A stretch of 64,000 bases of DNA, from NCBI RefSeq assembly GCF_044324785.1, contig NZ_CP172127.1. One strand, written 5' to 3'. The position numbers and the translations under genes were made by a program. The notes beneath the pieces were generated by a model. That model worked only from the letters and a program-made list of their open reading frames with translations. It made no database searches and was not told the origin of the DNA. How positions within the stretch are numbered: position 1 is the first letter of the stretch; the number at the start of each line of letters is the position of its first letter. This DNA is from Escherichia coli (GTDB lineage: Bacteria > Pseudomonadota > Gammaproteobacteria > Enterobacterales > Enterobacteriaceae). This document shows, one piece after another, positions 1 through 64,000 of this stretch.

Positions 1-246
1 GATGTTCATGAGGGGATAAAATCATACCAAATAAATGAAAATACAACTATTAAGATTTAGGCCATTACGTGAAGATATAATTTACACTCCCCAAGTTAAT
101 ACATATAAGTAATTATATTAATAAATATTTATAAAAGGCATCTAAAGAATAGATGCTTAGAGCCACTTAAACTGCTGTATTGTCTAAATGTAAGAAATAA
201 CGAAATGGGTTTTTGGTGATTACTGTACTCAAAAGGAGTCAAGAAT

Positions 247-3200
247 ATGAAATCAATATTGTATTATTTAGAGCCACGTACAGAATTAAATGACAAATTA
301 TTTCGCTATGCAACACTACGCTCTTATCTACTACCTGAAATTGATGGCCTTAGGATAGCTGATAAGAGCCTCGATTTTAAAATGATCGTTTCTCGTACGA
401 TTTATAATAAAGCAAAACAAAATAATTTAAAAATGGAGGGTATCGATTTTATAATTATTGATGAAGATGTATTTGAAAAGAACTCATATCTGAAGAATAT
501 TAATGTTAGTAATGAATTATATCATGGGAATTTAAATATAAAGGCTAATGAAGAACTAAAATCAATCATATCTGCTTGCCTTCCTGTTGATTATAAACCA
601 GATATTATTATTTCATATGAAAGCCCAGCTCCATTTTTTAAAGAGATATTTCCATCATCTTTACTTTTAAACGCTATGTTTGGAATTTTTTCAAGGGCAC
701 CATTTCCTGCATATGGGTTATTAGACCCATGTGGTTTGTATGAATATTCATATCAATATAAATATGCTGATAAAATTCGTGCTGAGGAGATTTCAGAAGA
801 AGAAAAGGAAGTTATAAAATTACTCAGAAGACAAAGTTCAAGAGCACTTGCTGCTTATCATCCTCTCAAGAAATATATTTCATCATTATATGAAAAATAT
901 GATCGACTTGTTGTATTAGCATGTCAAGTGGATAACTATTTTTCTTATAATAGTTGTACCAATTATCCATCACAATATGCGATGGTGGAAGATGTTCTTT
1001 CTCAAGTTCCATCAAATATTGGTGTTATAGTTACAGAACATGGCTATAAAAGACAAATAAGTGACGAGCAAATTGAGTCTTTAAATGAAAAATACAGTAA
1101 TTTTATATATTTTTCTAAAAAAGATGTATTCACACCAAGTCAATTTATTCTTCCTTATGTAGATGGTGCTTTATCAGTCTCGTCATCGATTGGTTATCAG
1201 GCTGCTTTATGGCAGATTCCATATTTTGGTCTTGGAAAATCACAAGTCGATGTACTCTGTTCAAATACATCATTAATGAGCTTCGTTAATGATGTTGAAA
1301 AAGGCATAAAGATTGATCGTGATAATATTCTTTATGTTTTACTTTCAAAAGTTCACTTATCACATAAAAATGATTTGTTTAATGGAAAATCTTATCTAAA
1401 TAAGTTGAAGGATTTATTTAATAAGTTTACCTCTAATTGCGACGAATATGAGTATTTTAACACTAAAAAAAGTATTGATGAAGTTCGAAAAGATATCATC
1501 TGTGGCAACAGAGAATGGTTACTTAAAAAAAACTTTATTGACTCAAAATTAGTTCCTGAAGTAGACCATTTACGTGTTGCAATGTCGCATTCAAAAGCGA
1601 TCTCTTATGATCTTTTTGATACTCTTGTTGAACGTGATTTTGTTGAACCTCATGAATTATTTAATCTAATTGAATCCCGTGTACGTAATGAGTTAAACAA
1701 TAAAAACTTCCCTTTCTATTATGTAAGACGACAAGCCGAAATTGACTTGCGCAGAGAGACAAGAGGTGAGTTTGAAATTACTCTCGATGAAATTTACGAA
1801 AGATTTCCAAGATACTTTGATCTTACTTTAGAACAACTAGAGAAGATAAAAAATATAGAAATAGATGCTGAAGTCGAACTCGTTCATCCGAAAAAAGAAA
1901 TGGTTCGTGAATTTTATTTTTCTCAAATGATTTGTGAAAGTGTATCTATCATTACAGATATTTATCTTTCTCAGAATGTTATTGAGCGTATTTTACAAAA
2001 AGTAAAAATTAGTGGTTACAATAAATTATTGGTTTCAGCAGAAACTAAAACAAGAAAACATAACGGAACTATTTATCCTGAATATTTGAAATATATAAGA
2101 GATAATTTTGATATTAATGCAGGACAGGCTCTTCATGTCGGTGATAATAAACAAGCTGATGGTGATATGGCTAAAAAACATGGCATAAAAACATATGTAT
2201 TTCAAAAAGCGATTGATAATTACAAAAAATCTTTAATTGCTGATATTTTACGTTCCAGTATTAATCATCCAGGTATTTCGAGTTCTGTTATTAATGGTTT
2301 GTTTGCTAACAAATATCACGCAGGACACTGGTTTAAAATTAACAAGGAATCAATTTTTAATGCTGACGAATATAATTATGGCTATATGGCAATAGGGCCT
2401 CTTGTTGTTGGCTTTACTCAGTGGTTGTATCGGCGGGTTAATAAATTAGGTATCAAAAAATTATATTTCTTATCCCGCGATGGATGGATTCTTAAAAAAA
2501 CATTCGATTATTTTTATCCTGAATCATCATCTGGCATCAAGACCGAATACCTGTACAGCTCTCGTCGAACTGCAATGGTAGCATCGTTAAGAAATATTGA
2601 TGATATTATTGAAGTTGCCTCTCAAAACTTCAATGCTAGAAAGCTAAGTGACTTTTTATCTACTCGTTTTGGGCTGGATGTGGATACTGTTAAAAAATCT
2701 GTTCTTGAAAAATATAATTACAAGCATGACACTATTGTTTCTCCTTATTTTGAATTTGGAAAGCTGATTGGTTTTTTAAAAGATATTCATCATACAATAT
2801 TGTCTAATGCAAAAAATGAACGTGAAAGCTATATCGATTATTTACGAGAAACTGGATTTGAAAATGATTGCTTAAATGGCGGTGCTACTGTTGTTGATAT
2901 TGGTTACAGTGGTTCCATGCAATATTATTTAAAAAAAATACTGCAATGCCCTTGTGTGAACGGATTTTATTTTTTAACACATCACCATAGTCGTGATTAT
3001 TTTTCAAATGATCATTTTGAAGGTTTCTTGCAAAATCTTGATGATCATAAGATCGCTTATAGACATGGATTAAATGATCATGTGTTTATTTTTGAAGCAG
3101 CATTAAGTTCCCCTGAAGGAAGTCTGATTAAAATGGAAGGGAAAGGTCAAGAAAGAGAAATGATTTTTCTCGAGGCAGAAGAAGAGATTGTAAGAAAAAA

Positions 3201-3756
3201 TGCTCTATTAGGAACACATCGTGGCGTAATGGACTTTGTTCATGATATCAAAACTCGTTTTGGTTCTTACTTTAAATACATTGAATTTTCTCCTATTCTT
3301 TCTTCTCAACTTATTTTGAATTTTGCGAATAATCCCAACGGTATAGATGCAGGGATGTTTGCTTCTCATGAAGTCGAAAATGTTTTTGGTGGGGGGTCTG
3401 TATGCTTAATTTCGCCTTTACTAGATTGCTATAAGGACTCTAATGGCACCATTAACCCTAAAATTATCGATGAGTTATTAAAAGCATCTAAATGGAAGAG
3501 AGGTGCCAGTGCTTATTATAACTTAGTCAATGGAACTCAACCGCGAGTTAATCCTGCTAAAATGCCAGCGCCATCTGTTAACCCAGTTGTTGTGAAGCAA
3601 ACGCCACAAACTACTTATGCACATCCTTTAAAGACAACTACGCAGCGTAAACTTGCTAAGTTAAAAAAAGACCCATATTTATTCTTTAATGATTCCCAAA
3701 AACCTCTTTTAAAAAGTTTACGATTGTTCTTCAAAAATACATCAAAGCTTAATTAA
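247..3756 (+). CDS. capsule region 2 (serotype-specific) large multidomain protein; candidate capsule polymerase/transferase with internal HAD-like motif
   Basis: 1169-aa ORF, ATG preceded by AAAGGAG; very AT-rich compared with kps region 1; HAD motif-I-like DLFDTLVERDF in mid-protein; sits between kpsS and the off-window region 3. Confidence 0.6.
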   Translation: MKSILYYLEPRTELNDKLFRYATLRSYLLPEIDGLRIADKSLDFKMIVSRTIYNKAKQNNLKMEGIDFIIIDEDVFEKNSYLKNINVSNELYHGNLNIKANEELKSIISACLPVDYKPDIIISYESPAPFFKEIFPSSLLLNAMFGIFSRAPFPAYGLLDPCGLYEYSYQYKYADKIRAEEISEEEKEVIKLLRRQSSRALAAYHPLKKYISSLYEKYDRLVVLACQVDNYFSYNSCTNYPSQYAMVEDVLSQVPSNIGVIVTEHGYKRQISDEQIESLNEKYSNFIYFSKKDVFTPSQFILPYVDGALSVSSSIGYQAALWQIPYFGLGKSQVDVLCSNTSLMSFVNDVEKGIKIDRDNILYVLLSKVHLSHKNDLFNGKSYLNKLKDLFNKFTSNCDEYEYFNTKKSIDEVRKDIICGNREWLLKKNFIDSKLVPEVDHLRVAMSHSKAISYDLFDTLVERDFVEPHELFNLIESRVRNELNNKNFPFYYVRRQAEIDLRRETRGEFEITLDEIYERFPRYFDLTLEQLEKIKNIEIDAEVELVHPKKEMVREFYFSQMICESVSIITDIYLSQNVIERILQKVKISGYNKLLVSAETKTRKHNGTIYPEYLKYIRDNFDINAGQALHVGDNKQADGDMAKKHGIKTYVFQKAIDNYKKSLIADILRSSINHPGISSSVINGLFANKYHAGHWFKINKESIFNADEYNYGYMAIGPLVVGFTQWLYRRVNKLGIKKLYFLSRDGWILKKTFDYFYPESSSGIKTEYLYSSRRTAMVASLRNIDDIIEVASQNFNARKLSDFLSTRFGLDVDTVKKSVLEKYNYKHDTIVSPYFEFGKLIGFLKDIHHTILSNAKNERESYIDYLRETGFENDCLNGGATVVDIGYSGSMQYYLKKILQCPCVNGFYFLTHHHSRDYFSNDHFEGFLQNLDDHKIAYRHGLNDHVFIFEAALSSPEGSLIKMEGKGQEREMIFLEAEEEIVRKNALLGTHRGVMDFVHDIKTRFGSYFKYIEFSPILSSQLILNFANNPNGIDAGMFASHEVENVFGGGSVCLISPLLDCYKDSNGTINPKIIDELLKASKWKRGASAYYNLVNGTQPRVNPAKMPAPSVNPVVVKQTPQTTYAHPLKTTTQRKLAKLKKDPYLFFNDSQKPLLKSLRLFFKNTSKLN

Positions 3757-3764
3757 TATAATGT

Positions 3765-3792
3765 GAGTCGCACTATGGTGTGACTCTTTTTT
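3765..3792 (+). terminator. putative rho-independent terminator between the two region 2 genes
   Basis: GAGTCGCAC-TATG-GTGTGACTC stem-loop followed by TTTTTT. Confidence 0.35.
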
Positions 3793-3874
3793 ATATGTCA
3801 GTGATAGTTATTAATGAAATATTTAATGCGCGAAGGTGTACGATTTTTACAATATTTAGAGACTGGTGGGTCAA

Positions 3875-4885
3875 ATGAGTATTTCTTTGAAAAATATTGA
3901 TTTTGCTAAAGGTCCTGTTGATTCCCTCCATCATGATTATTACTTATGGCGAGGGAAGAACATTGAGGATAAAAGACTTTTTCTCGTTTTCTCATCTCGG
4001 GGAGCAGGTCCTGGAGAATTTAGTTTTTTCAAAACTTTTGATGCGCTTAATGTAAATGTTTTGCATGTTACACCCTCTGATTTTTCATGGTACCAAAAAG
4101 GGTTAGTCGGTTTAGGGAGTGATTTGCCTTCTGCATTTAAAGCCCTATCTGACCGAATAGATAATTTCTGTATTTATCATAAAATAAAACAAATTATCTG
4201 TGTAGGGGCTTCCATGGGAGGATATGGTGCTTTAATTTATGGGGCTTTATCTAGTAGAAAAATAAAAACAACACTTATTCTTTTTGGCACCGAAACAATA
4301 TTAAAACTTCCTTATTCTAAAAGTTCTGAGAGTGAATTTGATATTCTCAAAAAATTTAAAGATGTAAGGTTTCTAGATTATTCTGATCTTGATGTGAATA
4401 TGATATTTGGTGAGTTTGATATTGTAGATACTTATTGTGCTTTATCGATGCGACATGATCGAAATTTTTCATTTTTTTCATGCACTAGCGCCTCACATGT
4501 TGTTCCGGAATACTTAAATAGACAAATTGGAATTGTTAATTTTTTTACAGACTTCTTATCGGGTGGAAGATCTTTTATTGGAAGAGGCCACATTGCTTCT
4601 GAGCTTTATCCTGAGGATATTTCTCCTCTTCTGTTCTCGAAACAATTTACTGAGGAATACAATAATGCCCTCCTCTGTTGCTTGAAAAAATATCCTTCAT
4701 TTGGGTTTGCATGGAATAGATTAGGCGTATATTTACACAATATAGGAGATCTGGCTGGGTCTTTAGCAGCATTAAAAAGAGCATTTTTCATCAACCCTGA
4801 TTATCCAAATACAATTGAGCATCTTAACTCGGTAAGAAATAAACTAAAAACTTTTAGTTTTTATGTATACTTGTGTGAGGAATGA
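3875..4885 (+). CDS. capsule region 2 protein, alpha/beta-hydrolase-like (GxSxG)
   Basis: ORF 3866-4885 starts at GTG; in-frame ATG at 3875 after GGTGGG; GASMGG nucleophile-elbow-like motif; low GC. Confidence 0.5.
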   Translation: MSISLKNIDFAKGPVDSLHHDYYLWRGKNIEDKRLFLVFSSRGAGPGEFSFFKTFDALNVNVLHVTPSDFSWYQKGLVGLGSDLPSAFKALSDRIDNFCIYHKIKQIICVGASMGGYGALIYGALSSRKIKTTLILFGTETILKLPYSKSSESEFDILKKFKDVRFLDYSDLDVNMIFGEFDIVDTYCALSMRHDRNFSFFSCTSASHVVPEYLNRQIGIVNFFTDFLSGGRSFIGRGHIASELYPEDISPLLFSKQFTEEYNNALLCCLKKYPSFGFAWNRLGVYLHNIGDLAGSLAALKRAFFINPDYPNTIEHLNSVRNKLKTFSFYVYLCEE

Positions 4886-4934
4886 ATAGCAATATATCTC
4901 AATATCTAAGAGCTGGTTTTTATATCGTTCATAG

Positions 4935-6143
4935 TTATAATTTTTTTACTTTTATTTGTTTTCTTACTCTATCCCCATAATAAACCCCATTAACCTGCGT
5001 CTTCACCAATAAATACCCCCGAAACTTCTTAAACAGTTTCATATCCGGTTTAAAATCGGCCTGCCAGAACTGGTGCAAATGCCCTTGATACGTCAAGCCT
5101 TTGATGTCGTACAGGGCATTGCCCATCACTTTGAGTGGTTTGTTGTGAATCAGCGCAGATATCCCCGCCGTACTGTTAATTGTCACCACCGCTTTTGCGT
5201 GGCGTAACAATTCCGGCATCGGGAGATCGTGCACATAAATGACTCGTTCCCCTAAGCCATATTCCTTACTCAACCGCTTAATTAATGGTCGATAGAGTCT
5301 GTGACCACGATCCATTGGATGGTGCTTGATCACCAAATAACTTTCTTTCGGTGCTTTACGTGAAAATGAGTACATGACTTCATTAATATAGTCACGCACA
5401 TCGTTATAATTGCTGTGGTTACGAATCTGGCTATCGTTATACACCTGCAAAACGGCAAGATAATAACGCTGATCCAGCTCATTCATTAACCTCGGCAATA
5501 CCTTACGCTGTGTTACCTTGTAAAGTTGCTTGCGCCAGTATGCACGAACCCAGCAACGTGCTTCATACCAGGGGGAAAACGATTTATGGTGGCGGTAGCG
5601 AGGGAACTCATGGCGGTAATGCCAGCCCATCAGGTAATACCACATCGCATGACCTATACGTTTCATCGTTGAAGGTTTTAAGTTCTCAACGTGCGGCGCA
5701 GGCATATCTGGTAACTTACGATAAAAATCCGGATCGCGCGGTAGCGATGAATATGCGTTTACTCCGCCTTCTTCAACGGTTATAAATTGCGGGCGTAAAT
5801 ATCCTTCTTCAAATGCCAGAAAGCGGAGCCCTTTCGACTTTGCCCAGCGTTTTGCTTCTTTATGCAATGGGCGACAGTCACCAAAACAGAGGATGGTATC
5901 AAAGTCATATTGCCGGTGGAGATCCCGTAACCATCCGGGGAACTCTTTCGGCGTTTGGTAGTAGGCCAGGTATTGTCGATGGCGGCAGTAAAAACGATCC
6001 CCACCGTTGAATACAACATTCACAGCGTTACGTCCTAATGACTCTAACCATTCGGCGACGTCATTGAAAAAAGGTCCCATCGGCCCCTGCAATAGCAGAT
6101 ATTTTTTACCGGATAATAAAACGGTTAGTGCATTACCTTGCAT
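4935..6143 (-). CDS. kpsS: capsule export/poly-Kdo linker transferase KpsS
   Basis: 402-aa protein recognised as KpsS (MQGNALTVLLSGKKYLLLQGPMGPFF...); last gene of region 1 order F-E-D-U-C-S. Confidence 0.85.
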   Translation of the reverse strand: MQGNALTVLLSGKKYLLLQGPMGPFFNDVAEWLESLGRNAVNVVFNGGDRFYCRHRQYLAYYQTPKEFPGWLRDLHRQYDFDTILCFGDCRPLHKEAKRWAKSKGLRFLAFEEGYLRPQFITVEEGGVNAYSSLPRDPDFYRKLPDMPAPHVENLKPSTMKRIGHAMWYYLMGWHYRHEFPRYRHHKSFSPWYEARCWVRAYWRKQLYKVTQRKVLPRLMNELDQRYYLAVLQVYNDSQIRNHSNYNDVRDYINEVMYSFSRKAPKESYLVIKHHPMDRGHRLYRPLIKRLSKEYGLGERVIYVHDLPMPELLRHAKAVVTINSTAGISALIHNKPLKVMGNALYDIKGLTYQGHLHQFWQADFKPDMKLFKKFRGYLLVKTQVNGVYYGDRVRKQIKVKKL

Positions 6144-6177
6144 AAATAATTTGCGTAATAGTCAACTATGAAATTGT

Positions 6178-8205
6178 TTAGCCAAATCTGACCTTGCAGA
6201 ACATAATTAATTTGCGGTAATAGCGTATTACCCGTCCCGCTTTTTTTCGGGTAATAAACATCGGCTTACGCGGCGTCTGGATTAAATATTCCGCAGCTTC
6301 CTCAACCGTAATAGGCTGTAGCCGTGTTGGGTGAATATATGTTGGGTAAACAATCAACGCCTGATAGATCAAGTCTGCTATCGTTAATTTTTGCTCGCGG
6401 CGCGGGCAATGATGTTCATCAACGGTTAAACCCCAACCGGCATAGAAGGGCAGGCCGTAACAATGAACTTGCTTGCCATGTAATAACGCTTCAAACCCGG
6501 ACAATGATGTCATGGTGTGCACTTCATCTGCGCGCTGAATGCATTGAATAATATCGGCGCCCAGTGCCTGATAATCAGCGAGTTCAGCAGTCAGTTCTGC
6601 CGGAATATCGCCCTTGCGATTCCCCACCAGTACATCCGGGTGCGGTTTATAAACAATGTAGGCGTGCGGATTGCGCTCGCGTACTGTGCGTAATAACTCA
6701 AGGTTGCTCTTAATCGAGACAGTGCCTGTTTTAATGGAGGCATCGTCCTCTACCTGACCCGGCACCAGGATAACTTTTTTATCTTTGGCTTCGGCTGGTA
6801 GAGAGAAATCGGCTCCCAGGTTGTACTTACTCAGTTTGCTTTCAACCAGTCGCTGGCGTAATTTTTCAGCTCGCATCTTCTGCGCCAGCGTTAGCTGGCT
6901 ATGATTCAGCAGCACTTCCAGATCGCTGGGGCGTGTGGCGTCATAGTAAATACCGCGTTTATCCAGCACCAGCGATAGCGGCGGCAGCAGGTCAGAGCCA
7001 AGTCCGGATGAACGCAGAAAACCATCTTCCATTCGCCATAACGGCAGTGATTTTCGCTGCGCTTCGGCTCGCCATTGCTGTTCTCCCTTTACACCCCATA
7101 CCACGCAGGCGCTCGCCGCAGTACAGCGACGTGAAAAACTCAGCCGGTTTGTTGCCGTTTGCAAGAAAGGTTTCAGGATCGCTGACTTCCACAGCGTTAA
7201 GCCTGGCGCCCATAAATAACCATCACGCTGTTGCAGATGTCGACGTTGTAATTGCAGCCATTGCAGCACGGTAAATAGATCGCTTACTTCTCCCGTTTGC
7301 GGATCGATATAGCGACAGTAACGCAGGTATGCAGCGGCAAAAAGTTCCTCCAGCGTGGCAGAACCGCGTCGGGCAGATAACAAAGCGGACTGTGGATGAC
7401 GATCGTCGGTTAAACCCCAACCTGCATACCAAGGCTGGCCGAAACATGTTACTGGTTTTCCTGCCAGCAAGGCTTCAAAGCCGTACTGGGAGGTCACGAC
7501 GTAAACCTGGGAAACGTGTCGCAATAGCGACTGCGGGCTGACATTCTCGGCAATCAAACGTACTCGTTGCGTGGCACGCAGATCAGCGAAATAACCTGTT
7601 TTCTTTCCTTCCAGTACATCTGGGTGCACCTTCACCCAAATTTCGGCTTGAGGATTTTCCGCCATCGCGGCTTCCAGCATGGCAGCAAACTCATGCGGGC
7701 CAGCATTGCCATACGTCACTGACATATCATTAAATGTCTGATCGACAACCAGAACGATGTCTGCACGTTCTGACTCATCAGCCACAAACGCAGGTGCCAG
7801 GTTATATTTCGACAAATCTCCGGTCACGATGGTGTGCATCGCTTCTCTGGCCTGGCTTATCAGAGCTGTATTTCCGGCTTTATCCTGTACCAGTTTCTCC
7901 AGTGCTGAAGGCTTGCTGGCATCGTAGTAAATGCCACAATCATCCACCACCAGAGAAAGCGGCGGCTCGCCATTGACGCCAAGATCCAGCGAACGCACAA
8001 ATCCATCTTCCAGACGAATGACGGGTTTTCCCGCTGCTTTGGCGATGGCGACTGGTTTCGCCGCGCTGGGACGATGTCCCCACACGGCGATAGCATCAAC
8101 TTCTTGCGGAACAGGGCGCAGCAGAGAAAGTTTCTGGCACGGTTGCGCCAGAAATTTCTCCAGATGCGGAATACGCCAGATGCCAGGCGAGTAAATGCCA
8201 ATCAT
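6178..8205 (-). CDS. kpsC: capsule poly-Kdo linker transferase KpsC
   Basis: 675-aa protein with duplicated KpsC-type halves; 4-bp overlap with kpsU stop (translational coupling). Confidence 0.85.
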
Positions 8206-8942
8206 GCGTTTTCAGCCAGTTCCTGTGCCATCAGGGCGCGCACTTTTTCCAGGCATGCTGGGGTGTCGACGCCCGGACCGGTTGCGGCAACCTCAAATGT
8301 GCGGATGTTGATCCCTGCGCTCATCAACCGCAGCTGCTCCAGTGATTCTGCCTGCTCTGGCATGGACTCCGGTAACTGACTGTAGTTTTGCAGCACATCG
8401 CGACGATAAGCGTAAATACCAACGTGTTTCAGGTAGCGCGCTTTTTCAGCATTACGCGGATAGGGAATCGGCGAACGGCTGAAATAAAGCGCATCCTGGC
8501 GGGTATTTACCACCACTTTTACCGTGCTTGGCTCGGTCGCTTCTTCGGCAGAAATCGCGTGGCATAGCGTTGCCACTGGCAACGCGGGATCATCACGCAT
8601 TCCTTGTAACAGCGTTTCTACATCCCGCGGGCGAATCATTGGTTCATCGCCCTGCAGGTTAATGTAGATATCTGCCTCGACTTTATGCATCACCTCGACC
8701 AGCCGATCGGTGCCGGATTCATGATCGTTGCGCGTCATGATGGCTTTCCCGCCAAACGCCTGCACGGCCTTTTCAACACGCGGGTCGTCTGTTGCCACCC
8801 AAACTTCCGCAACGCCCGCCACCTGTAACGCACGCTCGTAAACATGCTGGATCATCGGTTTACCAACAATATCGAGCAGTGGCTTACCCGGCAGGCGCGA
8901 GGAGCCATAGCGAGCCGGAATGACAATAACTGCTTTGCTCAT
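8202..8942 (-). CDS. kpsU: CMP-Kdo synthetase KpsU (3-deoxy-manno-octulosonate cytidylyltransferase)
   Basis: 246 aa, N-terminal [16 protein letters not shown] cytidylyltransferase motif. Confidence 0.9.
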
Positions 8943-8951
8943 TTCAACTCC

Positions 8952-10631
8952 TTACAAAGACAGAATCACTTTTGCACCCACCGCCAACTGGTAAAGGATG
9001 GTGGAAATACCGCGAGTAACTTCAATGTTTTTCGATTCATATTTCGGCAGAACCATAATCTCATCGCCCGGTTTGAGTGAATCCACATCTTCTGCGTTGA
9101 CGGCTGCACCGTTCTGACGAATGACGATAATTCTGGCGTTACCCGATTTCTGCGTCAGGCCACCACATTTCTCGATGTAATCCTCGGTGGTCATACCCTT
9201 CTGCCAGCTCACCGCGTTCGGGAACAGCACTTCGCCATGAACCATAACCAGCGATGTTTTCTCCGGAATATTGATGACGTCGCCATCTTCAAGCAGAACA
9301 GAATCAATATTGGATTCGTTGAGGATCACTTCACCTTTCGGAACAACGGTGCGTGCTTTCGCCACAAAGCGGCTGATCAGTTGTGCTTCCTGCATTCGCA
9401 GGCTGGCTTCTTCTTTGGTGGATGACTGGGCAGAAAGTGATGCTTCCTCCAGCTTTTGCAGCGAGAGATTCAGCATCTCTTTCTGACGCTGAGCCACTGA
9501 TGGGCGATAAAGCTGAACTGCGTTCATCTGCGACATGCTGTTCGGGCGGACTTTTTCCAGAACCGCACGCATAGTGGAACCATAAGGCAGTACCATGGCA
9601 TGTTCACCGGAGTGTGCGCCTTCAACCCGCACCTGAATGGTGCCGGCATAGCGGTCAGTGCTCACGATTAAGGTATCGCCATTTTGCAACATACGGCCTG
9701 GCGCAGAACTGATCGGATAGTATTCGCTGCGTTTTTGCAGCCCCTGTTTACGCATAATCGTAATGTGAGTCGCGCCAGGCTTAGGGCGCGCCCAGCTCAA
9801 CGCTTCCGTTACGGGAATGCTGCTTTCGCGGAACTCAAAGTCGTAGCTGTTAAAGACATCGCCCTGAACGCTGAAAGTATGCTGACGCGGCCCGACGATG
9901 ATGGTGTCACCATCGGCGAACTGCGAAAGCCCCAGTTTGCCGTTCAGCAGGAAGTCGTACAGGTTGACGTTGGAGCGCACGCGGTTACCGCGCTTGACCA
10001 CAATATCAACGTAACTTCCGCGCTCTGGATCAACGCCGCCAGCCTTGATCAGATAATTGAGTAACGAATCAGACGTCACACCGCCATACAGACCAGGATT
10101 ACGCACAAATCCGGTCACGTACACTTTTACTGGCTGCGCCTGTAATAAGGAGGCGTAGACGTTGACGTTGGACTGGTATACTTCCTTCACTTTGGATGTG
10201 ACCAGGGCATTTAGCTGACTATTACTGACGCCAGCAACTTTCACCGGACCAACGTTCGGCAGGAAAATATTACCTTTGGGATCAACCTGTAACGCACCAT
10301 CAAAGGTGAACGCACCCCACAAGCGAACCTGAATGCTATCACCCGGATTCAGAATATAGTCAGGGTTGAATCCTACCGTCGCACCGCTATCTGCGCTGGT
10401 GCCGTTGAAAAGTTGAGCACCAAACATACGGCTCATTACCACCGGCGGTGCGGGCGGCGGGGTATTGTCGAAGCCGCTCATGTTTTGCGTATCCGACTGT
10501 TGCCCGTTCAGAATACCGGTAAGCGGCGCGGCTCCTGTAAGGTTTGGGTCGGCGTTAATATCAATGGCCGCGCTGGCCTGCGCCGCGTGACAGGCGGCAA
10601 TCAGTAAAATTGATTTAAATAATTTCATCAC
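8952..10631 (-). CDS. kpsD: capsule polysaccharide export protein KpsD
   Basis: 559 aa with N-terminal signal peptide (MMKLFKSILLIAACHAAQASA); conserved position in region 1. Confidence 0.85.
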   Translation of the reverse strand: MMKLFKSILLIAACHAAQASAAIDINADPNLTGAAPLTGILNGQQSDTQNMSGFDNTPPPAPPVVMSRMFGAQLFNGTSADSGATVGFNPDYILNPGDSIQVRLWGAFTFDGALQVDPKGNIFLPNVGPVKVAGVSNSQLNALVTSKVKEVYQSNVNVYASLLQAQPVKVYVTGFVRNPGLYGGVTSDSLLNYLIKAGGVDPERGSYVDIVVKRGNRVRSNVNLYDFLLNGKLGLSQFADGDTIIVGPRQHTFSVQGDVFNSYDFEFRESSIPVTEALSWARPKPGATHITIMRKQGLQKRSEYYPISSAPGRMLQNGDTLIVSTDRYAGTIQVRVEGAHSGEHAMVLPYGSTMRAVLEKVRPNSMSQMNAVQLYRPSVAQRQKEMLNLSLQKLEEASLSAQSSTKEEASLRMQEAQLISRFVAKARTVVPKGEVILNESNIDSVLLEDGDVINIPEKTSLVMVHGEVLFPNAVSWQKGMTTEDYIEKCGGLTQKSGNARIIVIRQNGAAVNAEDVDSLKPGDEIMVLPKYESKNIEVTRGISTILYQLAVGAKVILSL

Positions 10632-10651
10632 AAACTCATTCAGCGACAGCG

Positions 10652-11800
10652 TTAGTCTCGGTGATCTTCAATAACAGCCAGCAACAGTTTCAGGGTGCCG
10701 AATAGCAGGCAGCACACCAGTAACCAGCAGGCGATCAAATAAGGGATATTTGGAAAAGACGATTCCTGCGGCAACTGTGGCGAACTGATCACTGACAGCA
10801 CCTTGAGCTTACGAGCCGCTTCTACACGGGTCTTTTCAATGGAGGTCAGGGTCAGTTTGTACAGCTCGGTGTTGAACTCTACTTTTGATTTGATTTCTTC
10901 AAAATCCACCGCCATACGGTTTAGCTTGTCACCCTGCGGCGCTGTGATTTTGCTTTTTTCTTCGTCAATTTGTGCCTGCAATGACTGAATCGCATTACGC
11001 GCACTCACAACTTGCGGGGCGTCTTCACGCAGATACGTCAGCAAGTTCCGCAGGTCCGCTTCCATCTGGATCTTCTGGCCCATCAGCGTATTGACTAACG
11101 TGCTCGCCGCCTGTGCCTGTGCCTGTGGATCCAGAACGTTGTTGTTGTCCTGATAAGAGAGCAATTCCGCTTTGCTGGCGTCCAGACGCTGGCGTGCCTT
11201 TTCCATCTCCGTTTCTGCAAAGGCAAGCTGGTCACGCGCGATGCGATGTGACATCTCATTGATAAAGCGCTCTGACTCTTTCAGCACGGTCTGGTTAAAC
11301 TTAAGCGCAAACTCCGGGCTAAAGCCCTGCGTCTGAATATTCAGTAATCCGGTTTTATCGTCATACGAGACGTTGATACGGTCCTTGTAGTACTTCAGGA
11401 AGCCTTCTGCAGTTTCATCCTTGCTAAGATGATTAAGAAAATCGAGCCCGCTGTGGCTAAACGCTTCACGAAAATTTAGTTGCTTATCCAGTGCCGCCAG
11501 CATATCCGGCGAGTTGATGTACTCTTTCAGATACAACGCATCTTCTGCGGAACTGGGGTTAGAGGCACCCAGAAGCAGACCAAAATTCAGGCTGCCGCTG
11601 TTTAAATCATCCGAGCGTTTAATGGCGACTTTCGACTCGCTCATATAGCGAGGCTGGCTGAAGATAGCCAGATAGATCAGCAGCACCGCCATCGGTGCCA
11701 GAATGATGATTTTCGCCAGGTGTTTTTGGATATCTGCCAGTGAGATGGCAGACAGACGAGCACGCATCCAGGATACGGCAGACTTCACTTTTATCAACAT
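10652..11800 (-). CDS. kpsE: capsule export inner-membrane protein KpsE
   Basis: 382 aa, N-terminal TM segment, coiled-coil middle, C-terminal TM; position between kpsF and kpsD. Confidence 0.85.
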   Translation of the reverse strand: MLIKVKSAVSWMRARLSAISLADIQKHLAKIIILAPMAVLLIYLAIFSQPRYMSESKVAIKRSDDLNSGSLNFGLLLGASNPSSAEDALYLKEYINSPDMLAALDKQLNFREAFSHSGLDFLNHLSKDETAEGFLKYYKDRINVSYDDKTGLLNIQTQGFSPEFALKFNQTVLKESERFINEMSHRIARDQLAFAETEMEKARQRLDASKAELLSYQDNNNVLDPQAQAQAASTLVNTLMGQKIQMEADLRNLLTYLREDAPQVVSARNAIQSLQAQIDEEKSKITAPQGDKLNRMAVDFEEIKSKVEFNTELYKLTLTSIEKTRVEAARKLKVLSVISSPQLPQESSFPNIPYLIACWLLVCCLLFGTLKLLLAVIEDHRD

Positions 11801-11871
11801 GTAACGATTATCAAAGTTTCAGTGGGGCGCAAACTCAATGAGAGACTAACCTCTCGCACCCCGTTGCTTAA

Positions 11872-12855
11872 TTAGTCGAAAATGCGCACAAGGCCAGTGA
11901 CTTTATTTGCCTTGTTGGTCACCAATAACGTTGAGACGCGGTGCTTTTGCATTTTTTCTTCCGCTTCAATGATCATGGTGTCTTCCGGTAGCGTCAGCGG
12001 TTCACGTGTCATCATCTGCGCAGCCGTGGCGGATGTCAGAGAATCCTCTTTTTCCATAAAGCGACGCAGGTCACCGTCGGTGATAATGCCCGCTAGCCCA
12101 CCTTCTGCGTCTTCTACCATCACCATTCCCTGGCATCCGCTGGTGATACGTTGAATCACGGTTTTAAATGACGCATCCAGCTGTACCGCAGGAACATCAT
12201 GCTGCATGACATCAGCAACGCGGGTCAGCAGGCGACGACCTAATGAACCGCCCGGGTGATAGCGCGCAAAATCATTCGGCATAAATTTGCGTTGGTGGAT
12301 CATGGCAATCGCCAGCGCATCGCCGATCGCCATCGTCAGCGTGGTAGACGTTGTTGGTGCAAGATTATTCGGGCAGGTTTCATTCGCCATGTGGAGTTCC
12401 AGCACGGCATCAGCATTTTTCGCCAGCGTGGAATTTCCATTATTGGTAATGGCGATAATTCGGTTGCCGAAATTTTTCAGTGAAGGAACTAGCTTGAGGA
12501 TTTCATCCGTTTCACCGCTGGCAGAAATAAGGATCAGAAGATCGTAAGGCGTAATCATGCCCAGATCGCCATGGAAAGCTTCTGCAGGATGAATAAAGAA
12601 ACTAGGCGTACCCGTAGAGGCCAGCGTCGCTGACATTTTACGACCGACATGCCCTGATTTACCCATTCCCGAAAGAATAACGTGCCCTTTACAGTTCATT
12701 ATCAAATTAAGGACACGCTGGTACTGCCCGGAATCCAGTTGTTTAGACAAGTTTTGTAATGCTGCGCCTTGTTCTGCCAGAGTCTGGCGAACAGAGGTAA
12801 TTAGATATGGATCGATAGTACTGCTCTGGTCATCAGGTAAATGTCTTTCAGACAT
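11872..12855 (-). CDS. kpsF: arabinose-5-phosphate isomerase KpsF (SIS + CBS domains)
   Basis: ORF 11872-12891; start trimmed to MSERHL with AAAGGAG SD; SIS motif GMGKSGHVGRK. Confidence 0.9.
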   Translation of the reverse strand: MSERHLPDDQSSTIDPYLITSVRQTLAEQGAALQNLSKQLDSGQYQRVLNLIMNCKGHVILSGMGKSGHVGRKMSATLASTGTPSFFIHPAEAFHGDLGMITPYDLLILISASGETDEILKLVPSLKNFGNRIIAITNNGNSTLAKNADAVLELHMANETCPNNLAPTTSTTLTMAIGDALAIAMIHQRKFMPNDFARYHPGGSLGRRLLTRVADVMQHDVPAVQLDASFKTVIQRITSGCQGMVMVEDAEGGLAGIITDGDLRRFMEKEDSLTSATAAQMMTREPLTLPEDTMIIEAEEKMQKHRVSTLLVTNKANKVTGLVRIFD

Positions 12856-13990
12856 ATCAGCTCCTTTGCACGGAAATAATGCCACAGTCACAACAAACCC
12901 GAACCCACTATAATTTATTTATGCTAAATCAATGGGTTGTAACAAAATTTTTAATGAATATAAAACCATGGTCAGTCCATGCTTATATGCAGGACTTATC
13001 ACCTTCTTATTAAGTCGCAATGTCTCATGGAGGTGCGAAGATGCTGCAATATTACAGGCGAGAAGGGGAACCAAATTTTGCCCACCTATTTAACACACCC
13101 CTACATTATGAACAAGGAATTTAGGATTTTTATCATTTATTAAAATGTTTCCTACTTGACTATTAAACCAAAAAACAATTTATCAATTGATTATTTCCTT
13201 GTAAAAAAAGAACGTATGACCATGTTATTAATAAATAAAACACGTAAATAATGGTGATGTTGTTTTGTGATTAACTATTTAAGAGTGGCATAATAAACAA
13301 GTTGACAATTTCTATGTAAAGAAGAAGAAAATAATAAAATTTTAGCGGTGACTATTGAATGATATGATAGTTGTGGTGTTGATTATTTCTGGTAATGAAT
13401 GCGGAATTAAATCTGGCCGGATTGTATTTTTGCTATATCTATTTTTCAGGAGATTATTATTAAATATAAAAATAACAATGGTGATTATCTCCGGTTGACC
13501 TGGAGTCACGTATGCCAGCGAGTGCTTTCTTCCGGGCCTTCCTTCACTTCAGAGAAAAAGAGGCAATCATCAGGCTCTTTTTGAGTCATATGCGCCGATA
13601 ATCAACTGTCTTGAACGTAAAAATTATGGAGCAACATGATGCTACGATTCATTTCACTCTTCGTTCTTTCTGAGCATTGCGTTCAGGATGGTCAGCAATT
13701 TACGCATACTGTCAACCAGCGCCACTTTTTTGGTTTTTCCGGCTGCTGACAGATGCATGTAAAATGCCTTTATCACCGGATTAAACCAGGTTACCACAAG
13801 CGCTGCCATGTGCAGGGCTGCTCTTGCCTCCGTACGCGCACTGGCGTCGTTCGGCCAGCAGATATGTGTGGGATAACAGGGATGTTATGTGAACTGAACT
13901 GTGTTTTGTTAGCGGGGGGATGTTTATTGATGATTCGGGAGTGTTTAAGACCTGATGGCGTTATGCTCCCAAGTTTATTTTATATAAAGA
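12856..13990 (-). promoter_or_regulatory. kps region 1 promoter and long AT-rich upstream regulatory region
   Basis: 1.1-kb AT-rich non-coding stretch upstream of kpsF; region 1 is known to have a long regulated upstream region. Confidence 0.4.
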
Positions 13991-13992
13991 TC

Positions 13993-14023
13993 CAAAAGCA
14001 AAAACCCGCCTTGTGGGCGGGTT
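13993..14023 (-). terminator. rho-independent terminator-like hairpin
   Basis: AACCCGCC-loop-GGCGGGTT stem followed by T-run on the minus strand. Confidence 0.35.
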
Positions 14024-14034
14024 CTTTAGAATAG

Positions 14035-14056
14035 TGGTGCCGGAATCGGAATCGAA
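14035..14056. repeat. degenerate copy of tRNA-Phe 3' end (att scar, island boundary)
   Basis: TGGTGCCGGAATCGGAATCGAA matches the reverse complement of the tRNA-Phe 3' end with one gap and one or two mismatches. Confidence 0.45.
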
Positions 14057-14166
14057 AATTTCTTTTATCATATTGATATTAATATAATTTGTTTGGTTTG
14101 ATTAAAAATGTACCCTCAATTATACCCGCAGTCCCTTTTGATATCGAAAGGGAATCACACTCGGGA

Positions 14167-15009
14167 TCAGGCTGAGAGCACAGAAGGAAAGTACCTGGCT
14201 ATTATATCGTTAATTCTGTCAATCAGTTCCAGCCTTTTGAAAGTGATGTGTGCAGATCCCTTCTTAAAGTATTTAATGATGAACATCTCGTCTTCATAGC
14301 GCTCTTTACCCTGAACGGACTGGATGTGACCATCCAGACGAATAGTGATGTTTTCCCGGTTGTCGGGGATCGGTTTGCCGCTGAACAGATGTAGCATTCT
14401 TTCCAGGTCGACGAGTCGGTCAGTCTGTTGCCCGGTGATAAGATGAAACCCCCACCGGTCCCACCTCACCAGGTTGTTGACGATAATTTTACTGCCAAAT
14501 TTGCAGGGGCAATTGGTTTTGTAATTCCAGCTCAGTCCCCTGAAGACGTTGATCACCCCTCGCTCAAACACCTCATCCTTATTCTGGTGTAGTTGTTCAA
14601 ATGTGATCAGAATGTTCGCTTCACTGATTTCCGGAAAATTATCGTACTCCAGTGACCGGTACCATGTATCACGGGCCTGTGCATCCATTAAGGAAAGCAT
14701 CCCTGAACGTTGCATCAGGTCACGCCAGATTTCGCGATCGAGATTGCGTGTGATGGCTTTCATTGCGGTTTCCGGTTTCTCCATCAGCCAGCAGCCGCAG
14801 CGAAAATCCTGTTTCATGGCCCAGCCCGGGGCGGCTTTACCGCCAATACTTTCTGTCATTGCTGATATTTCAGCCAGTTGCCGGATAAGTGTGTCGATTT
14901 GCAGCAGTGTACTCTTTCGTACAGCCAGAATGTGGCGGATATTGGTTGAGCAGATAACGTCCGTATGCCCGGTGACCACTTCCGGACGGGAGATTGTGAT
15001 GTCTGACAT
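14167..15009 (-). CDS. conserved island hypothetical protein (paralog at 45253-46122)
   Basis: 280-aa ORF with a near-identical paralog; sits beyond the CbtA toxin gene. Confidence 0.6.
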   Translation of the reverse strand: MSDITISRPEVVTGHTDVICSTNIRHILAVRKSTLLQIDTLIRQLAEISAMTESIGGKAAPGWAMKQDFRCGCWLMEKPETAMKAITRNLDREIWRDLMQRSGMLSLMDAQARDTWYRSLEYDNFPEISEANILITFEQLHQNKDEVFERGVINVFRGLSWNYKTNCPCKFGSKIIVNNLVRWDRWGFHLITGQQTDRLVDLERMLHLFSGKPIPDNRENITIRLDGHIQSVQGKERYEDEMFIIKYFKKGSAHITFKRLELIDRINDIIARYFPSVLSA

Positions 15010-15093
15010 TATCGGTTTCCCTTTTGGTTTATAAACGAAAACGCCAGCCCTGTTCAGGCTGACGTCAGTGGAATGAAGTATGGTGAGTGATAT

Positions 15094-15516
15094 TTACCGG
15101 TTCTGGTGCAGAAGCTGCAGGTGACGAAGAGTACGGACATCCTCCCGGGCCTGTTCGATACAGGGCAACAGTGCTGCCGAATCCGTTTTATCCTCATCGT
15201 TGTCAAAGATAATTCCCGATTCGCAGTCGATATTGTCCTGCAGCCACGCAATGAGGATATCCAGCGCTGTTTCAGTGGTTAATGGCATCACGCTCTGTAT
15301 CACTGTATTGTCTTCCGGCAACTGATGAGGGCTGGCAGAAGTCGCCGGTGTTTCGGTAGCGTCACGTTTATCCACCACGCGGAGTGAATAACCGTTTTCA
15401 GCGACCTTGTTAATCAGTTCAATGAGATTAACACCATCGACGTCAACGACAATTCGCCCCATGTTCAGCGCCTGCACGTTAACGCTGTCGGCTTCCAGCG
15501 TCAGGGCCAGTTTCAT
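15094..15516 (-). CDS. hypothetical protein in yeeW-like position downstream of cbtA
   Basis: 140-aa ORF overlapping cbtA stop by 4 bp; N- and C-terminal parts conserved in copy 2 but the middle is replaced. Confidence 0.45.
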   Translation of the reverse strand: MKLALTLEADSVNVQALNMGRIVVDVDGVNLIELINKVAENGYSLRVVDKRDATETPATSASPHQLPEDNTVIQSVMPLTTETALDILIAWLQDNIDCESGIIFDNDEDKTDSAALLPCIEQAREDVRTLRHLQLLHQNR

Positions 15517-15890
15517 TGTTTCGCCTCCGGATGCTTACCCAGAGTAATGTTATTTACTGTTCGGTAATTGTCGCGGGTCATCAGGCCGGTCGCCCTGCGA
15601 GCCCGGAGGATATCGATGCTGTTTATTAACTGAGAGCGGGTACAGGCGCTGAATCCCGGCTGGTCGGTACGCACCAGCGCGTATTTTTCCACGAGAAAGT
15701 TCACCGCATCACACAGTGAAATGCCTGCCTCAATATGCTGCTCAATCACACGTTCATCAGCGAACGGTGTGTCATTCAGTGTGAGGCCGTAATGCTGGTC
15801 CAGCAGTCGGGTGAGCAGTGTATGCCAGATGGTGACGGGAGACGGGCAGCACGATGCCTCCCGTACGTGTGTGTCAGGTAATGTTTTCAT
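15513..15890 (-). CDS. cbtA: CbtA/YkfI/YpjF-family type IV toxin
   Basis: MKTLPDTHV...LTLNDTPFADERVIEQHIEAGISLCDAVNFLVEKYALVRTDQPGF recognised as CbtA family; track ORF trimmed to MKTLP. Confidence 0.8.
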   Translation of the reverse strand: MKTLPDTHVREASCCPSPVTIWHTLLTRLLDQHYGLTLNDTPFADERVIEQHIEAGISLCDAVNFLVEKYALVRTDQPGFSACTRSQLINSIDILRARRATGLMTRDNYRTVNNITLGKHPEAKQ

Positions 15891-15936
15891 CTTAAGTTCT
15901 CTGTAACTGGTAGTGCTAAAGGTGAGATATTCGGGG

Positions 15937-16311
15937 TTATGAGGTGGTTGCGGGTGCCAGTGTCGGATAAACAGCCATATAAACGTAACCACAGGAGCCG
16001 AGGGTGTCGGCTTCACAGGCCAGCCCCTTCGCATACAGTGTCACGGTATGCTGATGGCGGGGATTCAGTTCACCGCTGGTGAGCATGAGCTCCAGTTGTT
16101 TCATCAGCAGCGGAAAGGCCTGGTCCAGGTGGTACGCATCTGCATCGCTGAACAGGCCTCTGATACCGGCGCGGTCGGCAAGGTAATGCAACCGGTTACC
16201 CTCCTGCACCAGACGTGCCCCGAAACAGGGCGTCACGGTGCAGGGCAGCCCCCACCAGGGGCGGTCGTGATTGTCGTCGGGAAGTGTTGTCCCGGGGAGT
16301 GTGTCTGACAC
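15937..16311 (-). CDS. cbeA: CbeA/YafW/YfjZ-family antitoxin
   Basis: 124 aa MSDTLPGTTLPDDNHDRPWWGLPCTVTPCFGARLVQEGNRLHYLADRAGI...; immediately upstream of toxin. Confidence 0.8.
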   Translation of the reverse strand: MSDTLPGTTLPDDNHDRPWWGLPCTVTPCFGARLVQEGNRLHYLADRAGIRGLFSDADAYHLDQAFPLLMKQLELMLTSGELNPRHQHTVTLYAKGLACEADTLGSCGYVYMAVYPTLAPATTS

Positions 16312-16386
16312 GATAAAATCCTCACAGAAAATCGGTTAAGAATGGTCCGGTAGTGGCGATAATTCTGCTCATCAGAATGCCCTGAC

Positions 16387-16608
16387 TCAGTTCAGGGTGA
16401 CACTCATCAGGCGGACATACGGGCCAAAACTGTCCTTACGGCGTTCTGCAAATACAGCCAGCACACCGGGAATATCCTGCACTTCACGACCGGTATACGC
16501 CTCAGCACTGCCGTGCCAGCGGTATTTACCGGTACAGAACGGAAAAAGACGGGATGTCGGATGTTGTTGGTGAATACGCATGGCTTCACCACGGGTGATG
16601 ATTTTCAT
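16387..16608 (-). CDS. YeeT/YkfH/YpjJ-family small protein
   Basis: 73 aa; conserved position between radC-like and antitoxin genes. Confidence 0.65.
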   Translation of the reverse strand: MKIITRGEAMRIHQQHPTSRLFPFCTGKYRWHGSAEAYTGREVQDIPGVLAVFAERRKDSFGPYVRLMSVTLN

Positions 16609-16676
16609 GGTGTGATACCTCTGAAGACAGAAGATAAAAGTGAAAACAGGTGTGATGTGGTGGTGACGGTGACGGG

Positions 16677-17153
16677 TTAAAGCAGACCGTGTTCCGCAAA
16701 GGAGAAAACCTGGCTGCCACCGACTATCAGATGGTCCGGTACCCGGATATCCACCAGGCCCAGTGCCTGTACCAGACGTTCCGTGATAAGGCGGTCTGCC
16801 TTGCTGGGTGTGACTTCACCGGACGGGTGATTGTGTGCCAGCACCACGGCAGCGGCATTGTGGTACAGGGCGCGTTTAATCACTTCCCGGGGATGGACTT
16901 CCGTGCGGTTGATGGTGCCGGTGAAGAGGGTTTCACCGGCAATCAGCTGATTCTGGTTGTTCAGATACAGCACCCGGAATTCTTCACGCTCCAGTCCCGC
17001 CATGTTCAGAATCAGCCATTCCCGTGCCGCATGCGTGGAGGTGAAGGCCACGCCGGGTTCATGAAGATGGCGGTCCAGGGCTTTCAGGGCCCGCTGAATG
17101 AGGCTGCGCTCTCTGGTTGTCATTTCTCCGGGCAGAAAGGAAATCTGTTGCAT
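16677..17153 (-). CDS. RadC-like JAB-domain protein (YeeS/YkfG/YfjY family)
   Basis: 158 aa; JAMM-like HNHPSG motif (VLAHNHPSGEVTPSKAD). Confidence 0.8.
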   Translation of the reverse strand: MQQISFLPGEMTTRERSLIQRALKALDRHLHEPGVAFTSTHAAREWLILNMAGLEREEFRVLYLNNQNQLIAGETLFTGTINRTEVHPREVIKRALYHNAAAVVLAHNHPSGEVTPSKADRLITERLVQALGLVDIRVPDHLIVGGSQVFSFAEHGLL

Positions 17154-17168
17154 TGTTCCGGCCCCCTT

Positions 17169-17654
17169 TCAGTCAATGATGCGCATAATGGCGCTGCATT
17201 CCGGATGCTGCAGGGCGTAATCCCGCAGACGGTAATAATGAACCGTCATGGCATAACACTCCGTACGGCAGGCGTGATGACTGTACGTCATCAGACAGGC
17301 AGCAATGCCGGCGGCTTCCGGGCTCATTTCAGCGCGGTTACCGTTCATGGCATTGAACAGTACCCATGTTTCGTCATCATCATCATCCGGTTCGGGGGCC
17401 ATAAATGCCCCGCCGTTATTCAGTGTGTACAGATTCCAGATACCACCGCAGTAGTCTTCACACAGACGGTCCATCCAGCCGAAGACACGGGGCTCCAGGG
17501 TCACCCACTGTGGAATGAGGCCAAAGTGCTGTGGCCAGAAGCTGATGCACTGTTCATCAGGGACGGGAGTGGCAACCAGTTGAGACTGGTTATTCCCTGA
17601 TGCAGTAGTTACGGAAACAGAAGGTGTGGTGGAATTATGTGAAACGGTTGTCAT
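17169..17654 (-). CDS. antirestriction protein (KlcA/ArdB-like, YfjX/YafX family)
   Basis: Recognised family; start trimmed to MTTVSHN to match copy 2 length (161 aa). Confidence 0.7.
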   Translation of the reverse strand: MTTVSHNSTTPSVSVTTASGNNQSQLVATPVPDEQCISFWPQHFGLIPQWVTLEPRVFGWMDRLCEDYCGGIWNLYTLNNGGAFMAPEPDDDDDETWVLFNAMNGNRAEMSPEAAGIAACLMTYSHHACRTECYAMTVHYYRLRDYALQHPECSAIMRIID

Positions 17655-17744
17655 GATATTATTCCTTATAAAAAGCAAATGAATGAAGAAGGCTCGGGGG
17701 CAGGGACAGACGTGAGTCAGGACGGCGCTTTCAGGTAAACGGTA

Positions 17745-18563
17745 TCAGCGCATGTTCTCCAGCAGCGTTTCCGCCATCACCCATAATGCGCGATTGAGCT
17801 TAATATCGGTGTCGATGCTGTGAATGGCCCGGGTATGGATACGTTTTCCTCTGGCACTGCGGCCGGAAATTCCGCCTTTCAGCATATTCTCCTGGATGGT
17901 CTGATATGCGCTCCACAGGTCCTTACCGTAATCCTCCCTGCGTCGTGGCGTAAGAATGTCAGCGGTGGTGACGGGCTGATGTTCGTCACCATAACGGTAA
18001 GTCAGGGCCGCCTGTGCCAGCGCCTGGCGTGCCGGTGGCGGCAGGACCAGCGACTGCATGGCATCACGCTTCTCCTCTATCCGGTCAAACACGCCCACCA
18101 CCTCGTAAGCCCCTTCGATAACTTTCTCCACTACATTTCCCCGGTGTGGAACACGCACTTCCCCCAGAGACTGGCCACAGACGCACCCGTTCTGGCAGAC
18201 GAACCTGAAGTAACCCGGCAGCATCTGGTAGCTGGAGGTACCGTCATGAGAGTTGAGCAGAATAATTTCAGGGACATGTTCTCCGTTTATCTCTCCGGCC
18301 CGCCGCAGACGCAGCATGTGTTTGGTATACCCCCGGCGGCCCGGGTCACGTACGCGGGTCTGGCAGGCGAAGAACGGCTGAAAGCCTTCCCGCTGCAGAT
18401 TTTCCAGGACGGTAATGGTGGGAATGTACGCATACCGTTCACTGCGGGAGGTGTGCCGGTCTTCCCCAAAAATACTGGGTACATGGCGTATCAGTTCTTC
18501 ATGTGTCAGCGGACGGTCACGGCGTATCTGGTTTACATGACCAAAACGACTTGCTAATCGCAT
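17745..18563 (-). CDS. DUF932-like protein (YfjQ/YafZ family)
   Basis: 272 aa, MRLASRFGHVNQIRRDRPLT...; conserved CP4-type island gene. Confidence 0.65.
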   Translation of the reverse strand: MRLASRFGHVNQIRRDRPLTHEELIRHVPSIFGEDRHTSRSERYAYIPTITVLENLQREGFQPFFACQTRVRDPGRRGYTKHMLRLRRAGEINGEHVPEIILLNSHDGTSSYQMLPGYFRFVCQNGCVCGQSLGEVRVPHRGNVVEKVIEGAYEVVGVFDRIEEKRDAMQSLVLPPPARQALAQAALTYRYGDEHQPVTTADILTPRRREDYGKDLWSAYQTIQENMLKGGISGRSARGKRIHTRAIHSIDTDIKLNRALWVMAETLLENMR

Positions 18564-18653
18564 GATTTGCTCCTTATGAATGAGTTAGCGGTATAAATGA
18601 AAAAGCCGCGTCTTCTGGAGAAGACGCGGCCTGATGGATCAAGTGAATGACGT

Positions 18654-18887
18654 TTATTGCCTGAGAATTCCCTCACTGGCGAGATACGGATTTAGCTGTT
18701 TTCCGGCATCAGGTTCAAAATTCCAGCACCGCCAGCGTAGCTGCCCTTCAGCATTGCGAATAACCAACCGGGAATATGTTCCCTGGTCATCTTCAGTAAA
18801 CACATTGCGGTAAGCTGTTTTGACGGCAACAGCCTGTTCGCGTGAGAAAGGGCCTTCGGGCAATAAACGTGATGTACAACCCGGCAT
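18654..18887 (-). CDS. DUF905-like small protein (YkfF family)
   Basis: ORF trimmed to internal Met to match 77-aa paralog at 50098-50331. Confidence 0.55.
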
Positions 18888-18957
18888 ATCTGTTGCTCCC
18901 TGAAAGTAAAAAGCCCCGGTCATGATGACCGGGGCCTGAAGGAGAGTGACCTGATTA

Positions 18958-21804
18958 TCAGAAAGTCACATTCAGCGTGGCCTGACCGTTATAACCTTCA
19001 GCGCTGCTGCCGCTGACACTGTGGGCATAACCGGCCTGAACGCCCAGGGTGATATTTTCCCGGACACGGGCTTCCAGTCCGGCCTGCAGGTCCAGTGACG
19101 TGCCATTCCGGGACGGTGAGAACGTCATGTTACTGCCGGCGGCGGCTGTACCCATGCTCATGTCACCCCGGGAGCTGAAAGTGCGGATAACAGAAGGCTG
19201 TACCCACCAGTTCACCGGCAGTTCACTCACACGGTGTTTTGTACTGTCGCGCAGAGTGTCACGGGATGAGGTGCCTTCGCCAAAGGTCATATCGTTGTGG
19301 CTGCCCAGACGGAAGCCGGCACGCACATGTTGTGTACTGCCATGCCCGAACTTCACATAACCGGCGTTATCCTGGCCGTCATCCAGGGAGAGCCCCTGCC
19401 AGGTGTACTGCAGTTGTGGCTCCAGCATCAGGTTGTCAGTGATACTGAAGGGCAGACCGGTTTCCAGTGAGCCCAGCCAGCCCCAGCCCCGGGCGCGGAA
19501 GTCGTTATTGTCCGATGACGCTTTCATGCTGTGGCGGGTTCCCTGTGCCACAATGTCAGCCCACAGGCCGGAGGACGTGTGTGTCAGATTCAGGTATCCG
19601 CCCAGGCTGCCGGCATCATCCCGGACCGTGCCGGCGCGGGAACCGTCATCATCCTTAACATCAACGGAAGAATGGCCTGCAGCACCATATACCCCTGTCG
19701 TCAGAGACATACCGGCAACCTCTGTTCTGAGCAGGTCACCCTCCAGATGGACGAAGCCATAGCTGCCGCTGCTTTCCGGCGTGGCTCCACGGGCAATACC
19801 GCCGTTGTTATCGTGACCGAGATGACCGCCCTGAATGCTGAGACGGACGCTGTTATTTTCACCGCTTACACCGGTCTGATGGCTGCGGGAGCCTGCCAGA
19901 ATCCGGTCATAGTCCATTGCCTGTGTCAGCATGGAGGCATACAGGGGGACTTCAGCACGATAAGCATTTTCACTGCGCAGGTACCAGTCTTCATCGCTGT
20001 CACGGTTCAGGGTGTAGTTAAAGGCTCCGGCCTGAAGCGGGCGACTCAGGGCAAACGCACCTTCTTCTGTGGTGGCACCATTCTGTGCATCCACAACCCG
20101 GATACCCTGTCCGGAGGTTGCCACCCCGAGGTTACTGTTTCCGACATTTGTAAACGCAAGCCAGGTTTTGCCGGTTGCCTGACCACCATTAATCACCAGC
20201 TGGTCAGAGGTATTGCTGCCATCAAGGCGAACACGCATATTGATGGTGCCACCCTGACCGGTGAGGTTACTGGTTGTCAGTTTATGGAACGTTACCGGGG
20301 CGTTGCCTTTTGCAACAGCACGGCTCAGTACGGCATCCGGTGTTGTCTGATTGTCAAAGTAAATCTCCCCTGCGTTAACAATATCGCCGGTACTGACCAC
20401 ATCACCATTCAGTACCATGCTGGCGCCTTTACTGAGCTGTGTTCTGCCACTCAGACTTCCCCCGGCAGCCAGCATCAGTGTTCCACGATGTCCGACAGTG
20501 GTGTTGCTGGCCTGTCCCCCGGCATTAACCGTAAAGCTGCCGCCATTTTCCAGCAGCAGGTCGCTGGCCTGACCGGATATGCCATCAATACTGAACTTAC
20601 CGCTGGCATTGGTCCCCTCAACAGTGGCACCACTGTCTGCTATCAGGGCACCACCGGATGTCATGGTGACATCTGTTGCCTTACCACCGGCAGACACTGC
20701 CAGGGTACCGCCGTCATCCACCAGTGTTTTCTGCGCTGAATGGCCCTCCAGTACATCCAGGCGACCGCCGGACTCCAGAACAACGCCGTCAGCCTTACCG
20801 TTTTCCACTGTGAAATTGCCCAGACGGTTGCTGCCGGTGACGGTTGCCGCCGTACTGGTGACCAGTGCGCCGCCCTGCGTCAGGGTGACATTCGTGGCTG
20901 TACCACCGGCGTTCACCTGCAGTTTGCCTTTCTGGTTAACGGTGGTGAAATCCGCCAGACCACCTTCCTTGATAATCTGCCAGCCGTCACTGTTAACAAC
21001 AGTGCCAGACGCCGTACCGCCGTTGTGCACATACTGGTACCCCCCATTCAGCGTGGTATCCAGTGCGTGACCATGTACAGTCTGGTCGCCGCCGGCATAA
21101 ACCACAGTGGTATTTGCCGTTCCTTCAGCAGCCACAATCTGACGACCATTTTTATTGATGGTGGTGCGTACGGCATCTCCGTAGACGGTCTGCCCGGTAT
21201 CACCATTTTCCGCATCCGGTCCCCCTTCCGCGCCGGTATTCACAACCGTGTCGGTTGCCACTGCGCCGGATTTGACGGCCTGCCAGCCCTTCTCATTAAT
21301 GACGGTACCCGTTGCAATCCCGCCTTCATGTACCCACTGCTCACCGCCGTTCAGCGTGGTGTTCACTGCCTGCCCCTGAAGGCTCTGTCCGCCTCCGGCA
21401 CTGATAACCGTGTCTGAAACGCTTCCTCCGGCATTCACTCTCTGAAGACCACCACCGGTGACAGTAGTGTTGTTGGCGATACCGCCATTTTGTATCCATT
21501 GCCCGCCGGTATTGACCTCGTTATCCGGCCCATACTCCAGCCCGGTACTGATGGTCATTCCGTTGGTCGTACCGAAGACAATCTGGTTGTCATGATTTTC
21601 CAGTGCTCCGCCGCTCACGGTTTCTCCCGCCTGTACAACCGTGTCAGCAGCCAGTGCCGGGACTGATGTGACAGCAGCAAGAGACAGCGCAACCGCCACA
21701 CCGGCGCGTTTTCCCCGTGAGCGGGCCAGTTCGGAGGCCACCACCAGGGTGCCCGTAATGTGATTCCATACCAGCCTGTAGCTGGTGTTCAGATGTCGTT
21801 TCAT
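18958..21804 (-). CDS. flu: antigen 43 (Ag43) self-associating autotransporter adhesin
   Basis: [31 protein letters not shown] signal region, repetitive Gly/Thr/Asn-rich passenger, C-terminal beta-barrel ending ...TLNVTF; start trimmed to MKRHL (948 aa). Confidence 0.85.
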
Positions 21805-22017
21805 CAGCTTTTCCTTACAGAGGGTGAATAAAAAAGCCGGTACCCACAAATGTGGATACCGGCAGGTACAAAACAGCATGGTCAGATAAAGTGTTTTTTC
21901 CCGGACATAAATGCTTCCCCTCTCTCATCCGCCAGAGAAGTATCAGTCCGTTGTGTGCAATTCCGTTCTGCATGATGAAGAGATTCAGCTGCCTTTTCGC
22001 AGGCCATTAACCACTAT

Positions 22018-22060
22018 AAATGATCGATTGTGACGATCGATACCTGTTTTATCGATCGTT
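22018..22060 (-). promoter_or_regulatory. agn43 phase-variation switch: three GATC Dam sites (OxyR operator region)
   Basis: GATC at about 22022, 22035, 22054 in TGATCGATTGTGACGATCGATACCTGTTTTATCGATCG, about 220 bp upstream of the flu start. Confidence 0.6.
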
Positions 22061-22176
22061 TTATTCTATTAATAACAAGGCAGCCACGCAAGAGAAACAG
22101 GAGGAGTATGAGGGGTTTGTGTCATGTTTTCAGTTGGTTAACGCAATGTAATCAGGCATTTCCTCTGGCAGAGTGT

Positions 22177-23112
22177 TCAGAAGAAAATCCAGTTCCATAC
22201 CGCGCGGGCAACAGAGACCACGGTGTCACGGACGGCACGCAGAACCGTACGAGCCACAGAGGCAACACAGACGCTCTCCGCCGTGTCAAATATCCGGTCC
22301 ACCGCACCGGTAAACTGTTCACGGGCCTGCCCCCGGACAGATTCCGTGCACAGCTCGTCCTGCAGGCGGGTCATCAGGGGACTGGCGGCATGGTCGGGAA
22401 GTGCTGTCATGAGCGCACTGACCAGCGTATCCAGTTCCCAGCCGGTGCGGGCCGATACGGCCACAACCGGATGTACGGGCCGGAACAGCCGGAATACCGC
22501 ATCTGTTTTCTCACGAATGTTCTGTTCCTGTGCGGGAGAAGGCTGAATACCTGCCATATCCCATTCATGGCAGGGCTCCGTTTTGTCGGCCTGCGTCACC
22601 ACAAACAGCACCTGCTGATGTCCCCGGTGCAGGATGTGTCGCCAGAAATAGTCATCCACAGACAGGGCCCGGTCATCGGCTTTAATCAGCCACAGTACCA
22701 GGTCAAGTTCAGGCAGAATGTCACGGTACAGGGCTTCATACTCTGCATCCCTGTCCCGGCTCTCGCCCACCCCGGGCAGGTCAGTGATAACCATGCTGTG
22801 ACCATGGCCACTCAGACGGAAGCGCTGCACTTCCCGGGTGCCGGCGTGAACATCACTGACCGGGGTGACCTCCCCCTGAAACAGTGCATTACAGAGTGAG
22901 GATTTACCGGCCCCGCTTTTTCCCATAATGCCAATCACGGGTTCGTGGCTGGTGAGTTTGCGCAGATGTTCCAGGATGTGACGGGAAAGTGAGTAAGGCA
23001 GGGAGGAGAGCGGTTTTTCAATTGCCTCAATGGCATCAGACGGATTCATACATGTATTCCCGGTGAAAAAAGACAAAACCCCGCGCACCGGAAAGGTGGC
23101 GGGGGGATTCAC
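22177..23112 (-). CDS. YeeP/YfjP/YkfA-family GTPase
   Basis: P-loop GIMGKSGAGKSSL; true start may be the internal Met at about 23049. Confidence 0.75.
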   Translation of the reverse strand: MNPPATFPVRGVLSFFTGNTCMNPSDAIEAIEKPLSSLPYSLSRHILEHLRKLTSHEPVIGIMGKSGAGKSSLCNALFQGEVTPVSDVHAGTREVQRFRLSGHGHSMVITDLPGVGESRDRDAEYEALYRDILPELDLVLWLIKADDRALSVDDYFWRHILHRGHQQVLFVVTQADKTEPCHEWDMAGIQPSPAQEQNIREKTDAVFRLFRPVHPVVAVSARTGWELDTLVSALMTALPDHAASPLMTRLQDELCTESVRGQAREQFTGAVDRIFDTAESVCVASVARTVLRAVRDTVVSVARAVWNWIFF

Positions 23113-23278
23113 GGAGATAATATCTGCCTGAAATTATTTGGAATGCAGGTATATGTGGCTGATTTGTATCAGCTAATGAGTACAGGTCTGAATCTAATCT
23201 GACAGTCCGCTCTGTGCCAGGAGCGGACATTGTTTTCCAACTATTACCTAAGCCTGCGAACCATCTCATCTTCACCCC

Positions 23279-24166
23279 TTAAATTCTCAATGTATCGATA
23301 ACCGCTCGTAGGGCGGGTGACACATTGCGGTGCGGATAATAGATATATGAACCCTCCAGGCGTTGGCTGTAGCATTGCAAAACTCTGATTAGCGCCCCCT
23401 GTTCTATATCATCAGACACTAATTCCTCCGGAACATAAGCCAGCCCCAGACCTAGCCTTGCGGCTTTGGCTTCCATATAACTGTCAGCAAAGGCCCATTG
23501 TCCCTGAGGCTGATGGGTGATCTTTTTACCGTCCTGATTGAGTTCCCAGGCATACAGACTGCCGTCGCCGAACTGGTAAGCGATGCAGGGATGACCTACT
23601 AAATCGGTGGGGGTTTGTGGAAATCCGTAGCGCTGAAAGTGCCCGGGCGTGCCGACAACAGCCATCTCCATATCGGGCGAAATGCGCACCGCAACCATAC
23701 CGCTATCCACTTCCGAGCCCAGACGTATACCGGCATCGAAGCGCTCAGTAATAATATCGACAAACCGGCTTTCGCTGATGAGCTCCAGCCGAATATCCGG
23801 GTATCGTTGTTTAAACACCGCCAGCTTCGGCAGCAGCACTTTATCAATGGCGTGCTGGCTCGCATTAATTCGGACCGTACCCGATGGTGTATGGCGATAA
23901 TGGGCCAGCGTGGCAAGCCCCATATCTAAGGCGTCAAATCCAGATTCGACGTTTCGATAGAGTAACTCGCCGGCATGGGTGAGCGATAACTTGCGCGTGG
24001 TGCGTACCAGAAGCTGCACGCCCAGTCGCTCTTCCAGCTCGCGCACTGCACGGCTAATTCCTGACTGCGCCAGGCCAAGCCTCTGCGCGGCGGCGGTAAA
24101 ACTCCCTTCTCGCACGACCTGCATAAACAGATAGAGATCGTTATAGTTTTCCCGTTTCGCCATCAT
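23279..24166 (-). CDS. LysR-family transcriptional regulator
   Basis: N-terminal HTH FTAAAQRLGLAQSGISRAVRELEERLGVQLL and LysR substrate-binding region. Confidence 0.85.
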   Translation of the reverse strand: MMAKRENYNDLYLFMQVVREGSFTAAAQRLGLAQSGISRAVRELEERLGVQLLVRTTRKLSLTHAGELLYRNVESGFDALDMGLATLAHYRHTPSGTVRINASQHAIDKVLLPKLAVFKQRYPDIRLELISESRFVDIITERFDAGIRLGSEVDSGMVAVRISPDMEMAVVGTPGHFQRYGFPQTPTDLVGHPCIAYQFGDGSLYAWELNQDGKKITHQPQGQWAFADSYMEAKAARLGLGLAYVPEELVSDDIEQGALIRVLQCYSQRLEGSYIYYPHRNVSPALRAVIDTLRI

Positions 24167-24318
24167 CCTTCCCCTGCTGCATCACAATTCAGAACAATAT
24201 GTTATTAATCTTAGCATTTTTTACCCTCTAATTAGCACTATTAATGCTAACTATAATGTGCGCGTTGCAACAAAGCACAGCAGTGTTATCCGTATGAAAC
24301 CAGTATCTGGCACATTTT

Positions 24319-25470
24319 ATGAGGGGGATTTTGATGACTGCTTTCACCCAAAAATTGACAGCCGCGATATCCACCATGCTGTTATGCGTATCATTAAGTG
24401 GAGTCACAAATATGAGTTACGCTGATACAACCAATCCGAACGCGCCCGTTTCGCAGGTCGAGAAATGGGATAAAACTTTTGCTGAGAGCACGAAAGTTGA
24501 TCACCGTAAGGTGACCTTTCCGAACCGGTACGGGATCACCTTAGTCGGGGATCTCTATATACCGAAGGATCGTGGCGATCGCAAGATGGCAGCAATTGCT
24601 GTTAGTGGCCCCTTCGGGGCGGTGAAAGAGCAATCCAGTGGCCTGTATGCGCAGACGCTGGCTGAACGGGGGTTTGTCACTCTGGCTTTTGACCCTTCAT
24701 ACACGGGGGAAAGCGGCGGCTACCCGCGAAACGTCGCATCTCCGGATATCAACACCGAGGATTTCAGCGCGGCGGTTGATTTCTTAGGCCTGCAAAAAGA
24801 GGTGGATCGCAACCGTATCGGGTTGCTCGGCATCTGCGGATGGGGTGGCATGGCCTTAAACGACGCCGCGATGGACACACGTGTCAAGGCGGTGGCGAGC
24901 AGCGTGATGTATGACATGAGCCGTGCAATGGGGCATGGCGTGGGCGATGGCAAAGACCGCTATACCACTGCCGATCGTCGTGCCGTATTGCAGTATTTGA
25001 ACATGCAGCGCTGGAAGGATGCTGAAAATGGCGCTTTCGCGCCAGGCGGGCATGATATTTACGTTGATGAGAAGGGCAACGTCACCGCTTCCGATCGTAT
25101 TTTACCGGAAACTTTGCCAGCGAATTCTAATCCGGTATTGAAAGAGTTCTTTGATTATTACCGCATGCCGCGTGGTTTCCATGCGCGTTCGGTCAACTCA
25201 ACCAGTGCCTGGAATGCAACCATGCCGCTGTCATTTATGAATATGCCGCTGCTGAGTTACGCTAATGAAGTTACTATCCCTACACTCATCGTGACCGGTG
25301 AAAAAGCCCATTCACGCTATTTTGCTGAAGATGCCTTTAAGGCAATCGGCAGCAAAGAGAAAGAGTTAGTGATTGTCCCCGAGGCAAACCATGTTGATCT
25401 GTACGACAACGTTGCGGGTAAGATCCCATTTGCCAAATTTGAGCAATTTTTCAAGGCAAACTTAAGATAA
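24319..25470 (+). CDS. secreted alpha/beta-hydrolase fold protein
   Basis: Signal-peptide-like N-terminus; nucleophile elbow GICGWGG; likely start is the ATG at 24334 after GAGGGGG. Confidence 0.7.
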   Translation: MRGILMTAFTQKLTAAISTMLLCVSLSGVTNMSYADTTNPNAPVSQVEKWDKTFAESTKVDHRKVTFPNRYGITLVGDLYIPKDRGDRKMAAIAVSGPFGAVKEQSSGLYAQTLAERGFVTLAFDPSYTGESGGYPRNVASPDINTEDFSAAVDFLGLQKEVDRNRIGLLGICGWGGMALNDAAMDTRVKAVASSVMYDMSRAMGHGVGDGKDRYTTADRRAVLQYLNMQRWKDAENGAFAPGGHDIYVDEKGNVTASDRILPETLPANSNPVLKEFFDYYRMPRGFHARSVNSTSAWNATMPLSFMNMPLLSYANEVTIPTLIVTGEKAHSRYFAEDAFKAIGSKEKELVIVPEANHVDLYDNVAGKIPFAKFEQFFKANLR

Positions 25471-25646
25471 CCCGAAAGGTTTACCAGGCCACCTGTCGTA
25501 AACGGGTGGCTTTTAACTGCCTGGTGTGATGCAGAATATGCCGCATCTCCCTATATTCTCACCCAACTATTATGTCGTTATTCCCTGAATAACTTCTGAC
25601 CCGATTGCGCTTGAATCTGGCTGGTTCGATATTAAGGGGGCTAATA

Positions 25647-26840
25647 ATGTCCACTGTAAGTCTCAAACAATTATACGGAAAAACGCATGCATACTGGAGC
25701 GGCGTATTCGCCATGACGCTTTGCGTGTTTGTGCTGATCGCTTCTGAGTTTATGCCAGTCAGCCTGCTTACGCTCATTGCCCATGATTTGCACGTTACCG
25801 AAGGGCTGGCAGGGCAAGGAATTGCTGTCTCTGGTGCGCTGGCGGTGCTTACCAGTCTGACTATCTCCCGTATTACCGGAGACCTGAATCGAAAATATCT
25901 TCTGCTGGGGCTGACGGCCTTAATGGCCATATCGGGAATAGTTATCACCATAGCACCTGACTATCCGGTTTATATGCTGGGGAGGGCCCTGATTGGTATC
26001 GTCATTGGAGGGTTCTGGTCAATGTCGGCTGCAACCGCCATTCGGCTCGTGCCGAAGCAGCATGTCCCCCGCGCACTGGCAATTTTTAACGGCGGAAACG
26101 CACTGGCCACCGTTGTGGCAGCGCCACTTGGTAGCTATCTGGGGACAACCATCGGCTGGCGTGGGGCCTTTTTATGTCTGGTCCCCCTTGCGATAGCTGC
26201 GTTCATCTGGCAATGGGTCAGTCTGCCTCCGATGGAAAGTGATAAAACACAAAAGCTACAGAGATCTGTGCTTCGCCTGTTCAGCGTTGCCATCGTACCA
26301 ACGGGACTGCTGGCCTGCGGACTCTTCTTTATGGGACAGTTTGCTTTATTTACCTACGTGCGCCCCTTTCTGGAGAGCGTCACCAGAGTGGGACCTTCTG
26401 ATCTTTCTCTGATTTTGCTCGCAATAGGTGTAGCAGGTTTTGTCGGCACAATGATCGTCTCAACATTCCTGAACACCATATTTTATAAGACCTTAATAAT
26501 GATCCCGTTGCTTATGGCAGCGATTACCGGTGCGTTACTGCTGGTCGGACACCATATCTGGGCTGTTGCCGTTTTACTCAGCCTGTGGGGGCTACTTGCG
26601 ACAGCTGCGCCAACGGGGTGGTGGACATGGATAGCACGCGCGTTACCCGAAGATGCAGAGACGGGGGGAGGCCTCATGGTTGCAGTGATTCAGTTATCTA
26701 TTGCACTTGGTTCAACGGCTGGAGGTCTGGTATTCGACAGTCTGGGATGGAGAAGTGCTTTTGGTTTAAGTGGTTTGTTACTTCTGGGAGCGGTAGCGAT
26801 GACATGTGCCACATCCCGTCAAAACAGGAAGGCGCAGTAG
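25647..26840 (+). CDS. MFS transporter
   Basis: About 12 predicted TM segments; start trimmed to the ATG with AAGGGGG SD (track ORF begins 25605). Confidence 0.8.
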   Translation: MSTVSLKQLYGKTHAYWSGVFAMTLCVFVLIASEFMPVSLLTLIAHDLHVTEGLAGQGIAVSGALAVLTSLTISRITGDLNRKYLLLGLTALMAISGIVITIAPDYPVYMLGRALIGIVIGGFWSMSAATAIRLVPKQHVPRALAIFNGGNALATVVAAPLGSYLGTTIGWRGAFLCLVPLAIAAFIWQWVSLPPMESDKTQKLQRSVLRLFSVAIVPTGLLACGLFFMGQFALFTYVRPFLESVTRVGPSDLSLILLAIGVAGFVGTMIVSTFLNTIFYKTLIMIPLLMAAITGALLLVGHHIWAVAVLLSLWGLLATAAPTGWWTWIARALPEDAETGGGLMVAVIQLSIALGSTAGGLVFDSLGWRSAFGLSGLLLLGAVAMTCATSRQNRKAQ

Positions 26841-29302
26841 CGCAATCCTTTTATTTCTGGCGTACGCTCTTTAAGGCATCCGGCTGAGAGGCTAATGATC
26901 ACTCCTCGCTCACAACGGACCTTCAGCTCAGCCGCTCCGGCCGCTTCATGCCATGAATGTACGCAGCCAGTCAGAATATTAAGGTGCGGATTTCAGTTCA
27001 CTTGTCAGCCCAGTGATACAGGACAGTAATGACCAACAATTTGGTATTGATACAACAAGTTGCGGCCCCGGTTCGTGGGGGAGATGAAACGACGGTAGCT
27101 GAAGTTACTGAAATGAAGAATTCAGAGAGACTGAATGATATGCCTCACCTTTAGTGAATAGTGTAAAAACGGGAGACTCTCACCCGAGATTATCCACTCA
27201 TGCTCAATGTATAATTTTCGTGCCCCTCACAGGTAAGAGCCGGATGCATTCGTTGTGTACGTTGCAGAATTGGTAACCGGGGACCCTGCAGTCTTTAACT
27301 CCGAGTCTTGTGCTGCTCATTTGCCACAAAATCCTGGTACGCCAGCTCAATCATTTCATTCAACAGTTTTTTTGGGGGGCACCACGACTTCGGGCAATAC
27401 TTTCAGGCTGTTTGTGGATTTTTCCGGACAGTTTCAGCGGAACGGAACCATCAGCACGTTCATCACGCCTTTTTTGTTGCTCCCGGGCACTTTTCAGTTC
27501 ATCCACAATATAGCTGCTCTTCTCGCATTTTTGCCGATTTTAAAAATGCGAACAAAACATCCGTACATGATGTACAGATTAAACTGCCAGGGACTGGTGT
27601 CAGAAAGCCTCCGGTTAGCCTGCTCTTTCCGGAATGTGCCGGTTATGAAAAACCGGAAATTCAGTCTCTGTTGTAAGATGTACCCTCTGATACTACGTTT
27701 TCGTTTTCTCTGTGTATTTAACTCACTGTATTTATTGTCTTTTTAAGCCTGACTGATATTCTCCGGTCATAGTGTGCCGGATAGACATCCCGTAACCTTC
27801 TCATTTTTATATAAAAATACCTGCACTGTCTTCAGCGCATCTGTCTCCTTTAAGTAAAAAATGTTTTCACGTATTGCTGTAAATTCATTTTAAATCAGTA
27901 TGTTATCCTGATATTGCTGTCTCCTGGTTTGATGCGTAATCGTTCTGCCTTTCTGGATGATTCTGGTGCTTCCGGGTGCATTCTCCTCTGCACATGCAAC
28001 AGTTCGTCATCGCCACGTGCCCAAAAAGCATATAAAAACGAATCGAATCTGATCGTTTTTTCAATCGTTTTTCACAGGAATTTCGTAGGGTGTTCTCCGC
28101 TATAGCCTCCATATTTGCTGTCTTTTTCTTCATAAATCGTATGCAATATAACCAGTCTGTCAAGACATCTTCCCTGCTGTTGAGGTGACGATCTCATTTC
28201 TGGTCTTTTCCGGGAGAGAGACGGTCAGATGAGCGAGCCGGATTTACTGCCAGAGGTACTCCCCGCGGCAGAAAATAGTGCTCCTGTTTCCGCAATCCGG
28301 GATCGGCAACGTCCCATGGTTAATGCCACTTGCAGCGTCAGGCACTGCAGGTTTACGTCGTGATCTGATTTCTTCTGCACTTATCCCGATCACGGAAGTT
28401 CCCCCTGCGCAGACATCGGTTCCTGCCGACATCTCACAATACCGCCAGGCTGTCATGCAGTAACACCCGCAATGCGGTCTGCGGTTTTAAGCGCACTCTC
28501 CTGTTTTCAGTGCACCGATAAGCGTTATAGAAAGTCTGGGGTGAGTTACTGAATGTCTGTTAAGTGGTGCCGTGGGTGGAGACTGCTTACTTTTCCACAG
28601 CAACTGCAGTCATTCAGGATGCTCAGGAGAGAATATGTCAACGCCACGAGCCGGGCCATTTTCATGCCAGCCAGTATATTTTCTACACTGATGCAGTCTG
28701 ATTTTCACCATTCCATCCTCACTGATTGTCGTGTTGTTTTGGGTCATCACCACAGCTTTCCGTTTCTCTTTTAATCGGTAACGCTCTCCTTTGATATTCA
28801 GCGTGGTTGAGTGATGCAGCAGTCAATCCAGGAGCGCTGTTGTCCGGCAACCACCATATCAACTTCTTCCCGGCGTGCCGGCGCTGGTATCCAGGCCGGG
28901 TTTCGAAGCGAAGCGTTCCTGACGGACTCATTGACATCCGGGCCGGATGTAGTCATGCAGCATGGAACGTCCGCCCGTATACACTGACGGCGTCCGGCCG
29001 TGTACAGAGATCGGTAAAATTCGTTACTACAACTGTTCCTGAATATCTGACGAAGAAACATTCAGCAATAACATCCGGCCGTGTACATCTCTTTTGCGGT
29101 GCAGGGAGCACTGTCGCCATGTACTTATTGTCACCAGGGTGAGGCATGTACCGCAGCATGCCAGCTCAGCAATGACAGGATGCCCTTAAGACATCCGTCA
29201 TGGCTCAGTATGATGACGACGAACACGCTCTGCAGGTGAGCATGCAGGGCCGGGGGTATCATCATTTCCGTATTTTGCCGCACCTTCCGGAAACAACCGG
29301 CA

Positions 29303-29920
29303 TCAGTTACGGTTACCGTCAACCGTTGTGCGGTATGCCAGGAGCACGTACTGATCCATCAGATCCGTCAGTGCTGCGTTCTGCTTCTGACGGTCGATGA
29401 TCCATTCCCCCAGCTCTTTTTCTGATTTCCGTTTCAGGTTCTCCGTCCAGTCGTCAAGGCTGTTTCCGGTCATTAAATCAAGCCAGCAAAGCCAGACCAG
29501 TTTGAGGCGCAACTCCGTGCCACCAAACTGACGGAAGAGGCTGATCAGTTTATTTGCCAGAGAACGCTGCCTCAGACGTTCACATTCAGACAGCAGAATC
29601 CCTTCCAGCATCGGATGATGAACCAGCAGATGTTCGCTGGTGCATAAGTTCACCACCAGATCATCATCCAGGGGCGGCGTGGCCCGTTTGTCAGAGCCAT
29701 AAATCAGCCGGTGCAGACTCCGGGGTACGATGGCAATCTTCGGTTTTTCACCATTGAATGACACCCACCCGGGCGTCAGATTATGGAAGTAGTGGATATT
29801 CGGATGACACACGCCCCAGGATACGGCGTGCCGGGTGAAGCCGGTCAGCCATTTCTGGTAGCTTTCGTGGAGCAGCTCGTAACGGGTCTGATACTGTGGT
29901 TTCATTTTCATATTCCTCAC
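29303..29920 (-). CDS. hypothetical protein downstream of alpA
   Basis: 205-aa ORF on the same strand, 79 bp after alpA; no recognisable motif. Confidence 0.5.
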   Translation of the reverse strand: MRNMKMKPQYQTRYELLHESYQKWLTGFTRHAVSWGVCHPNIHYFHNLTPGWVSFNGEKPKIAIVPRSLHRLIYGSDKRATPPLDDDLVVNLCTSEHLLVHHPMLEGILLSECERLRQRSLANKLISLFRQFGGTELRLKLVWLCWLDLMTGNSLDDWTENLKRKSEKELGEWIIDRQKQNAALTDLMDQYVLLAYRTTVDGNRN

Positions 29921-29998
29921 GGGGGATAACAGGCAGCAGAGTGCCGCCGGCAGGCCGGAGATTGCGTCTGCTGTGGGCGAAGGGCCAGTGGTTAAAAA

Positions 29999-30205
29999 TT
30001 ACGGACGGGACTGTGCAATACGCGCCTGCAGCCAGGCTTCCACTTCACTTTTCAGCCAGCGGGAGCTGCGGCCGAGTTTGATGGGAGCCGGAAAGGCCCC
30101 ATCCTTGATGAGCTTGTAAAACCACTTATCGGTCAGGCCGGTCAGCTGAGTGATAAACGTCATATCGACCATCTGGTCATCCATCAGCGAAACTGGGGTG
30201 GTCAT
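29999..30205 (-). CDS. alpA: AlpA-family phage/island transcriptional regulator
   Basis: 68 aa; FITQLTGLTDKWFYKLIKDGAFPAPIKLGRSSRWLKSEVEAWL is the AlpA/MerR-like excisionase-type HTH. Confidence 0.8.
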   Translation of the reverse strand: MTTPVSLMDDQMVDMTFITQLTGLTDKWFYKLIKDGAFPAPIKLGRSSRWLKSEVEAWLQARIAQSRP

Positions 30206-30588
30206 AAAAATCTTCTCCGGATGTTGTTAATCTCAGCCGGCGTTGATGATGAAAACAACGCACCACCTTCACCGGCATAACAACCGGGGAGAAACGTAAA
30301 AAATCAGTAGGGGAATATTCCTGCCAGGAGAGAAACTGTTGTGTACAGGCAATACAGGTTGTCTGTTTTGTCAGTGAAGCCGGTATAAACGGAAGATGAT
30401 TTTGTGTTGCCGGAATATGGGATGGCGTTTTGCCGTGACAGGATCAGTATTTTCAGTGATGATTATTACTGTGCAGGGGAGTACCGGAGATAAACCACGC
30501 CCTGTACCTGCCAGAGCGGAGGTTTGTATTGACTGAACGGAAGATAAAGCGAGGTAAACACTGTTGCGGTGAGCGGAGAAGACTGAGA

Positions 30589-31380
30589 TTATTCTCTGTA
30601 ATTACAAACAACAGTGATCTGATCCGGTTTTTTTACCGTTACGGGTTTCCGGGGATCAATTTTATAGACCGGGGTAATGACCACGCCGGAATTTATGGAG
30701 AAAAGCGGGATCCAGCAATAAACGTCCGGATATTTCTGTGTCTCCGGAATACCTTTTGTGCCAGAGGCCATCAGATCTTTAACGCTCACGAAAAATGACT
30801 TCCGCAGATCAAAAAAGTACTCGTTATATATCACATCCTTTGCCAGCAGGATGACTGCATTACCAACAGCCGATTTTACAGGTGTTTCATCAGGTGGATT
30901 ATCGTGATTGTATATTGTTCTTTCTATATAAATAAAACAGGCATATTTCGTCTTCTCCCCGGATAGTTGCATCTGGTATTCGCAAATGTCTTTGATATAC
31001 CGACTTTCAACCCTTCCAATCATCTTATCCCGGCGATAGTGTCTTTTATGTTTCAGCGCGTACAGAACACCATTTGAACTGTCAAACTCCAGGACACTTC
31101 TGGTGAAAAGTTTGTTTTCCCAGATCTCCAGACAATACTTCTCTGCACTGACGACATTGCGTTTGTGGGGAAGATTCCGTTGATACACTCCATTTAATAA
31201 GCGTGACTGCAGTTCGCCTGCAAGTTGATAGTAACAGTTAATGTCATTAAGGACAGGTGCTGTGGCGTTGAGTAATGTGTTGATTACCTTAGAGCGCGAA
31301 AGTTTGTGGGTATGACAGTACTCATCCACAATTCGCAGTGTCTCATCACTGGTCATATTGAAAGTTATACGTGTTGTCAT
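30589..31380 (-). CDS. hypothetical protein: N-terminal ribbon-helix-helix-like domain fused to an unknown ~200-aa domain
   Basis: 263 aa, low GC; N-terminus ITFNMTSDETLRIVDEYCHTHKLSRSKVINTLL resembles a CopG/Arc RHH; remainder has no recognisable motif. Confidence 0.5.
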   Translation of the reverse strand: MTTRITFNMTSDETLRIVDEYCHTHKLSRSKVINTLLNATAPVLNDINCYYQLAGELQSRLLNGVYQRNLPHKRNVVSAEKYCLEIWENKLFTRSVLEFDSSNGVLYALKHKRHYRRDKMIGRVESRYIKDICEYQMQLSGEKTKYACFIYIERTIYNHDNPPDETPVKSAVGNAVILLAKDVIYNEYFFDLRKSFFVSVKDLMASGTKGIPETQKYPDVYCWIPLFSINSGVVITPVYKIDPRKPVTVKKPDQITVVCNYRE

Positions 31381-31719
31381 GATGAAGTTTTCTGTTAATC
31401 ATACTGGTTGATATGCATAACATTTCATAAAAAATACTGTTAATTCATATAATTGATTTTTTGACTGGTTTTATCCTCGTGTGGTGGAAAGCAGTATTAC
31501 TGCCACTGTAGTCAGCATAAATCTATCACACAGAACCACCGAAAATGAAGCATTGCTCAGGGGGAAGCTGCCACTCGTATGAGTTCTCTGAACCATGATA
31601 ACCAGTATTTTTCGTTTTGGGTGATTTGTTTATCGTTACAGCTACATACAGTTCATGTACCATTAAAAAATAATAAAGGTTAATTAGTATTATTTATAGA
31701 AGTATGTTTATGTAATTCT

Positions 31720-31765
31720 ACCGTGTAAATGAACCCTGTAATTCTACCTTGTAAATACACCTTGT
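31720..31765. repeat. tandem direct repeats TGTAATTCTACC(G/T)TGTAAAT in a 1.4-kb non-coding region
   Basis: Two adjacent copies plus multiple dispersed (C)TGTAA motifs between 31700 and 31930. Confidence 0.4.
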
Positions 31766-32797
31766 AACCAAGTCCTGTAGAAGTCTGTCTCATAGAAGTA
31801 TCTGTGCAGTGATATTCTCTGTAGTAGTACTTGTAACTCTGTTCTTAACTCTCTCTTCAGTAATGTAGTCCCGCAACACCTGAATATAAATCTGTAATGT
31901 TCACACACTGACTGTAACGTGCTTTGTTAAGTAATGTCTGCTATTTTTTTTTCTGTTATTTTTCCTGTTGTTTTCTGTATTTTGTTGTATGGTGTAATAA
32001 CTATTCTGAACCCGTCATCACCTTTATAGCTAAGAGTATGACTTCGCCAGTGTTGATACTGTGGATAACGGTGATTAAGGAATTACTGTTAATGATCTGT
32101 TCCTGCAGCTCACCTGATGAGTTTTGGTAGTAATACGTAAAAGAGTATGCCTCATGTCATTAAAAAGTCTTCCGGAGTGTTGTTTAACCCTGTACCTCTG
32201 TTACTCATGTAGTACGTTGCGGAAAGCTACGTTAATTGTAATATCTGGTTATGGCGTTATGCCTTCAGTATTAAAAACATCTTTTACCGGAGAAACTGGG
32301 AAGTGGAAAGGCTTTCGGGATAACGTCAGGCCATTATGACGATATTACGTTAATCACAGTACAAGATAACGAGAGGGTAATGGAATTTTAAACCAGAGTA
32401 GTTCCACTGTTGTTCACTGGAAAAAGTGATTTCCCACGCGCGTTATAAGCTTACTCCAGAGGAGATGGAAGCCTTCAACTCTGCGGTCGATCACCGGCTG
32501 GCAGAACTGACCATGAACAAACTTTACGATCGTGTTCCCGCTTCAGTCTGGAAATATGTTACCTGATAAATGTTTCTGATGAAGTACAGTCGTCACAATG
32601 ACATCACTTCAGATATTATCTGCGCTGTGATTGACTGTCACGTATGCCGTTCTCTGTATGGTTCTGATACCCGGGTGTGGTCCCACTTTCTCTGTGGCGC
32701 CCGGGGAGTTGTGAACCTGCACGTCTTCGTGTGATAACGTTTTCTTCAAAAATTACGCCAGCGCTTCTTCCTGTGTTACAGAACACGAGGAAGAAAC

Positions 32798-33397
32798 ATG
32801 AAGACTTACAACACCAATCCCGGTTACGAAATGGATCCCCAGCTCCTGACACACTTTAACCAGCATCTGGATTCATTATTCGGGGTATATTCGAAACTGT
32901 TACCGTTCAGAATGGATTTTGCTTACCGAAAAAACACCCTCAGCTACAGATGTGCCTGCAGGTACGCCATGTGCGCGGAGATACTGCGACTGATTAACGA
33001 AGTGGGAGAGAAACTGGTCGGGTATGCCTGGGTAATGGAATATACGGAACGTAAAGGGCTTCACATTCATTTTGTGGGCTATCTGAACGGTCAGAGCCAC
33101 AGGAGTTCGTATCTGGTATCCAGATTGATGGGAGATATCTGGAGGCGGGTTACCGGGGGGGATGGTTACTACCACTGGTGCCGGTTTAATAAAAATTATC
33201 CGGTAAACATTAACCACGTCATTCACTATTCAGATCACAAAGCGGTGAATGCCTTACGCTATGCCATCAGCTACCTGGCCAAACGAGAACAGAAAGAATG
33301 TGGCATCATCCTGAAATGCAGCGGGCTTCCTGAAAAAAGTAATCGGGGTCGACCGCGACTGGGCAGCCCCCTGCCGGAGACTTATTCTCTGGTGTAA
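32798..33397 (+). CDS. inovirus Gp2-type / YagK-YfjJ family protein (HUH replication-initiator-like)
   Basis: 199 aa; HUH-like LHIHFVGY motif; SD GAGGA. Confidence 0.65.
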   Translation: MKTYNTNPGYEMDPQLLTHFNQHLDSLFGVYSKLLPFRMDFAYRKNTLSYRCACRYAMCAEILRLINEVGEKLVGYAWVMEYTERKGLHIHFVGYLNGQSHRSSYLVSRLMGDIWRRVTGGDGYYHWCRFNKNYPVNINHVIHYSDHKAVNALRYAISYLAKREQKECGIILKCSGLPEKSNRGRPRLGSPLPETYSLV

Positions 33398-33762
33398 GAC
33401 CCTGAACGACAACTACGGGCTGGCGCTAATTGTTACAGTCGGTTCCGGAGGCCACTTCAGGGACTCTGCGCATTTTTTACGACATGGCTATTCCGTATGA
33501 ACCATACGGAGATTTAACCATGGCACATTCTTTACCATTCCTTCCGGCAACCGATACAGCACATCCTCCGATGTCCATCCCTGCCTGCTGACAGTTTTTT
33601 ACGCCGGAGGGCCATTGTGTGACAACCACAGTGCTGTAACAGCAACCAGCCTGCTTTACCCAAACTCCAGTCCAGATTTTAACTGAACCGCCATTCACAC
33701 CCTGACCACACTGCCCGTACCGGGACAGCTGTTGCCTGCGTGTCGTCTGGCTGCTGAGGAAT

Positions 33763-34152
33763 ATGACGATGTACGCAAAATCCTTTATTGCATTTGATGG
33801 CAACGGGCGTCTGACGGGTGCCCGTACCGCACAGACTGCACCTTACGATCGCTACACTTGCCACCTTTGCGGCAGTGCGCTCAGATACCACCCGCAATAC
33901 GACACTGAGCGTCCCTGGTTTGAACACACTGACGACGGGCTGACGGAGCACGGTCAGCAGTGCCCTTATGTCAGACCGGAACGCAGGGAGATACAACTGA
34001 TTAAGCGTCTGCAGCAATTCGTACCGGATGCCTTACCCGTGGTGCGTAAAGCCAGCCGGCACTGCAGACAATGTCATCACGATTATTATGGGGAGCGGTA
34101 CTGCACGCACAGCCATACCGGGCACTTCAGTGAGGAGGGGGTGGCAGAATGA
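33763..34152 (+). CDS. small zinc-ribbon protein (paralog 1 of a tandem pair)
   Basis: 129 aa; CHLCGSAL...WFEH followed by a C-terminal CxxC/His cluster; stop overlaps next start (ATGA). Confidence 0.5.
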   Translation: MTMYAKSFIAFDGNGRLTGARTAQTAPYDRYTCHLCGSALRYHPQYDTERPWFEHTDDGLTEHGQQCPYVRPERREIQLIKRLQQFVPDALPVVRKASRHCRQCHHDYYGERYCTHSHTGHFSEEGVAE

Positions 34153-34574
34153 ACGGTATAAAAACGGGGCTGGGGATCACGCCGGGTGAACACATTATCA
34201 GTGCTGATTCTGCGCTCAGCAGAAATATCCGGCAGTGTTTCTGCCTTTCCTGTCATGGCCGGTTGATTTTGCAGACAGATGCTCAGGGGGCGTGGTTTGA
34301 GCACGATTTACATGTCCTGAGCGAGCAACAGAAGGCAGCCTGCGTGGTGCTGAATCCGGAAAAGTCCCACCCTTACATTGAGGATATGGAGATGTTTTTA
34401 TCGCCATTACCGGTCGTGCTGGAGTGGCATTGTGTGATGTGTGAGCAGTTTTTTCATGGGAAGAAATTCTGTGAGGCCTGTGGTACGGGGATTTATTGCA
34501 GAGCGGTATGTACGAAGTCTGTTTACAGCTACCAGCCAGACTTGTTTCAGGACTGCGGAGGTGCGAGTACTTAA
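34149..34574 (+). CDS. small zinc-ribbon protein (paralog 2 of a tandem pair)
   Basis: 141 aa; CLSCHGRL...WFEH and CVMC...CEAC motifs parallel the upstream gene. Confidence 0.5.
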   Translation: MNGIKTGLGITPGEHIISADSALSRNIRQCFCLSCHGRLILQTDAQGAWFEHDLHVLSEQQKAACVVLNPEKSHPYIEDMEMFLSPLPVVLEWHCVMCEQFFHGKKFCEACGTGIYCRAVCTKSVYSYQPDLFQDCGGAST

Positions 34575-35045
34575 TCCGAAATGCCCGACCTGCTCAGGGC
34601 GTTCAGAAGTATCGGAACCTGCATTTTATCTGGTGTTTCGCACCCACCCCGTTCGTGACACAAAGGCGCGACACCGGATATCCGCAGTCCTGCTTACCTG
34701 AATAAAACCCGGGGTATTGATTGTGTACTGTGGTGCGAAATCGCACCGTGATCGCGGATTCGCCGAATCCGCACTGTGGTGTCAACCAACCATACGCGAG
34801 AGTCCTCTCCGTATTTATCAGTGCCTCAGGACGATTTCTGCATAGTTAATCCAGGGGGCTGCATTGTTTATTTCCCTGCTAATGGACGTGACATCCAGGA
34901 TATTCATGATCCTGATTTCCCTGAGCAGTATCAGCGCTTATTGGAGCGTCTGGATTATCAGACGATGCCCGGTACTAAAGCATCAGGCCAGCGTAACTCT
35001 GGCTACAGCGGTTTTTGACCTGTTGTAACTGTAAGGTGATTTATT

Positions 35046-35612
35046 ATGTATACAGAATCAAATGTTAAGCTTTCCTGTAACGCCCTCTGGCAAAAGTGTG
35101 TCCTTGCAACTCTGTATCGGGCTGCAGCCACACATCCTGAAATTAAATTATTACAATTTAAATTAATACCAGGGCAGGGTATTAATAAGGCCATTCCCTC
35201 TCTGATGGCTGATTTTACTGGTGAACTGCATAGACTCATTTCTGAATATTTGCAGTGTAAGCGACGTAAAGAGCAATCTGTTGAGCCCACCCCTTTATAT
35301 TATCTCTGGAGTAGGGAAGCTGTGGCTAACGATACCACTCCTTATCTTATGGTGCTGCTACTTAATAACGATGTCTGGTGTAAGAGTCGTGAGGTGGTGG
35401 TTCTCAGAAATCTGATTGAGCAGGCGTGGGGAAAAGTATTGGGTGAAGATAACTCCATTACACATCTGGTTGTGTATCCTGAAGTGCTGTCGTTGGTATT
35501 TGATGCAGCTAACACATACAACGCTGAGCCTGCTGTACTGGAACAGACGGCCCGGGCTTACATTGAATCACATGGTACCATTGAACGTCATCTTGGGTGT
35601 AGTGACTTTTAA
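35046..35612 (+). CDS. YagK-like (inovirus Gp2-type) protein with degenerate HUH motif
   Basis: 188 aa; YLWSRE...PYLMVLLLNNDVWC aligns with the HYHVILLLNKDTWC motif of the 57669 paralog but lacks both His. Confidence 0.6.
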   Translation: MYTESNVKLSCNALWQKCVLATLYRAAATHPEIKLLQFKLIPGQGINKAIPSLMADFTGELHRLISEYLQCKRRKEQSVEPTPLYYLWSREAVANDTTPYLMVLLLNNDVWCKSREVVVLRNLIEQAWGKVLGEDNSITHLVVYPEVLSLVFDAANTYNAEPAVLEQTARAYIESHGTIERHLGCSDF

Positions 35613-35957
35613 CGTCAGGTGATGCATAAGGGCCTTTCGCTGAGAGGCCCTGTTTACACAATTAAATAAATCGAGCCCGACCAACAATTTTGATGTTAAC
35701 AGCAGGATTATTGAGGGGCAATCAATGTGTTCTTCGGTAGCGATTACGGTAGTGAACGGACCTGCTGTCTGAATGGCATCGATCCGCAAGCGTATCGGCG
35801 CCATATTCTGAGCGTACTACTGAAATGGCTAATGGCAGTAAAGAGAGACTTTACGTATATTTGCATAAAGCAGGATTTTACGACTAGTCAACATTCTTTA
35901 TAATTCTTCAGGTTCAGAGTATCTGACATATAGGGTTATGTATTGGGGAGACATTTA

Positions 35958-36659
35958 ATGTTTGGCCATCTGTTACGATACTTTAGTTTCTGTAAAAAAG
36001 ATTTATTAGTATTTCATCCTGAATCTGATTACTCAGATAATTTACATAAAGCCTTCTCTTTTACAAAAAGGCTAGGATTTAATGAAGAATGGAATGGGGT
36101 CACAAAAAACAAAGAATATGATTATCAGGATGTATTCAGTCATGTCTGTCTGCAGTCTGGTGTGACAGACTTTTCCGCTTCAGCAGGACAATGCTTAAAG
36201 TGGAGTCATTATTTTCAGCCATATTTTGAGAATATCCTTGAATGTCGGGTATGGGTTACCGTTGGACAACTCTGGAAACAGGAACGATTTATTTACAATC
36301 CGTCAGTTGCGGATTTTCAGCGCTGGTCTGAAAAAGGGATTCAGCCTGAAGATTTTAGACATCACTCGGGGTTTAACTTTCATGCGTGGTTGACGACGGA
36401 AAATGGTGTGATTGTGGATGTTTCCTTTATGAGTACGTTATCGCGGCGATTACCTGAACACCTGAGTGAAGTCAGTGGAAGTGTGATTATTGGCACGCCA
36501 GAGACGGTTCTTCCTGAGTATAAATATGTTCCCATGATTGTCGGTCAGAGGATTGTTGAGAAAATAGAAAAACGCTCTTTCATTGGTTTTCTGGCGCACG
36601 ACGATATTGATTTATATACAGTACCTGCAATCTTGGTTCCGGTATGGAAAGAATGTTAA
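35958..36659 (+). CDS. hypothetical orphan cargo protein
   Basis: Track ORF starts at TTG 35943; ATG at 35958 preceded by GGGGAG; 233 aa; low GC; no recognisable motif. Confidence 0.5.
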   Translation: MFGHLLRYFSFCKKDLLVFHPESDYSDNLHKAFSFTKRLGFNEEWNGVTKNKEYDYQDVFSHVCLQSGVTDFSASAGQCLKWSHYFQPYFENILECRVWVTVGQLWKQERFIYNPSVADFQRWSEKGIQPEDFRHHSGFNFHAWLTTENGVIVDVSFMSTLSRRLPEHLSEVSGSVIIGTPETVLPEYKYVPMIVGQRIVEKIEKRSFIGFLAHDDIDLYTVPAILVPVWKEC

Positions 36660-36978
36660 AGCACGGAATAACACTATGCACTTACCGCTTTCCGGAACTC
36701 AGCTTGTTACCTGAGCGGTCAACAGAGCAGTCTTTCAGTGTCTGCACTTGGTTGCCACTAAACCGGAGTCATTTATCAGAAGTATATGTTCATGGAAGGA
36801 TATTGTCAGCGCCAGTGATATAAGACGGTAATGAGGATAGCCACCCCGCATGGGTTTCCTCAACACTGGTCACTGTGACAAGCGCACCATGATCGTCTTT
36901 GTATCGCTGATTGACTTTCGATAATAGAACATCTTCTGACATAAATTTTAGTACGGTAACAATTAACTAAATTTTCAT

Positions 36979-37245
36979 GTGGTAGCACTGAATCAGGAGA
37001 CTGCGTTTCCTGATGTGTGCTTCTGCAGCCGTTACCGGATACAGACTTCGATACCAGTTACTTCGACATCCGCCATGTGTCCTGGGACCCGCTATAACGA
37101 AGTTGGAGGTAATCAGTACAGCGTTCCCGAAATGCTGTGTGGTCAGCCAGTCTCGATACGAATATCGCTGAACGATGAGTTGCGGATCTACAGTAATGAG
37201 AAACTGGTGGCCTCACATCGCCTCTGCTCAGTGTCGTCTGGCTAG
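36979..37245 (+). pseudogene. IS21-family IstA C-terminal fragment (remnant)
   Basis: ...NQYSVPEMLCGQPVSIRISLNDELRIYSNEKLVASHRL resembles an IstA C-terminus; no N-terminal part. Confidence 0.35.
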
Positions 37246-37389
37246 CAGATAGTACCGGAACCTCACGCCCCGCTCTGGCAGCAGATCAGTCAGGTGGAAC
37301 ATCGACCACTGAGTGCCTATGAGGAGCTGTTGTGATGCATGTGTCAACGACGGATGAAAGTGGCTCTTCCGCAACCTGGGTGGAGATTT

Positions 37390-38816
37390 TCATGCCAGTG
37401 GACTCATTACCCTCTGCCTGAGTAGTTCAAATCCTGCTCGACCATACATCTGGCGTTTCAGCATCTTCAGGCGATTTACATGACCTTCGACAACACCATT
37501 ACTCCAGTGACTACTGATTGCCTCACATATAGCTGCAGCATCAGCTTCCATCCCCGCCGCCACGCGCCGAAATTCTGCTGAACCGCTTTCGTGGACTCGA
37601 GTGAACCAACTGCTTAGCTGTGATTTATTTTGGGTTTTCAGAATACGGTAGAACTCGAGTGCCAGTTGCTGCGCTATTTTCAGCTCAGGTTCTTTTTCAC
37701 ACATCAGACTAATAAATCGGGAAGCATAATTTTCTTCATCCCTGGTTATTCTCCAGGGCATCAACCAGCGGCTTACCCGGGACACTGAAGGAAGTCTGAC
37801 GGCAGTAGTAACCGGTGGGTTCCAGCCTTTACGCCATTTGGCAACCGCATCCCTGACGATGGTTTCACTGCCTGTAAATCCCCGGGCCACCATTTCCCGC
37901 CATATCCGGCTGGCGTTATAATTACCACTTTCTCGTTGCTCTTTTAACCACTCCCTCCATGGGTCCAGAAGCCCTCGCTTTGGCGGTCGGGTTGACATTT
38001 CAGGGAATGTTCCTGAACGCACCCAGCGACTGACTGTCACACGCGACAGGCCTGTAATACGGGATATTTCCCTGAAACTACATCCCTTGTTATGCAGGGC
38101 CATAACCTCTGTCCAACGCTGATGCCGTTTTTTGCGGGTTTGTTGTTTTAGGCGTTCCGGACGACGGAGCGATGCTGCAGGCACAGATGGTTCTGGATCA
38201 GGTGATTTCTTTGGTGACAACTCACTGGCAACAAGACGTATCAGAGGTATATGTCTATACATCATTCGTTCAGGCGCATCGCCAATATTTTTTAGCAGAT
38301 GCCATCGATCGGCCACCTGTCTGGCCTGAGGTGCACCTTCACGTGCTGCTGTCGCATAGACTCCACTGCGATCACGCGAGACAATCTGTATTTCCGGATA
38401 TTTTCTGAACCAGGTCGCCAGCGTACGCTGATCACGGCCGGGAAGCAGGACGAGGGGACGGTGAGTATCAAGATTGACGATTAACGTACCGTAACGGTGG
38501 CCCCGATGCCACGCCCACTCATCAATACCGACATGAGGCGAGCCTGACTGTTTCGTCTCCGGGGTATTGATAACCCTGCGAAGGAGAGTATCAGCACTGC
38601 AACGGAGACCCACTGCCGTTGCTGCCCGTTTCCCGGCCTCACCTCCGGCGATTAATCCCAGTTGACGTTGTAAATTTTGTAACGCCTGTGAAGACTGTTG
38701 GTGTGAACCGGCGAAGGGAGCAAGCGACTCGGCAAAAATTTTACGTGAACAAGCCGGGTTACGGCAGTACCAGTGGCGGACAGAAAATACAAGCCATAGC
38801 GTATGTCCTGAGCAGG
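37390..38816 (-). CDS. ISL3-family-like transposase, 5' end truncated by IS2
   Basis: GIDEWAWHRGHRYGTLIVNLD DDE-domain start and C-terminal SNGVVEGHVNRLKMLKRQMYG motif typical of ISL3; track ORF start lies inside the IS2 terminus. Confidence 0.5.
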
Positions 38817-38827
38817 TGGATTTGCCC

Positions 38828-39733
38828 CTATATTTCCAGACACCTGTTATCACTTAACCCATTACTGGCCTGCTGCCGCAGATATTCCCGTGGCGAGCGA
38901 TAACCCAGTGCACTATGCGGATGCCATTCGTTATAATGCTCGAACGCCTCTGCAAGGTTCTTTGCTGCCGTTAACCCGTCTGGTTTAGGCATGATACTGA
39001 TGTAGTCACGCTTTATCGTTTTCACGAAGCTCTCTGCTATGCCGTTACTCTCCGGACTCCGCACCGCCGTGTTCTTCGGTTCAAGCCCCAACATCCGGGC
39101 AAACTGCCGTGTTTCATTAGCCCGGTAGCATGAACCATTATCCGTCAGCCACTCTACTGGAGACGCCGGAAGCTCGTTGCCGAAGCGGCGTTCCACCGCT
39201 CCTGGCATGACGTCCTGTACTGTTTCACTGTCGAAGCCGCCCGTAGTGACTGCCCAGTGCAGTGCCTCACGGTCACAGCAGTCCAGCGCGAACGTGACTC
39301 GCAGTTTTTCTCCGTTATCACAGCGGAACTCGAACCCGTCAGAGCACCATCGTTGATTGCTTTCTTTCACGGCCACTTTGCCAGTATGTGCCCGTTTCGA
39401 TGGCGGTACAGCGGTTTTTCGCTCAAGCAACAGCGCATTCTGGCGCATGATCCGGTAAACACGTTTGGCATTGATCGCAGGCATACCATCAAGTTCGGCC
39501 TGTCTGCGAAGCAGCGCCCATACCCGACGATAACCATACGTGGGCAGCTCTCCGATAACATGGTGTATACGGAGAAGCACATCCGTATCATCTGAGTGAC
39601 GGCTGCGGCGACCATCTTTCCAGTCATCGGTTCGTCTGAGAATTACGTGCAACTGCGCACGCGACACCCGGAGACAACGGCTGACTAAGCTTACTCCCCA
39701 TCCCCGGGCAATAAGGGCGCGTGCGCTATCCAC
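38828..39733 (-). CDS. insD: IS2 transposase OrfB (InsD)
   Basis: 301 aa recognised as IS2 InsD (DDE integrase core). Confidence 0.9.
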
Positions 39734-40056
39734 TTTTTTGCACGCCCGTATTCAACGGCTTCTTTAAGGAGTTCATTTTCCATCGTTTTTTTGCCGAGCA
39801 GGCGCTGGAGTTCTTTAATCTGCTTCATGGCAGCAGCAAGTTCAGAGGCAGGAACGACCTGCTCTCCTGCGGCCACAGCAGTAAGACTTCCCTCCTGGTA
39901 TTGCTTGCGCCAGAGAAATAACTGGCTGGCTGCCACACCGTGTTGCCGGGCAACAAGGGAGACCGTCATTCCCGGTTCAAAACTCTGCTGAACAATAGCG
40001 ATCTTTTCCTGTGTAGTACGCCGTCTGCGTTTCTCCGGTCCTAAGACATCAATCAT
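39691..40056 (-). CDS. insC: IS2 OrfA (InsC)
   Basis: [56 protein letters not shown]; track ORF trimmed to MIDVLG. Confidence 0.9.
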
Positions 40057-40613
40057 CTGCTCTCCAATGACTAGTCTAAAAACTAGTATTAAGACTATCA
40101 CTTATTTAAGTGATATTGGTTGTCTGGAGATTCATGGGGCCAGTCTAATGTGTATCCGGGATGGATGTTTACCAGAACCTTCTCTGTTCCAGTGTGTGGA
40201 GTTTTACAGAAGAGGCGACTGTATGCAACTCTTGCCCCGTAACTGTCTTTATTCGTTTCTCCACACTCTCCGGACATTGTAAATTCCAGATGTGTGGCAG
40301 TGTGTTTTTCGTAAATCGTACACAATGCATTTTTACACGGAGTTCAGCCAGTCGTATCACTGAGAGTTTTTTTCTGATTTGTACCACTCATGCAGCAGTG
40401 ATAAGGAGATATTTTCTCTGTCGGGCCAGCAGGGGCGGTGCCACCTGTTTAGTTTTCTTATGTTTGGTAAAAGAGAGGCTAAAATATATACAACAGGCGT
40501 ATGTAATGATTCATATTGTTAATCATTAACCAGTAAGAATTAATGTAGTGGATCGGTAATTCAGGACACCTCGAAATCCTGTTAATGTTAAAACAGTGAA
40601 AATGGGGTGATGC

Positions 40614-40931
40614 ATGAGCAAAACTCGTCGGACTAAACGCACCTTTTCCCCGGAGTTCAGGCTCGAAGCTATCGAGCAAGTAGTTAAATACCAGCGCGAT
40701 GTCAGAGAAGTCGCGCTGGCACTTGAGCTCAATCCTGACCATTTGCGTAAATGGATACGGTTGTATAAGCTGGAACTTCAGGGTATTGAGCCCGCTGGTA
40801 ATGCCATACCCCTGAACAGCGAGAAATTCAGCAGCTTAAAAGCGCAGATAAAGCGCCTTGAGATGGAAAAAGAAATACTAAAGCAGGCTGCCGTGCTGAT
40901 GAGCGAAATCCCCGGCAAGCTGTCGCGCTAA
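40614..40931 (+). CDS. IS3-family transposase OrfA; downstream orfB truncated
   Basis: 105 aa with HTH and leucine-zipper-like C-terminus; orfB-like frame continues to about 41060 and is cut. Confidence 0.65.
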   Translation: MSKTRRTKRTFSPEFRLEAIEQVVKYQRDVREVALALELNPDHLRKWIRLYKLELQGIEPAGNAIPLNSEKFSSLKAQIKRLEMEKEILKQAAVLMSEIPGKLSR

Positions 40932-41099
40932 TCACACTGCTGAAAGCAAAGCGGCCAGTGCGGATTATTTGTCATTTATTCGGTGTTCACCGTAGCGTTT
41001 ATTACGCGCAGGTGAAGCGTCCTGTTAATGTATCAGCGCCAATGATATAAGACAGTAATTAGGATTCGGACGATTTCCTGGACTGCTTTATTATGCCAG

Positions 41100-42650
41100 C
41101 CCGCATTGTTGGCGGTACATTTCAGGGATGACTGCACCCAGCGAAAATTTTATACGCCGCTCGTTATACCATCTGATGTAAGCATCCACATGCCGCATGA
41201 ATTTTTCAGGCGTGATACCCAATCATTTACGCCCATAATATATTTCAGTTTTCAGTCTGCCGAAAAAGCCTTCGCATGCAGCATTATCAGGCGAGCATCC
41301 TTTACGGGACATTGAGCGAATAAGGCCTGCTGTATTCACTCTTTCCAGCCAGGCCAGCGATAATGCCCACCTCTGTCACTGTGTATCACCGGTCGTTCGC
41401 CAGCATTTAACGTTTCGACAGCGTTATCCAGCATAGTGTTGACCAGTTCAGCATCGGGGCGTGTACTGAGAGACCAGCTCACAACTTTTCTGTCGAAGCA
41501 GTCCACCACCGGTGATAGCCAGACTTTTCCTGCAGGAAGCTGGAACTCCGTGATATCTGTCAGCCATTTCTGATTAGGTTGCTCCGCCTTAAAATCTCTG
41601 GCGATAAGGTTATCCGGAGAAGGTCCGATTTCTCCGCAATATGAGCTGTAGCGGCGATGACGGTTACGGCTGACGACAAGCTGTTCCTCCACCATAAGTC
41701 TGCGTACAACCTTTTCTGATAGCCGATCCCCCTCATGCCTGAGCATCGCATGCAGGCGACGATAGCCATAACACTGGTAATTACTGTTAAATATATCTGT
41801 CAGCATCGTACGTATCGTGGCGTATTTATCACTGGCTTTCAGTGCAGCCCGGTGATAAAAATAACTGCTACGGGCAAGGCCCAGAACATGCAGTAATTCT
41901 GTCAGGGGATATGTTTATCTCAGGGCATCAGTAATCTTTGTTTTTTCTCTGTTGTTCAGGTGACTGATGCTGATGCCCGGGTCTTTTTTTATTATTTCCT
42001 CCGCTTTTTTCAGAATATCCAGTTCCATCTGCCGGCGGCGTATTTCCTGATTCAGTCGGGCGACTTCCTCCCGCAACGCATCGCGTTCTGCCTCCAGGGA
42101 AGGGGCGTTATGTTTACGCATAGTCTGGTAAGCACTGTTGCCGATAATTTCATCTTTCCATTTATACAATACCGCGCGACTGACACCAATACGCCTGGCG
42201 ATTTCACTGGCTGATCCTTGTCGTGTACAGAGTACCATGACAGCCTGACGTTTGACTTCTGGTTCAAAGGACGCAACCGGATTGGTCTTACTGGTAAATA
42301 CACGTCGTCTGTCGGGGGAACGTTCATTAACCCAGCGAGCGAGCATATCGGTACAGGGATAACCCAGAGTCCTGCTGGTAAACGCCAGGCAGCAGCCGTG
42401 GTTAAGATAATGTTCAACGGCAACCTGTTTTTGCTCATCGGAGTAACGGTGCTTATGACGAATGGATTCTTTTGATCCGCCACCTGCTTCCCATGAACGG
42501 ATCCAACGCCGCAGATTTCTTTTCGAAGGGTAGCCCAGTTCGCGTACGACGGGGCCAGCTTCTTACCATATTTGAAATAAAGCTCAATGGTGCGAATTTT
42601 TTGTTCTTCAGTAAACATGTTTCATCTCCTGAGAGTCCAGGAAATCGTCC
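41100..42650 (-). mobile_element. degraded IS3-family insertion sequence (orfA and orfB frameshifted)
   Basis: ORFs 42052-42618, 41915-42346 and 41336-41806 encode pieces of IS3-type OrfA (HTH) and OrfB (DDE core) in different frames. Confidence 0.6.
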
Positions 42651-42868
42651 GCATCCCCTAACGGTCAAAAATCGTGGCGTTGATACAGGGGAAATCCGTA
42701 GTTTTTGATGCCAGCCATAACGTGTTTGACTATAAAGTATTACGAAAGGACTTTAATGAGCCCCTGGAATAATTCATTAAAGTAATTTACTTCGCTATCC
42801 TTTTCCCAGTTACTCACAAAGAAAAATATTCATAAAATAATTCCCGGGCTGGCAGCCCGGGATGATTA

Positions 42869-44131
42869 CTATTTTAATGGATTGTTAATCTTTGCATATT
42901 CAAACGGGCTGATACATTGTTCTCTGTTCGCACCCAGAAAATCTGCCCACCACTGTAGCATCAGTCGACGTTCTTCCAGATGTTCTGCTTTATGGATATA
43001 TGCAGCACGTACACCATTACGCTCCTGATGGCTCATCTGACGTTCCACAGCATCGCGGGACCACAAACCTGATTCAATCAATGCACTGCACGCCATCGCC
43101 CGGAATCCATGACCACAGACTTCCTGGGTTGTGTCATATCCCATCACCCTCAGGGCTTTATTTACAGTATTTTCACTGATCGGTTTACGCGGGTCATGTG
43201 CTCCCGTAAAGATCAGACCATTTTCACCAGCCCATGTCTGTAGTTCTGTCAGTATGGCTACAGCCTGTTTGCTGAGTGGCACAAGATGTGGTGTTCGCAT
43301 CTTGGAGCCCCGGTGTGAGTATTTTACGCCTGGCAGAGGTTCGCGTTCGGCTGGAATAGTCCACATGGCATTGTCAATATCAATTTCAGACCAGCGGGAA
43401 TATCTGAGTTCACTGGAACGAATAAAAACCAGTAAATTCAGCATAACTGCCAGTCGGGTGACAGGCTGACCTTTATAACCGTCAATACGCGACAGAAGTT
43501 CAGGCAGGCGTGAAAGATCCAGAGCAGGGCGATGCTGGCGTTTTACCGTGGTCAATGCACCAGCCATATCCAGAGCCGGGTTATATCTGATGATGCCAGA
43601 CTGTACGGCATAACGCATTACAGCAGATATTCTTTGCTGCAGACGACTGGCGATTTCATAAATTTGTTTTGCTTCTGCAGCACGAACAGGGATAAGCAGG
43701 TCCGGGGTATTGAGTGTTGTGATATCCCGGTTGCCGATAAAGGGGAAAACGTGTGTCTCGAGGCTTTTGATTACTTTATCGCTGTGTGATTGTGCCCATT
43801 GTTTATTACTGGCATGCCAGCGTCGTGCAATATGTTCAAAAGAGAGTTGTAAATCAGGGACTACTTTTTTAGCTCTTTTTTGTTCGCAAGGGTCAATCCC
43901 CTCTGAAATCAGTTTTCGGGCCTCATCCCGTTTTGTACGAGCTTCGGAGAGAGAAACTTCTGGATATACACCAAGTGCCAGAGTCTTCTCCTTACCCAGA
44001 ATACGATAACGGAGACGCCAGTAACGGGAACCATTAGGATGAACCAGCAGGAACATGCCAGCCCCGTCAGTGAGTTTATAAGCCTTGTCAGTGTGCTTTG
44101 CAGCCCGGATTTTTGCGTCAGTCAGTGCCAT
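42869..44131 (-). CDS. P4-type (IntA-like) tyrosine integrase
   Basis: 420 aa; MALTDAKIRAAKHTDKAYKLTDGAGMFLLVHPNGSRYWRLRYR N-terminus typical of P4-family integrases; next to tRNA-Phe 3'-end repeat. Confidence 0.85.
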   Translation of the reverse strand: MALTDAKIRAAKHTDKAYKLTDGAGMFLLVHPNGSRYWRLRYRILGKEKTLALGVYPEVSLSEARTKRDEARKLISEGIDPCEQKRAKKVVPDLQLSFEHIARRWHASNKQWAQSHSDKVIKSLETHVFPFIGNRDITTLNTPDLLIPVRAAEAKQIYEIASRLQQRISAVMRYAVQSGIIRYNPALDMAGALTTVKRQHRPALDLSRLPELLSRIDGYKGQPVTRLAVMLNLLVFIRSSELRYSRWSEIDIDNAMWTIPAEREPLPGVKYSHRGSKMRTPHLVPLSKQAVAILTELQTWAGENGLIFTGAHDPRKPISENTVNKALRVMGYDTTQEVCGHGFRAMACSALIESGLWSRDAVERQMSHQERNGVRAAYIHKAEHLEERRLMLQWWADFLGANREQCISPFEYAKINNPLK

Positions 44132-44287
44132 AGTTCAGCCTTCTGAATGCGTTAAAGAGGGTACAAATTCTGTCGAACTGGGGTATACCCGCAATTATAC
44201 CCACACAATGGGGTTGATGTGGGGGGAATCTGGTTGAGTTCGGTAGAATTGATTTGGAGGCAGAACGCTTAAATTGTGGCGTTCTGA

Positions 44288-44317
44288 AACGAAAAACGGA
44301 CCTCCGTGGAGGTCCGT
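44288..44317 (-). terminator. rho-independent terminator-like hairpin
   Basis: ACGGACCTCC-GT-GGAGGTCCGT perfect inverted repeat followed by T-run on the minus strand. Confidence 0.4.
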
Positions 44318-44328
44318 TGATATGAATT

Positions 44329-44347
44329 TGGTGCCCGGACTCGGAAT
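44329..44347. repeat. 19-bp direct repeat of tRNA-Phe 3' end (att site)
   Basis: TGGTGCCCGGACTCGGAAT is the reverse complement of the tRNA-Phe 3' terminus; sequence diverges from the tRNA beyond 19 nt. Confidence 0.6.
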
Positions 44348-44594
44348 GAAACTGGTTGTATAACAAGTTGTTTTATATTGATTGTTTTGTGTTTGTTATT
44401 TTTGAGGCCACCAATGAGGCCCCCATGTGCAATTCGAATTCTTTTGACGCTATAATCCCTCTTTCTTGTGGTTTGTTGTAATCATTTTGTCTGGTTCGAT
44501 ATGCTGAATCGCGGAATCGAAGTGACAACAAAATACAGAGATTTATAAAATACCTGGCTACCTGTGTTAGGGAGCGTTAACGCACAGATTTTGT

Positions 44595-44921
44595 TTATGG
44601 CTGCCAGAAATGATCTGATGGTTTGTCGTCTGGCTCTGCAAGTACCCTGTTGATATCCCGGGAACCATGAACGATACGTTCGATACGAACTTCAGTATCC
44701 AGTACCCTGAACAGCAGAAGGTAACGACCATACGAACAACCTCTGATCCCAGCCCCTAACTCGGGTCTTTCTCTGTAGAGTACTGGCGATTCGGCTATCA
44801 ACAGACATTGTTGGTAAAGCTCTTCGGTAAAACTGATTGCACGGACAGGATTATCCTGAGCGATCCAGTCACCTATAGCTTCAAGATCGTGTTCTGCTAA
44901 TGGTGAAACAGTCAGTTTCAT
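44595..44921 (-). CDS. parE: ParE/RelE-family type II toxin
   Basis: 108 aa; overlaps upstream antitoxin gene by 4 bp. Confidence 0.7.
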   Translation of the reverse strand: MKLTVSPLAEHDLEAIGDWIAQDNPVRAISFTEELYQQCLLIAESPVLYRERPELGAGIRGCSYGRYLLLFRVLDTEVRIERIVHGSRDINRVLAEPDDKPSDHFWQP

Positions 44922-45181
44922 ATTGGCTGTTCACCTTCTGCCATCTTTTTGTATTTGTGCGTCAGTCGCCCGAATACCTCTTCAGCACTTTTACTTTCAC
45001 CGCTGTTGATGCCTGCGGTCACGGCGCTCTGGAGTGATTCAAGCTTTATCTGCTGTTCCCGTTCTTCCAGAGCACGAAGTCCGGCACGAATGACTTCACT
45101 TGTATTGTTGTACCGACCACTTTCTATTTGTTCGCGGATAAACGTTTCAAAGTAAGGACTGAGGGATACACTGGTAGGCAT
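44918..45181 (-). CDS. parD: ParD-family (RHH) type II antitoxin
   Basis: 87 aa; ...FIREQIESGRYNNTSEVIRAGLRALEEREQQ ParD-like signature. Confidence 0.7.
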   Translation of the reverse strand: MPTSVSLSPYFETFIREQIESGRYNNTSEVIRAGLRALEEREQQIKLESLQSAVTAGINSGESKSAEEVFGRLTHKYKKMAEGEQPI

Positions 45182-45252
45182 GGTTATTTTCTCGCCGATT
45201 GATCACTATCAATTAATAATAGTTAATATTCGTGAATTGTAAAATACCTCTT

Positions 45253-46122
45253 TTATGCCTTGCTGCTTTTGTTCACTGTGCTTGCCAGGGCTTCCGGGTA
45301 GTGTCTGGCAATAATATCATTAAGCCTGTCAACCAGCTCTGGTTTCCTGAACGTGATGTGCGCGGAGCCCTTCTTAAAGTATCTGATGCTGAACATCTCA
45401 TCTTCATAGTCCTCTTTACCCTGAACAGACTGGATGTGATCATCCAGATGAATGGTGATGTTTTCCCGGTTGTCGGGGATCGGTTTGCCGCTGAACAGGT
45501 GTAGCATTCTTTCCAGATCGGCAAGTCGATCTGCCTGTGGGCCGTTGTTCAGATGAAACCCCCACCGGTCCCACCTCACCAGGTTGTTGACGATAATTTT
45601 ACTGCCAAATTTGCAGGGGCAATTGGTTTTGTAATTCCAGCTCAGTCCCCTGAAGACGTTGATCACCCCTCGCTCAAACACCTCATCCTTATTCTGGTGC
45701 AGTTGTTCAAATGTGCTCAGAATGTTCGCTTCGCAGATTTCCGGAAAATTATCGTACTCCAGTGACCGGTACCATGTATCACGGGCTTGTGCATCCATTA
45801 ATGACAGCATCCCTGAACGTTGCATCAGGTCACGCCAGAGTTCGCGATCGAGATTCCGGGTGATGGCTTTCATTGCGGTTTCCGGTTTCTCCATCAGCCA
45901 GCAACCGCAGCGAAAATCCTGTTTCATGGCCCAGTCCCGGGCGGTTTTACCTCCAATACTTTCTGTCATTGCTGATATTTCAGCCAGTTGCCGGATAAGT
46001 GTGTCGATTTGCAGCAGTGTACTCTTTCGTACAGCCAGAATGTGGCGGATACTGGTTGAGCAAATAACGTCCGTATGCCCGGTGACCACTTCCGGACGGG
46101 AGGCTGTGATATCTGACATCAT
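45253..46122 (-). CDS. conserved island hypothetical protein (paralog of 14167-15009)
   Basis: 289 aa, near-identical to copy 1 over most of its length. Confidence 0.6.
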   Translation of the reverse strand: MMSDITASRPEVVTGHTDVICSTSIRHILAVRKSTLLQIDTLIRQLAEISAMTESIGGKTARDWAMKQDFRCGCWLMEKPETAMKAITRNLDRELWRDLMQRSGMLSLMDAQARDTWYRSLEYDNFPEICEANILSTFEQLHQNKDEVFERGVINVFRGLSWNYKTNCPCKFGSKIIVNNLVRWDRWGFHLNNGPQADRLADLERMLHLFSGKPIPDNRENITIHLDDHIQSVQGKEDYEDEMFSIRYFKKGSAHITFRKPELVDRLNDIIARHYPEALASTVNKSSKA

Positions 46123-46412
46123 CGTTTTTCCTTTTGGTTTATAAACGAAAACGCCAGCTGTATTCAGGCTGGCGTCAGGGGAATGAAGTATGGTGAGTGA
46201 TATTCACCGGTTCTGGTGCAGAAGCTGCAGTTGGCGCAGGGTACGGATATCTTCCCTGGCCTGTTCAATGCAGGGCAGCAGTGCTGTCGAATCCGTTTTA
46301 TCCTCATCGTTGTCAAAGATAATTTCCGATTCGCAGTCAATATTGTCCTGCAGCCACGCAATCAGAATATCCAGCGCTGTTTCCGTGGTTAATGATTTCA
46401 TGTTGTTCCAGG

Positions 46413-46901
46413 TTACCAGTTGAAAGTGGGTAAACCCGGCAGGCATTCAGCGCTGGCATCCAGATGAATGAGACTGACGCCATAACGTCGGGTAAGTGTG
46501 ACAACCAGACGGCGGAACGTTTTTGACAGGCCCAGGCGCTTAAGCCGCAAAACCGGGTATGACCACGCATCGGTACGTAACAGATATCCGCTACCTGTGA
46601 AATGAATCCATTCTGATTCGCCGGTGTCATTCGTCTGATGTGACAGCGAGTACAACCAGGCATTGTCCGTTTCCGTGATATGTGCGGTACTGCAGCGTAT
46701 GCCGGTAAGGGCCGCAGATGGTGGCGTGCGCTCTGCTGATGCCCGGTCAGATTCATCAACAACACGAAGGGAGTAACCGTTATCGCAGACCACGTTAATC
46801 AGTTCAGCGAGAGTAACACCATCGACGTCAACGACAATGCGCCCCATGTTCAGTGCCTGCACGTTAATGCTGTCGGCTTCCAGCGTCAGGGCCAGTTTCA
46901 T
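46413..46901 (-). CDS. hypothetical protein in yeeW-like position (variant of 15094-15516)
   Basis: 162 aa; N-terminal 50 aa match copy 1, then a divergent inserted segment; copy-1 C-terminus appears in a separate frame (46204-46446). Confidence 0.4.
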   Translation of the reverse strand: MKLALTLEADSINVQALNMGRIVVDVDGVTLAELINVVCDNGYSLRVVDESDRASAERTPPSAALTGIRCSTAHITETDNAWLYSLSHQTNDTGESEWIHFTGSGYLLRTDAWSYPVLRLKRLGLSKTFRRLVVTLTRRYGVSLIHLDASAECLPGLPTFNW

Positions 46902-47275
46902 TGTTTCGCCCCCGGATGTTTACCCAGGGTAATGTTATTTACCGTTCTGTAATTTTCGCGGGCCATCAGGCCGGTTGCCCGGCGTGCCCGGAGGATATCA
47001 ATACTGTTTATTAACTGAGAACGGGTACAGGCGCTGAATCCCGGCTGGTCGGTACGTACCAGCGCGTATTTTTCAACGAGAAAGTTCACCGCATCACACA
47101 GTGAAATGCCCGCTTCAATATGCTGCTCAATCACACGTTCATCAGCGAACGGTGTGTCATTCAGCGCGAGGCCGTAGTGCTGGTCCAGTAACCGGGTGAG
47201 CAGTGTCTGCCAGATGGTGACGGGAGACGGGCAGCACGATGCCTCCCGTACATGCGTGTCGGGTAATGTTTTCAT
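46898..47275 (-). CDS. cbtA: CbtA-family toxin, copy 2
   Basis: MKTLPDTHVREASCCPSPVTIWQTLL...; track ORF trimmed. Confidence 0.8.
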   Translation of the reverse strand: MKTLPDTHVREASCCPSPVTIWQTLLTRLLDQHYGLALNDTPFADERVIEQHIEAGISLCDAVNFLVEKYALVRTDQPGFSACTRSQLINSIDILRARRATGLMARENYRTVNNITLGKHPGAKQ

Positions 47276-47364
47276 AATGAAGATTTTCCTGATATGCAGA
47301 GATAAAAAATGGGACAGTGGCGTGGTGAAAGCACCAGGCCGGAGCAGAAGGTTATTCTGGAGAG

Positions 47365-47733
47365 TTACTTTTTCGTTTCGGGCGTCGGATAAACAGCCAT
47401 ATAAACGTAGCCACAACTGCCGAGGGTGTCGGCTTCGCAGGTCAGCCCTTTTGCATACAGTGTCACGGTATGCTGATGGCGGGGATTCAGTTCACCGCTG
47501 GTGAGCATGAGTTCCAGTTGTTTCATCAGCAGCGGAAAGGCCTGGTCCAGGTGGTACGAATCCGCGTCGCTGAACCGCCCTCTAATACAGGCGCGGTCGG
47601 CAAGGTAATGCAACCGGTTGCCTTCCTGTACCAGACGGGCACCAAAACAGGGCGTCACGGTGCAGGGCAGTCCCCACCAGGTGCGGTCGTTATTGTCGTC
47701 GGGAAGCGTTGTCCCGGGGAGTGTGTCTGACAC
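47365..47733 (-). CDS. cbeA: CbeA-family antitoxin, copy 2
   Basis: 122 aa paralog of 15937-16311. Confidence 0.8.
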   Translation of the reverse strand: MSDTLPGTTLPDDNNDRTWWGLPCTVTPCFGARLVQEGNRLHYLADRACIRGRFSDADSYHLDQAFPLLMKQLELMLTSGELNPRHQHTVTLYAKGLTCEADTLGSCGYVYMAVYPTPETKK

Positions 47734-47817
47734 GATAAAATCCTCACAGAAAATTGGTTAAGAATGGTCCGGTGGTGGCGATAATTCTGCTCTTCTGAAT
47801 GCCCTTCCAGACTCAGT

Positions 47818-48034
47818 TCAGGGTGACGCTCATCAGCCGGACATACGGACCAAAACTGTCCTTCCGGCGTTCTGCAAACACAGCCAGCACACCGGGAATA
47901 TCCTGTACTTCACGGCCGGTATATGTATCCGTGCTACCGTGTCAGCGGTATTTACCGGTACAGAACGGAAAAAGACGGGATGCAGGATGCTGACGGTGAA
48001 TACGCATGGCTTCACCACGGGTGATGATTTTCAT
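47818..48034 (-). pseudogene. YeeT-family gene, copy 2, with premature stop
   Basis: Collinear with 16387-16608, but the Trp codon in GKYRWHG reads as TGA in this copy. Confidence 0.45.
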
Positions 48035-48120
48035 GAGAATAGTCCTCCTGAATGTGAAAGTAAGAAACAGCTGAGAAAGAGAAACTGAAGTGATATGAAG
48101 GTGATTGTGACGGTGACGGG

Positions 48121-48597
48121 TTAAAGCAGACCGTGTTCCGCAAAGGAGAAAACCTGGCTGCCACCGATTATCAGATGGTCCGGTACCCGGATATCCACCA
48201 GGGCCAGTGCCTGTACCAGACGCTCGGTGATAAGGCGGTCTGCCTTGCTGGGGATGACTTCACCGGACGGGTGATTGTGCGCCAGCACCACGGCAGCGGC
48301 ATTGTGGTACAGGGCGCGTTTAATCACCTCCCGGGGATGGACTTCTGTGCGGTTGATGGTGCCAGTGAAGAGGGTTTCACCGGTAATCAGCTGATTCTGG
48401 TTATTCAGATACAGCACCCGGAATTCTTCACGCTCCAGTCCCGCCATGTTCAGAATCAGCCATTCCCGTGCCGCATGCGTGGAGGTGAAGGCCACGCCGG
48501 GTTCATGAAGATGGCGGTCCAGGGCTTTCAGGGCCCGCTGAATGAGGCTGCGCTCGCCGGGTGTCATCTCTCCGGGCAGAAAGGAAAGCTGCTGCAT
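48121..48597 (-). CDS. RadC-like JAB-domain protein, copy 2
   Basis: Paralog of 16677-17153; start trimmed to MQQLSF. Confidence 0.8.
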   Translation of the reverse strand: MQQLSFLPGEMTPGERSLIQRALKALDRHLHEPGVAFTSTHAAREWLILNMAGLEREEFRVLYLNNQNQLITGETLFTGTINRTEVHPREVIKRALYHNAAAVVLAHNHPSGEVIPSKADRLITERLVQALALVDIRVPDHLIIGGSQVFSFAEHGLL

Positions 48598-48612
48598 TGT
48601 CCCTGCCTCCAT

Positions 48613-49098
48613 TCAGTCGATGATGCGCATAATGGCGCTGCATTCCGGATGCTGCAGGGCATAATCCCGCAGCCGGTAATAATGAACCGTCATGGCATAA
48701 TTCTCTGTACGACAGGCGTGATGGCTGTACGCCATCAGACAGGCGGCAATGCCGGCGGCTTCCGGGCTCATTTCAGCGCGGTTACCGTTCATGACGTTAA
48801 ACAGCACCCATGTTTCGTCATCATCGTCATCCGGTTCAGGTGCCATAAATGCGCCACCGTTGTTCAGGGTGTACAGATTCCAGATGCCCCCGCAGTAGTC
48901 TTCGCACAGACGGTCCATCCAGCCGAAGACACGGGGCTCCAGGGTCACCCACTGTGGAATGAGGCCAAAATGCTGCGGCCAGAAGCTGATGCGCTGTTCA
49001 TCAGGGACGGGAGTGGCAACCAGTTGAGACTGGTTATTCCCTGATGCAGTAGTTACGGAAACAGAAGGTGTGGTGGAGCTATGCGAAAAGGTTGTCAT
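48613..49098 (-). CDS. antirestriction protein (KlcA/ArdB-like), copy 2
   Basis: 161 aa paralog. Confidence 0.7.
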   Translation of the reverse strand: MTTFSHSSTTPSVSVTTASGNNQSQLVATPVPDEQRISFWPQHFGLIPQWVTLEPRVFGWMDRLCEDYCGGIWNLYTLNNGGAFMAPEPDDDDDETWVLFNVMNGNRAEMSPEAAGIAACLMAYSHHACRTENYAMTVHYYRLRDYALQHPECSAIMRIID

Positions 49099-49189
49099 GA
49101 GATGATTCCTTATAAAAAGTAAATGAATGGAAGAATGCCTGGGGACTGGTACAGACGTGAGTCAGGGCTGCACTTTCAGGGAAACAGCA

Positions 49190-50008
49190 TCAGCGCATGC
49201 TCTCCAGCAGCGTTTCTGCCATCACCCACAACGCCCGGTTGAGCTTAATGTCGGTATCGATGCTGTGAATGGCCCGGGTATGGATACGTTTTCCTCTGGC
49301 ACTGCGACCGGAAATCCCGCCTTTCAGCATATTTTCCTGGATGGTCTGATAAGCACTCCACAGGTCCTTACCGTAATCCTCCCGGCGTCGTGGCGTCAGA
49401 ATGTCGGTAGTGGTGACGGGCTGATGTTCATCACCATAACGGTAAGTCAGCGCCGCCTGTGCCAGCGCCTGGCGTGCCGGTGGCGGCAGGACCAGCGACT
49501 GCATGGCATCACGCTTTTCCTCAATCCGGTCAAACACGCCCACCACTTCGTAAGCACCTTCAATCACCCTGTCCACCACGTTTCCCCGGTGGGGCACCCG
49601 GACTTCTCCCAGCGACTGACCGCAGACCAAGCCATTGGTGCAGATGGCACGAAAATATCCGGGTAACATCTGATAGCTGGATGAACCGTCATGGGAGTTG
49701 AGCAGAATAATTTCAGGCACATGCTGACCGGTTATCTGTCCGGCCCGCCGCAGACGCAGCATATGTTTGGTATATTCCCGGCGGCTCTGGTCGCGCACAC
49801 GGGTCTGGCAGGCGAAGAACGGCTGAAAGCCTTCCCGCTGCAGATTTTCCAGGACGGTGATGGTGGGAATGTACGCATACCGTTCACTGCGGGAGGTGTG
49901 CCGGTCTTCTCCAAAAATACTCGGGACGTGGTACATCAGTTCTTCGCGTGTCAGTGGGCGCTCCCGACGGATCTGATTTACATGACCAAAACGACTGGCT
50001 AATTGCAT
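49190..50008 (-). CDS. DUF932-like protein (YfjQ/YafZ family), copy 2
   Basis: 272 aa paralog. Confidence 0.65.
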   Translation of the reverse strand: MQLASRFGHVNQIRRERPLTREELMYHVPSIFGEDRHTSRSERYAYIPTITVLENLQREGFQPFFACQTRVRDQSRREYTKHMLRLRRAGQITGQHVPEIILLNSHDGSSSYQMLPGYFRAICTNGLVCGQSLGEVRVPHRGNVVDRVIEGAYEVVGVFDRIEEKRDAMQSLVLPPPARQALAQAALTYRYGDEHQPVTTTDILTPRRREDYGKDLWSAYQTIQENMLKGGISGRSARGKRIHTRAIHSIDTDIKLNRALWVMAETLLESMR

Positions 50009-50097
50009 ACTTTGCTCCTTATGAATGAATTAGCGGTATAAACGAAAAGGCCGCGTCTCCCGGAGAAGACGCGGCCTGATGGATGAAATGAAGACGT

Positions 50098-50331
50098 TTA
50101 TTGCCTGAGAATTCCCTCACTGGCGAGATACGAATTTAGCTGTTTTCCGGCATCAGGTTCAAAATTCCAGCACCGCCAGCGTAGCTGCCCTTCGGCATTG
50201 CGGATAACCAGCCGGAAATGCGTTCCCTGGTCATCTTCAATAAGCACATTGCGGTAAGCTGTTGTGACGGCAACCGCCTGTTCGCGTGAGAAAGGGCCTT
50301 CGGGCAATAAAACAGGGTGGCAGTCCGACAT
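50098..50331 (-). CDS. DUF905-like small protein, copy 2
   Basis: 77 aa paralog. Confidence 0.55.
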
Positions 50332-50336
50332 ACCGG

Positions 50337-51014
50337 CTATTTTCCGATAAATTCAACGCTGGCGCCGGTGGCATTACCGTCAGCACCAACCGTGACGGTC
50401 ACTTTGTCGTACGCACGGTCTTCAGGATTGAATACTTCAAACTCAACCTTATTGCCTTTTACTTCGTAAGAGCCAAAATCAGCGGTTTCTGTTGTTTCCT
50501 CGTCATATTCCCGGGCGTATGCCTGCCGGGCAGCCTGCAGGACGGAATCTTTATTAATAGTGGTCGTCTGTTTCGGGGAAAAACCGGCAAGTGATGTGAC
50601 AAATTTCGGACAGACCTTCAGCATATCACCGCGGGTGAATTCCATTCGTACACCAAATGCCTGTAAAACGGACACATCACGCTCTGCTATGGAGTGAACG
50701 GCTTTTTTGACCATTTCCGGCGCCTGTCCGATTTCCACCTCAACAGCCCTGAATCCCGTCTGCTGATTACACATTTGTGATGTGGGGATCAGGTTACCGT
50801 TAATACTGATACGGCTGCCCAGGAGCGTCTGTACGCCATTCGGGCATCCCTGCATCAGGCCGGTAATACCAATCGTGCCATTTTTCAGCATTACCAGCGC
50901 CTGACCATCTTCCGTCATGGTCTGACACCAGCCGTTTTTGACAGCCCAGTTGCCGGCGGAGGCGGAGAATGATGCCACAGTGAACAGCAGGGGAAAAAGA
51001 GCTCTGGTATTCAT
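50337..51014 (-). CDS. secreted hypothetical protein (signal peptide)
   Basis: Track ORF trimmed to [20 protein letters not shown] signal peptide. Confidence 0.5.
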
Positions 51015-51161
51015 GACTGACCTCTGAAATGAACGTACGGTGTTATTGATAATGATGGAAGGTATGCAGTGACTGTTCAGGGAATGACGTAGCCGTATAT
51101 TTAGTTTTCTGTTCAACATATTGTCTCCATACCTGTCGGGACGGCTTTGGCAGGCCGGCGA

Positions 51162-51842
51162 TCACAGGTTAAAGGTGTTGATAAGTTTATGGATGAAAGA
51201 GAAATGTGGCAGGGCGGAGATAAAACGCTCTTCAGCGACCAGACTGTGGATGTGGCCTCTCCGTTCAAACCGTTCTGATGTCAGGCTGACTGATTTGATA
51301 TCTGCCAGAGGAAAGACCTGCAGTTTTCCCTTCTGTAACGCGATCAGATACCAGCTACCGCTGTAATAAATGAGCCGGCAGGGCTCCAGTGACGGATACC
51401 ATCGCTCAGTCATCAGAGAGATGTGGATACACTGTCTTATTGCCAGGATGAGTTGCGAGAAACACTCGGGGAACGTTGCAGTGATATCCGGCGCCGGTAG
51501 CCAGATAAGGCAGGGAGAGGGCTCCTGGTTGTCGGTAAGACAGGTTATCAGTCGTCCGTTCCGGAGCGGAAGTATCCGTGCGATCCCGGTATTCTGTATA
51601 AAAGAAAGCATTTCAGGGATCGCACCCGGGCTGCTCTGTCGTCTGAGGCTGTACCTGCCATTTCTGTACTCTAAATCCAGGTGAACCAGACGCTGATGAA
51701 AATCGCGCTGTAAAGTACGTTCTGTAACGCCAAATTCATCTGACAGTGTTTTTAGTGACAGAGATTCTCCGGCCATCAGTCGGCTGATAATGAGTGATAA
51801 GCGAACCGCCAGGCGATCATGCCGGGAACGATTATCAGACAT
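51162..51842 (-). CDS. YfjR-like transcriptional regulator (HTH plus WYL-like domain)
   Basis: N-terminal HTH SLKTLSDEFGVTERTLQRDF; conserved position next to the GTPase. Confidence 0.6.
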   Translation of the reverse strand: MSDNRSRHDRLAVRLSLIISRLMAGESLSLKTLSDEFGVTERTLQRDFHQRLVHLDLEYRNGRYSLRRQSSPGAIPEMLSFIQNTGIARILPLRNGRLITCLTDNQEPSPCLIWLPAPDITATFPECFSQLILAIRQCIHISLMTERWYPSLEPCRLIYYSGSWYLIALQKGKLQVFPLADIKSVSLTSERFERRGHIHSLVAEERFISALPHFSFIHKLINTFNL

Positions 51843-52044
51843 AGATGTGCACTCCGTAAGAAAACATCTTTTATTTCATGATGTTATTATGCATCATGAT
51901 GTTGAAAGGATGTGTCGCATCCGGATAATCAGGAATAAAATGCAGCAGAAAAAATATTCTTTTAATTATCTGATTTTTAAGCATGATTTCATAAAAAGAA
52001 GAATGCTCGTTAATGCAGCGACACATCCTGTCGGCGTGAGTGTG

Positions 52045-52929
52045 TCAGAACAGACGCTCCCACAGTGTGATCAGCAGGTGGATAATGCGGTCCCGGGCTT
52101 TACGCAGAAGCTGTAACATCCAGGCCGGAAAACTGAAACGGGCAACGGCGACGTCAAAACTTTTCCCGATGGTTTCACCAAAAGTCTGTTGTGCGTGTTT
52201 CTGGGCCTGTTCAGAGCGGTTTTCTCCCCGGATATGTGAATACACCGCGCTGGTTGCCTGTGGTGGCAGTGCGTGGATCATCAGCGACACAAACGCCGGA
52301 AGGTTCCAGCCGACAGGTGCAGCAACGGAGAGTACCGGAAATGATGAAGGGAACAGGGTTGCCACCCGGGCTGTCACCGTCGCCAGTGAGAGCGACTGCT
52401 GACGGGACGGGCATTTTTCTGTGGCATTCCATTCTTCAGCAGGAAACACGCGATCGGCATGGCTGAGAACAAACAGAAAACGCGAGGGATCTGCGCCTTC
52501 ATTCAGTAAAAACTGATGCATGGCAATATCAGCAGCATACGCACGTTCATCAGCCCGCAGGATCCAGATAATCAGATCCAGTTCCGGTAGCAGCTGACGA
52601 TAAAGTGTCCGGTATTCCTGATCATGCTGCGGTGTTTCACCAATGCCGGGCAGATCGACCAGCGTCATTCTGCGTTCACCGAACTGCAGGGTAAGACGAT
52701 GAGCCTGGCGGGTGCAGCCGTTCAGAGGATGTGTGGCGCAGATACGGGACTGAAAAATGGCATTACACAGACTGCTTTTGCCTGTTCCGGATTTACCCAT
52801 AATGCCAATCACGGGCTCGTAATGAATAACACTGTGGAGATGTTCAAGGATTTTCTGGCGAATTTCTTCAGGAAGAAACGTCAGATGTGATTTCACTTGT
52901 GCGGAGAGGGAAGAATGGCTGAATGACAT
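52045..52929 (-). CDS. YeeP/YfjP-family GTPase, second copy
   Basis: P-loop GIMGKSGTGKSSL; 294 aa. Confidence 0.75.
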   Translation of the reverse strand: MSFSHSSLSAQVKSHLTFLPEEIRQKILEHLHSVIHYEPVIGIMGKSGTGKSSLCNAIFQSRICATHPLNGCTRQAHRLTLQFGERRMTLVDLPGIGETPQHDQEYRTLYRQLLPELDLIIWILRADERAYAADIAMHQFLLNEGADPSRFLFVLSHADRVFPAEEWNATEKCPSRQQSLSLATVTARVATLFPSSFPVLSVAAPVGWNLPAFVSLMIHALPPQATSAVYSHIRGENRSEQAQKHAQQTFGETIGKSFDVAVARFSFPAWMLQLLRKARDRIIHLLITLWERLF

Positions 52930-53034
52930 ACCGTTATCCTGTTGATTTCGCTGAACCGGATCACACTAATCCGGCTTATCATTCAGGTAATATGGACGTG
53001 AAAAAATCTGGAGTGACAGAGTGCGGGAGGTGAG

Positions 53035-53997
53035 ATGACGGCACAACAAAGTGATGCGCTGCGTGAGATTGCTAATAAGGCCAGAGTTACCACCATTCTT
53101 CAGTGTAAGGCCTGGAAAGATACCCAGCGAATACTGAAGCGCAGCGGACTCGTGTGCAGAGAACGGTCAGAGCCGTTTGATCCGGAGAAACATTTTGACT
53201 GTTATACGGTGCGTTATCTGTACCTGCTTAACATAATGGCACTTGAGCTAAAGTCAGATACACGGATTAAGGTTGAGGTGGGGCAATGGTATCGCATGAC
53301 GGGTAAACGTTTATCACTTAATGTCCCGCCTTTTATGCTGATCCCGCGTAATATCCGGAGAAAAGTGGACGGATTCAGACAATCCAGACAATCAGAAGAT
53401 GAAGCAACCAAAAATCCGCCTCAACCGTTCACGGGCAGTTTGTATAAGGTTTTGAGCAGGGACAGCGATTCGGCTGAGCTGGACGCCTGGTTTGCTGAAC
53501 CGCCGCTGACACGGCAGGAAGTGTGGGAGGGGAGGCGTGTTACAGATTTTGATCCATGGGCGCTGTCTTCGTTTATTTGCCGTTCAGAATCCCCGACGTT
53601 TGAACTTTTTTACCAGGAATATAAGCGACTGGGATTAAAATCTCTTTTTGTATCAGGGGTAATGTTTGAACAGTTTTTAACAGGGCTAAGTTTCAGAAAA
53701 TATGGGGACTGGGTTGAATCTCAGTTACTGGAATCACTGGGAAATGTGATGTTTTTCATGCTGCTTTATGACATGGAAAATCTGGATAAGTTTATAAAAG
53801 AACTGATGGACATTAATGTTCAAAGTGAAGATTCGAAGGAAAAAGGGAAATCACGAAAAGAGAGAATGCTGGAGTATATCAACTCATATATCCGCAATGT
53901 TTATGGAAGATTCCTTTGTACGTCAAAAGAAAGGTACGAACAGCATAAACGCAAAAACAGCAGCAAAAAGAAAAACGGTTCTGGTGGAACTCATTAA
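53035..53997 (+). CDS. hypothetical protein (orphan)
   Basis: 320 aa, ATG with GGGAGG SD; Lys-rich C-terminus; no recognisable motif. Confidence 0.5.
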   Translation: MTAQQSDALREIANKARVTTILQCKAWKDTQRILKRSGLVCRERSEPFDPEKHFDCYTVRYLYLLNIMALELKSDTRIKVEVGQWYRMTGKRLSLNVPPFMLIPRNIRRKVDGFRQSRQSEDEATKNPPQPFTGSLYKVLSRDSDSAELDAWFAEPPLTRQEVWEGRRVTDFDPWALSSFICRSESPTFELFYQEYKRLGLKSLFVSGVMFEQFLTGLSFRKYGDWVESQLLESLGNVMFFMLLYDMENLDKFIKELMDINVQSEDSKEKGKSRKERMLEYINSYIRNVYGRFLCTSKERYEQHKRKNSSKKKNGSGGTH

Positions 53998-54848
53998 CGG
54001 GAATAATCCCCTGCTGTTTTCTGCATAAACAGACGATCAGCTGATAAGATGAGTTTATCCAGCATTTCAGCCTGCGTCAGATTATTCTTTTTTGCCATTT
54101 TCCGGAGTGCATTCCTGGCTTCCGGAGAAATCAGGGCACTTATCTGTACCCGGGAATCGGTTTTCTCATACCGGAACATTTTCTGGTATGAGCACTTCAT
54201 GCGCCTGAGAAAATCATTCTGCTGATAAACTAATTCTTTTAACTTTTGAGGTTCAGTACCGACAGAATAGATTTTCATGAAGACACGGCGCACATAAGCT
54301 ATTATGAACAGACGTGACTCCCCTGAAGCTTTAAATTCTGAAATATCAGGACAGTGACGTTCTTCGTCAGTGCAATGTTTTTGCAGATACGCCCATGCCC
54401 ATTTGATATGTATCCGCCGGGAACCAAGCCATGTCATGGGGTTCACTTTTTCAGCATATGACCATAAAAAATGAACGACATACAAGAAGTCAGATACATT
54501 TTCTGTCCCGGTTAGCCTTATAAGCTCCTGTAGCCATTTTCTCGTCACACGAATCCTTGCCTGATGATTAGCTGGAGCTGCTTCTGTGGCAAACAGTCTG
54601 GCATACAGACAGGAAGTTCCGTAATCTGCATATTGCTCACCTGAGAGTCGGACAATACTGTCAGGAACATGATATATAAACATCCATACCCAGAATGCGG
54701 CTACAGGGTCTTTTTGCACCCACTCCGGAACAACGTCTCTGCCTGCATTATCAGCATTAACAGAAGGTGATTTATCGTTATGTCGGTAATATTCATATTC
54801 CATCCGACTAAAAACATGATCAGATTCATCTGGTGAATGCACAGACAT
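53994..54848 (-). CDS. hypothetical protein with C-terminal RHH-like segment
   Basis: Track ORF 53994-54863; preferred start MSVHSPD preceded by AGGGAG; 3' end overlaps the convergent gene by 4 bp. Confidence 0.5.
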   Translation of the reverse strand: MSVHSPDESDHVFSRMEYEYYRHNDKSPSVNADNAGRDVVPEWVQKDPVAAFWVWMFIYHVPDSIVRLSGEQYADYGTSCLYARLFATEAAPANHQARIRVTRKWLQELIRLTGTENVSDFLYVVHFLWSYAEKVNPMTWLGSRRIHIKWAWAYLQKHCTDEERHCPDISEFKASGESRLFIIAYVRRVFMKIYSVGTEPQKLKELVYQQNDFLRRMKCSYQKMFRYEKTDSRVQISALISPEARNALRKMAKKNNLTQAEMLDKLILSADRLFMQKTAGDYSR

Positions 54849-55810
54849 GAACTCCCTGGGCATAAATGCACAACCAACTCTATAGAACTCTTTACCCCCC
54901 CTCTTATCACCTCTGTCAGTAAATTTCGCCTGAATCCCCTTTTATCCATACATCAGAAAAAATGCAATAACGTTCATGGACTCTTTTCTCTGATTTACAT
55001 AAAAACACAGAAAATTACAATGTGATTAATATCGCGTTTTTTTAAAAAATTATATTGACATCATGTTATTTCCTGTAGTTTGCAATAAAAAATTTTCTTA
55101 AAATATTTATATGAATATTTTTGATGCCTCAACATGCTGTCGTTATATAGAGTGTCTTCTCATCATTTATGGTTATTTCTCTCAATGCGCATACGCTCTG
55201 TCAGGGCATGTCTGTAGCTGCCATGATGGGGAATGAGAACTCAGCAAAAGGATTTTGGATGCAGTGAAGTTCTCCCGGAGACGGTTCTTCTGAGGTGGGG
55301 GTGGCATCATATCCTCTTACATAAGATGATGGCGTGCGCGGGAAAGCTTTCTTCTGTACTCAGGTTGTTGTTGGTTATCCCCGGTCGTCATTGTTTTCCT
55401 GACATTAAGATCCTGATTCCAGGATCTATAGCACAGTCGTTTCCTTGTGTGCTGTTATGCTTCTGCTCAGTTCAGAACAATTGCTTCATCCGGCATGGAG
55501 AATTCCGGTGAGTGAGGCAGTAAGAAATGACTGACATGAATGTTATATGTGAAGGGGCCGGAGAGACGTCATAATCAGTATGGCTGTCATTCTGGCTGGA
55601 AAATGCGATCACTTTCCGGGGTAAAAGACAACATGGAAGCTGACGAACGGGATGCTCCGGATGGTCTTTTCAGGGAGGCCTGGGTAAATAATTTCAGAGT
55701 AAATCTGTATGTTTTTTAAACAGTAAAGATCCATGCTGGCCGTGAAAAACTGAAATCAACACTCAGTCTGCATGGATGTCTGAAGATGTTGAGAATGTCG
55801 GGAATGGTAC

Positions 55811-55906
55811 TATACACGTATTTTACTAAGTATTTTTACTAAGCATTTCAGTAAGTGTTATACACGTATTTTCTACTAAGTGTTTTACCAGACATACACG
55901 TATTTT
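55811..55906. repeat. iteron-like direct repeats (T)ATACACGTATTTT x3 with associated ACTAAGT motifs
   Basis: Three copies spaced about 35-48 bp apart inside a 1.6-kb non-coding region. Confidence 0.45.
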
Positions 55907-56468
55907 CATAAACACTTCTACAAGTGTTTTCGTTAAGCATTGCTATACACATCCAGTTTAGTAAATCTTTACGTTAACTAAATCAGTTTAATGCTGCTGT
56001 AAAACCTTTCTGTTTAAGCAATCAATCTGCTATTCGATTTTACTGATGTTACGTTTAACCTTTCCTTAGATTTCGAGTTTCGACGTTAGCTTGAGAAAAG
56101 TATCTTTACGTAAAGCCCAGTGAATTAACTCAAATCCGATTGAGGTAACCTGATGCGATTTACTGTGAGTTTGCGATAACACTGTTAAATGGCTTATGGA
56201 TGATTTTGTAACGGCGAGATTGATAAGGTGATTAACTGGCCCTGGTGTTTTTTCTCAGCGTAAGGTGATTATCTTCATCATAAGGCTCTTTTCAGAAAAA
56301 GTGTGATGATTGGTTGTGGTGTTTTGATTCAGATGAGGATCTGCCAATGATTATGATGTATTGTAAGAAATAACGCCTTCAGAATGTTGGAGCATGCACT
56401 TACACAAACTGTTTTTCTAAAATTAAGGGAACAGTTTAAAGAGTATAAACTGTTCATCTTCTTCAGGA

Positions 56469-56999
56469 TTAAGCTACATTGTTGTTATGACTGACAGGAT
56501 TGTTTTCTTCCCCTGACTCTGGGCTTAACAGTCCCTGGCGTTGTAGATATTCACTGACTGACATTCCAGAACTACGGATCCTGTCAGAGATTTTACGAAA
56601 TTGATCCTTCCATTCTGCAGGTAATTTCTTAATTTGTCTGACTTTACAGGCTACACTGTACGGGGTTCGCCCTAGTTTCTCTGCCAGCCAGAAAAGGTGT
56701 TTACCAATTTCATCGTCCGGTACATCCTCCAGAACATCTCGCAATAAACTCTCGTCTGCCTCATTCCATGCCACACCAGCATTTGGGAAACGAGGATCGA
56801 TCTCTCTTTCCTTCTTCTCCTTCTTACTTTGCTCTTTTCGGGATGATACAGATACGACAGAACGTTCTTTTACCGCTGTAATTGCCATAACTGCATTGAG
56901 CAGAGATCTGCGCTCCACATCGTTCAGCATTTTTCCTTCACAGATCAAATCATTCAGGATGTCAATGACTAGATTCAGACTTTCTTCTGTTAGCTTCAT
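56469..56999 (-). CDS. hypothetical protein (orphan)
   Basis: 176 aa; charged central linker; no recognisable motif. Confidence 0.5.
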   Translation of the reverse strand: MKLTEESLNLVIDILNDLICEGKMLNDVERRSLLNAVMAITAVKERSVVSVSSRKEQSKKEKKEREIDPRFPNAGVAWNEADESLLRDVLEDVPDDEIGKHLFWLAEKLGRTPYSVACKVRQIKKLPAEWKDQFRKISDRIRSSGMSVSEYLQRQGLLSPESGEENNPVSHNNNVA

Positions 57000-57668
57000 A
57001 TTTCAGACCTTGAAGTATGTAGATAATCAGCACAATTACTAATGTGATAAATATCAGAAGATAATTTACAGGTAAACCGGAAAATACATCTGAAGAATAA
57101 AGGCCTCAGCTTAACGTTTCAGCCAGTTTGTGAGCTGATTGAGGTACGGCGATGACATTAACGGGAATTACTCCCCTATAGCTCTGAGCTTATTTTTCAC
57201 CCTGGCAACATATGGTGGCTACTGCGCATGGTTTTGGAGTAGATATCTTACTACTCGTAGAATTGTGCTTACTGGTCAGGCCAGCGCACAGGCATTCCGT
57301 GCAATCAATAGAACACTGGTTTTTTAGTCTTCCGTTACCCATCAGGATGTTAGTGCAGATTCCGGTGTATTCGATCAGTTGTTCGGCGAATCAGCGATCG
57401 ATCACGATGCGATTTCGTATGTTAGGGATGCTGGTATGATTACTCGCTGAAAAATAATGTGAAAAGGCAGTTTTTCTTTAGACATTTAGCTCATTCATGC
57501 TGTTGTTTTACGTTTTGCTGTCGTGTGCAGGATTATCTTTTCGTTACGGGACGATTCATTCCGTTTTAATCAGGAGCTATTGGCGTTGCTCATTGGTGGG
57601 ATGCCGTAAAGTTTTACCGCGGCGATTAATGATGTGAAGTCAATCCAAATCAACGGAGATCTCTCATC

Positions 57669-58400
57669 ATGAATCAACCAATACACAATGATTACTGGTT
57701 ATCCCGTTTTGAAAGTATTCTCAACAGTGCCCTGGTGCAACACCGTGCCGTCTCGTTAATCCGGGTGGATTTACGTTTCCCTGAGCATATGCCTGTCACC
57801 ATCATGGATCCCGATCCGGATTCAGCGGTGATTTCTCGTTTTTTCGAATCCCTGAAAGCCAAAATTCAGGCTTACCAGCGGAAAAAACGACGTACCAACA
57901 AGCGTGTGCGTGCAACCACCCTGCATTATTTCTGGTGTCGGGAGTTTGGCAAGGAAAAAGGCAGGAAACATTATCACGTGATATTACTGCTCAACAAAGA
58001 TACCTGGTGCTCGCCAGGGGATTTCACCGTTCCTTCTTCGCTGGCGACGCTGATCCAACTGGCATGGTGTAGCGCTCTGCATCTTGAGCCCTGGCAGGGT
58101 AATGGACTGGTTCATTTTTCCAGGCGGACGCCTTTCCGTAAACCGGCATCATCTGATGCTCGCCCTTCTTCCGATGATACGCCTTTGTCGGGTGGATGTT
58201 CTGAAACCAGGAAGGCTTCAGACAAAAAGCCGGGTGAAGCCGCTGTTCTCTGGATCAAGCGTGGTGATGTGGAAGCGATGCAGAAAGCCATGGAGAGAGC
58301 CCGTTATCTCGTGAAGTATGAGACGAAGCAGCATGACGGTTCTGGTCAACGTAATTATGGTTGCAGCCGTGGAGCGGGGCGTCTACTGGATGGCAGGTGA
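57669..58400 (+). CDS. YagK-like inovirus Gp2-type protein (HUH replication-initiator-like)
   Basis: 243 aa; HUH motif HYHVILLL; SD GGAGA. Confidence 0.65.
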   Translation: MNQPIHNDYWLSRFESILNSALVQHRAVSLIRVDLRFPEHMPVTIMDPDPDSAVISRFFESLKAKIQAYQRKKRRTNKRVRATTLHYFWCREFGKEKGRKHYHVILLLNKDTWCSPGDFTVPSSLATLIQLAWCSALHLEPWQGNGLVHFSRRTPFRKPASSDARPSSDDTPLSGGCSETRKASDKKPGEAAVLWIKRGDVEAMQKAMERARYLVKYETKQHDGSGQRNYGCSRGAGRLLDGR

Positions 58401-58726
58401 ACCCTGTAAAAAGGCATCCGGTGCCAGAGTATATGTCACAGTAAGGGCGTGGTTGACGCCCTTAGCTCGTTTTCTGAAAAAGTCGTCCTGAAGTCATGCA
58501 ATGTTTCCTGGTTTTCATGCATCCATCATTTGTCGCTGCGATGCCAGACTTCTGGATGCACACATGTTGTTTTACTTTTGTCAGCATCATAAATGCGCCG
58601 GGACTGGTGAATGGAGATAAGCCATTTTATTATCGACGTCAGCGAACATACTCACCATGCCGGTATGTTCCTGAACTGAACAATAAGTTTTGCGCTGATT
58701 ACAGTATGTGAAGGAGGTCCGTTACA

Positions 58727-60331
58727 ATGAATTCCGCTTATATGCAATCCTTGCAGACATCCCACCACTTCCCAGCTGATTTAACCTACAGATTATTTCC
58801 TAGTGAGCTTGCATATCTCATTGACGACTTATATGAAAGTACCCAACTTCCGCTGGAGCTCATTTTTAATACTGTACTGGCAACGCTCTCACTCTCCTGT
58901 CAGTCACTGGTTGACGTTGTTCATCCTCACACCAACATGCCGGAACCCTGCTCACTTTATCTGTTGGCAATCGCAGAGCCAGGCGCGGGAAAAACAACGA
59001 TAAACAGACTGGTGATGAACCCCTGTTACGAATTTGCCGATCGACTCATTCAACAATACGAAGAGAGAAACAAAGATTATAAGACTGAACTACAGATCTG
59101 GAATACCCGGCAGAAAGCGCTTGCTGCCAATTTAAGAAAGGCTGTTAACCGGGGGTATCCGGGGGAACAGGAAGAAGAGGCGCTGCGTAATCACGAAAGA
59201 AATAAACCGACACGTCCGGTTCGACCGAATTTTATCTATGAAGATGTTTCGCTTAAAGCGCTTGTGGAAGGGCTCAATGAACATCCTGAGGCAGGGGTTA
59301 TTTCTGACGAGGCGGTCACTTTTTTCAGAAGCTATCTGAAAAATTATCCGGGCCTGTTGAATAAAGCATGGAGTGGACAACCGTTTGATTTTGGACGGGC
59401 TGACGAGAAATACCATATCACGCCACGTCTGACATTTTCGTTAATGTCCCAGCCGGATGTCTTTACGAATTATATAAATAAAAATGACGTACTGGCGTGG
59501 GGAAGCGGATTTCTTTCCCGGTTTCTGTTCAGTCAGACCGGAAGTCCTTCCCGGGTACGGGATTATACGAGAGGCGAGTTCAGAACAAAACCAACCCTGG
59601 AGAAGTTTCATAAAAAGATTAACGGATTTCTGTTAAGCCATAACATTAATTCCCCCGGTATGAGCACCGAAAGGAAAACATTAAAACTTGCAAAGAAAGC
59701 GTTGGGGGAGTGGCAGGAAAACCAGATTAAGATTGAAAGAAAAGCGCTTGCAGGAGGGGAGTGGGAACACATCAGAGATATTGTTCTGAAAGCAGGTTCT
59801 AATATACTGAGGATAGCTGGAATATTCACCTGCTATTGCTATAAAGATGCTGAGGAAATTGAATCAATTGCGCTTTTTAAAGCTATGCATCTCATGGACT
59901 GGTATCTGGAGGAGGCGAGCACAATATTTTATCCCATGTCTGCACGATGCCAGTTTGAACAGGATGCCTGTGAACTGTATGCATGGATTATGACCCGAAT
60001 AAGGCAGAATAATTGGCGTGCTATCAGGAAAACAGACATTGAAAGATATGGTCCCAATCGTCTGAGAAGAGCAGAAAAACTTACACCTGTACTCAATCAG
60101 TTAATCGCTCAAAATTATTTCCGTATCATCAAGATGCGATCGCATCAGGCACTTTATGTTTCTGCTCTTGATAATAATGGTTACATCCTTCCTTTCGGCG
60201 CAATGTCTTACGAACCGTTTGATATTGTTCCACCCCAGTATAACCATAATGCGAAAACATATTCCGTTGTTATTCCACCGGCATTAATTCAGTCATTTAC
60301 ACCTGATTCCTCAGCTTACACCTTATTTTAA
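58727..60331 (+). CDS. YfjI-like island protein with Walker A-like P-loop
   Basis: 534 aa; AEPGAGKTT motif; strong SD GAAGGAGG. Confidence 0.6.
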   Translation: MNSAYMQSLQTSHHFPADLTYRLFPSELAYLIDDLYESTQLPLELIFNTVLATLSLSCQSLVDVVHPHTNMPEPCSLYLLAIAEPGAGKTTINRLVMNPCYEFADRLIQQYEERNKDYKTELQIWNTRQKALAANLRKAVNRGYPGEQEEEALRNHERNKPTRPVRPNFIYEDVSLKALVEGLNEHPEAGVISDEAVTFFRSYLKNYPGLLNKAWSGQPFDFGRADEKYHITPRLTFSLMSQPDVFTNYINKNDVLAWGSGFLSRFLFSQTGSPSRVRDYTRGEFRTKPTLEKFHKKINGFLLSHNINSPGMSTERKTLKLAKKALGEWQENQIKIERKALAGGEWEHIRDIVLKAGSNILRIAGIFTCYCYKDAEEIESIALFKAMHLMDWYLEEASTIFYPMSARCQFEQDACELYAWIMTRIRQNNWRAIRKTDIERYGPNRLRRAEKLTPVLNQLIAQNYFRIIKMRSHQALYVSALDNNGYILPFGAMSYEPFDIVPPQYNHNAKTYSVVIPPALIQSFTPDSSAYTLF

Positions 60332-60930
60332 AACAATTTTGTGAGTAGAAAACGAAAATCATAATCCTTCGAATGAAGGTTGATGATAAGGTGTGTTGCA
60401 TATCCTGCACCTGTGCAAATATTCACCAATTATTGGGTGTGAATGAAAATTTCTCTGAAAAAATCGCTATGGTAGCAACAGTAGCAGCACATACACTACA
60501 TCTGTGATTTGGTTTTGTTTTCATAATGACCTGCTGTCAGAGCTGATTGAATGCTGGGATGTGCGCACTGGTGGAAGAGTGGTTTTCGTTTCAGATATAA
60601 CGAAAGGCAATCGAAAGATTGTTTTAAACATGGATTAAAGCTAATCATTAACCATATTGTGTGAGTTTTTATATATAAGTTTGTTTGATTCTTGCCGTGA
60701 TGAGTGCTGGGGTATATGACGATGTCGCTCTCTTTCTGAATAACAAATTATTATTCGTCTGTTACTGATAAGGGATGCGATTCATGTTTTAATAGATGGT
60801 TGAAGAAAATTAATTTGATATTTTTTTTGTAAGGGAATGGAACTGTCCGGAATATGTTCAGAACGGCGGATTTCTCATTTCCATTCATTAAACATGGATA
60901 ATTTTAATTTAGGTTTATTACTATTATTAT

Positions 60931-61045
60931 ACTCACTCCCTTTTTGATATAATCTCTATTGTTATTTACTTCCTGTCTTTACTCACTCCCTTTTTCATAC
61001 AATCTCTATTGTTATTTACTTCCTGTCTTTACTCACTCTCTATCT
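60931..61045. repeat. 50-bp tandem direct repeat (about 2.3 units)
   Basis: ACTCACTCCCTTTTTGATATAATCTCTATTGTTATTTACTTCCTGTCTTT repeated immediately with two mismatches, then a partial third unit. Confidence 0.6.
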
Positions 61046-61920
61046 TTACGATTATATTCACTCTATCGTTACACATTCCATTAGTATTACTCTTGTTATC
61101 GTATTCATTCCATCCCTCAATCATATTTACTGTAACTCATATGATGTTCAGGTAAGTTATTCTCTACCATTCTACTGATGATATTCATCTGTTCTCATTT
61201 TCACTGAAACAGCAATTAATTTTAATCTTATCCATCATGAGCTGTATTTTCTTAACAATGGTTGTTTATCTGAAGTGTTTTAACTATTCTGATGAACATC
61301 AATTCTTTTGTCATTACTGATTAACCGAATGTTTACTTTTTGATAAGGTATCCATGATTCTGTAACGATTAACAGAGCTGGATAAACAATGGAATTGACA
61401 GGAGAGATTCCTGATTATGTTTGTTCTGGGTTGTATTATCTAAGATGCAGGATGAAAATCATGTCAGTGGTATTTTTTATTCTGCTATCGTGAGCCGTGA
61501 ATGTTCATGTCCTTAAGAACAGATTGAATGAGCGCATATAAGTTTATTGCATTGGCCTTGTACACAGTTTTTACAACCACTGAGAGCAAGTTTGTAGTTT
61601 ATGATGTGATTGGTCGCAATATGTTTCTTAACCTTCTGGACGTGGTGTTTTATCGCGTATTTACAGTATTTCGTGATGTTTTATTGAGTCTGTATTTTCT
61701 TTACTCCTCGTTTATCTCATCTCTTTAGCTAATACCATCAGATAATCCATTTCTTTCTGCATAATGCTGCGTATCGTTAATAACCCGTCGTATCCATTCT
61801 GCTACAGCATGCCTGATAAATACCATCTGTAAGTTATTACCGTTTTAGATCTGATTATGAGCGAAAGCATTAATTCGTTCACAGAGCTTAAAACATCATT
61901 AACTTTCAGGAGTCATCAAC

Positions 61921-62487
61921 ATGCCTAAATCTTACACACCAAACTGGTTTTTTACCGCTTTACTTGACAATCACATCAATCAAATGATGGCACGCTATTC
62001 CTGCCTGCGGGCCTTACGGATGGATTTCTTCTACAGGAAAGATACGCCTGATTTCTTACAACCTGATCATCGCTGGCTTGAATTGCAGTTGCGTATGCTG
62101 CTGGAGCAGGTGGAACAATTTGAAAATATCGTTGGTTTCTTCTGGGTGATTGAATGGACGGCTGATCATGGTTTTCATGCGCATGTGGTTTTCTGGATCG
62201 ATCGTCAGAGGGTTAAAAAAATATATCCCTTTGCGGAGCGGATAGCGGAATGCTGGCGGTCTATTACGCATAACAGCGGTTCGGCACACCGCTGTACATA
62301 TCAGCCGCATTATACATACAACATCAACATTCCTGTGCGCCACAACGATCCTGAAAGCATCGATAATATTCGCGGTGCCCTGCATTATCTGGCAAAAGAA
62401 GAGCAAAAAGACGGGCTGTGTGCCTACGGCTGCAATGAAGTTCCTGAACGTCCTGCTGCAGGGCGTCCTCGTAAGCCTCACTTCTGA
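61921..62487 (+). CDS. YfjJ-like inovirus Gp2-type protein (HUH replication-initiator-like)
   Basis: 188 aa; HUH motif FHAHVVFWI; SD AGGAG. Confidence 0.7.
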   Translation: MPKSYTPNWFFTALLDNHINQMMARYSCLRALRMDFFYRKDTPDFLQPDHRWLELQLRMLLEQVEQFENIVGFFWVIEWTADHGFHAHVVFWIDRQRVKKIYPFAERIAECWRSITHNSGSAHRCTYQPHYTYNINIPVRHNDPESIDNIRGALHYLAKEEQKDGLCAYGCNEVPERPAAGRPRKPHF

Positions 62488-62744
62488 AGCTTAAATCCTG
62501 AGCTTCCTGTCCTGGAAACACTCCGTCGGTAAAAACTTACCGCCTTGCTTAATGATGTGAACTGAAGTCAACGGAGATCATTCACTCTGAACCACATCCG
62601 GTGTTCTGTCCCTTGTCGGTGACCTGATCTTCCCGTTCTGCCCCGGTTCTTCACTTATTCCATCAACCCCATCCGCAAACCATAACACGTCAGCTTATTC
62701 ACGGGCAGGACGCATTGTGGGCTGCGCATAACGGAGCATATCTT

Positions 62745-63305
62745 ATGAATGCTATCCCTTATTTCGACTATAGCCTGGCCCCCTTCTGGCCATCTTATCA
62801 GAACAAAGTCATCGGCGTCCTTGAGCGTGCGCTGCGTGAGCAGTCCGGCTCACGGATACGGCGGATCCTGCTTCGTCTGCCGTGTGAATATGACAATACC
62901 TTCAACAGCAGAACGACCTGGTTTGGTATGGATTTTATCGAAACCGTCAGTGCGCTGATGAATGCAACACCCGGACGTGACCTTTGCTGGCTCCTGACCC
63001 GTCATCCTGAAAAACCGGAATACCATGTGGTGCTGTGCGTCAGACAGGAGTATTTCGACGGCCCCGAACTGGATCGGTTGATTCTGGATGCCTGGAGTAA
63101 CGTGCTGGGTTTCGCGTCACCAGGTGAAGCAAAGCCGTACCAGAAGCAGATCACCCGGGATGTGGTACTGGATCGCCGGTCACCGGACTGCGAAGCCCTG
63201 TTTAAGGACCTTATCTGGGCGTTCAGTGATTTCGCCCGCGATCGCCGTGGAGTGCGCGATCCGGAAGCCCGTTGCCTCGCCGGTAATCCCGGTTGGCAGT
63301 GCTGA
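62745..63305 (+). CDS. YagK/YfjJ-related protein with partial HUH motif
   Basis: Track ORF starts at TTG 62715; ATG at 62745 after ACGGAG; motif PEYHVVLCV has one His only. Confidence 0.5.
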   Translation: MNAIPYFDYSLAPFWPSYQNKVIGVLERALREQSGSRIRRILLRLPCEYDNTFNSRTTWFGMDFIETVSALMNATPGRDLCWLLTRHPEKPEYHVVLCVRQEYFDGPELDRLILDAWSNVLGFASPGEAKPYQKQITRDVVLDRRSPDCEALFKDLIWAFSDFARDRRGVRDPEARCLAGNPGWQC

Positions 63306-63373
63306 AAGCAGCATTCCATCCCATACCTCGTATTACCCCATTCTTCATCAATCTCACAGAGGATATTCTGACC

Positions 63374-63607
63374 ATGTTGACCACAATAAGCCACGACAGC
63401 GTGTTGCTGCGTGCCGACGATCCCCTGATCGACATGAACTACATCACCAGTTTCACCGGCATGACCGATAAATGGTTTTACAGGCTGATCAGTGAAGGTC
63501 ATTTCCCTAAACCCATCAAACTGGGGCGCAGCAGCCGCTGGTACAAAAGTGAAGTGGAGCAGTGGATGCAGCAGCGAATTGAGGAATCACGAGGAGCAGC
63601 AGCATGA
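63374..63607 (+). CDS. alpA: AlpA-family transcriptional regulator, second copy
   Basis: ITSFTGMTDKWFYRLISEGHFPKPIKLGRSSRWYKSEVEQW; track ORF trimmed to MLTTISH after GAGGA. Confidence 0.8.
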   Translation: MLTTISHDSVLLRADDPLIDMNYITSFTGMTDKWFYRLISEGHFPKPIKLGRSSRWYKSEVEQWMQQRIEESRGAAA

Positions 63608-63696
63608 AACGTGTTGTAATGCCAGTACGCTGGCAATGTGCGAAATGCCGGCGCTGGTATTGTGGAAATCAGCCCTGTCCCTGGTGCTGGCGCTGA
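63604..63696 (+). CDS. candidate 30-aa Cys-rich small ORF translationally coupled to alpA
   Basis: ATGA overlap with alpA stop; MKRVVMPVRWQCAKCRRWYCGNQPCPWCWR has two CxxC pairs. Confidence 0.3.
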   Translation: MKRVVMPVRWQCAKCRRWYCGNQPCPWCWR

Positions 63697-64000
63697 CAAC
63701 TCCCGCTCATCTTTCTGCTGGCACCCTCTGGCCAGCCAACTGTTTGTCATCATTTCCTGACTGATTCGTCATTCCCTTCGTCCCGCCAGTCACTGGTGTT
63801 TGTATCGTACCGTGCCGGTGTCGATGTGCGCTTTCCGTGTGTCTGGTCTGCACCGGCTTAACAAAATTCAACGGGGATAAAATAGTGCAAATAACCGAAG
63901 CCTTACTTTCAGCGCCGGGGGAAATCCGGCGTTTTGTTCAGCAGGCGGTGGACCACTGGCCAAATCTGTTGGCATTTCACTTCACGCTCCATTCGGCAGA

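Follow-up and report, generated by a model that had tools for sequence, protein, structure and literature searches.

Introduction

Repeats that lie beside the gene of an HUH initiator are a known kind of element. In the rolling-circle double-strand origin of the pMV158 family, a nic locus is combined with a bind locus of direct repeats for RepB, and in the parvovirus origin a Rep/NS1 binding element of short tandem repeats stands beside the terminal resolution site. Both parvovirus Rep/NS1 and pMV158 RepB bind tandem repeats next to their nick sites. In the common region of geminiviruses, Rep iterons follow the TATA box of the Rep gene and precede its start site. Clustered direct repeats are also found in theta-type iteron origins like those of pSC101, P1 and RK2, and in the arrays of recombination directionality factors (P2 Cox, 186 Apl, lambda Xis, P4 Vis), where co-oriented short repeats are placed at a promoter. 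In the case of PIME islands, a family different from the one described here, a repA-oriV with iterons has been demonstrated (bioRxiv 10.64898/2026.01.12.698999).

Here we describe a repeat array in a chromosomal island of Escherichia coli, located in a stretch of 64,000 nucleotides that was analysed as a whole and that we will refer to as the window. With geminiviruses, the locus shares lineage-specific iterons inside the promoter-like part of the control region of an HUH gene; with theta iteron origins, clustered direct repeats in AT-rich DNA of an excisable mobile element; and with the directionality factor arrays, co-oriented short repeats at a promoter-like site together with an encoded AlpA/Xis-type protein. 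This family of repeats and its layout, with repeats embedded in a promoter-like core and with HUH protein and helicase split, appear to be undescribed. In a library that is incomplete, no functional study was found for yfjJ, yagK, ‘inovirus Gp2’, PF11726, DUF3987 or CP4-57 replication, and its searchable part held no description of the array or of the two boxes, box1 and box2, described below. In related Pseudomonas islands, the Gp2-like gene is a core gene of unknown role.

Results and discussion

Island context of the array

The array lies in a 1.6-kb gap that is 99.9% identical to strain 55989 (Table 1). On the left side, on the minus strand, a CP4-type distal backbone is found, comprising the CbtA/YeeU toxin-antitoxin, RadC, an antirestriction protein, DUF932, a WYL/HTH regulator and the YfjP GTPase, followed by two poorly conserved ORFs. 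On the right side, on the plus strand, the order is Gp2, a YfjI/DUF3987 helicase, two more Gp2-like ORFs and an AlpA-type gene. Across genera, the GTPase-DUF932-WYL operon diverges from the Gp2 gene, and in many distant loci the AlpA-type gene lies about 0.1-0.7 kb from the Gp2 gene, mostly just downstream. The original prediction had described the whole gap as non-coding. RefSeq indeed shows no features over 54864-56468 in 15 near-identical genomes, but wide conservation is confined to 55686-56337. The left 820 bp (54864-55686) were rejected as a pseudogene remnant, as they show no protein similarity to the neighbouring gene families.

Several further features of the island were observed. ORFs on the plus strand by the GTPase promoter (window 53035-53997, L004 3336-4559 and L003 3401-4531, with 320, 407 and 376 aa) are distant relatives of 22-26% identity, which suggests a fast-evolving gene of the backbone and not cargo. 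In strains 55989 (L001 15752-17553) and ECCRA-119 (L006 3585-5386), the Gp2 gene is followed closely by an IS100 copy, which occupies the place of the intact 534-aa YfjI-type gene of the window. A second ORF-poor stretch of about 1.6 kb (60331-61921) lies upstream of a second Gp2-type gene (61921-62487, motifs HAHVVFW and YLAKEEQK). It contains a 50-bp tandem repeat in 2.2 copies at 60930-61041, whose unit 1 has a perfect extended -10 (TGATATAAT) and whose unit 2 has TACAAT, as well as TTAGTATTAC at 61081. Beyond the toxin-antitoxin end of the island, a MobH-family relaxase gene (43018-44637) and a tyrosine recombinase gene are found within 43018-45553 (from L001 155-2690), which suggests a second mobile element in tandem.

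Table 1. Coordinates of the array, its module and the neighbouring genes in the window, and of repeats in loci of other genera (rows with an L number)
Feature	Position	Strand	Description
289-aa ORF with C-terminal ribbon-helix-helix-like tail	53994..54863	-	NF010256 (7.5e-5), Arc-like phrog; alternative candidate binder
Conserved non-coding module holding the array	55686..56337	+	650 bp; 75-93% identity to diverged island variants, sharp edges
Box1	55689..55703	+	TAATTTCAGAGTAAA; left edge of module; motif TAAyWyCAGAGTrA
Promoter-like core including box2	55789..55816	+	-35 TTGAGA 55789-55794, spacer ATGTCGGGAATGGTAC (16 nt), -10 TATACA 55811-55816
A repeats	55811..55906	+	14 nt, 3 copies; copy 1 overlaps -10 element
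B units ACTAAGYRTTT	55825..55946	+	starts 55825, 55838, 55850, 55875, 55919, 55932; interleaved with A copies
Short inverted repeat	55911..55930		AAACACTT-CTAC-AAGTGTTT; one inverted B core; read from sequence
Conserved non-coding tail	55947..56337	+	many invariant blocks; no excess folding on either strand (z = 0.0 and 0.5)
Optional insert between module and HUH gene	56338..57491		1.15 kb; carries 176-aa ORF
176-aa ORF	56469..56999	-	no informative family match
Gp2/YfjJ-family HUH nuclease gene	57669..58400	+	‘inovirus Gp2’, yfjJ/yagK family; motifs HYHVILLL, YLVKYETK
YfjI/DUF3987-type helicase gene	58727..60331	+	phrog_2373 DNA helicase (6e-43); YfjI family in 97%-identical genome
AlpA-type excisionase/regulator gene	63326..63562	+	79 aa; phrog_2790; PF05930 on L099 equivalent
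L017 Limnobaculum repeats	after box2		unit 36 bp, 4.5 copies
L032 Budvicia repeats	after box2		unit 8 bp, about 17 copies
L028 Budvicia repeats	after box2		unit 16 bp, 3 copies
L034 Budvicia repeats	after box2		unit 11 bp, 2 copies
L062 Pectobacterium repeats	after box2		unit 17 bp, 3-4 copies
L059 Yersinia repeats	after box2		unit 10 bp, 2 copies
L043 Klebsiella repeats	after box2		unit 12 bp, 2 copies
L014 Proteus repeats	after box2		unit 23 bp, 2 copies
ACGTAGTATTTT copies, Providencia/Proteus	L015 5600-5625, L020 5576-5623, L023 5577-5625		2-3 copies

Composition and spacing of the array

The 13-mer ATACACGTATTTT occurs in three exact copies inside 95 bp; these same three are all the copies in the 64-kb window, and in 100 dinucleotide-preserving shuffles none was found (0 expected). 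The corresponding 14-mers on the plus strand are TATACACGTATTTT at 55811-55824 and 55859-55872 and CATACACGTATTTT at 55893-55906. The three-copy direct repeat of the original prediction was thereby confirmed, as were the associated ACTAAGT(A/G)TTTTAC elements, which correspond to ACTAAGYRTTT units at six positions. Together, the A and B families place nine cores (AAGYRTT or ACGTRTT), all in one orientation, in a cluster no longer than 150 bp, with units 11-14 bp long and a GC content of the region of 29-32%. The entire plus strand of the window holds 39 such cores, and a second cluster does not exist, all other 150-bp stretches on either strand having at most one core each.

The spacing does not follow the helical repeat. 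The 14-mers are 48 and 34 bp apart, i.e. 4.6 and 3.2 turns at 10.5 bp per turn, and the core-to-core distances (12, 13, 12, 11, 14, 20, 24 and 13 bp) vary irregularly between 11 and 24 bp; the proposed ‘near-helical multiples’ were thus wrong. Relative to the promoter-like core, A copies 2 and 3 are found at about +48 and +82. The short inverted repeat at 55911-55930 is lost in other E. coli variants without compensatory change, and it is probably not a conserved hairpin.

A conserved non-coding module in E. coli

The expectation that the array lies outside credible ORFs held, since no ORF of at least 40 aa exists across 55735-56328. A search of 5426 complete E. coli genomes with a 321-bp core around the repeats gave 2514 matches in 1864 of them, at 68-100% identity, and all but one of the matches are chromosomal. 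In all 14 E. coli variants examined, the module is upstream of the Gp2 gene and co-oriented with it, and the spacer between the two varies. The alignment of these 14 variants contains indels of 1, 2, 4, 19 and 20 bp and many short invariant blocks. Because the indels are not multiples of three, the pattern is that of non-coding DNA.

Within the module, the repeat zone gains and loses whole units, so that across E. coli variants 1-5 A-type and 1-4 B-type copies are found. The three 13-mers are exact, whereas the sequences around them are 20-30% different from one variant to another. Several units of a divergent Escherichia lineage share a substitution (AAGTCG/AGGTCC for AAGTAT/AAGTGT), a sequence pattern that hints at concerted change.

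The tail of the module carries a perfect 12-bp palindrome, CTTTACGTAAAG, at 56104-56115, and three copies of TTTACGT together with two of TAAGGTGATTAWCT (positions 55968, 56049, 56224 and 56261). The insert that follows the module is present in L005, L007 and L090 and missing from L002, L003 and L004; its hairpin at 56429-56455 resembles a terminator in both directions.

Two boxes and a promoter-like core

To extend the comparison to other species, a set of 79 loci encoding Gp2 homologs was used. Among 7-mers, GTATAGT, TCAGAGT and TAGTATT showed the strongest enrichment in the 700 bp preceding the Gp2-homolog genes. Two motifs were described, namely box1 and box2 (TGTYGG..GTAWTATATA, beginning at 55796 in the window). 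A regular expression for the pair gave 26 matches in 1.1 Mb, every one of them upstream of a Gp2 homolog and none elsewhere. In all 26, box1 is 58-123 nt upstream of box2 on the strand of the gene; in the window the distance is about 100 bp. In the case of K-12 yfjJ, box1 and box2 are located about 130 and 80 nt ahead of the ATG, and K-12 yagK also carries the pair.

Box2 resembles a promoter. The box2 region of K-12 yagK, which is homologous to the core of the window, consists of TTTAGA, the 16-nt sequence TGTTGGATAGGTATTA and TATAAT, and this site is among the RpoD-holoenzyme genomic SELEX sites obtained in vitro by Shimada et al., where it is also flagged for H-NS (PMC3946193). In the window itself, the core is best called promoter-like, its identification resting on homology to the yagK site. 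The -35 element TTGAGA is invariant in the 14 E. coli variants, and the -10 element is TATA[C/T]A, with only the fifth position varying. A consensus promoter scan did not call the box2 core of the window, because its -10 lacks the final T (T6). The conserved part of box2 falls between the hexamers and is therefore the promoter spacer. The first A copy starts on the -10 element. K-12 transcription-start data for yagK and yfjJ were not located.

These observations bring up a purely transcriptional explanation, in which box2 would be a sigma-70 promoter, with the repeats (+1 to about +130) serving as operator or leader and having no part in replication. Besides the SELEX and H-NS data on yagK and the hexamers kept in all 14 variants, it is favoured by the conserved spacer sequence, which suggests a spacer-binding regulator, by TAnnnT-like hexamers within the units, and by the units in Providencia, which overlie a leftward promoter-like site next to a gene whose product has a ribbon-helix-helix tail. 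Candidates for the regulator would be an AlpA-type protein, the 289-aa protein, the WYL regulator, H-NS, or sigma-dependent pausing on the -10-like copies. Q-type antiterminators use elements in the -35/-10 spacer and -10-like pause sites (PMC9371919), and both a conserved spacer and -10-like units are seen here. However, no Q-like gene was identified, and the island AlpA is an excisionase-like protein of 79 aa, whereas the Q-like AlpA of P. aeruginosa is larger, with functional residues up to position 142 (PMC9371919). The failed promoter call also speaks against this explanation, as do the distance of 1.87 kb between promoter and Gp2, the intervening ORF on the opposite strand and a leader in which no intrinsic terminators were found. 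Regarding the regulators, AlpA is too conserved to account for lineage-specific units, and some variants have the array but lack the ribbon-helix-helix gene. We regard the purely transcriptional explanation as possible, though somewhat doubtful; a regulatory-only role is almost as likely as the protein-linked origin that we favour.

Repeats after box2 in other genera

The same architecture is found in other genera, with box1 and box2 conserved and lineage-specific repeats directly past box2. These direct repeats begin within about 10-40 nt of box2 (Table 1), and their units are often similar to the -10-like half of box2. As a score, the longest short-range direct repeat in the 130 bp past box2 was compared with all windows of the same locus. 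By this measure, 11 of 20 lineage representatives were in the top 5%, with a combined p of 5.6e-8 (3.6e-9 against composition-matched shuffles), values that have to be read with the caveat that some loci had entered the set after their repeats had been seen. Some lineages that have both boxes, including K-12 yfjJ, are without a counterpart of the array.

In islands of Providencia and Proteus, the E. coli unit type recurs as ACGTAGTATTTT. These copies are placed differently, about 100 bp upstream of box1 and over a leftward promoter-like ATGACA-17-AATACT, and in Providencia the site adjoins a gene with a ribbon-helix-helix-like tail. This placement looks more like an operator for another protein.

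The likeness of the units to the -10-like half of box2 implies that they could be slippage copies of promoter sequence. The array might accordingly be a neutral or weakly selected minisatellite, in which AT-rich DNA after box2 slips or exchanges unequally and serves at most for H-NS nucleation. Consistent with this are the copy numbers, which differ between close variants, the 8-bp unit repeated about 17 times in Budvicia, the low GC content (29-32%), the resemblance of the units to the adjacent -10-like sequence, and the H-NS flag at the yagK spacer (PMC3946193). Drift of this kind sits poorly with repeats that are found at the same position in 11 of 20 lineages in spite of different units, with a unit type kept between E. 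coli and Providencia/Proteus, with three exact 13-mers amid diverging flanks and with the single orientation of all units. We thus consider a minisatellite unlikely.

The Gp2/YfjJ protein

The original prediction referred to an adjacent HUH gene. Neither of the ORFs flanking the gap has a detectable HUH signature, but an HUH gene exists 1.76 kb rightward. Its product matches the Pfam profiles YagK_YfjJ_C (6e-36) and REP_ORF2-G2P (1e-7), and the His-hydrophobic-His motif and the YLxKxxTK tyrosine motif are invariant in Gp2 homologs of 42-88% identity. Because a profile search against PDB sequences gave no match, a fold search was needed. The AlphaFold model has a mean pLDDT of 76.5, with low confidence limited to an E. 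coli-specific insertion, and the fold is closest to the origin-binding nickases of the parvovirus NS1/Rep type, at a sequence identity of 9-16%. Gp2 thus has an HUH fold as well as HUH motifs, and the island encodes in cis what a rolling-circle origin calls for, an HUH initiator with a catalytic Tyr.

Gp2 relatives were found in 64 plasmid records and one phage record. Concerning autonomous replicons with a close Gp2 relative as sole replication gene, the collections contained no bona fide small plasmid or phage: two small records, a small ‘plasmid’ and a 4.5-kb ‘phage’, were rejected as a chromosomal or island-type contig and an unverified contig. The remaining link of Gp2 to replicons is the distant Pfam link to inovirus G2P. 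The lack of a small Gp2 replicon makes an efficient autonomous origin less likely.

In several E. coli Gp2 genes (P0045, P0061 and P0083, in L097-L099), a frameshift shortens the product to 214 aa and removes the catalytic Tyr motif. Of these three loci, one retains a normal array, in another the array has diverged, and in the third it falls outside the contig. The locus with the diverged array belongs to the divergent Escherichia lineage, whose units have the shared substitutions.

Comparison with theta-type and rolling-circle origins

The array had been proposed as an origin of replication or a regulator binding array. The comparative evidence supports a protein-binding array linked to an HUH gene; the hallmarks of a classical iteron origin are missing. 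A theta-type origin as in pSC101, P1 or RK2 would make use of a RepA-type initiator and DnaA. The direct repeats within an AT-rich stretch would fit such an origin, and excised islands with repA-oriV iterons exist (PIME, bioRxiv 10.64898/2026.01.12.698999). It is contradicted on three defining features. Firstly, units of 11-14 bp with irregular spacing differ from the 17-22 bp at two-turn phasing of theta iterons. Secondly, within 55686-56337 there is no DnaA box (TTATCCACA, at most one mismatch), the nearest being at 54942 and 57018, and no GATC cluster. Thirdly, none of the seven flanking ORFs in 53035-63305 encodes a RepA-, pi- or TrfA-type initiator according to NCBIfam and PHROGs, the only related match being a weak one of the tail of the 289-aa ORF to a small regulatory RepA (CopB-like RHH) family. 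A theta-type origin is therefore extremely unlikely.

In comparison with pMV158, the array has no nick-site hairpin and no detected single-strand origin, it lies in an integrated island and not on a plasmid, and its repeats overlap a promoter-like -10. Conserved box1 and box2 with lineage-specific repeats after box2 would fit the layout expected of a rolling-circle origin, a nick region shared by the family next to variable repeats for initiator binding. With respect to parvoviruses, the units are 12-14 bp rather than 4 bp long, terminal hairpins are absent and the initiators share the low identity given above. The TGTYGG of box2 presumably resembles the nick motif of AAV, which we take only as a lead. 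Regarding geminiviruses, the conserved nonanucleotide stem-loop is missing, the gene is up to 1.9 kb off, and host and element type are unrelated. A conserved inverted repeat was found around neither box1 nor box2, nor was there a conserved hairpin that would present a nick site; single-strand folding of three segments gave z values of -1.4, 0.0 and 0.5. This is unlike most rolling-circle origins and speaks against an origin used by Gp2.

The flank had also been suggested to hold a non-coding RNA. Such a structured RNA, including the repeats, would agree with the promoter-like core facing a 540-nt conserved non-coding stretch, and a leader transcript may start from this core. Yet a search of Rfam 15 at a permissive E <= 1 over 53500-58500 gave nothing relevant, and the RNAalifold consensus of the 14 variants (-44 kcal/mol over 847 columns) contained just seven compensated pairs. 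As folding was at the level of shuffles and no terminator was found, the RNA claim was not sustained; we judge a structured RNA very unlikely, and the single-strand origin was dropped on the same grounds, RNAalifold and single-strand folding being not above background. Two matches below threshold, PhotoRC-I (24.3 bits against a gathering threshold of 45, at 58092-58159 inside the Gp2 coding sequence) and STnc410 (20.7 bits against 50, at 54932-54982), are both outside the array and probably due to chance.

Candidate proteins for binding the units

Besides Gp2, two proteins of the island were considered as binders. In the case of AlpA, binding of the units was rejected because AlpA is 60-75% identical across lineages with unrelated units, Gp2 being 30-42% identical, and because no motif cluster exists upstream of intA in K-12 CP4-57. 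The array also differs from those of recombination directionality factors in this respect, as well as by its spacing of 11-14 bp or more rather than one helical turn and by units that are lineage-specific although AlpA is highly conserved. AlpA is still a candidate for binding the conserved boxes.

The L002-type variant encodes a homolog of the 289-aa protein with a ribbon-helix-helix tail, and an analogous tail is found in Providencia L015. The 289-aa protein was rejected as binder of the units, since its gene is missing from several variants that retain the array (types L003, L004 and L007). The tail, RVQISALISPEARNALRKMAKK..., is common to ORFs of 260-312 aa (53994-54863 on the minus strand, L002 3615-4403 and L015 4635-5573), which are otherwise 26% identical or, in the case of Providencia, unrelated.

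Ribbon-helix-helix proteins are typical relaxosome accessory factors, and HUH enzymes include relaxases. The array could be a site used in trans by a helper element, i.e. an oriT mimic, a site for a relaxosome accessory protein, or a pac-like site for phage-mediated transfer. That a ribbon-helix-helix protein is encoded beside the region would agree with this, and Pseudomonas islands of the Gp2/AlpA type are transduced by a jumbo phage. We nevertheless consider a helper site quite improbable, given that no resemblance to known oriT or pac sites came to light, and that the module has no linked transfer genes in the window, where the gene of the MobH relaxase is located past the far end of the island.

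Proposed mechanism

The array is real, linked to the Gp2 gene and conserved, it gains and loses whole units, and the same layout is found in other genera. We infer that Gp2 is the protein that binds the units and nicks at this site, with replication or transfer thereafter. According to this reading, Gp2 would bind the units, and they would serve as origin and operator when the excised island replicates as a rolling circle or is mobilised; we put this interpretation forward tentatively, as somewhat less than probable. Firstly, an oligomer of Gp2/YfjJ would bind the tandem 12-14-bp units. Secondly, Gp2 would nick one strand in the easily melted conserved core. Thirdly, once AlpA and the integrase had driven excision of the island, Gp2 and its possible partner, the YfjI helicase, would jointly set off its rolling-circle replication or single-strand mobilisation. 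Since the first unit lies over the -10 element, its occupancy by Gp2 would repress or tune the promoter as well. Embedding iterons in a promoter, as in geminiviruses, means that a single binding event could serve both origin recognition and autorepression. The recurrence of the E. coli unit type in Providencia, despite a Gp2 identity of only 35%, argues against this reading, as do the lineages that have both boxes but no array and the likeness of many units to the -10-like half of box2.

A wider proposal is that box1, box2 and the repeats together form the origin, with a nick core and a Rep-binding array, of a split module similar to parvovirus Rep, made up of the YfjJ/YagK HUH nickase and the SF3-type helicase YfjI, and that CP4-57-type islands replicate or transfer as rolling circles after excision. 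We hold this to be possible but doubtful.

Significance

Islands of the CP4-57 and CP4-6 type are among the commonest mobile DNA of E. coli and carry virulence, defence and toxin-antitoxin cargo, while yfjJ and yagK are counted among the poorly characterised genes of K-12. If the rolling-circle module is true, it would give these two y-ome genes a function, and it would mean that CP4-57-type islands, which a third of E. coli and many other Gammaproteobacteria carry, can replicate or transfer after excision. A defined site in cis, a possible partner helicase and an HUH protein whose catalytic motifs are intact lead to a concrete, testable hypothesis for how these islands persist or move. Even if the array were only an operator, it would still mark the control point of a backbone operon that is common to thousands of islands.

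Follow-up and report, generated by a model that had tools for sequence, protein, structure and literature searches.

A near-perfect 50-bp tandem repeat lies in non-coding DNA upstream of a gene for a Rep-like protein, in a 64,000-nt stretch of the Escherichia coli genome (here called the window). The question raised by this locus is whether the repeat is a functional element, since a preliminary description had proposed a contingency locus with strain-dependent copy number or an origin element, or whether it is the trace of a single mutational event. The evidence assembled here gives good confidence in the second answer: the repeat is a real, recent and private tandem duplication flanked by microhomology; it lies in a tract prone to slippage, a second allele was probably its template, and it is most likely neutral.

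Structure of the repeat array

Tandem Repeats Finder places the array at 60930-61038 (period 50, 2.2 copies, 96% matches, score 204), which shifts the start of the repeat one base from the 60931 first given and leaves the near-perfect 50-bp repeat itself intact; a 50-nt repeat with 96% identity is far beyond chance. The first unit (60930-60979, + strand; TTTTTGATATAAT) is the extra copy, missing from the closest relatives, and the second (60980-61029, + strand; TTTTTCATACAAT) is the same as the single unit of relatives of the YJ4 type. A repeat search of the window found the units identical at 48 of 50 positions, the exceptions being unit position 17 (G in unit 1, C in unit 2) and unit position 21 (T and C, respectively), after which the two versions are called the G..T and C..C haplotypes. 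Two full units with two differences therefore stand, whereas the partial third unit of the preliminary description shrinks to nine exact bases, TACTCACTC (61030-61038, + strand), a direct repeat of the unit start; 13 of the 16 nt formerly assigned to it match, and beyond the third start the sequence is unrelated to the unit (22 of 50 identical). By chance TACTCACTC would be expected 0.32 times in the window; it is there three times, always inside the array, and brackets the 50-nt unit already in single-copy alleles.

The array lies in an intergenic gap of 1,589 nt (60332-61920) with 33.9% G+C, compared with 47.4% for the window, and its end is 883 bp from the ATG at 61921; a distance of about 880 bp within an AT-rich non-coding region of about 1.6 kb had been described correctly. 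Among the matches listed, NCBI annotation leaves the intergenic region featureless except for a "hypothetical protein" under H172.

Island setting and the leader module

The region of the window matches E. coli chromosomes and is an E. coli genomic island. In YJ4 the same stretch reads, from left to right, an inovirus Gp2 family gene, a YfjI family gene, about 1.5 kb without features, an inovirus-type Gp2 gene, a hypothetical protein, an AlpA-type helix-turn-helix regulator, two hypothetical proteins, ProQ/FinO, and dnd phosphorothioation genes; to the left of the region is a CP4-57-like set of genes for GTPase, DUF932, antirestriction, JAB and DUF987 proteins. Window positions 1-6000 contain genes of capsule (kps-type) biosynthesis and ABC transporters; in the closest genome, NRZ14408, the capsule region sits in an island reaching to tRNA-Phe some 48 kb onward, an arrangement with which the window is not collinear.

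Pfam assigns DUF3987 to the YfjI-family gene that precedes the gap (58727-60331, + strand), YagK_YfjJ_C to the gene at 57669, and AlpA to 63374-63607; NCBIfam gave no matches for four neighbouring proteins. The 57669 protein is 30% identical to YfjJ of strain K-12 (E 3e-27). The gene after the gap (61921-62487, + strand) encodes 188 aa and is annotated as an "inovirus-type Gp2 / YagK-YfjJ domain" protein, distantly HUH Rep-like: it is 21% identical to K-12 YfjJ (pairwise E 0.014), the H-x-H and Tyr positions of the two align, and it scores below threshold with both REP_ORF2-G2P (25.6 bits, cut-off 27.8) and YagK_YfjJ_C (22.4 bits, cut-off 25.8). The earlier label of a YfjJ-like HUH gene is thus defensible by the aligned residues, but loose at 21% identity and sub-threshold Pfam scores. 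Four small genes in this part of the window (57669-58400, 61921-62487, 62745-63305, and 63887 to the window end) are possibly paralogous, one being a clear YagK/YfjJ member and one a distant relative; the 186-aa ORF at 62745-63305 has no Pfam match and contains a stretch, EYHVVL, that resembles the H-x-H motif, and homologues of the last ORF match PF27752 (UCP030791).

The non-coding, AT-rich leader of the Rep-like gene (60888-61920, + strand; about 1 kb, 32.9% G+C) travels with the gene downstream of it. A match to the leader is present in 1,572 of 5,426 E. coli genomes (29%), in up to five places per genome, and its upstream neighbours other than the YfjI gene include an IS element with astA, an IS21 fragment, a TIR-domain gene, a sugar kinase, and ireA, the last on IncK2/Z and other conjugative plasmids. 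At the loci that lack the YfjI gene, homology to the window starts at about 60865-60895, just left of a 28-mer at 60902-60929, and in the shortest versions it ends after the small ORF behind the AlpA-like gene, near 63800-63940. With these limits, the repeat falls at the 5' edge of an approximately 3-kb module (60888 to about 63900), which consists of the leader, the Rep-like gene, a 190-aa ORF, the AlpA-like gene and a 52-aa ORF. Twelve nucleotides, TTAAACATGGAT, are repeated exactly and in direct orientation at 60624-60635 and 60888-60899, 264 nt apart, and the module's left edge falls at the second copy; where the upstream neighbour is a different one, only AAA(C/T)ATGGAT and the sequence after it are shared. 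Plasmid pSCU-106-1 (IncK2/Z; locus L037, 5001-5323) and seven other conjugative plasmids carry only the first 390 nt or so of the module (60888-61280, including the tract around the repeat), downstream of ireA and closely followed by IS66-family (ISEc8) transposase genes.

The leader has never been annotated and includes a compositionally extreme tract, described below; its last 350 nt before the ATG at 61921 are almost invariant. In Citrobacter, Salmonella diarizonae, Enterobacter and Mixta, the genes for homologues 50-54% identical to the Rep-like protein have an ORF of 197-207 aa about 200 nt upstream and no such leader, and the possibility that the leader is a decayed copy of that ORF was rejected, tblastn giving no match (E above 1). 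Data from K-12 are inapplicable because the yfjI-yfjJ gap of its CP4-57 is merely about 150 nt. A phage collection gave no match, and titles and abstract openings of the literature on yfjI/yfjJ, YagK, inovirus Gp2 and PF11726 do not describe the leader. A terminator-like hairpin in mid-leader (61399-61413, + strand; CAGGAGAGATTCCTG with a T-rich tail) has a G-C pair of its stem changed to A-T in relatives; another (60366-60379, - strand), just past the stop codon of the YfjI-family gene, would end leftward transcripts leaving the intergenic region.

Coding or RNA genes were also considered and rejected. The longest stop-to-stop stretches are 76-83 codons with no conserved ORF, and a 66-aa ORF at 61528 is broken by indels of 1, 13 and 14 nt in relatives. 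A gathering-score search of the whole window with Rfam 15 found no family in the leader, the only hit being IS102 RNA (21823-22059, - strand; 64.8 bits, gathering score 46), which points to an IS903/IS102-type element, and a relaxed Rfam search of 60200-62000 stayed at chance level (best 13-20 bits, cut-offs 50-100). The window has no tRNA or tmRNA genes. RNAalifold analysis of 18 leader sequences gave a weak signal, with a covariation term of -4.95 out of -74.7 kcal/mol and compensatory changes in 9 of 179 pairs.

Copy number of the unit in other genomes

About 24 best matches to the intergenic region, identical to each other, are 99.7% identical to the window and span 1,532 nt against 1,581 nt. 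Alignment of the window with YJ4 leaves a clean 50-nt gap, YJ4 having one unit with TACTCACTC at its start and again after it, as do other single-copy alleles of this leader type; the derived allele is the ancestral one plus exactly one head-to-tail segment, in flanks that carry only two other private changes. Bracketing by TACTCACTC and exactly one extra segment are the marks that slippage or unequal recombination usually leaves. Outside the array, the window differs from the YJ4-type genomes over 1.5 kb by just a 1-nt deletion and one substitution, so the description of the expansion as recent was apt. Near 61659-61663, changes private to the window among all relatives read are the loss of one T from a T-run and a G-to-A substitution; both are common to the Logan contig L046.

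A 40-mer was built across the unit-unit junction so that single-copy genomes could not seed a match. The 40-mer had no match in 5,426 complete E. coli genomes, and a junction-specific 26-mer, TTCCTGTCTTTACTCACTCCCTTTTT, had none in metagenome contigs, among which a control 26-mer taken at the array's right edge found 13, all single-copy. Of approximately 45 related loci examined, about 28 were read across the unit itself, each with one copy, and in the others the tract alleles and contig starts give no sign of a second unit. The comparison of copy number across related genomes that the preliminary description had called for therefore gives a count essentially fixed at one, contrary to its suggestion of variation between strains, and none of the copy-number differences by which a contingency locus or VNTR is defined were found in the 5,426 genomes, the metagenome contigs or the loci in which the unit was read.

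Logan contig L046 (ERR13187251; three samples) is identical to window positions 61009-62766 with no mismatches, private changes included, and the last base of its first 31-mer is the very one at which TACTCACTC followed by T differs from TACTCACTC followed by C. Because a k=31 graph must break where TACTCACTC continues with both C and T, we infer from the contig break that the duplication is present in the Logan samples. The duplication is thus probably real and the property of a small lineage, not a population-level polymorphism.

Two natural haplotypes and the source of the extra unit

In complete E. coli genomes the single-copy locus exists in two haplotypes, of which C..C is exact in 244 genomes and G..T in 95; every one of the approximately 28 loci in which the unit was read is G..T or C..C, with no intermediate. 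The haplotype of unit 1 is the single-copy allele of HH45, 47-1826 and 97-3250. The flanks of the window on both sides of the array are YJ4 (C..C-type) variants, and a YJ4-type left flank joined to G..T was found in no complete genome (best match 99.0%). C..C also occurs on leaders merely 82-83% identical to that of the window (L007 and L009), and since the window differs little from the YJ4 type, the split between the haplotypes must long predate the duplication.

Slipped-strand mispairing or out-of-register recombination at the 9-nt TACTCACTC would add one segment between direct repeats. As the two units carry both natural haplotypes and both flanks are of the C..C type, the extra unit is most likely a copy from another leader, of the G..T type, and would have been copied out of register from that version of the same leader via TACTCACTC microhomology or the unit itself. 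The donor may have been another island in the same cell or incoming DNA; such donors are plausible because up to five places per genome match the region, and many genomes hold 2-5 copies of the leader. No G..T donor copy is seen within the 64-kb window, and the conversion tract in a copying event would have to be short (on the left, less than about 130 nt). Had the unit been duplicated in place and then mutated twice, each mutation would have needed the right site and the right base; by our own arithmetic, the chance that two random substitutions within the 50 nt yield the other haplotype is 1/(1225 x 9), or 1 in 11,025 (about 9e-5), and copying appears more economical. Selection for a new promoter after duplication in place is conceivable, both differences turning TCATACAAT into TGATATAAT. 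A template switch at a quasi-palindrome was rejected as the source of the G..T/C..C pair: a downstream complement, GATTATAT, explains the T and not the G.

The likely effect of the duplication would be none or slight: an unstructured, C-rich, G-poor leader tract would become 50 nt longer, and a second -10-like hexamer would be added about 970 bp upstream of the Rep-like gene. The duplication most likely has no dedicated function, a conclusion that rests on absence of evidence for one. Alone it is of little import, as an example of a low-complexity non-coding tract growing by short tandem duplication, and a candidate phase-variation or origin element can be struck from the list. Its unusual detail is that the copies preserve two natural alleles, and so make a small, datable record of exchange between island copies.

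The G-poor tract around the repeat

The repeat is contained in a G-poor, pyrimidine-rich tract (60914-61116, + strand) that is the compositional extreme of the window. It includes the most G-depleted 150 nt (6 G, compared with a mean of 35.9 and s.d. of 7.6; 38 C), the most pyrimidine-rich stretch (75%, compared with a mean of 51% and s.d. of 5.3), and the highest C/G ratio (5.6, the runner-up being 3.4). As RNA the tract is essentially unstructured, with an MFE of -4.7 kcal/mol over 201 nt (shuffled sequences, -5.8 +/- 2.3). Directly 5' of the repeat is the conserved 28-mer TTTTAATTTAGGTTTATTACTATWATTA (60902-60929, + strand), which has at most a few substitutions in related loci.

With its limits set at the conserved anchors TTTAGGTTTATTACTAT and TCAATCATA, the tract ranges from 119 to 196 nt across 15 distinct alleles, each of which has just 5-10 G, and its poverty in G is kept even where the sequence can no longer be aligned (L008, L010 and L029). 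Tandem repeats of other kinds are present in other lineages: period 11 with 2.1-2.3 copies in L009, L033 and L035; period 15 with 3.4 copies and period 9 with 4.3 copies, the latter 100% identical, in L010; and period 23 with 2.2 copies in L029. A 23-nt indel in related tracts is bracketed by TCTATCTTTAC and TCTATCGTTAC. From these sequence comparisons, the 50-bp repeat appears to be a single episode in the evolution of a tract whose own motifs are habitually duplicated and deleted, a turnover that would preserve the odd composition without selection. The perfect 9-nt repeat of L010 (strain Survcare321), TCCACCTTC in 4.3 copies some 150-190 nt into the orthologous tract, would, judging by its unit size, be likelier than the 50-mer to prove a variable repeat.

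A small ORF that crosses the array begins at ATG 60894 (60894-60947 in the window); in single-copy C..C alleles it has 46 aa (MDNFNLGLLLLLYSLPFSYNLYC...; L001, 12555-12695), and in the G..T haplotype the G introduces a TGA that ends it after 17 codons. It has no Shine-Dalgarno sequence, is missing in L009 and L010, and is probably not a gene.

Alternative explanations

An assembly artefact would fit the absence of the duplication from every other assembled genome (5,426 genomes and the metagenome contigs), but is hardly credible: mis-assembly of a single unit would not give rise to the two differences between the copies, and an independent contig from three Logan samples is identical downstream and breaks exactly at the predicted k=31 branch point. 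A phase-variable locus, in which high-frequency changes of unit number switch expression, could be imagined from a tandem repeat upstream of a gene in a tract that is indel-prone across lineages. It is close to refuted, and we give it scarcely any credence: there are only two copies of a long, 50-nt unit, not identical and hence slower to slip; two or more units were seen in none of the 5,426 genomes and no metagenome contig, and at none of the approximately 28 loci read; and the array, 883 bp from the gene, does not appear to lie in a promoter spacer or a reading frame; no promoter there is better than chance, and the 46-aa ORF across it is not conserved. Another possibility is that the neighbouring HUH Rep-like protein, or the YfjI helicase-like protein, nicks or binds the DNA at the repeat or uses it as part of an origin, with the units acting as iterons. 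To its credit, the AT-rich region has a DUF3987 helicase-like gene on one side and a Rep-like gene on the other, the conserved 28-mer adjoins the repeat, and TTACT-type motifs number five in the single-copy tract against about one expected by our own estimate. CTTGATA is the nick motif of the pC194/phiX174 Rep family, and the G..T allele holds TTTGATA, a match at six of seven positions that can serve as a lead. Yet the common C..C allele destroys the TTGATA match, and the inverted repeats that might form a nick hairpin are weak (71-86% complementary). The unit is single in every relative, which means that the 50-mer is not an iteron; the tract varies in length and is not conserved in sequence between lineages, its self-shift identity profile is flat with no periodicity, and three or more similar repeats whose sequence and spacing persist among relatives were not seen. 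No perfect DnaA box (TTWTNCACA) is present in 60332-61920, and homologues at 50-54% identity in other genera do without such a leader. Like the contingency locus, the origin element proposed in the preliminary description fails its defining tests, and an origin role for the repeat is very unlikely.

A regulatory role in the Rep-like/AlpA operon is unlikely too, though it has more in its favour. The duplication would either add an active extended -10 promoter or lengthen a Rho-loading (rut) site within a long 5' leader. Unit 1 contains TGATATAAT (60945-60953, + strand), a perfect extended -10 consensus, where unit 2 has the weaker TCATACAAT; both differences between the units fall within this -10-like element, both towards the consensus, and the conserved 28-mer occupies the UP/-35 position for such a promoter. 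Against this, there is no usable -35 hexamer, a perfect TGNTATAAT is at chance frequency (two in the window, 2.24 expected), the unit 1 element scores 6.8 with a weight matrix by which 385 sites in the 64-kb window score at least 6 (our own scan), and a promoter scan gave three sites, all on the - strand and fewer than in shuffled sequences. Since the common C..C allele has no perfect element, the element is not required. As for Rho, RNA that is C-rich, G-poor and unstructured has the classical properties of a rut site, and the tract has this composition (38 C and 6 G in 150 nt, with a C/G ratio that is the extreme of the window, and an MFE of -4.7 kcal/mol) over more than the roughly 80 nt that a rut site takes at the least; its G-poverty persists where the tract is unalignable (L008, L010 and L029). 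But duplication of its own motifs could maintain the G-poverty without selection, and the two-unit allele is confined to one lineage. Distinct from any role of the duplication, there is an outside chance that the 5' edge of the module, comprising the G-depleted tract and the 28-mer, is an uncharacterised cis-acting site, either an HUH end or nick site for movement or replication or a Rho-dependent silencing attenuator, with an activity that tract length tunes; if so, length changes such as the 50-bp duplication would tune that activity. The leader is a candidate for Rho- or H-NS-dependent silencing or for recognition by the HUH protein, and an unannotated leader with an extreme 5' edge, before a Rep-like/AlpA module in about a third of E. 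coli genomes, may be the more useful by-product of this analysis.

Comparison with known systems

Contingency loci and VNTRs resemble the array in being tandem repeats in non-coding DNA upstream of a gene; they differ from it in that the unit here is long (50 nt), present in two copies, without copy-number polymorphism in 5,426 genomes, and far from the start codon and from any identified promoter. With iteron-type origins (P4 ori/crr, and the PICI ori downstream of pri-rep) the locus shares AT-rich non-coding DNA with direct repeats, preceded by a helicase-like gene and followed by a Rep-like gene. Unlike theirs, its repeats are not conserved in number, sequence or spacing, DnaA boxes are lacking, and the tract goes with the downstream gene, as part of its module, and not with the YfjI gene. 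The rut regions of long 5' leaders and of H-NS-silenced acquired DNA are similar in having about 150-200 nt that are C-rich, G-poor and unstructured on what is here the coding strand of both flanking genes, but the resemblance of the tract is in composition only. The closest likeness is to microhomology-flanked tandem duplications, with which the array shares the bracketing 9-nt repeat, head-to-tail units without filler bases, and a low-complexity tract that has undergone similar events in other lineages. It departs from them in that the copies are non-identical and carry two natural haplotypes, which points to heteroallelic out-of-register copying rather than simple intramolecular slippage.

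Follow-up and report, generated by a model that had tools for sequence, protein, structure and literature searches.

Introduction

Whether the short, Cys-rich open reading frame (ORF) that begins on the stop codon of an alpA-like gene in an Escherichia coli genomic island encodes a protein, and whether such a protein would act together with AlpA, is the question raised by this locus. The original prediction, which was drawn from the letters of the window (the whole 64,000-nucleotide stretch of E. coli DNA analyzed, contig NZ_CP172127.1), described a 30-codon ORF that overlaps the end of alpA and carries two CxxC pairs, interpreted it as a small zinc-ribbon peptide translated together with AlpA, and granted that it could equally be a chance ORF. 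Here the ORF, designated ZR, is examined by comparative analysis, and the protein that it would encode is considered in relation to AlpA, to the surrounding island, and to known zinc-ribbon families.

The ZR reading frame and its position

The alpA-like gene lies on the plus strand at 63374..63607 and encodes a 77-aa MerR-like winged-helix excisionase/regulator of the Pfam family Phage_AlpA (PF05930), to which the product scores 41.5 bits against a cut-off of 21. In Foldseek searches, the best matches of the AlphaFold model of this protein are RdfS (8dgl) and the GIsul2 excisionase 8c3t (TM 0.85 on target), and the model also resembles BldC and Pukovnik Xis.

ZR occupies positions 63604..63696 of the same strand and consists of 30 codons and a stop, from the ATG at 63604-63606 to the TGA at 63694-63696. 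Its ATG and the TGA of alpA (63605-63607) have two bases in common, forming an ATGA overlap at 63604..63607 that is typical of translational coupling, and a Shine-Dalgarno-like GAGGAG (63591..63596, plus strand) is situated within the alpA codons R-G-A, 7 nt 5' of the ZR start. The predicted product, MKRVVMPVRWQCAKCRRWYCGNQPCPWCWR (30 aa), contains seven basic and no acidic residues, and its five Cys residues (C12, C15, C20, C25, and C28) form two CxxC pairs and a central Cys. The coordinates, the overlap with the alpA stop codon, and the two CxxC pairs that had been described were thus all confirmed in the sequence. A 24-codon core, P7-R30 (63622..63693, plus strand), includes all five Cys codons (at 63637, 63646, 63661, 63676, and 63685) and carries the motif W-x-C-x2-C-x-R-x-Y-C-G-x2-P-C-P-x-C; the ZR allele of the window is essentially this bare core. 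Taken by itself, ZR is unremarkable: ORFs of 20 aa or longer are common here, with 40 of them overlapping the final 2.5 kb of the window. The case for a gene is hence a comparative one.

Conservation and coding signal

Conservation of the frame downstream of alpA in other islands had been suggested as a check, with a lack of conservation in homologous loci as the refuting result. A locus search in which AlpA served as the sole query, with one genome per species, yielded 44 loci, and the region 3' of alpA was then inspected. The core was found at this position in an Escherichia-type MAG, Enterobacteriaceae RIT691, Citrobacter-like isolates, Superficieibacter, Yokenella, Siccibacter, Kosakonia, Hafnia paralvei, Tenebrionibacter, Rosenbergiella, and Serratia microhaemolytica, so that the frame proves to be conserved in approximately ten enterobacterial genera. 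Its presence was also assessed against AlpA similarity. At AlpA identities to the query of 66% or more there are 18 loci; in 13 of these the core is present, in two (Tatumella L007 and Entomohabitans L014) it is recognizable as decayed remnants, and in three it is absent. It is likewise absent 3' of less closely related AlpA genes (Gilliamella, Pectobacterium, and others). In all 18 AlpA-seeded loci that carry it, the 72-nt core aligns without gaps; these loci provide 15 unique sequences with nucleotide identities of 51-99% (median 64%). Invariant residues of the core are W10, C12, R17, Y19, C20, P24, C25, P26, and C28. A single departure at the invariant Trp, W10C (PVRCQC), has been observed in the otherwise intact copy of E. 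coli Res13-Lact-PEB14-36 (L174).

The distribution of changes across the core follows the ZR codons. Across genera, variable columns number 14, 14, and 23 of 24 at the first, second, and third codon positions, with entropies of 0.48, 0.50, and 1.03, respectively, and the pN/pS ratio is 0.34 in the ZR frame versus 1.28 and 1.08 in the other two sense frames. The signal is not merely an effect of the search motif, because the 13 codons outside the motif still give a pN/pS of 0.67, while the 11 motif codons combine a pS of 0.75 with almost no amino-acid change; TGT and TGC alternate at every Cys codon, which indicates that synonymous change in the motif codons is near saturation. Among the AlpA-seeded E. 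coli copies, variable sites are distributed 1/5/13 over the three codon positions, and pN/pS is 0.17 in the ZR frame versus 8.1 and 0.75 in the other sense frames. These codon-position and pN/pS statistics show purifying selection on the protein read from the ZR frame, between genera as well as among E. coli copies.

Other reading frames were considered as the possible source of the pattern. An antisense gene sharing the wobble positions of ZR is ruled out by stop codons in eight of the 15 sequences, and the remaining two antisense frames show ratios of at least 1. An alternative plus-strand frame, in which PGAP places 'hypothetical proteins' of 41-52 aa in some genomes and which extends over 90 aa without a stop in the window (63492..63764), was also rejected as a real gene, because its pN/pS reaches 1.28 between genera and 8.1 among E. 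coli copies and its sequence is not conserved outside E. coli. Selection acting in the ZR frame and a core free of indels across genera lead to rejection of the chance-ORF alternative left standing in the original prediction. Judged from these comparisons, ZR is a real, conserved, and almost never annotated protein-coding gene.

Linkage to alpA and the start region

A wider survey was performed with a degenerate-codon DNA pattern for W.C..C.R.YCG..PCP.C, which was scanned over IMG/VR and metagenomes. This motif-only scan recovered one locus in IMG/VR and at least 120 in metagenomes; all matches listed are true ZR family members, and they comprise at least 44 distinct core variants. An alpA homolog lies directly 5' on the same strand in 119 of the 121 copies among the matches listed. 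By an initial count, 73 of these 119 alpA-linked copies (again among the matches listed) have the ATGA overlap; in the other copies, recomputed gene pairs place the ZR start at offsets of -7, +2, +3, +5, or +20 from the alpA stop, including a TGATG arrangement. A G-rich, Shine-Dalgarno-like box is present 5-9 nt 5' of the ZR start in all locus types, including those with the +20-nt gap. The locus therefore displays the architecture of a coupled gene pair, in which the start codon overlaps or abuts the upstream stop and the Shine-Dalgarno box lies inside the upstream gene, and this arrangement suggests that ZR may be translated by coupling to alpA. The tails that follow the core vary freely at the C terminus, giving versions of 30, 37, 42, 44, 50, and 57 aa.

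A distinct start region characterizes the Kosakonia-type copies (L013 from Kosakonia arachidis, L068, L142, L152, L166, and L097), in which the Cys core is both kept and varying. No in-frame ATG, GTG, or TTG is found near alpA in these copies, with the exception of a TTG in L166; instead, a CTG overlaps the alpA TGA (CTGA) and is followed by ATC. The absence of a canonical start makes non-canonical initiation or re-initiation possible. One of these copies, L097, has an internal stop.

Distribution and annotation

Of 5426 complete E. coli genomes, 2579 (~48%) contain the 161-bp stretch that holds ZR, at 3462 places in all. Allele classes were defined from an evenly spaced sample of 60 E. coli records, for which representatives of each class were fetched. 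Classes with an intact core account for approximately 43 of the 60 records, including ST131 and O157:H7, and approximately 14 of the 60 carry a 26-bp deletion allele (CFT073 type) that destroys the ZR frame; a few sampled records are truncated, and frameshifted copies also exist. ZR is hence dispensable in part of the E. coli population. The deletion, which corresponds to positions 63622-63647 of the window and is represented by L003 and L178 (CFT073), eliminates the first CxxC and causes a frameshift; the DNA on either side remains highly similar.

In every record inspected, the ZR frame is without RefSeq/PGAP annotation. PGAP instead calls ORFs in the alternative plus-strand frame, mostly in the 26-bp deletion alleles, as 'hypothetical proteins' of 41-52 aa (WP_000831911.1, WP_001342704.1, and WP_001439809.1); these calls (L003:3265-3423, L178:545-670, and L175:577-729) are homologous to approximately 63604-63760 of the window and look spurious, because the pN/pS of that frame exceeds 1 and it is not conserved outside E. 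coli. Protein databases hold few relatives. Ten proteins were recovered when 5.8 billion protein clusters were searched with a profile that had a 44-aa sequence as its first row, and 24 relatives when an HMM was run exhaustively over 1.84 billion representative proteins; most of these database relatives are C-terminally extended, frameshifted, or fused versions that are long enough for gene callers. A tblastn search of a ZR family member against 50,697 phage records returned nothing with E < 2, so that, as far as this collection goes, ZR is not a gene of phages. No curated family in Pfam, NCBIfam, PHROG, or PADLOC names ZR, and the peptide string was not found in a literature search. It was likewise not encountered in the accessible parts of the supplements of the O157:H7 Sakai ribosome-profiling and Enterobacteriaceae microproteome studies (PMC5597208 and PMC11188072) or in the available portion of bioRxiv 10.1101/511675. 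The literature search also found nothing on PF11682, DUF3279, or DUF7828, nor on AlpA in connection with small zinc proteins.

Probable zinc-ribbon character

The reading of the peptide as a mini zinc ribbon gains support from its motif spacing, from profile similarity to Zn_ribbon_11, and from a modeled knuckle with a beta-hairpin. The family motif, W-x-C-x2-C-x3-Y-C-G-x3-C-P-x-C, has the spacing of the Pfam domain Zn_ribbon_11 (PF11682), and 21 of 32 ZR family members match this profile at E ≤ 1. The PF11682 cut-off of 24 bits is passed by the distant stand-alone members P0014 (30.9 bits) and P0022 (30.0 bits), the latter of which sits right after alpA in the locus inspected. Close relatives of the window peptide reach 10-23 bits, below that cut-off, and the window peptide itself gives no match to PF11682 even at E ≤ 10 and so lies outside the cut-off as well. 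The knuckle spacing of ZR is also that of 24 distinct Zn_ribbon_11 domains taken from 27 neighboring DUF7828 proteins, and an hhalign comparison of ZR with the Zn_ribbon_11 domain of these neighbors gave a probability of 84% and an E-value of 7.2e-6 over 27 ungapped columns.

The pattern of Cys replacement bears on the putative metal site. In distant ZR members C20 is replaced by G or S and C12, C15, C25, and C28 are kept, which suggests a C4 site; the likely zinc ligands, as judged from the alignment, are these four residues, with C20 conserved in the subfamily and dispensable in distant members. AlphaFold2, supplied with the family alignment, predicts a beta-hairpin (strands 9-11 and 18-20) between the CxxC pairs with a pLDDT of 76, and the ZR part modeled within a natural-style AlpA fusion reaches a pLDDT of 80-90. 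The top Foldseek neighbors of the 30-aa model are zinc ribbons (bL32, zf-RanBP, and XPA), at non-significant E-values above 3. Searches with the window peptide gave a chance-level DUF5402 match in Pfam and no match in NCBIfam, PHROGs, or PADLOC; the best hit of a PDB sequence profile search was a Tramtrack fragment (E 0.064), and the PDB thus contains no sequence relative. On the basis of motif and model, the ZR protein is probably zinc-binding.

Island context

ZR resides in an island backbone with a P4-type tyrosine integrase (42869..44131, minus strand; Arm-DNA-bind_3, Phage_int_M, and Phage_integrase domains) approximately 19 kb away. Backbone genes on the minus strand encode a DUF4942 protein (45253..46122), a DUF932 protein (49190..50008), and a YfjP-like GTPase (52045..52929), and those on the plus strand a YagK/YfjJ protein (57669..58400) and a DUF3987 YfjI-like protein (58727..60331). 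Just outside the integrase end of the island are an ISL3-family transposase ORF (37390..38853, minus strand) and an adjoining IS3-family rve transposase ORF (38828..39733, minus strand). ARAGORN detected no tRNA in the whole window.

The immediate neighborhood of ZR forms a module. Upstream of alpA lies a Gp2/YagK-YfjJ-like gene (61921..62487, plus strand) with sub-threshold REP_ORF2-G2P and YagK_YfjJ_C matches, whose relatives RefSeq names 'inovirus-type Gp2 protein' or 'YagK/YfjJ domain-containing protein'. Downstream, a gene with a GTG start (63887..64000, plus strand) runs off the window; its RefSeq relatives are called 'hypothetical' or 'UCP030791 family putative phage-derived protein'. 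Across 105 loci, a UCP030791-type gene follows ZR in 62, and in 29 others a gene for a DUF7828+Zn_ribbon_11 protein does so. The order Gp2-like, AlpA, ZR is kept in the distant loci L170 and L171, and distant loci also retain the fuller module, which runs from the GTPase through the Gp2/YagK-YfjJ-like protein, AlpA, and ZR to a DUF7828 or UCP030791 protein. Non-E. coli loci (L006, L009-L018, L170, and L172) have one to three small DUF7828 and/or Zn_ribbon_11 genes 3' of ZR, where E. coli-type loci have a UCP030791-family gene instead; the former genes imply that the island module carries several paralogous copies of the zinc-ribbon motif. In L070 and L150, the ZR frame reads through into the UCP030791-type downstream gene, and in P0017 into a DUF7828-type one, producing long fusion ORFs that may be accidental.

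The 190 nt that separate ZR from the following gene (63697-63886) contain blocks that are conserved among E. coli loci (TTTCCTGACTGATTCGTCATTCC; GTCTGCACCGG...ACAAAATTCAAC), a weak terminator-like hairpin (63784-63798), and a sigma-70-like match (63858-63886) that abuts the GTG at 63887. An Rfam search of 61000-64000 returned only two chance snoRNA-like matches, and the RNA fold of 63570-63720 has a z-score of -2.0, which is modest and not compelling.

Fusions and the relationship with AlpA

Natural fusions connect the two proteins. In-frame AlpA-ZR fusions occur in an E. coli-type lineage on several independent metagenome contigs (L085, L054, L159, L161, and L120) and in a divergent lineage as P0018, a 96-aa protein (L172:30-320) with Phage_AlpA on record; deletion fusions in which the C-terminal helix of AlpA is lost also occur (P0013 and P0015). 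The presence of such fusions in at least two lineages suggests that AlpA and ZR work together, and favors action in the same complex rather than antagonism. The AlphaFold model of a fused AlpA+ZR has a pTM of 0.52 and a low-confidence linker, so it neither supports nor refutes a contact between the two parts, and a PDB structure search returned no solved structure spanning both. In O157:H7, alpA is cut short by a TAG that lies 45 nt ahead of the usual stop, and ZR is intact (L177, strain WS4202, and 11 other sampled EHEC-type records); in these same records PGAP calls a 198-nt alpA gene or none, and a GGGGGG box precedes ZR. The intact ZR beside a broken alpA implies that ZR need not depend on an intact AlpA.

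Taken with moderate confidence, the explanation preferred here is that ZR is a genuine gene for a translationally coupled, basic C4 zinc ribbon that serves as an accessory subunit of the AlpA-type excisionase/regulator. According to this proposal, the alpA-like gene and ZR would be transcribed together, and ZR would be translated by coupling, through the ATG over the alpA stop codon and the Shine-Dalgarno box in the 3' end of alpA. The core would adopt a small C4 zinc-ribbon fold (knuckle, beta-hairpin, knuckle), and the protein would act as a detachable accessory subunit of the winged-helix excisionase/regulator of the genomic-island backbone, where it could contribute either a second contact with nucleic acid or a contact with protein, for example in oligomerization or toward the integrase. 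Of this proposal, selection on the protein, linkage to alpA with overlapping or abutting ends, the Zn_ribbon_11-like motif, and the existence of natural fusions are shown, and the binding of zinc, translational coupling, a physical partnership of ZR with AlpA, and the activity itself are inferred.

A broader and more tentative proposition is that the AlpA-type excisionases/regulators of a large enterobacterial island class are two-part proteins, in which the coupled, sometimes fused, zinc-ribbon peptide would be required for DNA binding, oligomerization, or integrase contact and would thereby control island excision or gene activation. Such a component would have been overlooked on account of a length too small for annotation, though it is present in about half of the sequenced E. 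coli genomes.

Alternative explanations, taken in falling order of probability, assign ZR the role of an independent co-expressed effector, of a leader or upstream ORF, or of a chance or non-coding element. The first, which is unlikely and nevertheless the best surviving of the three, holds that ZR is a real zinc-ribbon mini-protein that is independent of AlpA and merely co-expressed with it, acting, for instance, as a Lar-like anti-restriction or host-takeover factor or as a regulator of the downstream genes. The intact ZR of O157:H7 strains with a truncated alpA is in keeping with such a role, as is the company of antirestriction, DUF932, and similar early-function genes in the island backbone; moreover, the related Zn_ribbon_11 domain is borne by neighboring DUF7828 proteins and not by AlpA. 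One family member even shows a weak match to Lar_restr_allev (E 0.052), but this match is far below significance, and no PADLOC or PHROG match accompanies it. Near-absolute adjacency to alpA (119 of 121 copies among the matches listed), together with the stop/start overlap, also argues against independence, and at least two independent in-frame AlpA-ZR fusions would not be expected of proteins with unrelated functions.

That ZR is a cis-regulatory leader or upstream ORF, in which the act of translation controls the downstream gene or the stability of the alpA mRNA, is improbable. Its shortness and its position between two genes would suit this role, as would a C-terminal tail and stop position that vary freely (30, 37, 42, 50, and 57 aa), and the modest fold (z -2.0) and the weak terminator-like hairpin at 63784-63798 could be read in the same sense. 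It is the amino acids, however, and not just the open frame that are conserved, with an invariant W, an invariant Y, and four to five Cys residues retained under saturated synonymous change; the motif is shared with a protein domain, no Rfam match was found, and ZR is kept while the downstream gene changes between locus types.

Least probable is that the frame is open only by chance, whether as a random ORF or within a conserved element that does not code (a DNA site or an RNA structure): many short ORFs arise by chance, RefSeq leaves ZR without annotation, and the flanking DNA is still conserved in the 26-bp deletion allele, but third-position variation is concentrated in the ZR frame alone (pN/pS 0.34 across genera and 0.17 in E. 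coli), no indel occurs in 72 nt over approximately ten genera, the other five frames are excluded, and the peptide is kept while its offset to alpA shifts from -1 to +20.

Comparison with known systems and implications

Among described families, PF11682 (Zn_ribbon_11, 'Probable zinc-ribbon') is the closest to ZR. The two have an identical spacing, W-x-C-x2-C-x3-Y-x-G-x3-C-x2-C, and the Pfam domain is encoded in the neighborhood of ZR itself, typically as the C-terminal domain of DUF7828 island proteins. Unlike PF11682, ZR is a stand-alone protein of 30-60 aa that is strongly basic, carries the extra conserved Cys C20 and a P-C-P motif, and is encoded directly after alpA. ZR is therefore not new in kind, but a small zinc ribbon with kinship to a domain that Pfam already lists.

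To our knowledge, the AlpA/Xis-type recombination directionality factors (RDFs) and regulators that have been described act as single small winged-helix proteins. The upstream partner belongs to this group (P4 Vis/CP4-57 AlpA family; RdfS 8dgl and GIsul2 8c3t) by both Pfam assignment and fold, and ZR adjoins alpA in 119 of 121 copies among the matches listed and is sometimes fused to it. Neither the solved structures covered by the PDB search nor the literature search revealed a zinc-ribbon extension or partner peptide of AlpA/Xis.

Small zinc-finger regulators of phages and satellites, such as P2 Ogr/P4 Delta, Mu Com, and TraR/DksA-like proteins, are likewise short, basic, Cys4 zinc-binding proteins that are encoded by mobile elements and act on transcription or translation. 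They are at least twice as long as ZR and differ in Cys spacing, and we know of none (Ogr, Delta, Com, or TraR/DksA-like) that is coupled to an AlpA gene. Pfam, NCBIfam, PHROG, and PDB profile searches found no sequence or profile similarity between ZR and this group.

ZR also resembles the overlooked small proteins of bacteria (PMC5597208, PMC11188072, and bioRxiv 10.1101/511675), in that it has no more than 50 codons, is missed by annotation pipelines, and can be recognized by its conservation and by a Shine-Dalgarno box with a start codon; unlike the ribosome-profiled examples, the evidence for ZR is purely comparative.

ZR is, even so, a widespread and essentially unannotated gene with a plausible, testable partner. 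It provides the orphan Pfam domain Zn_ribbon_11 with a minimal and genetically tractable representative for which a candidate partner is clear. If ZR does partner AlpA-type RDFs/regulators, studies of island excision, stability, and regulation in which alpA is cloned alone may omit a needed component.
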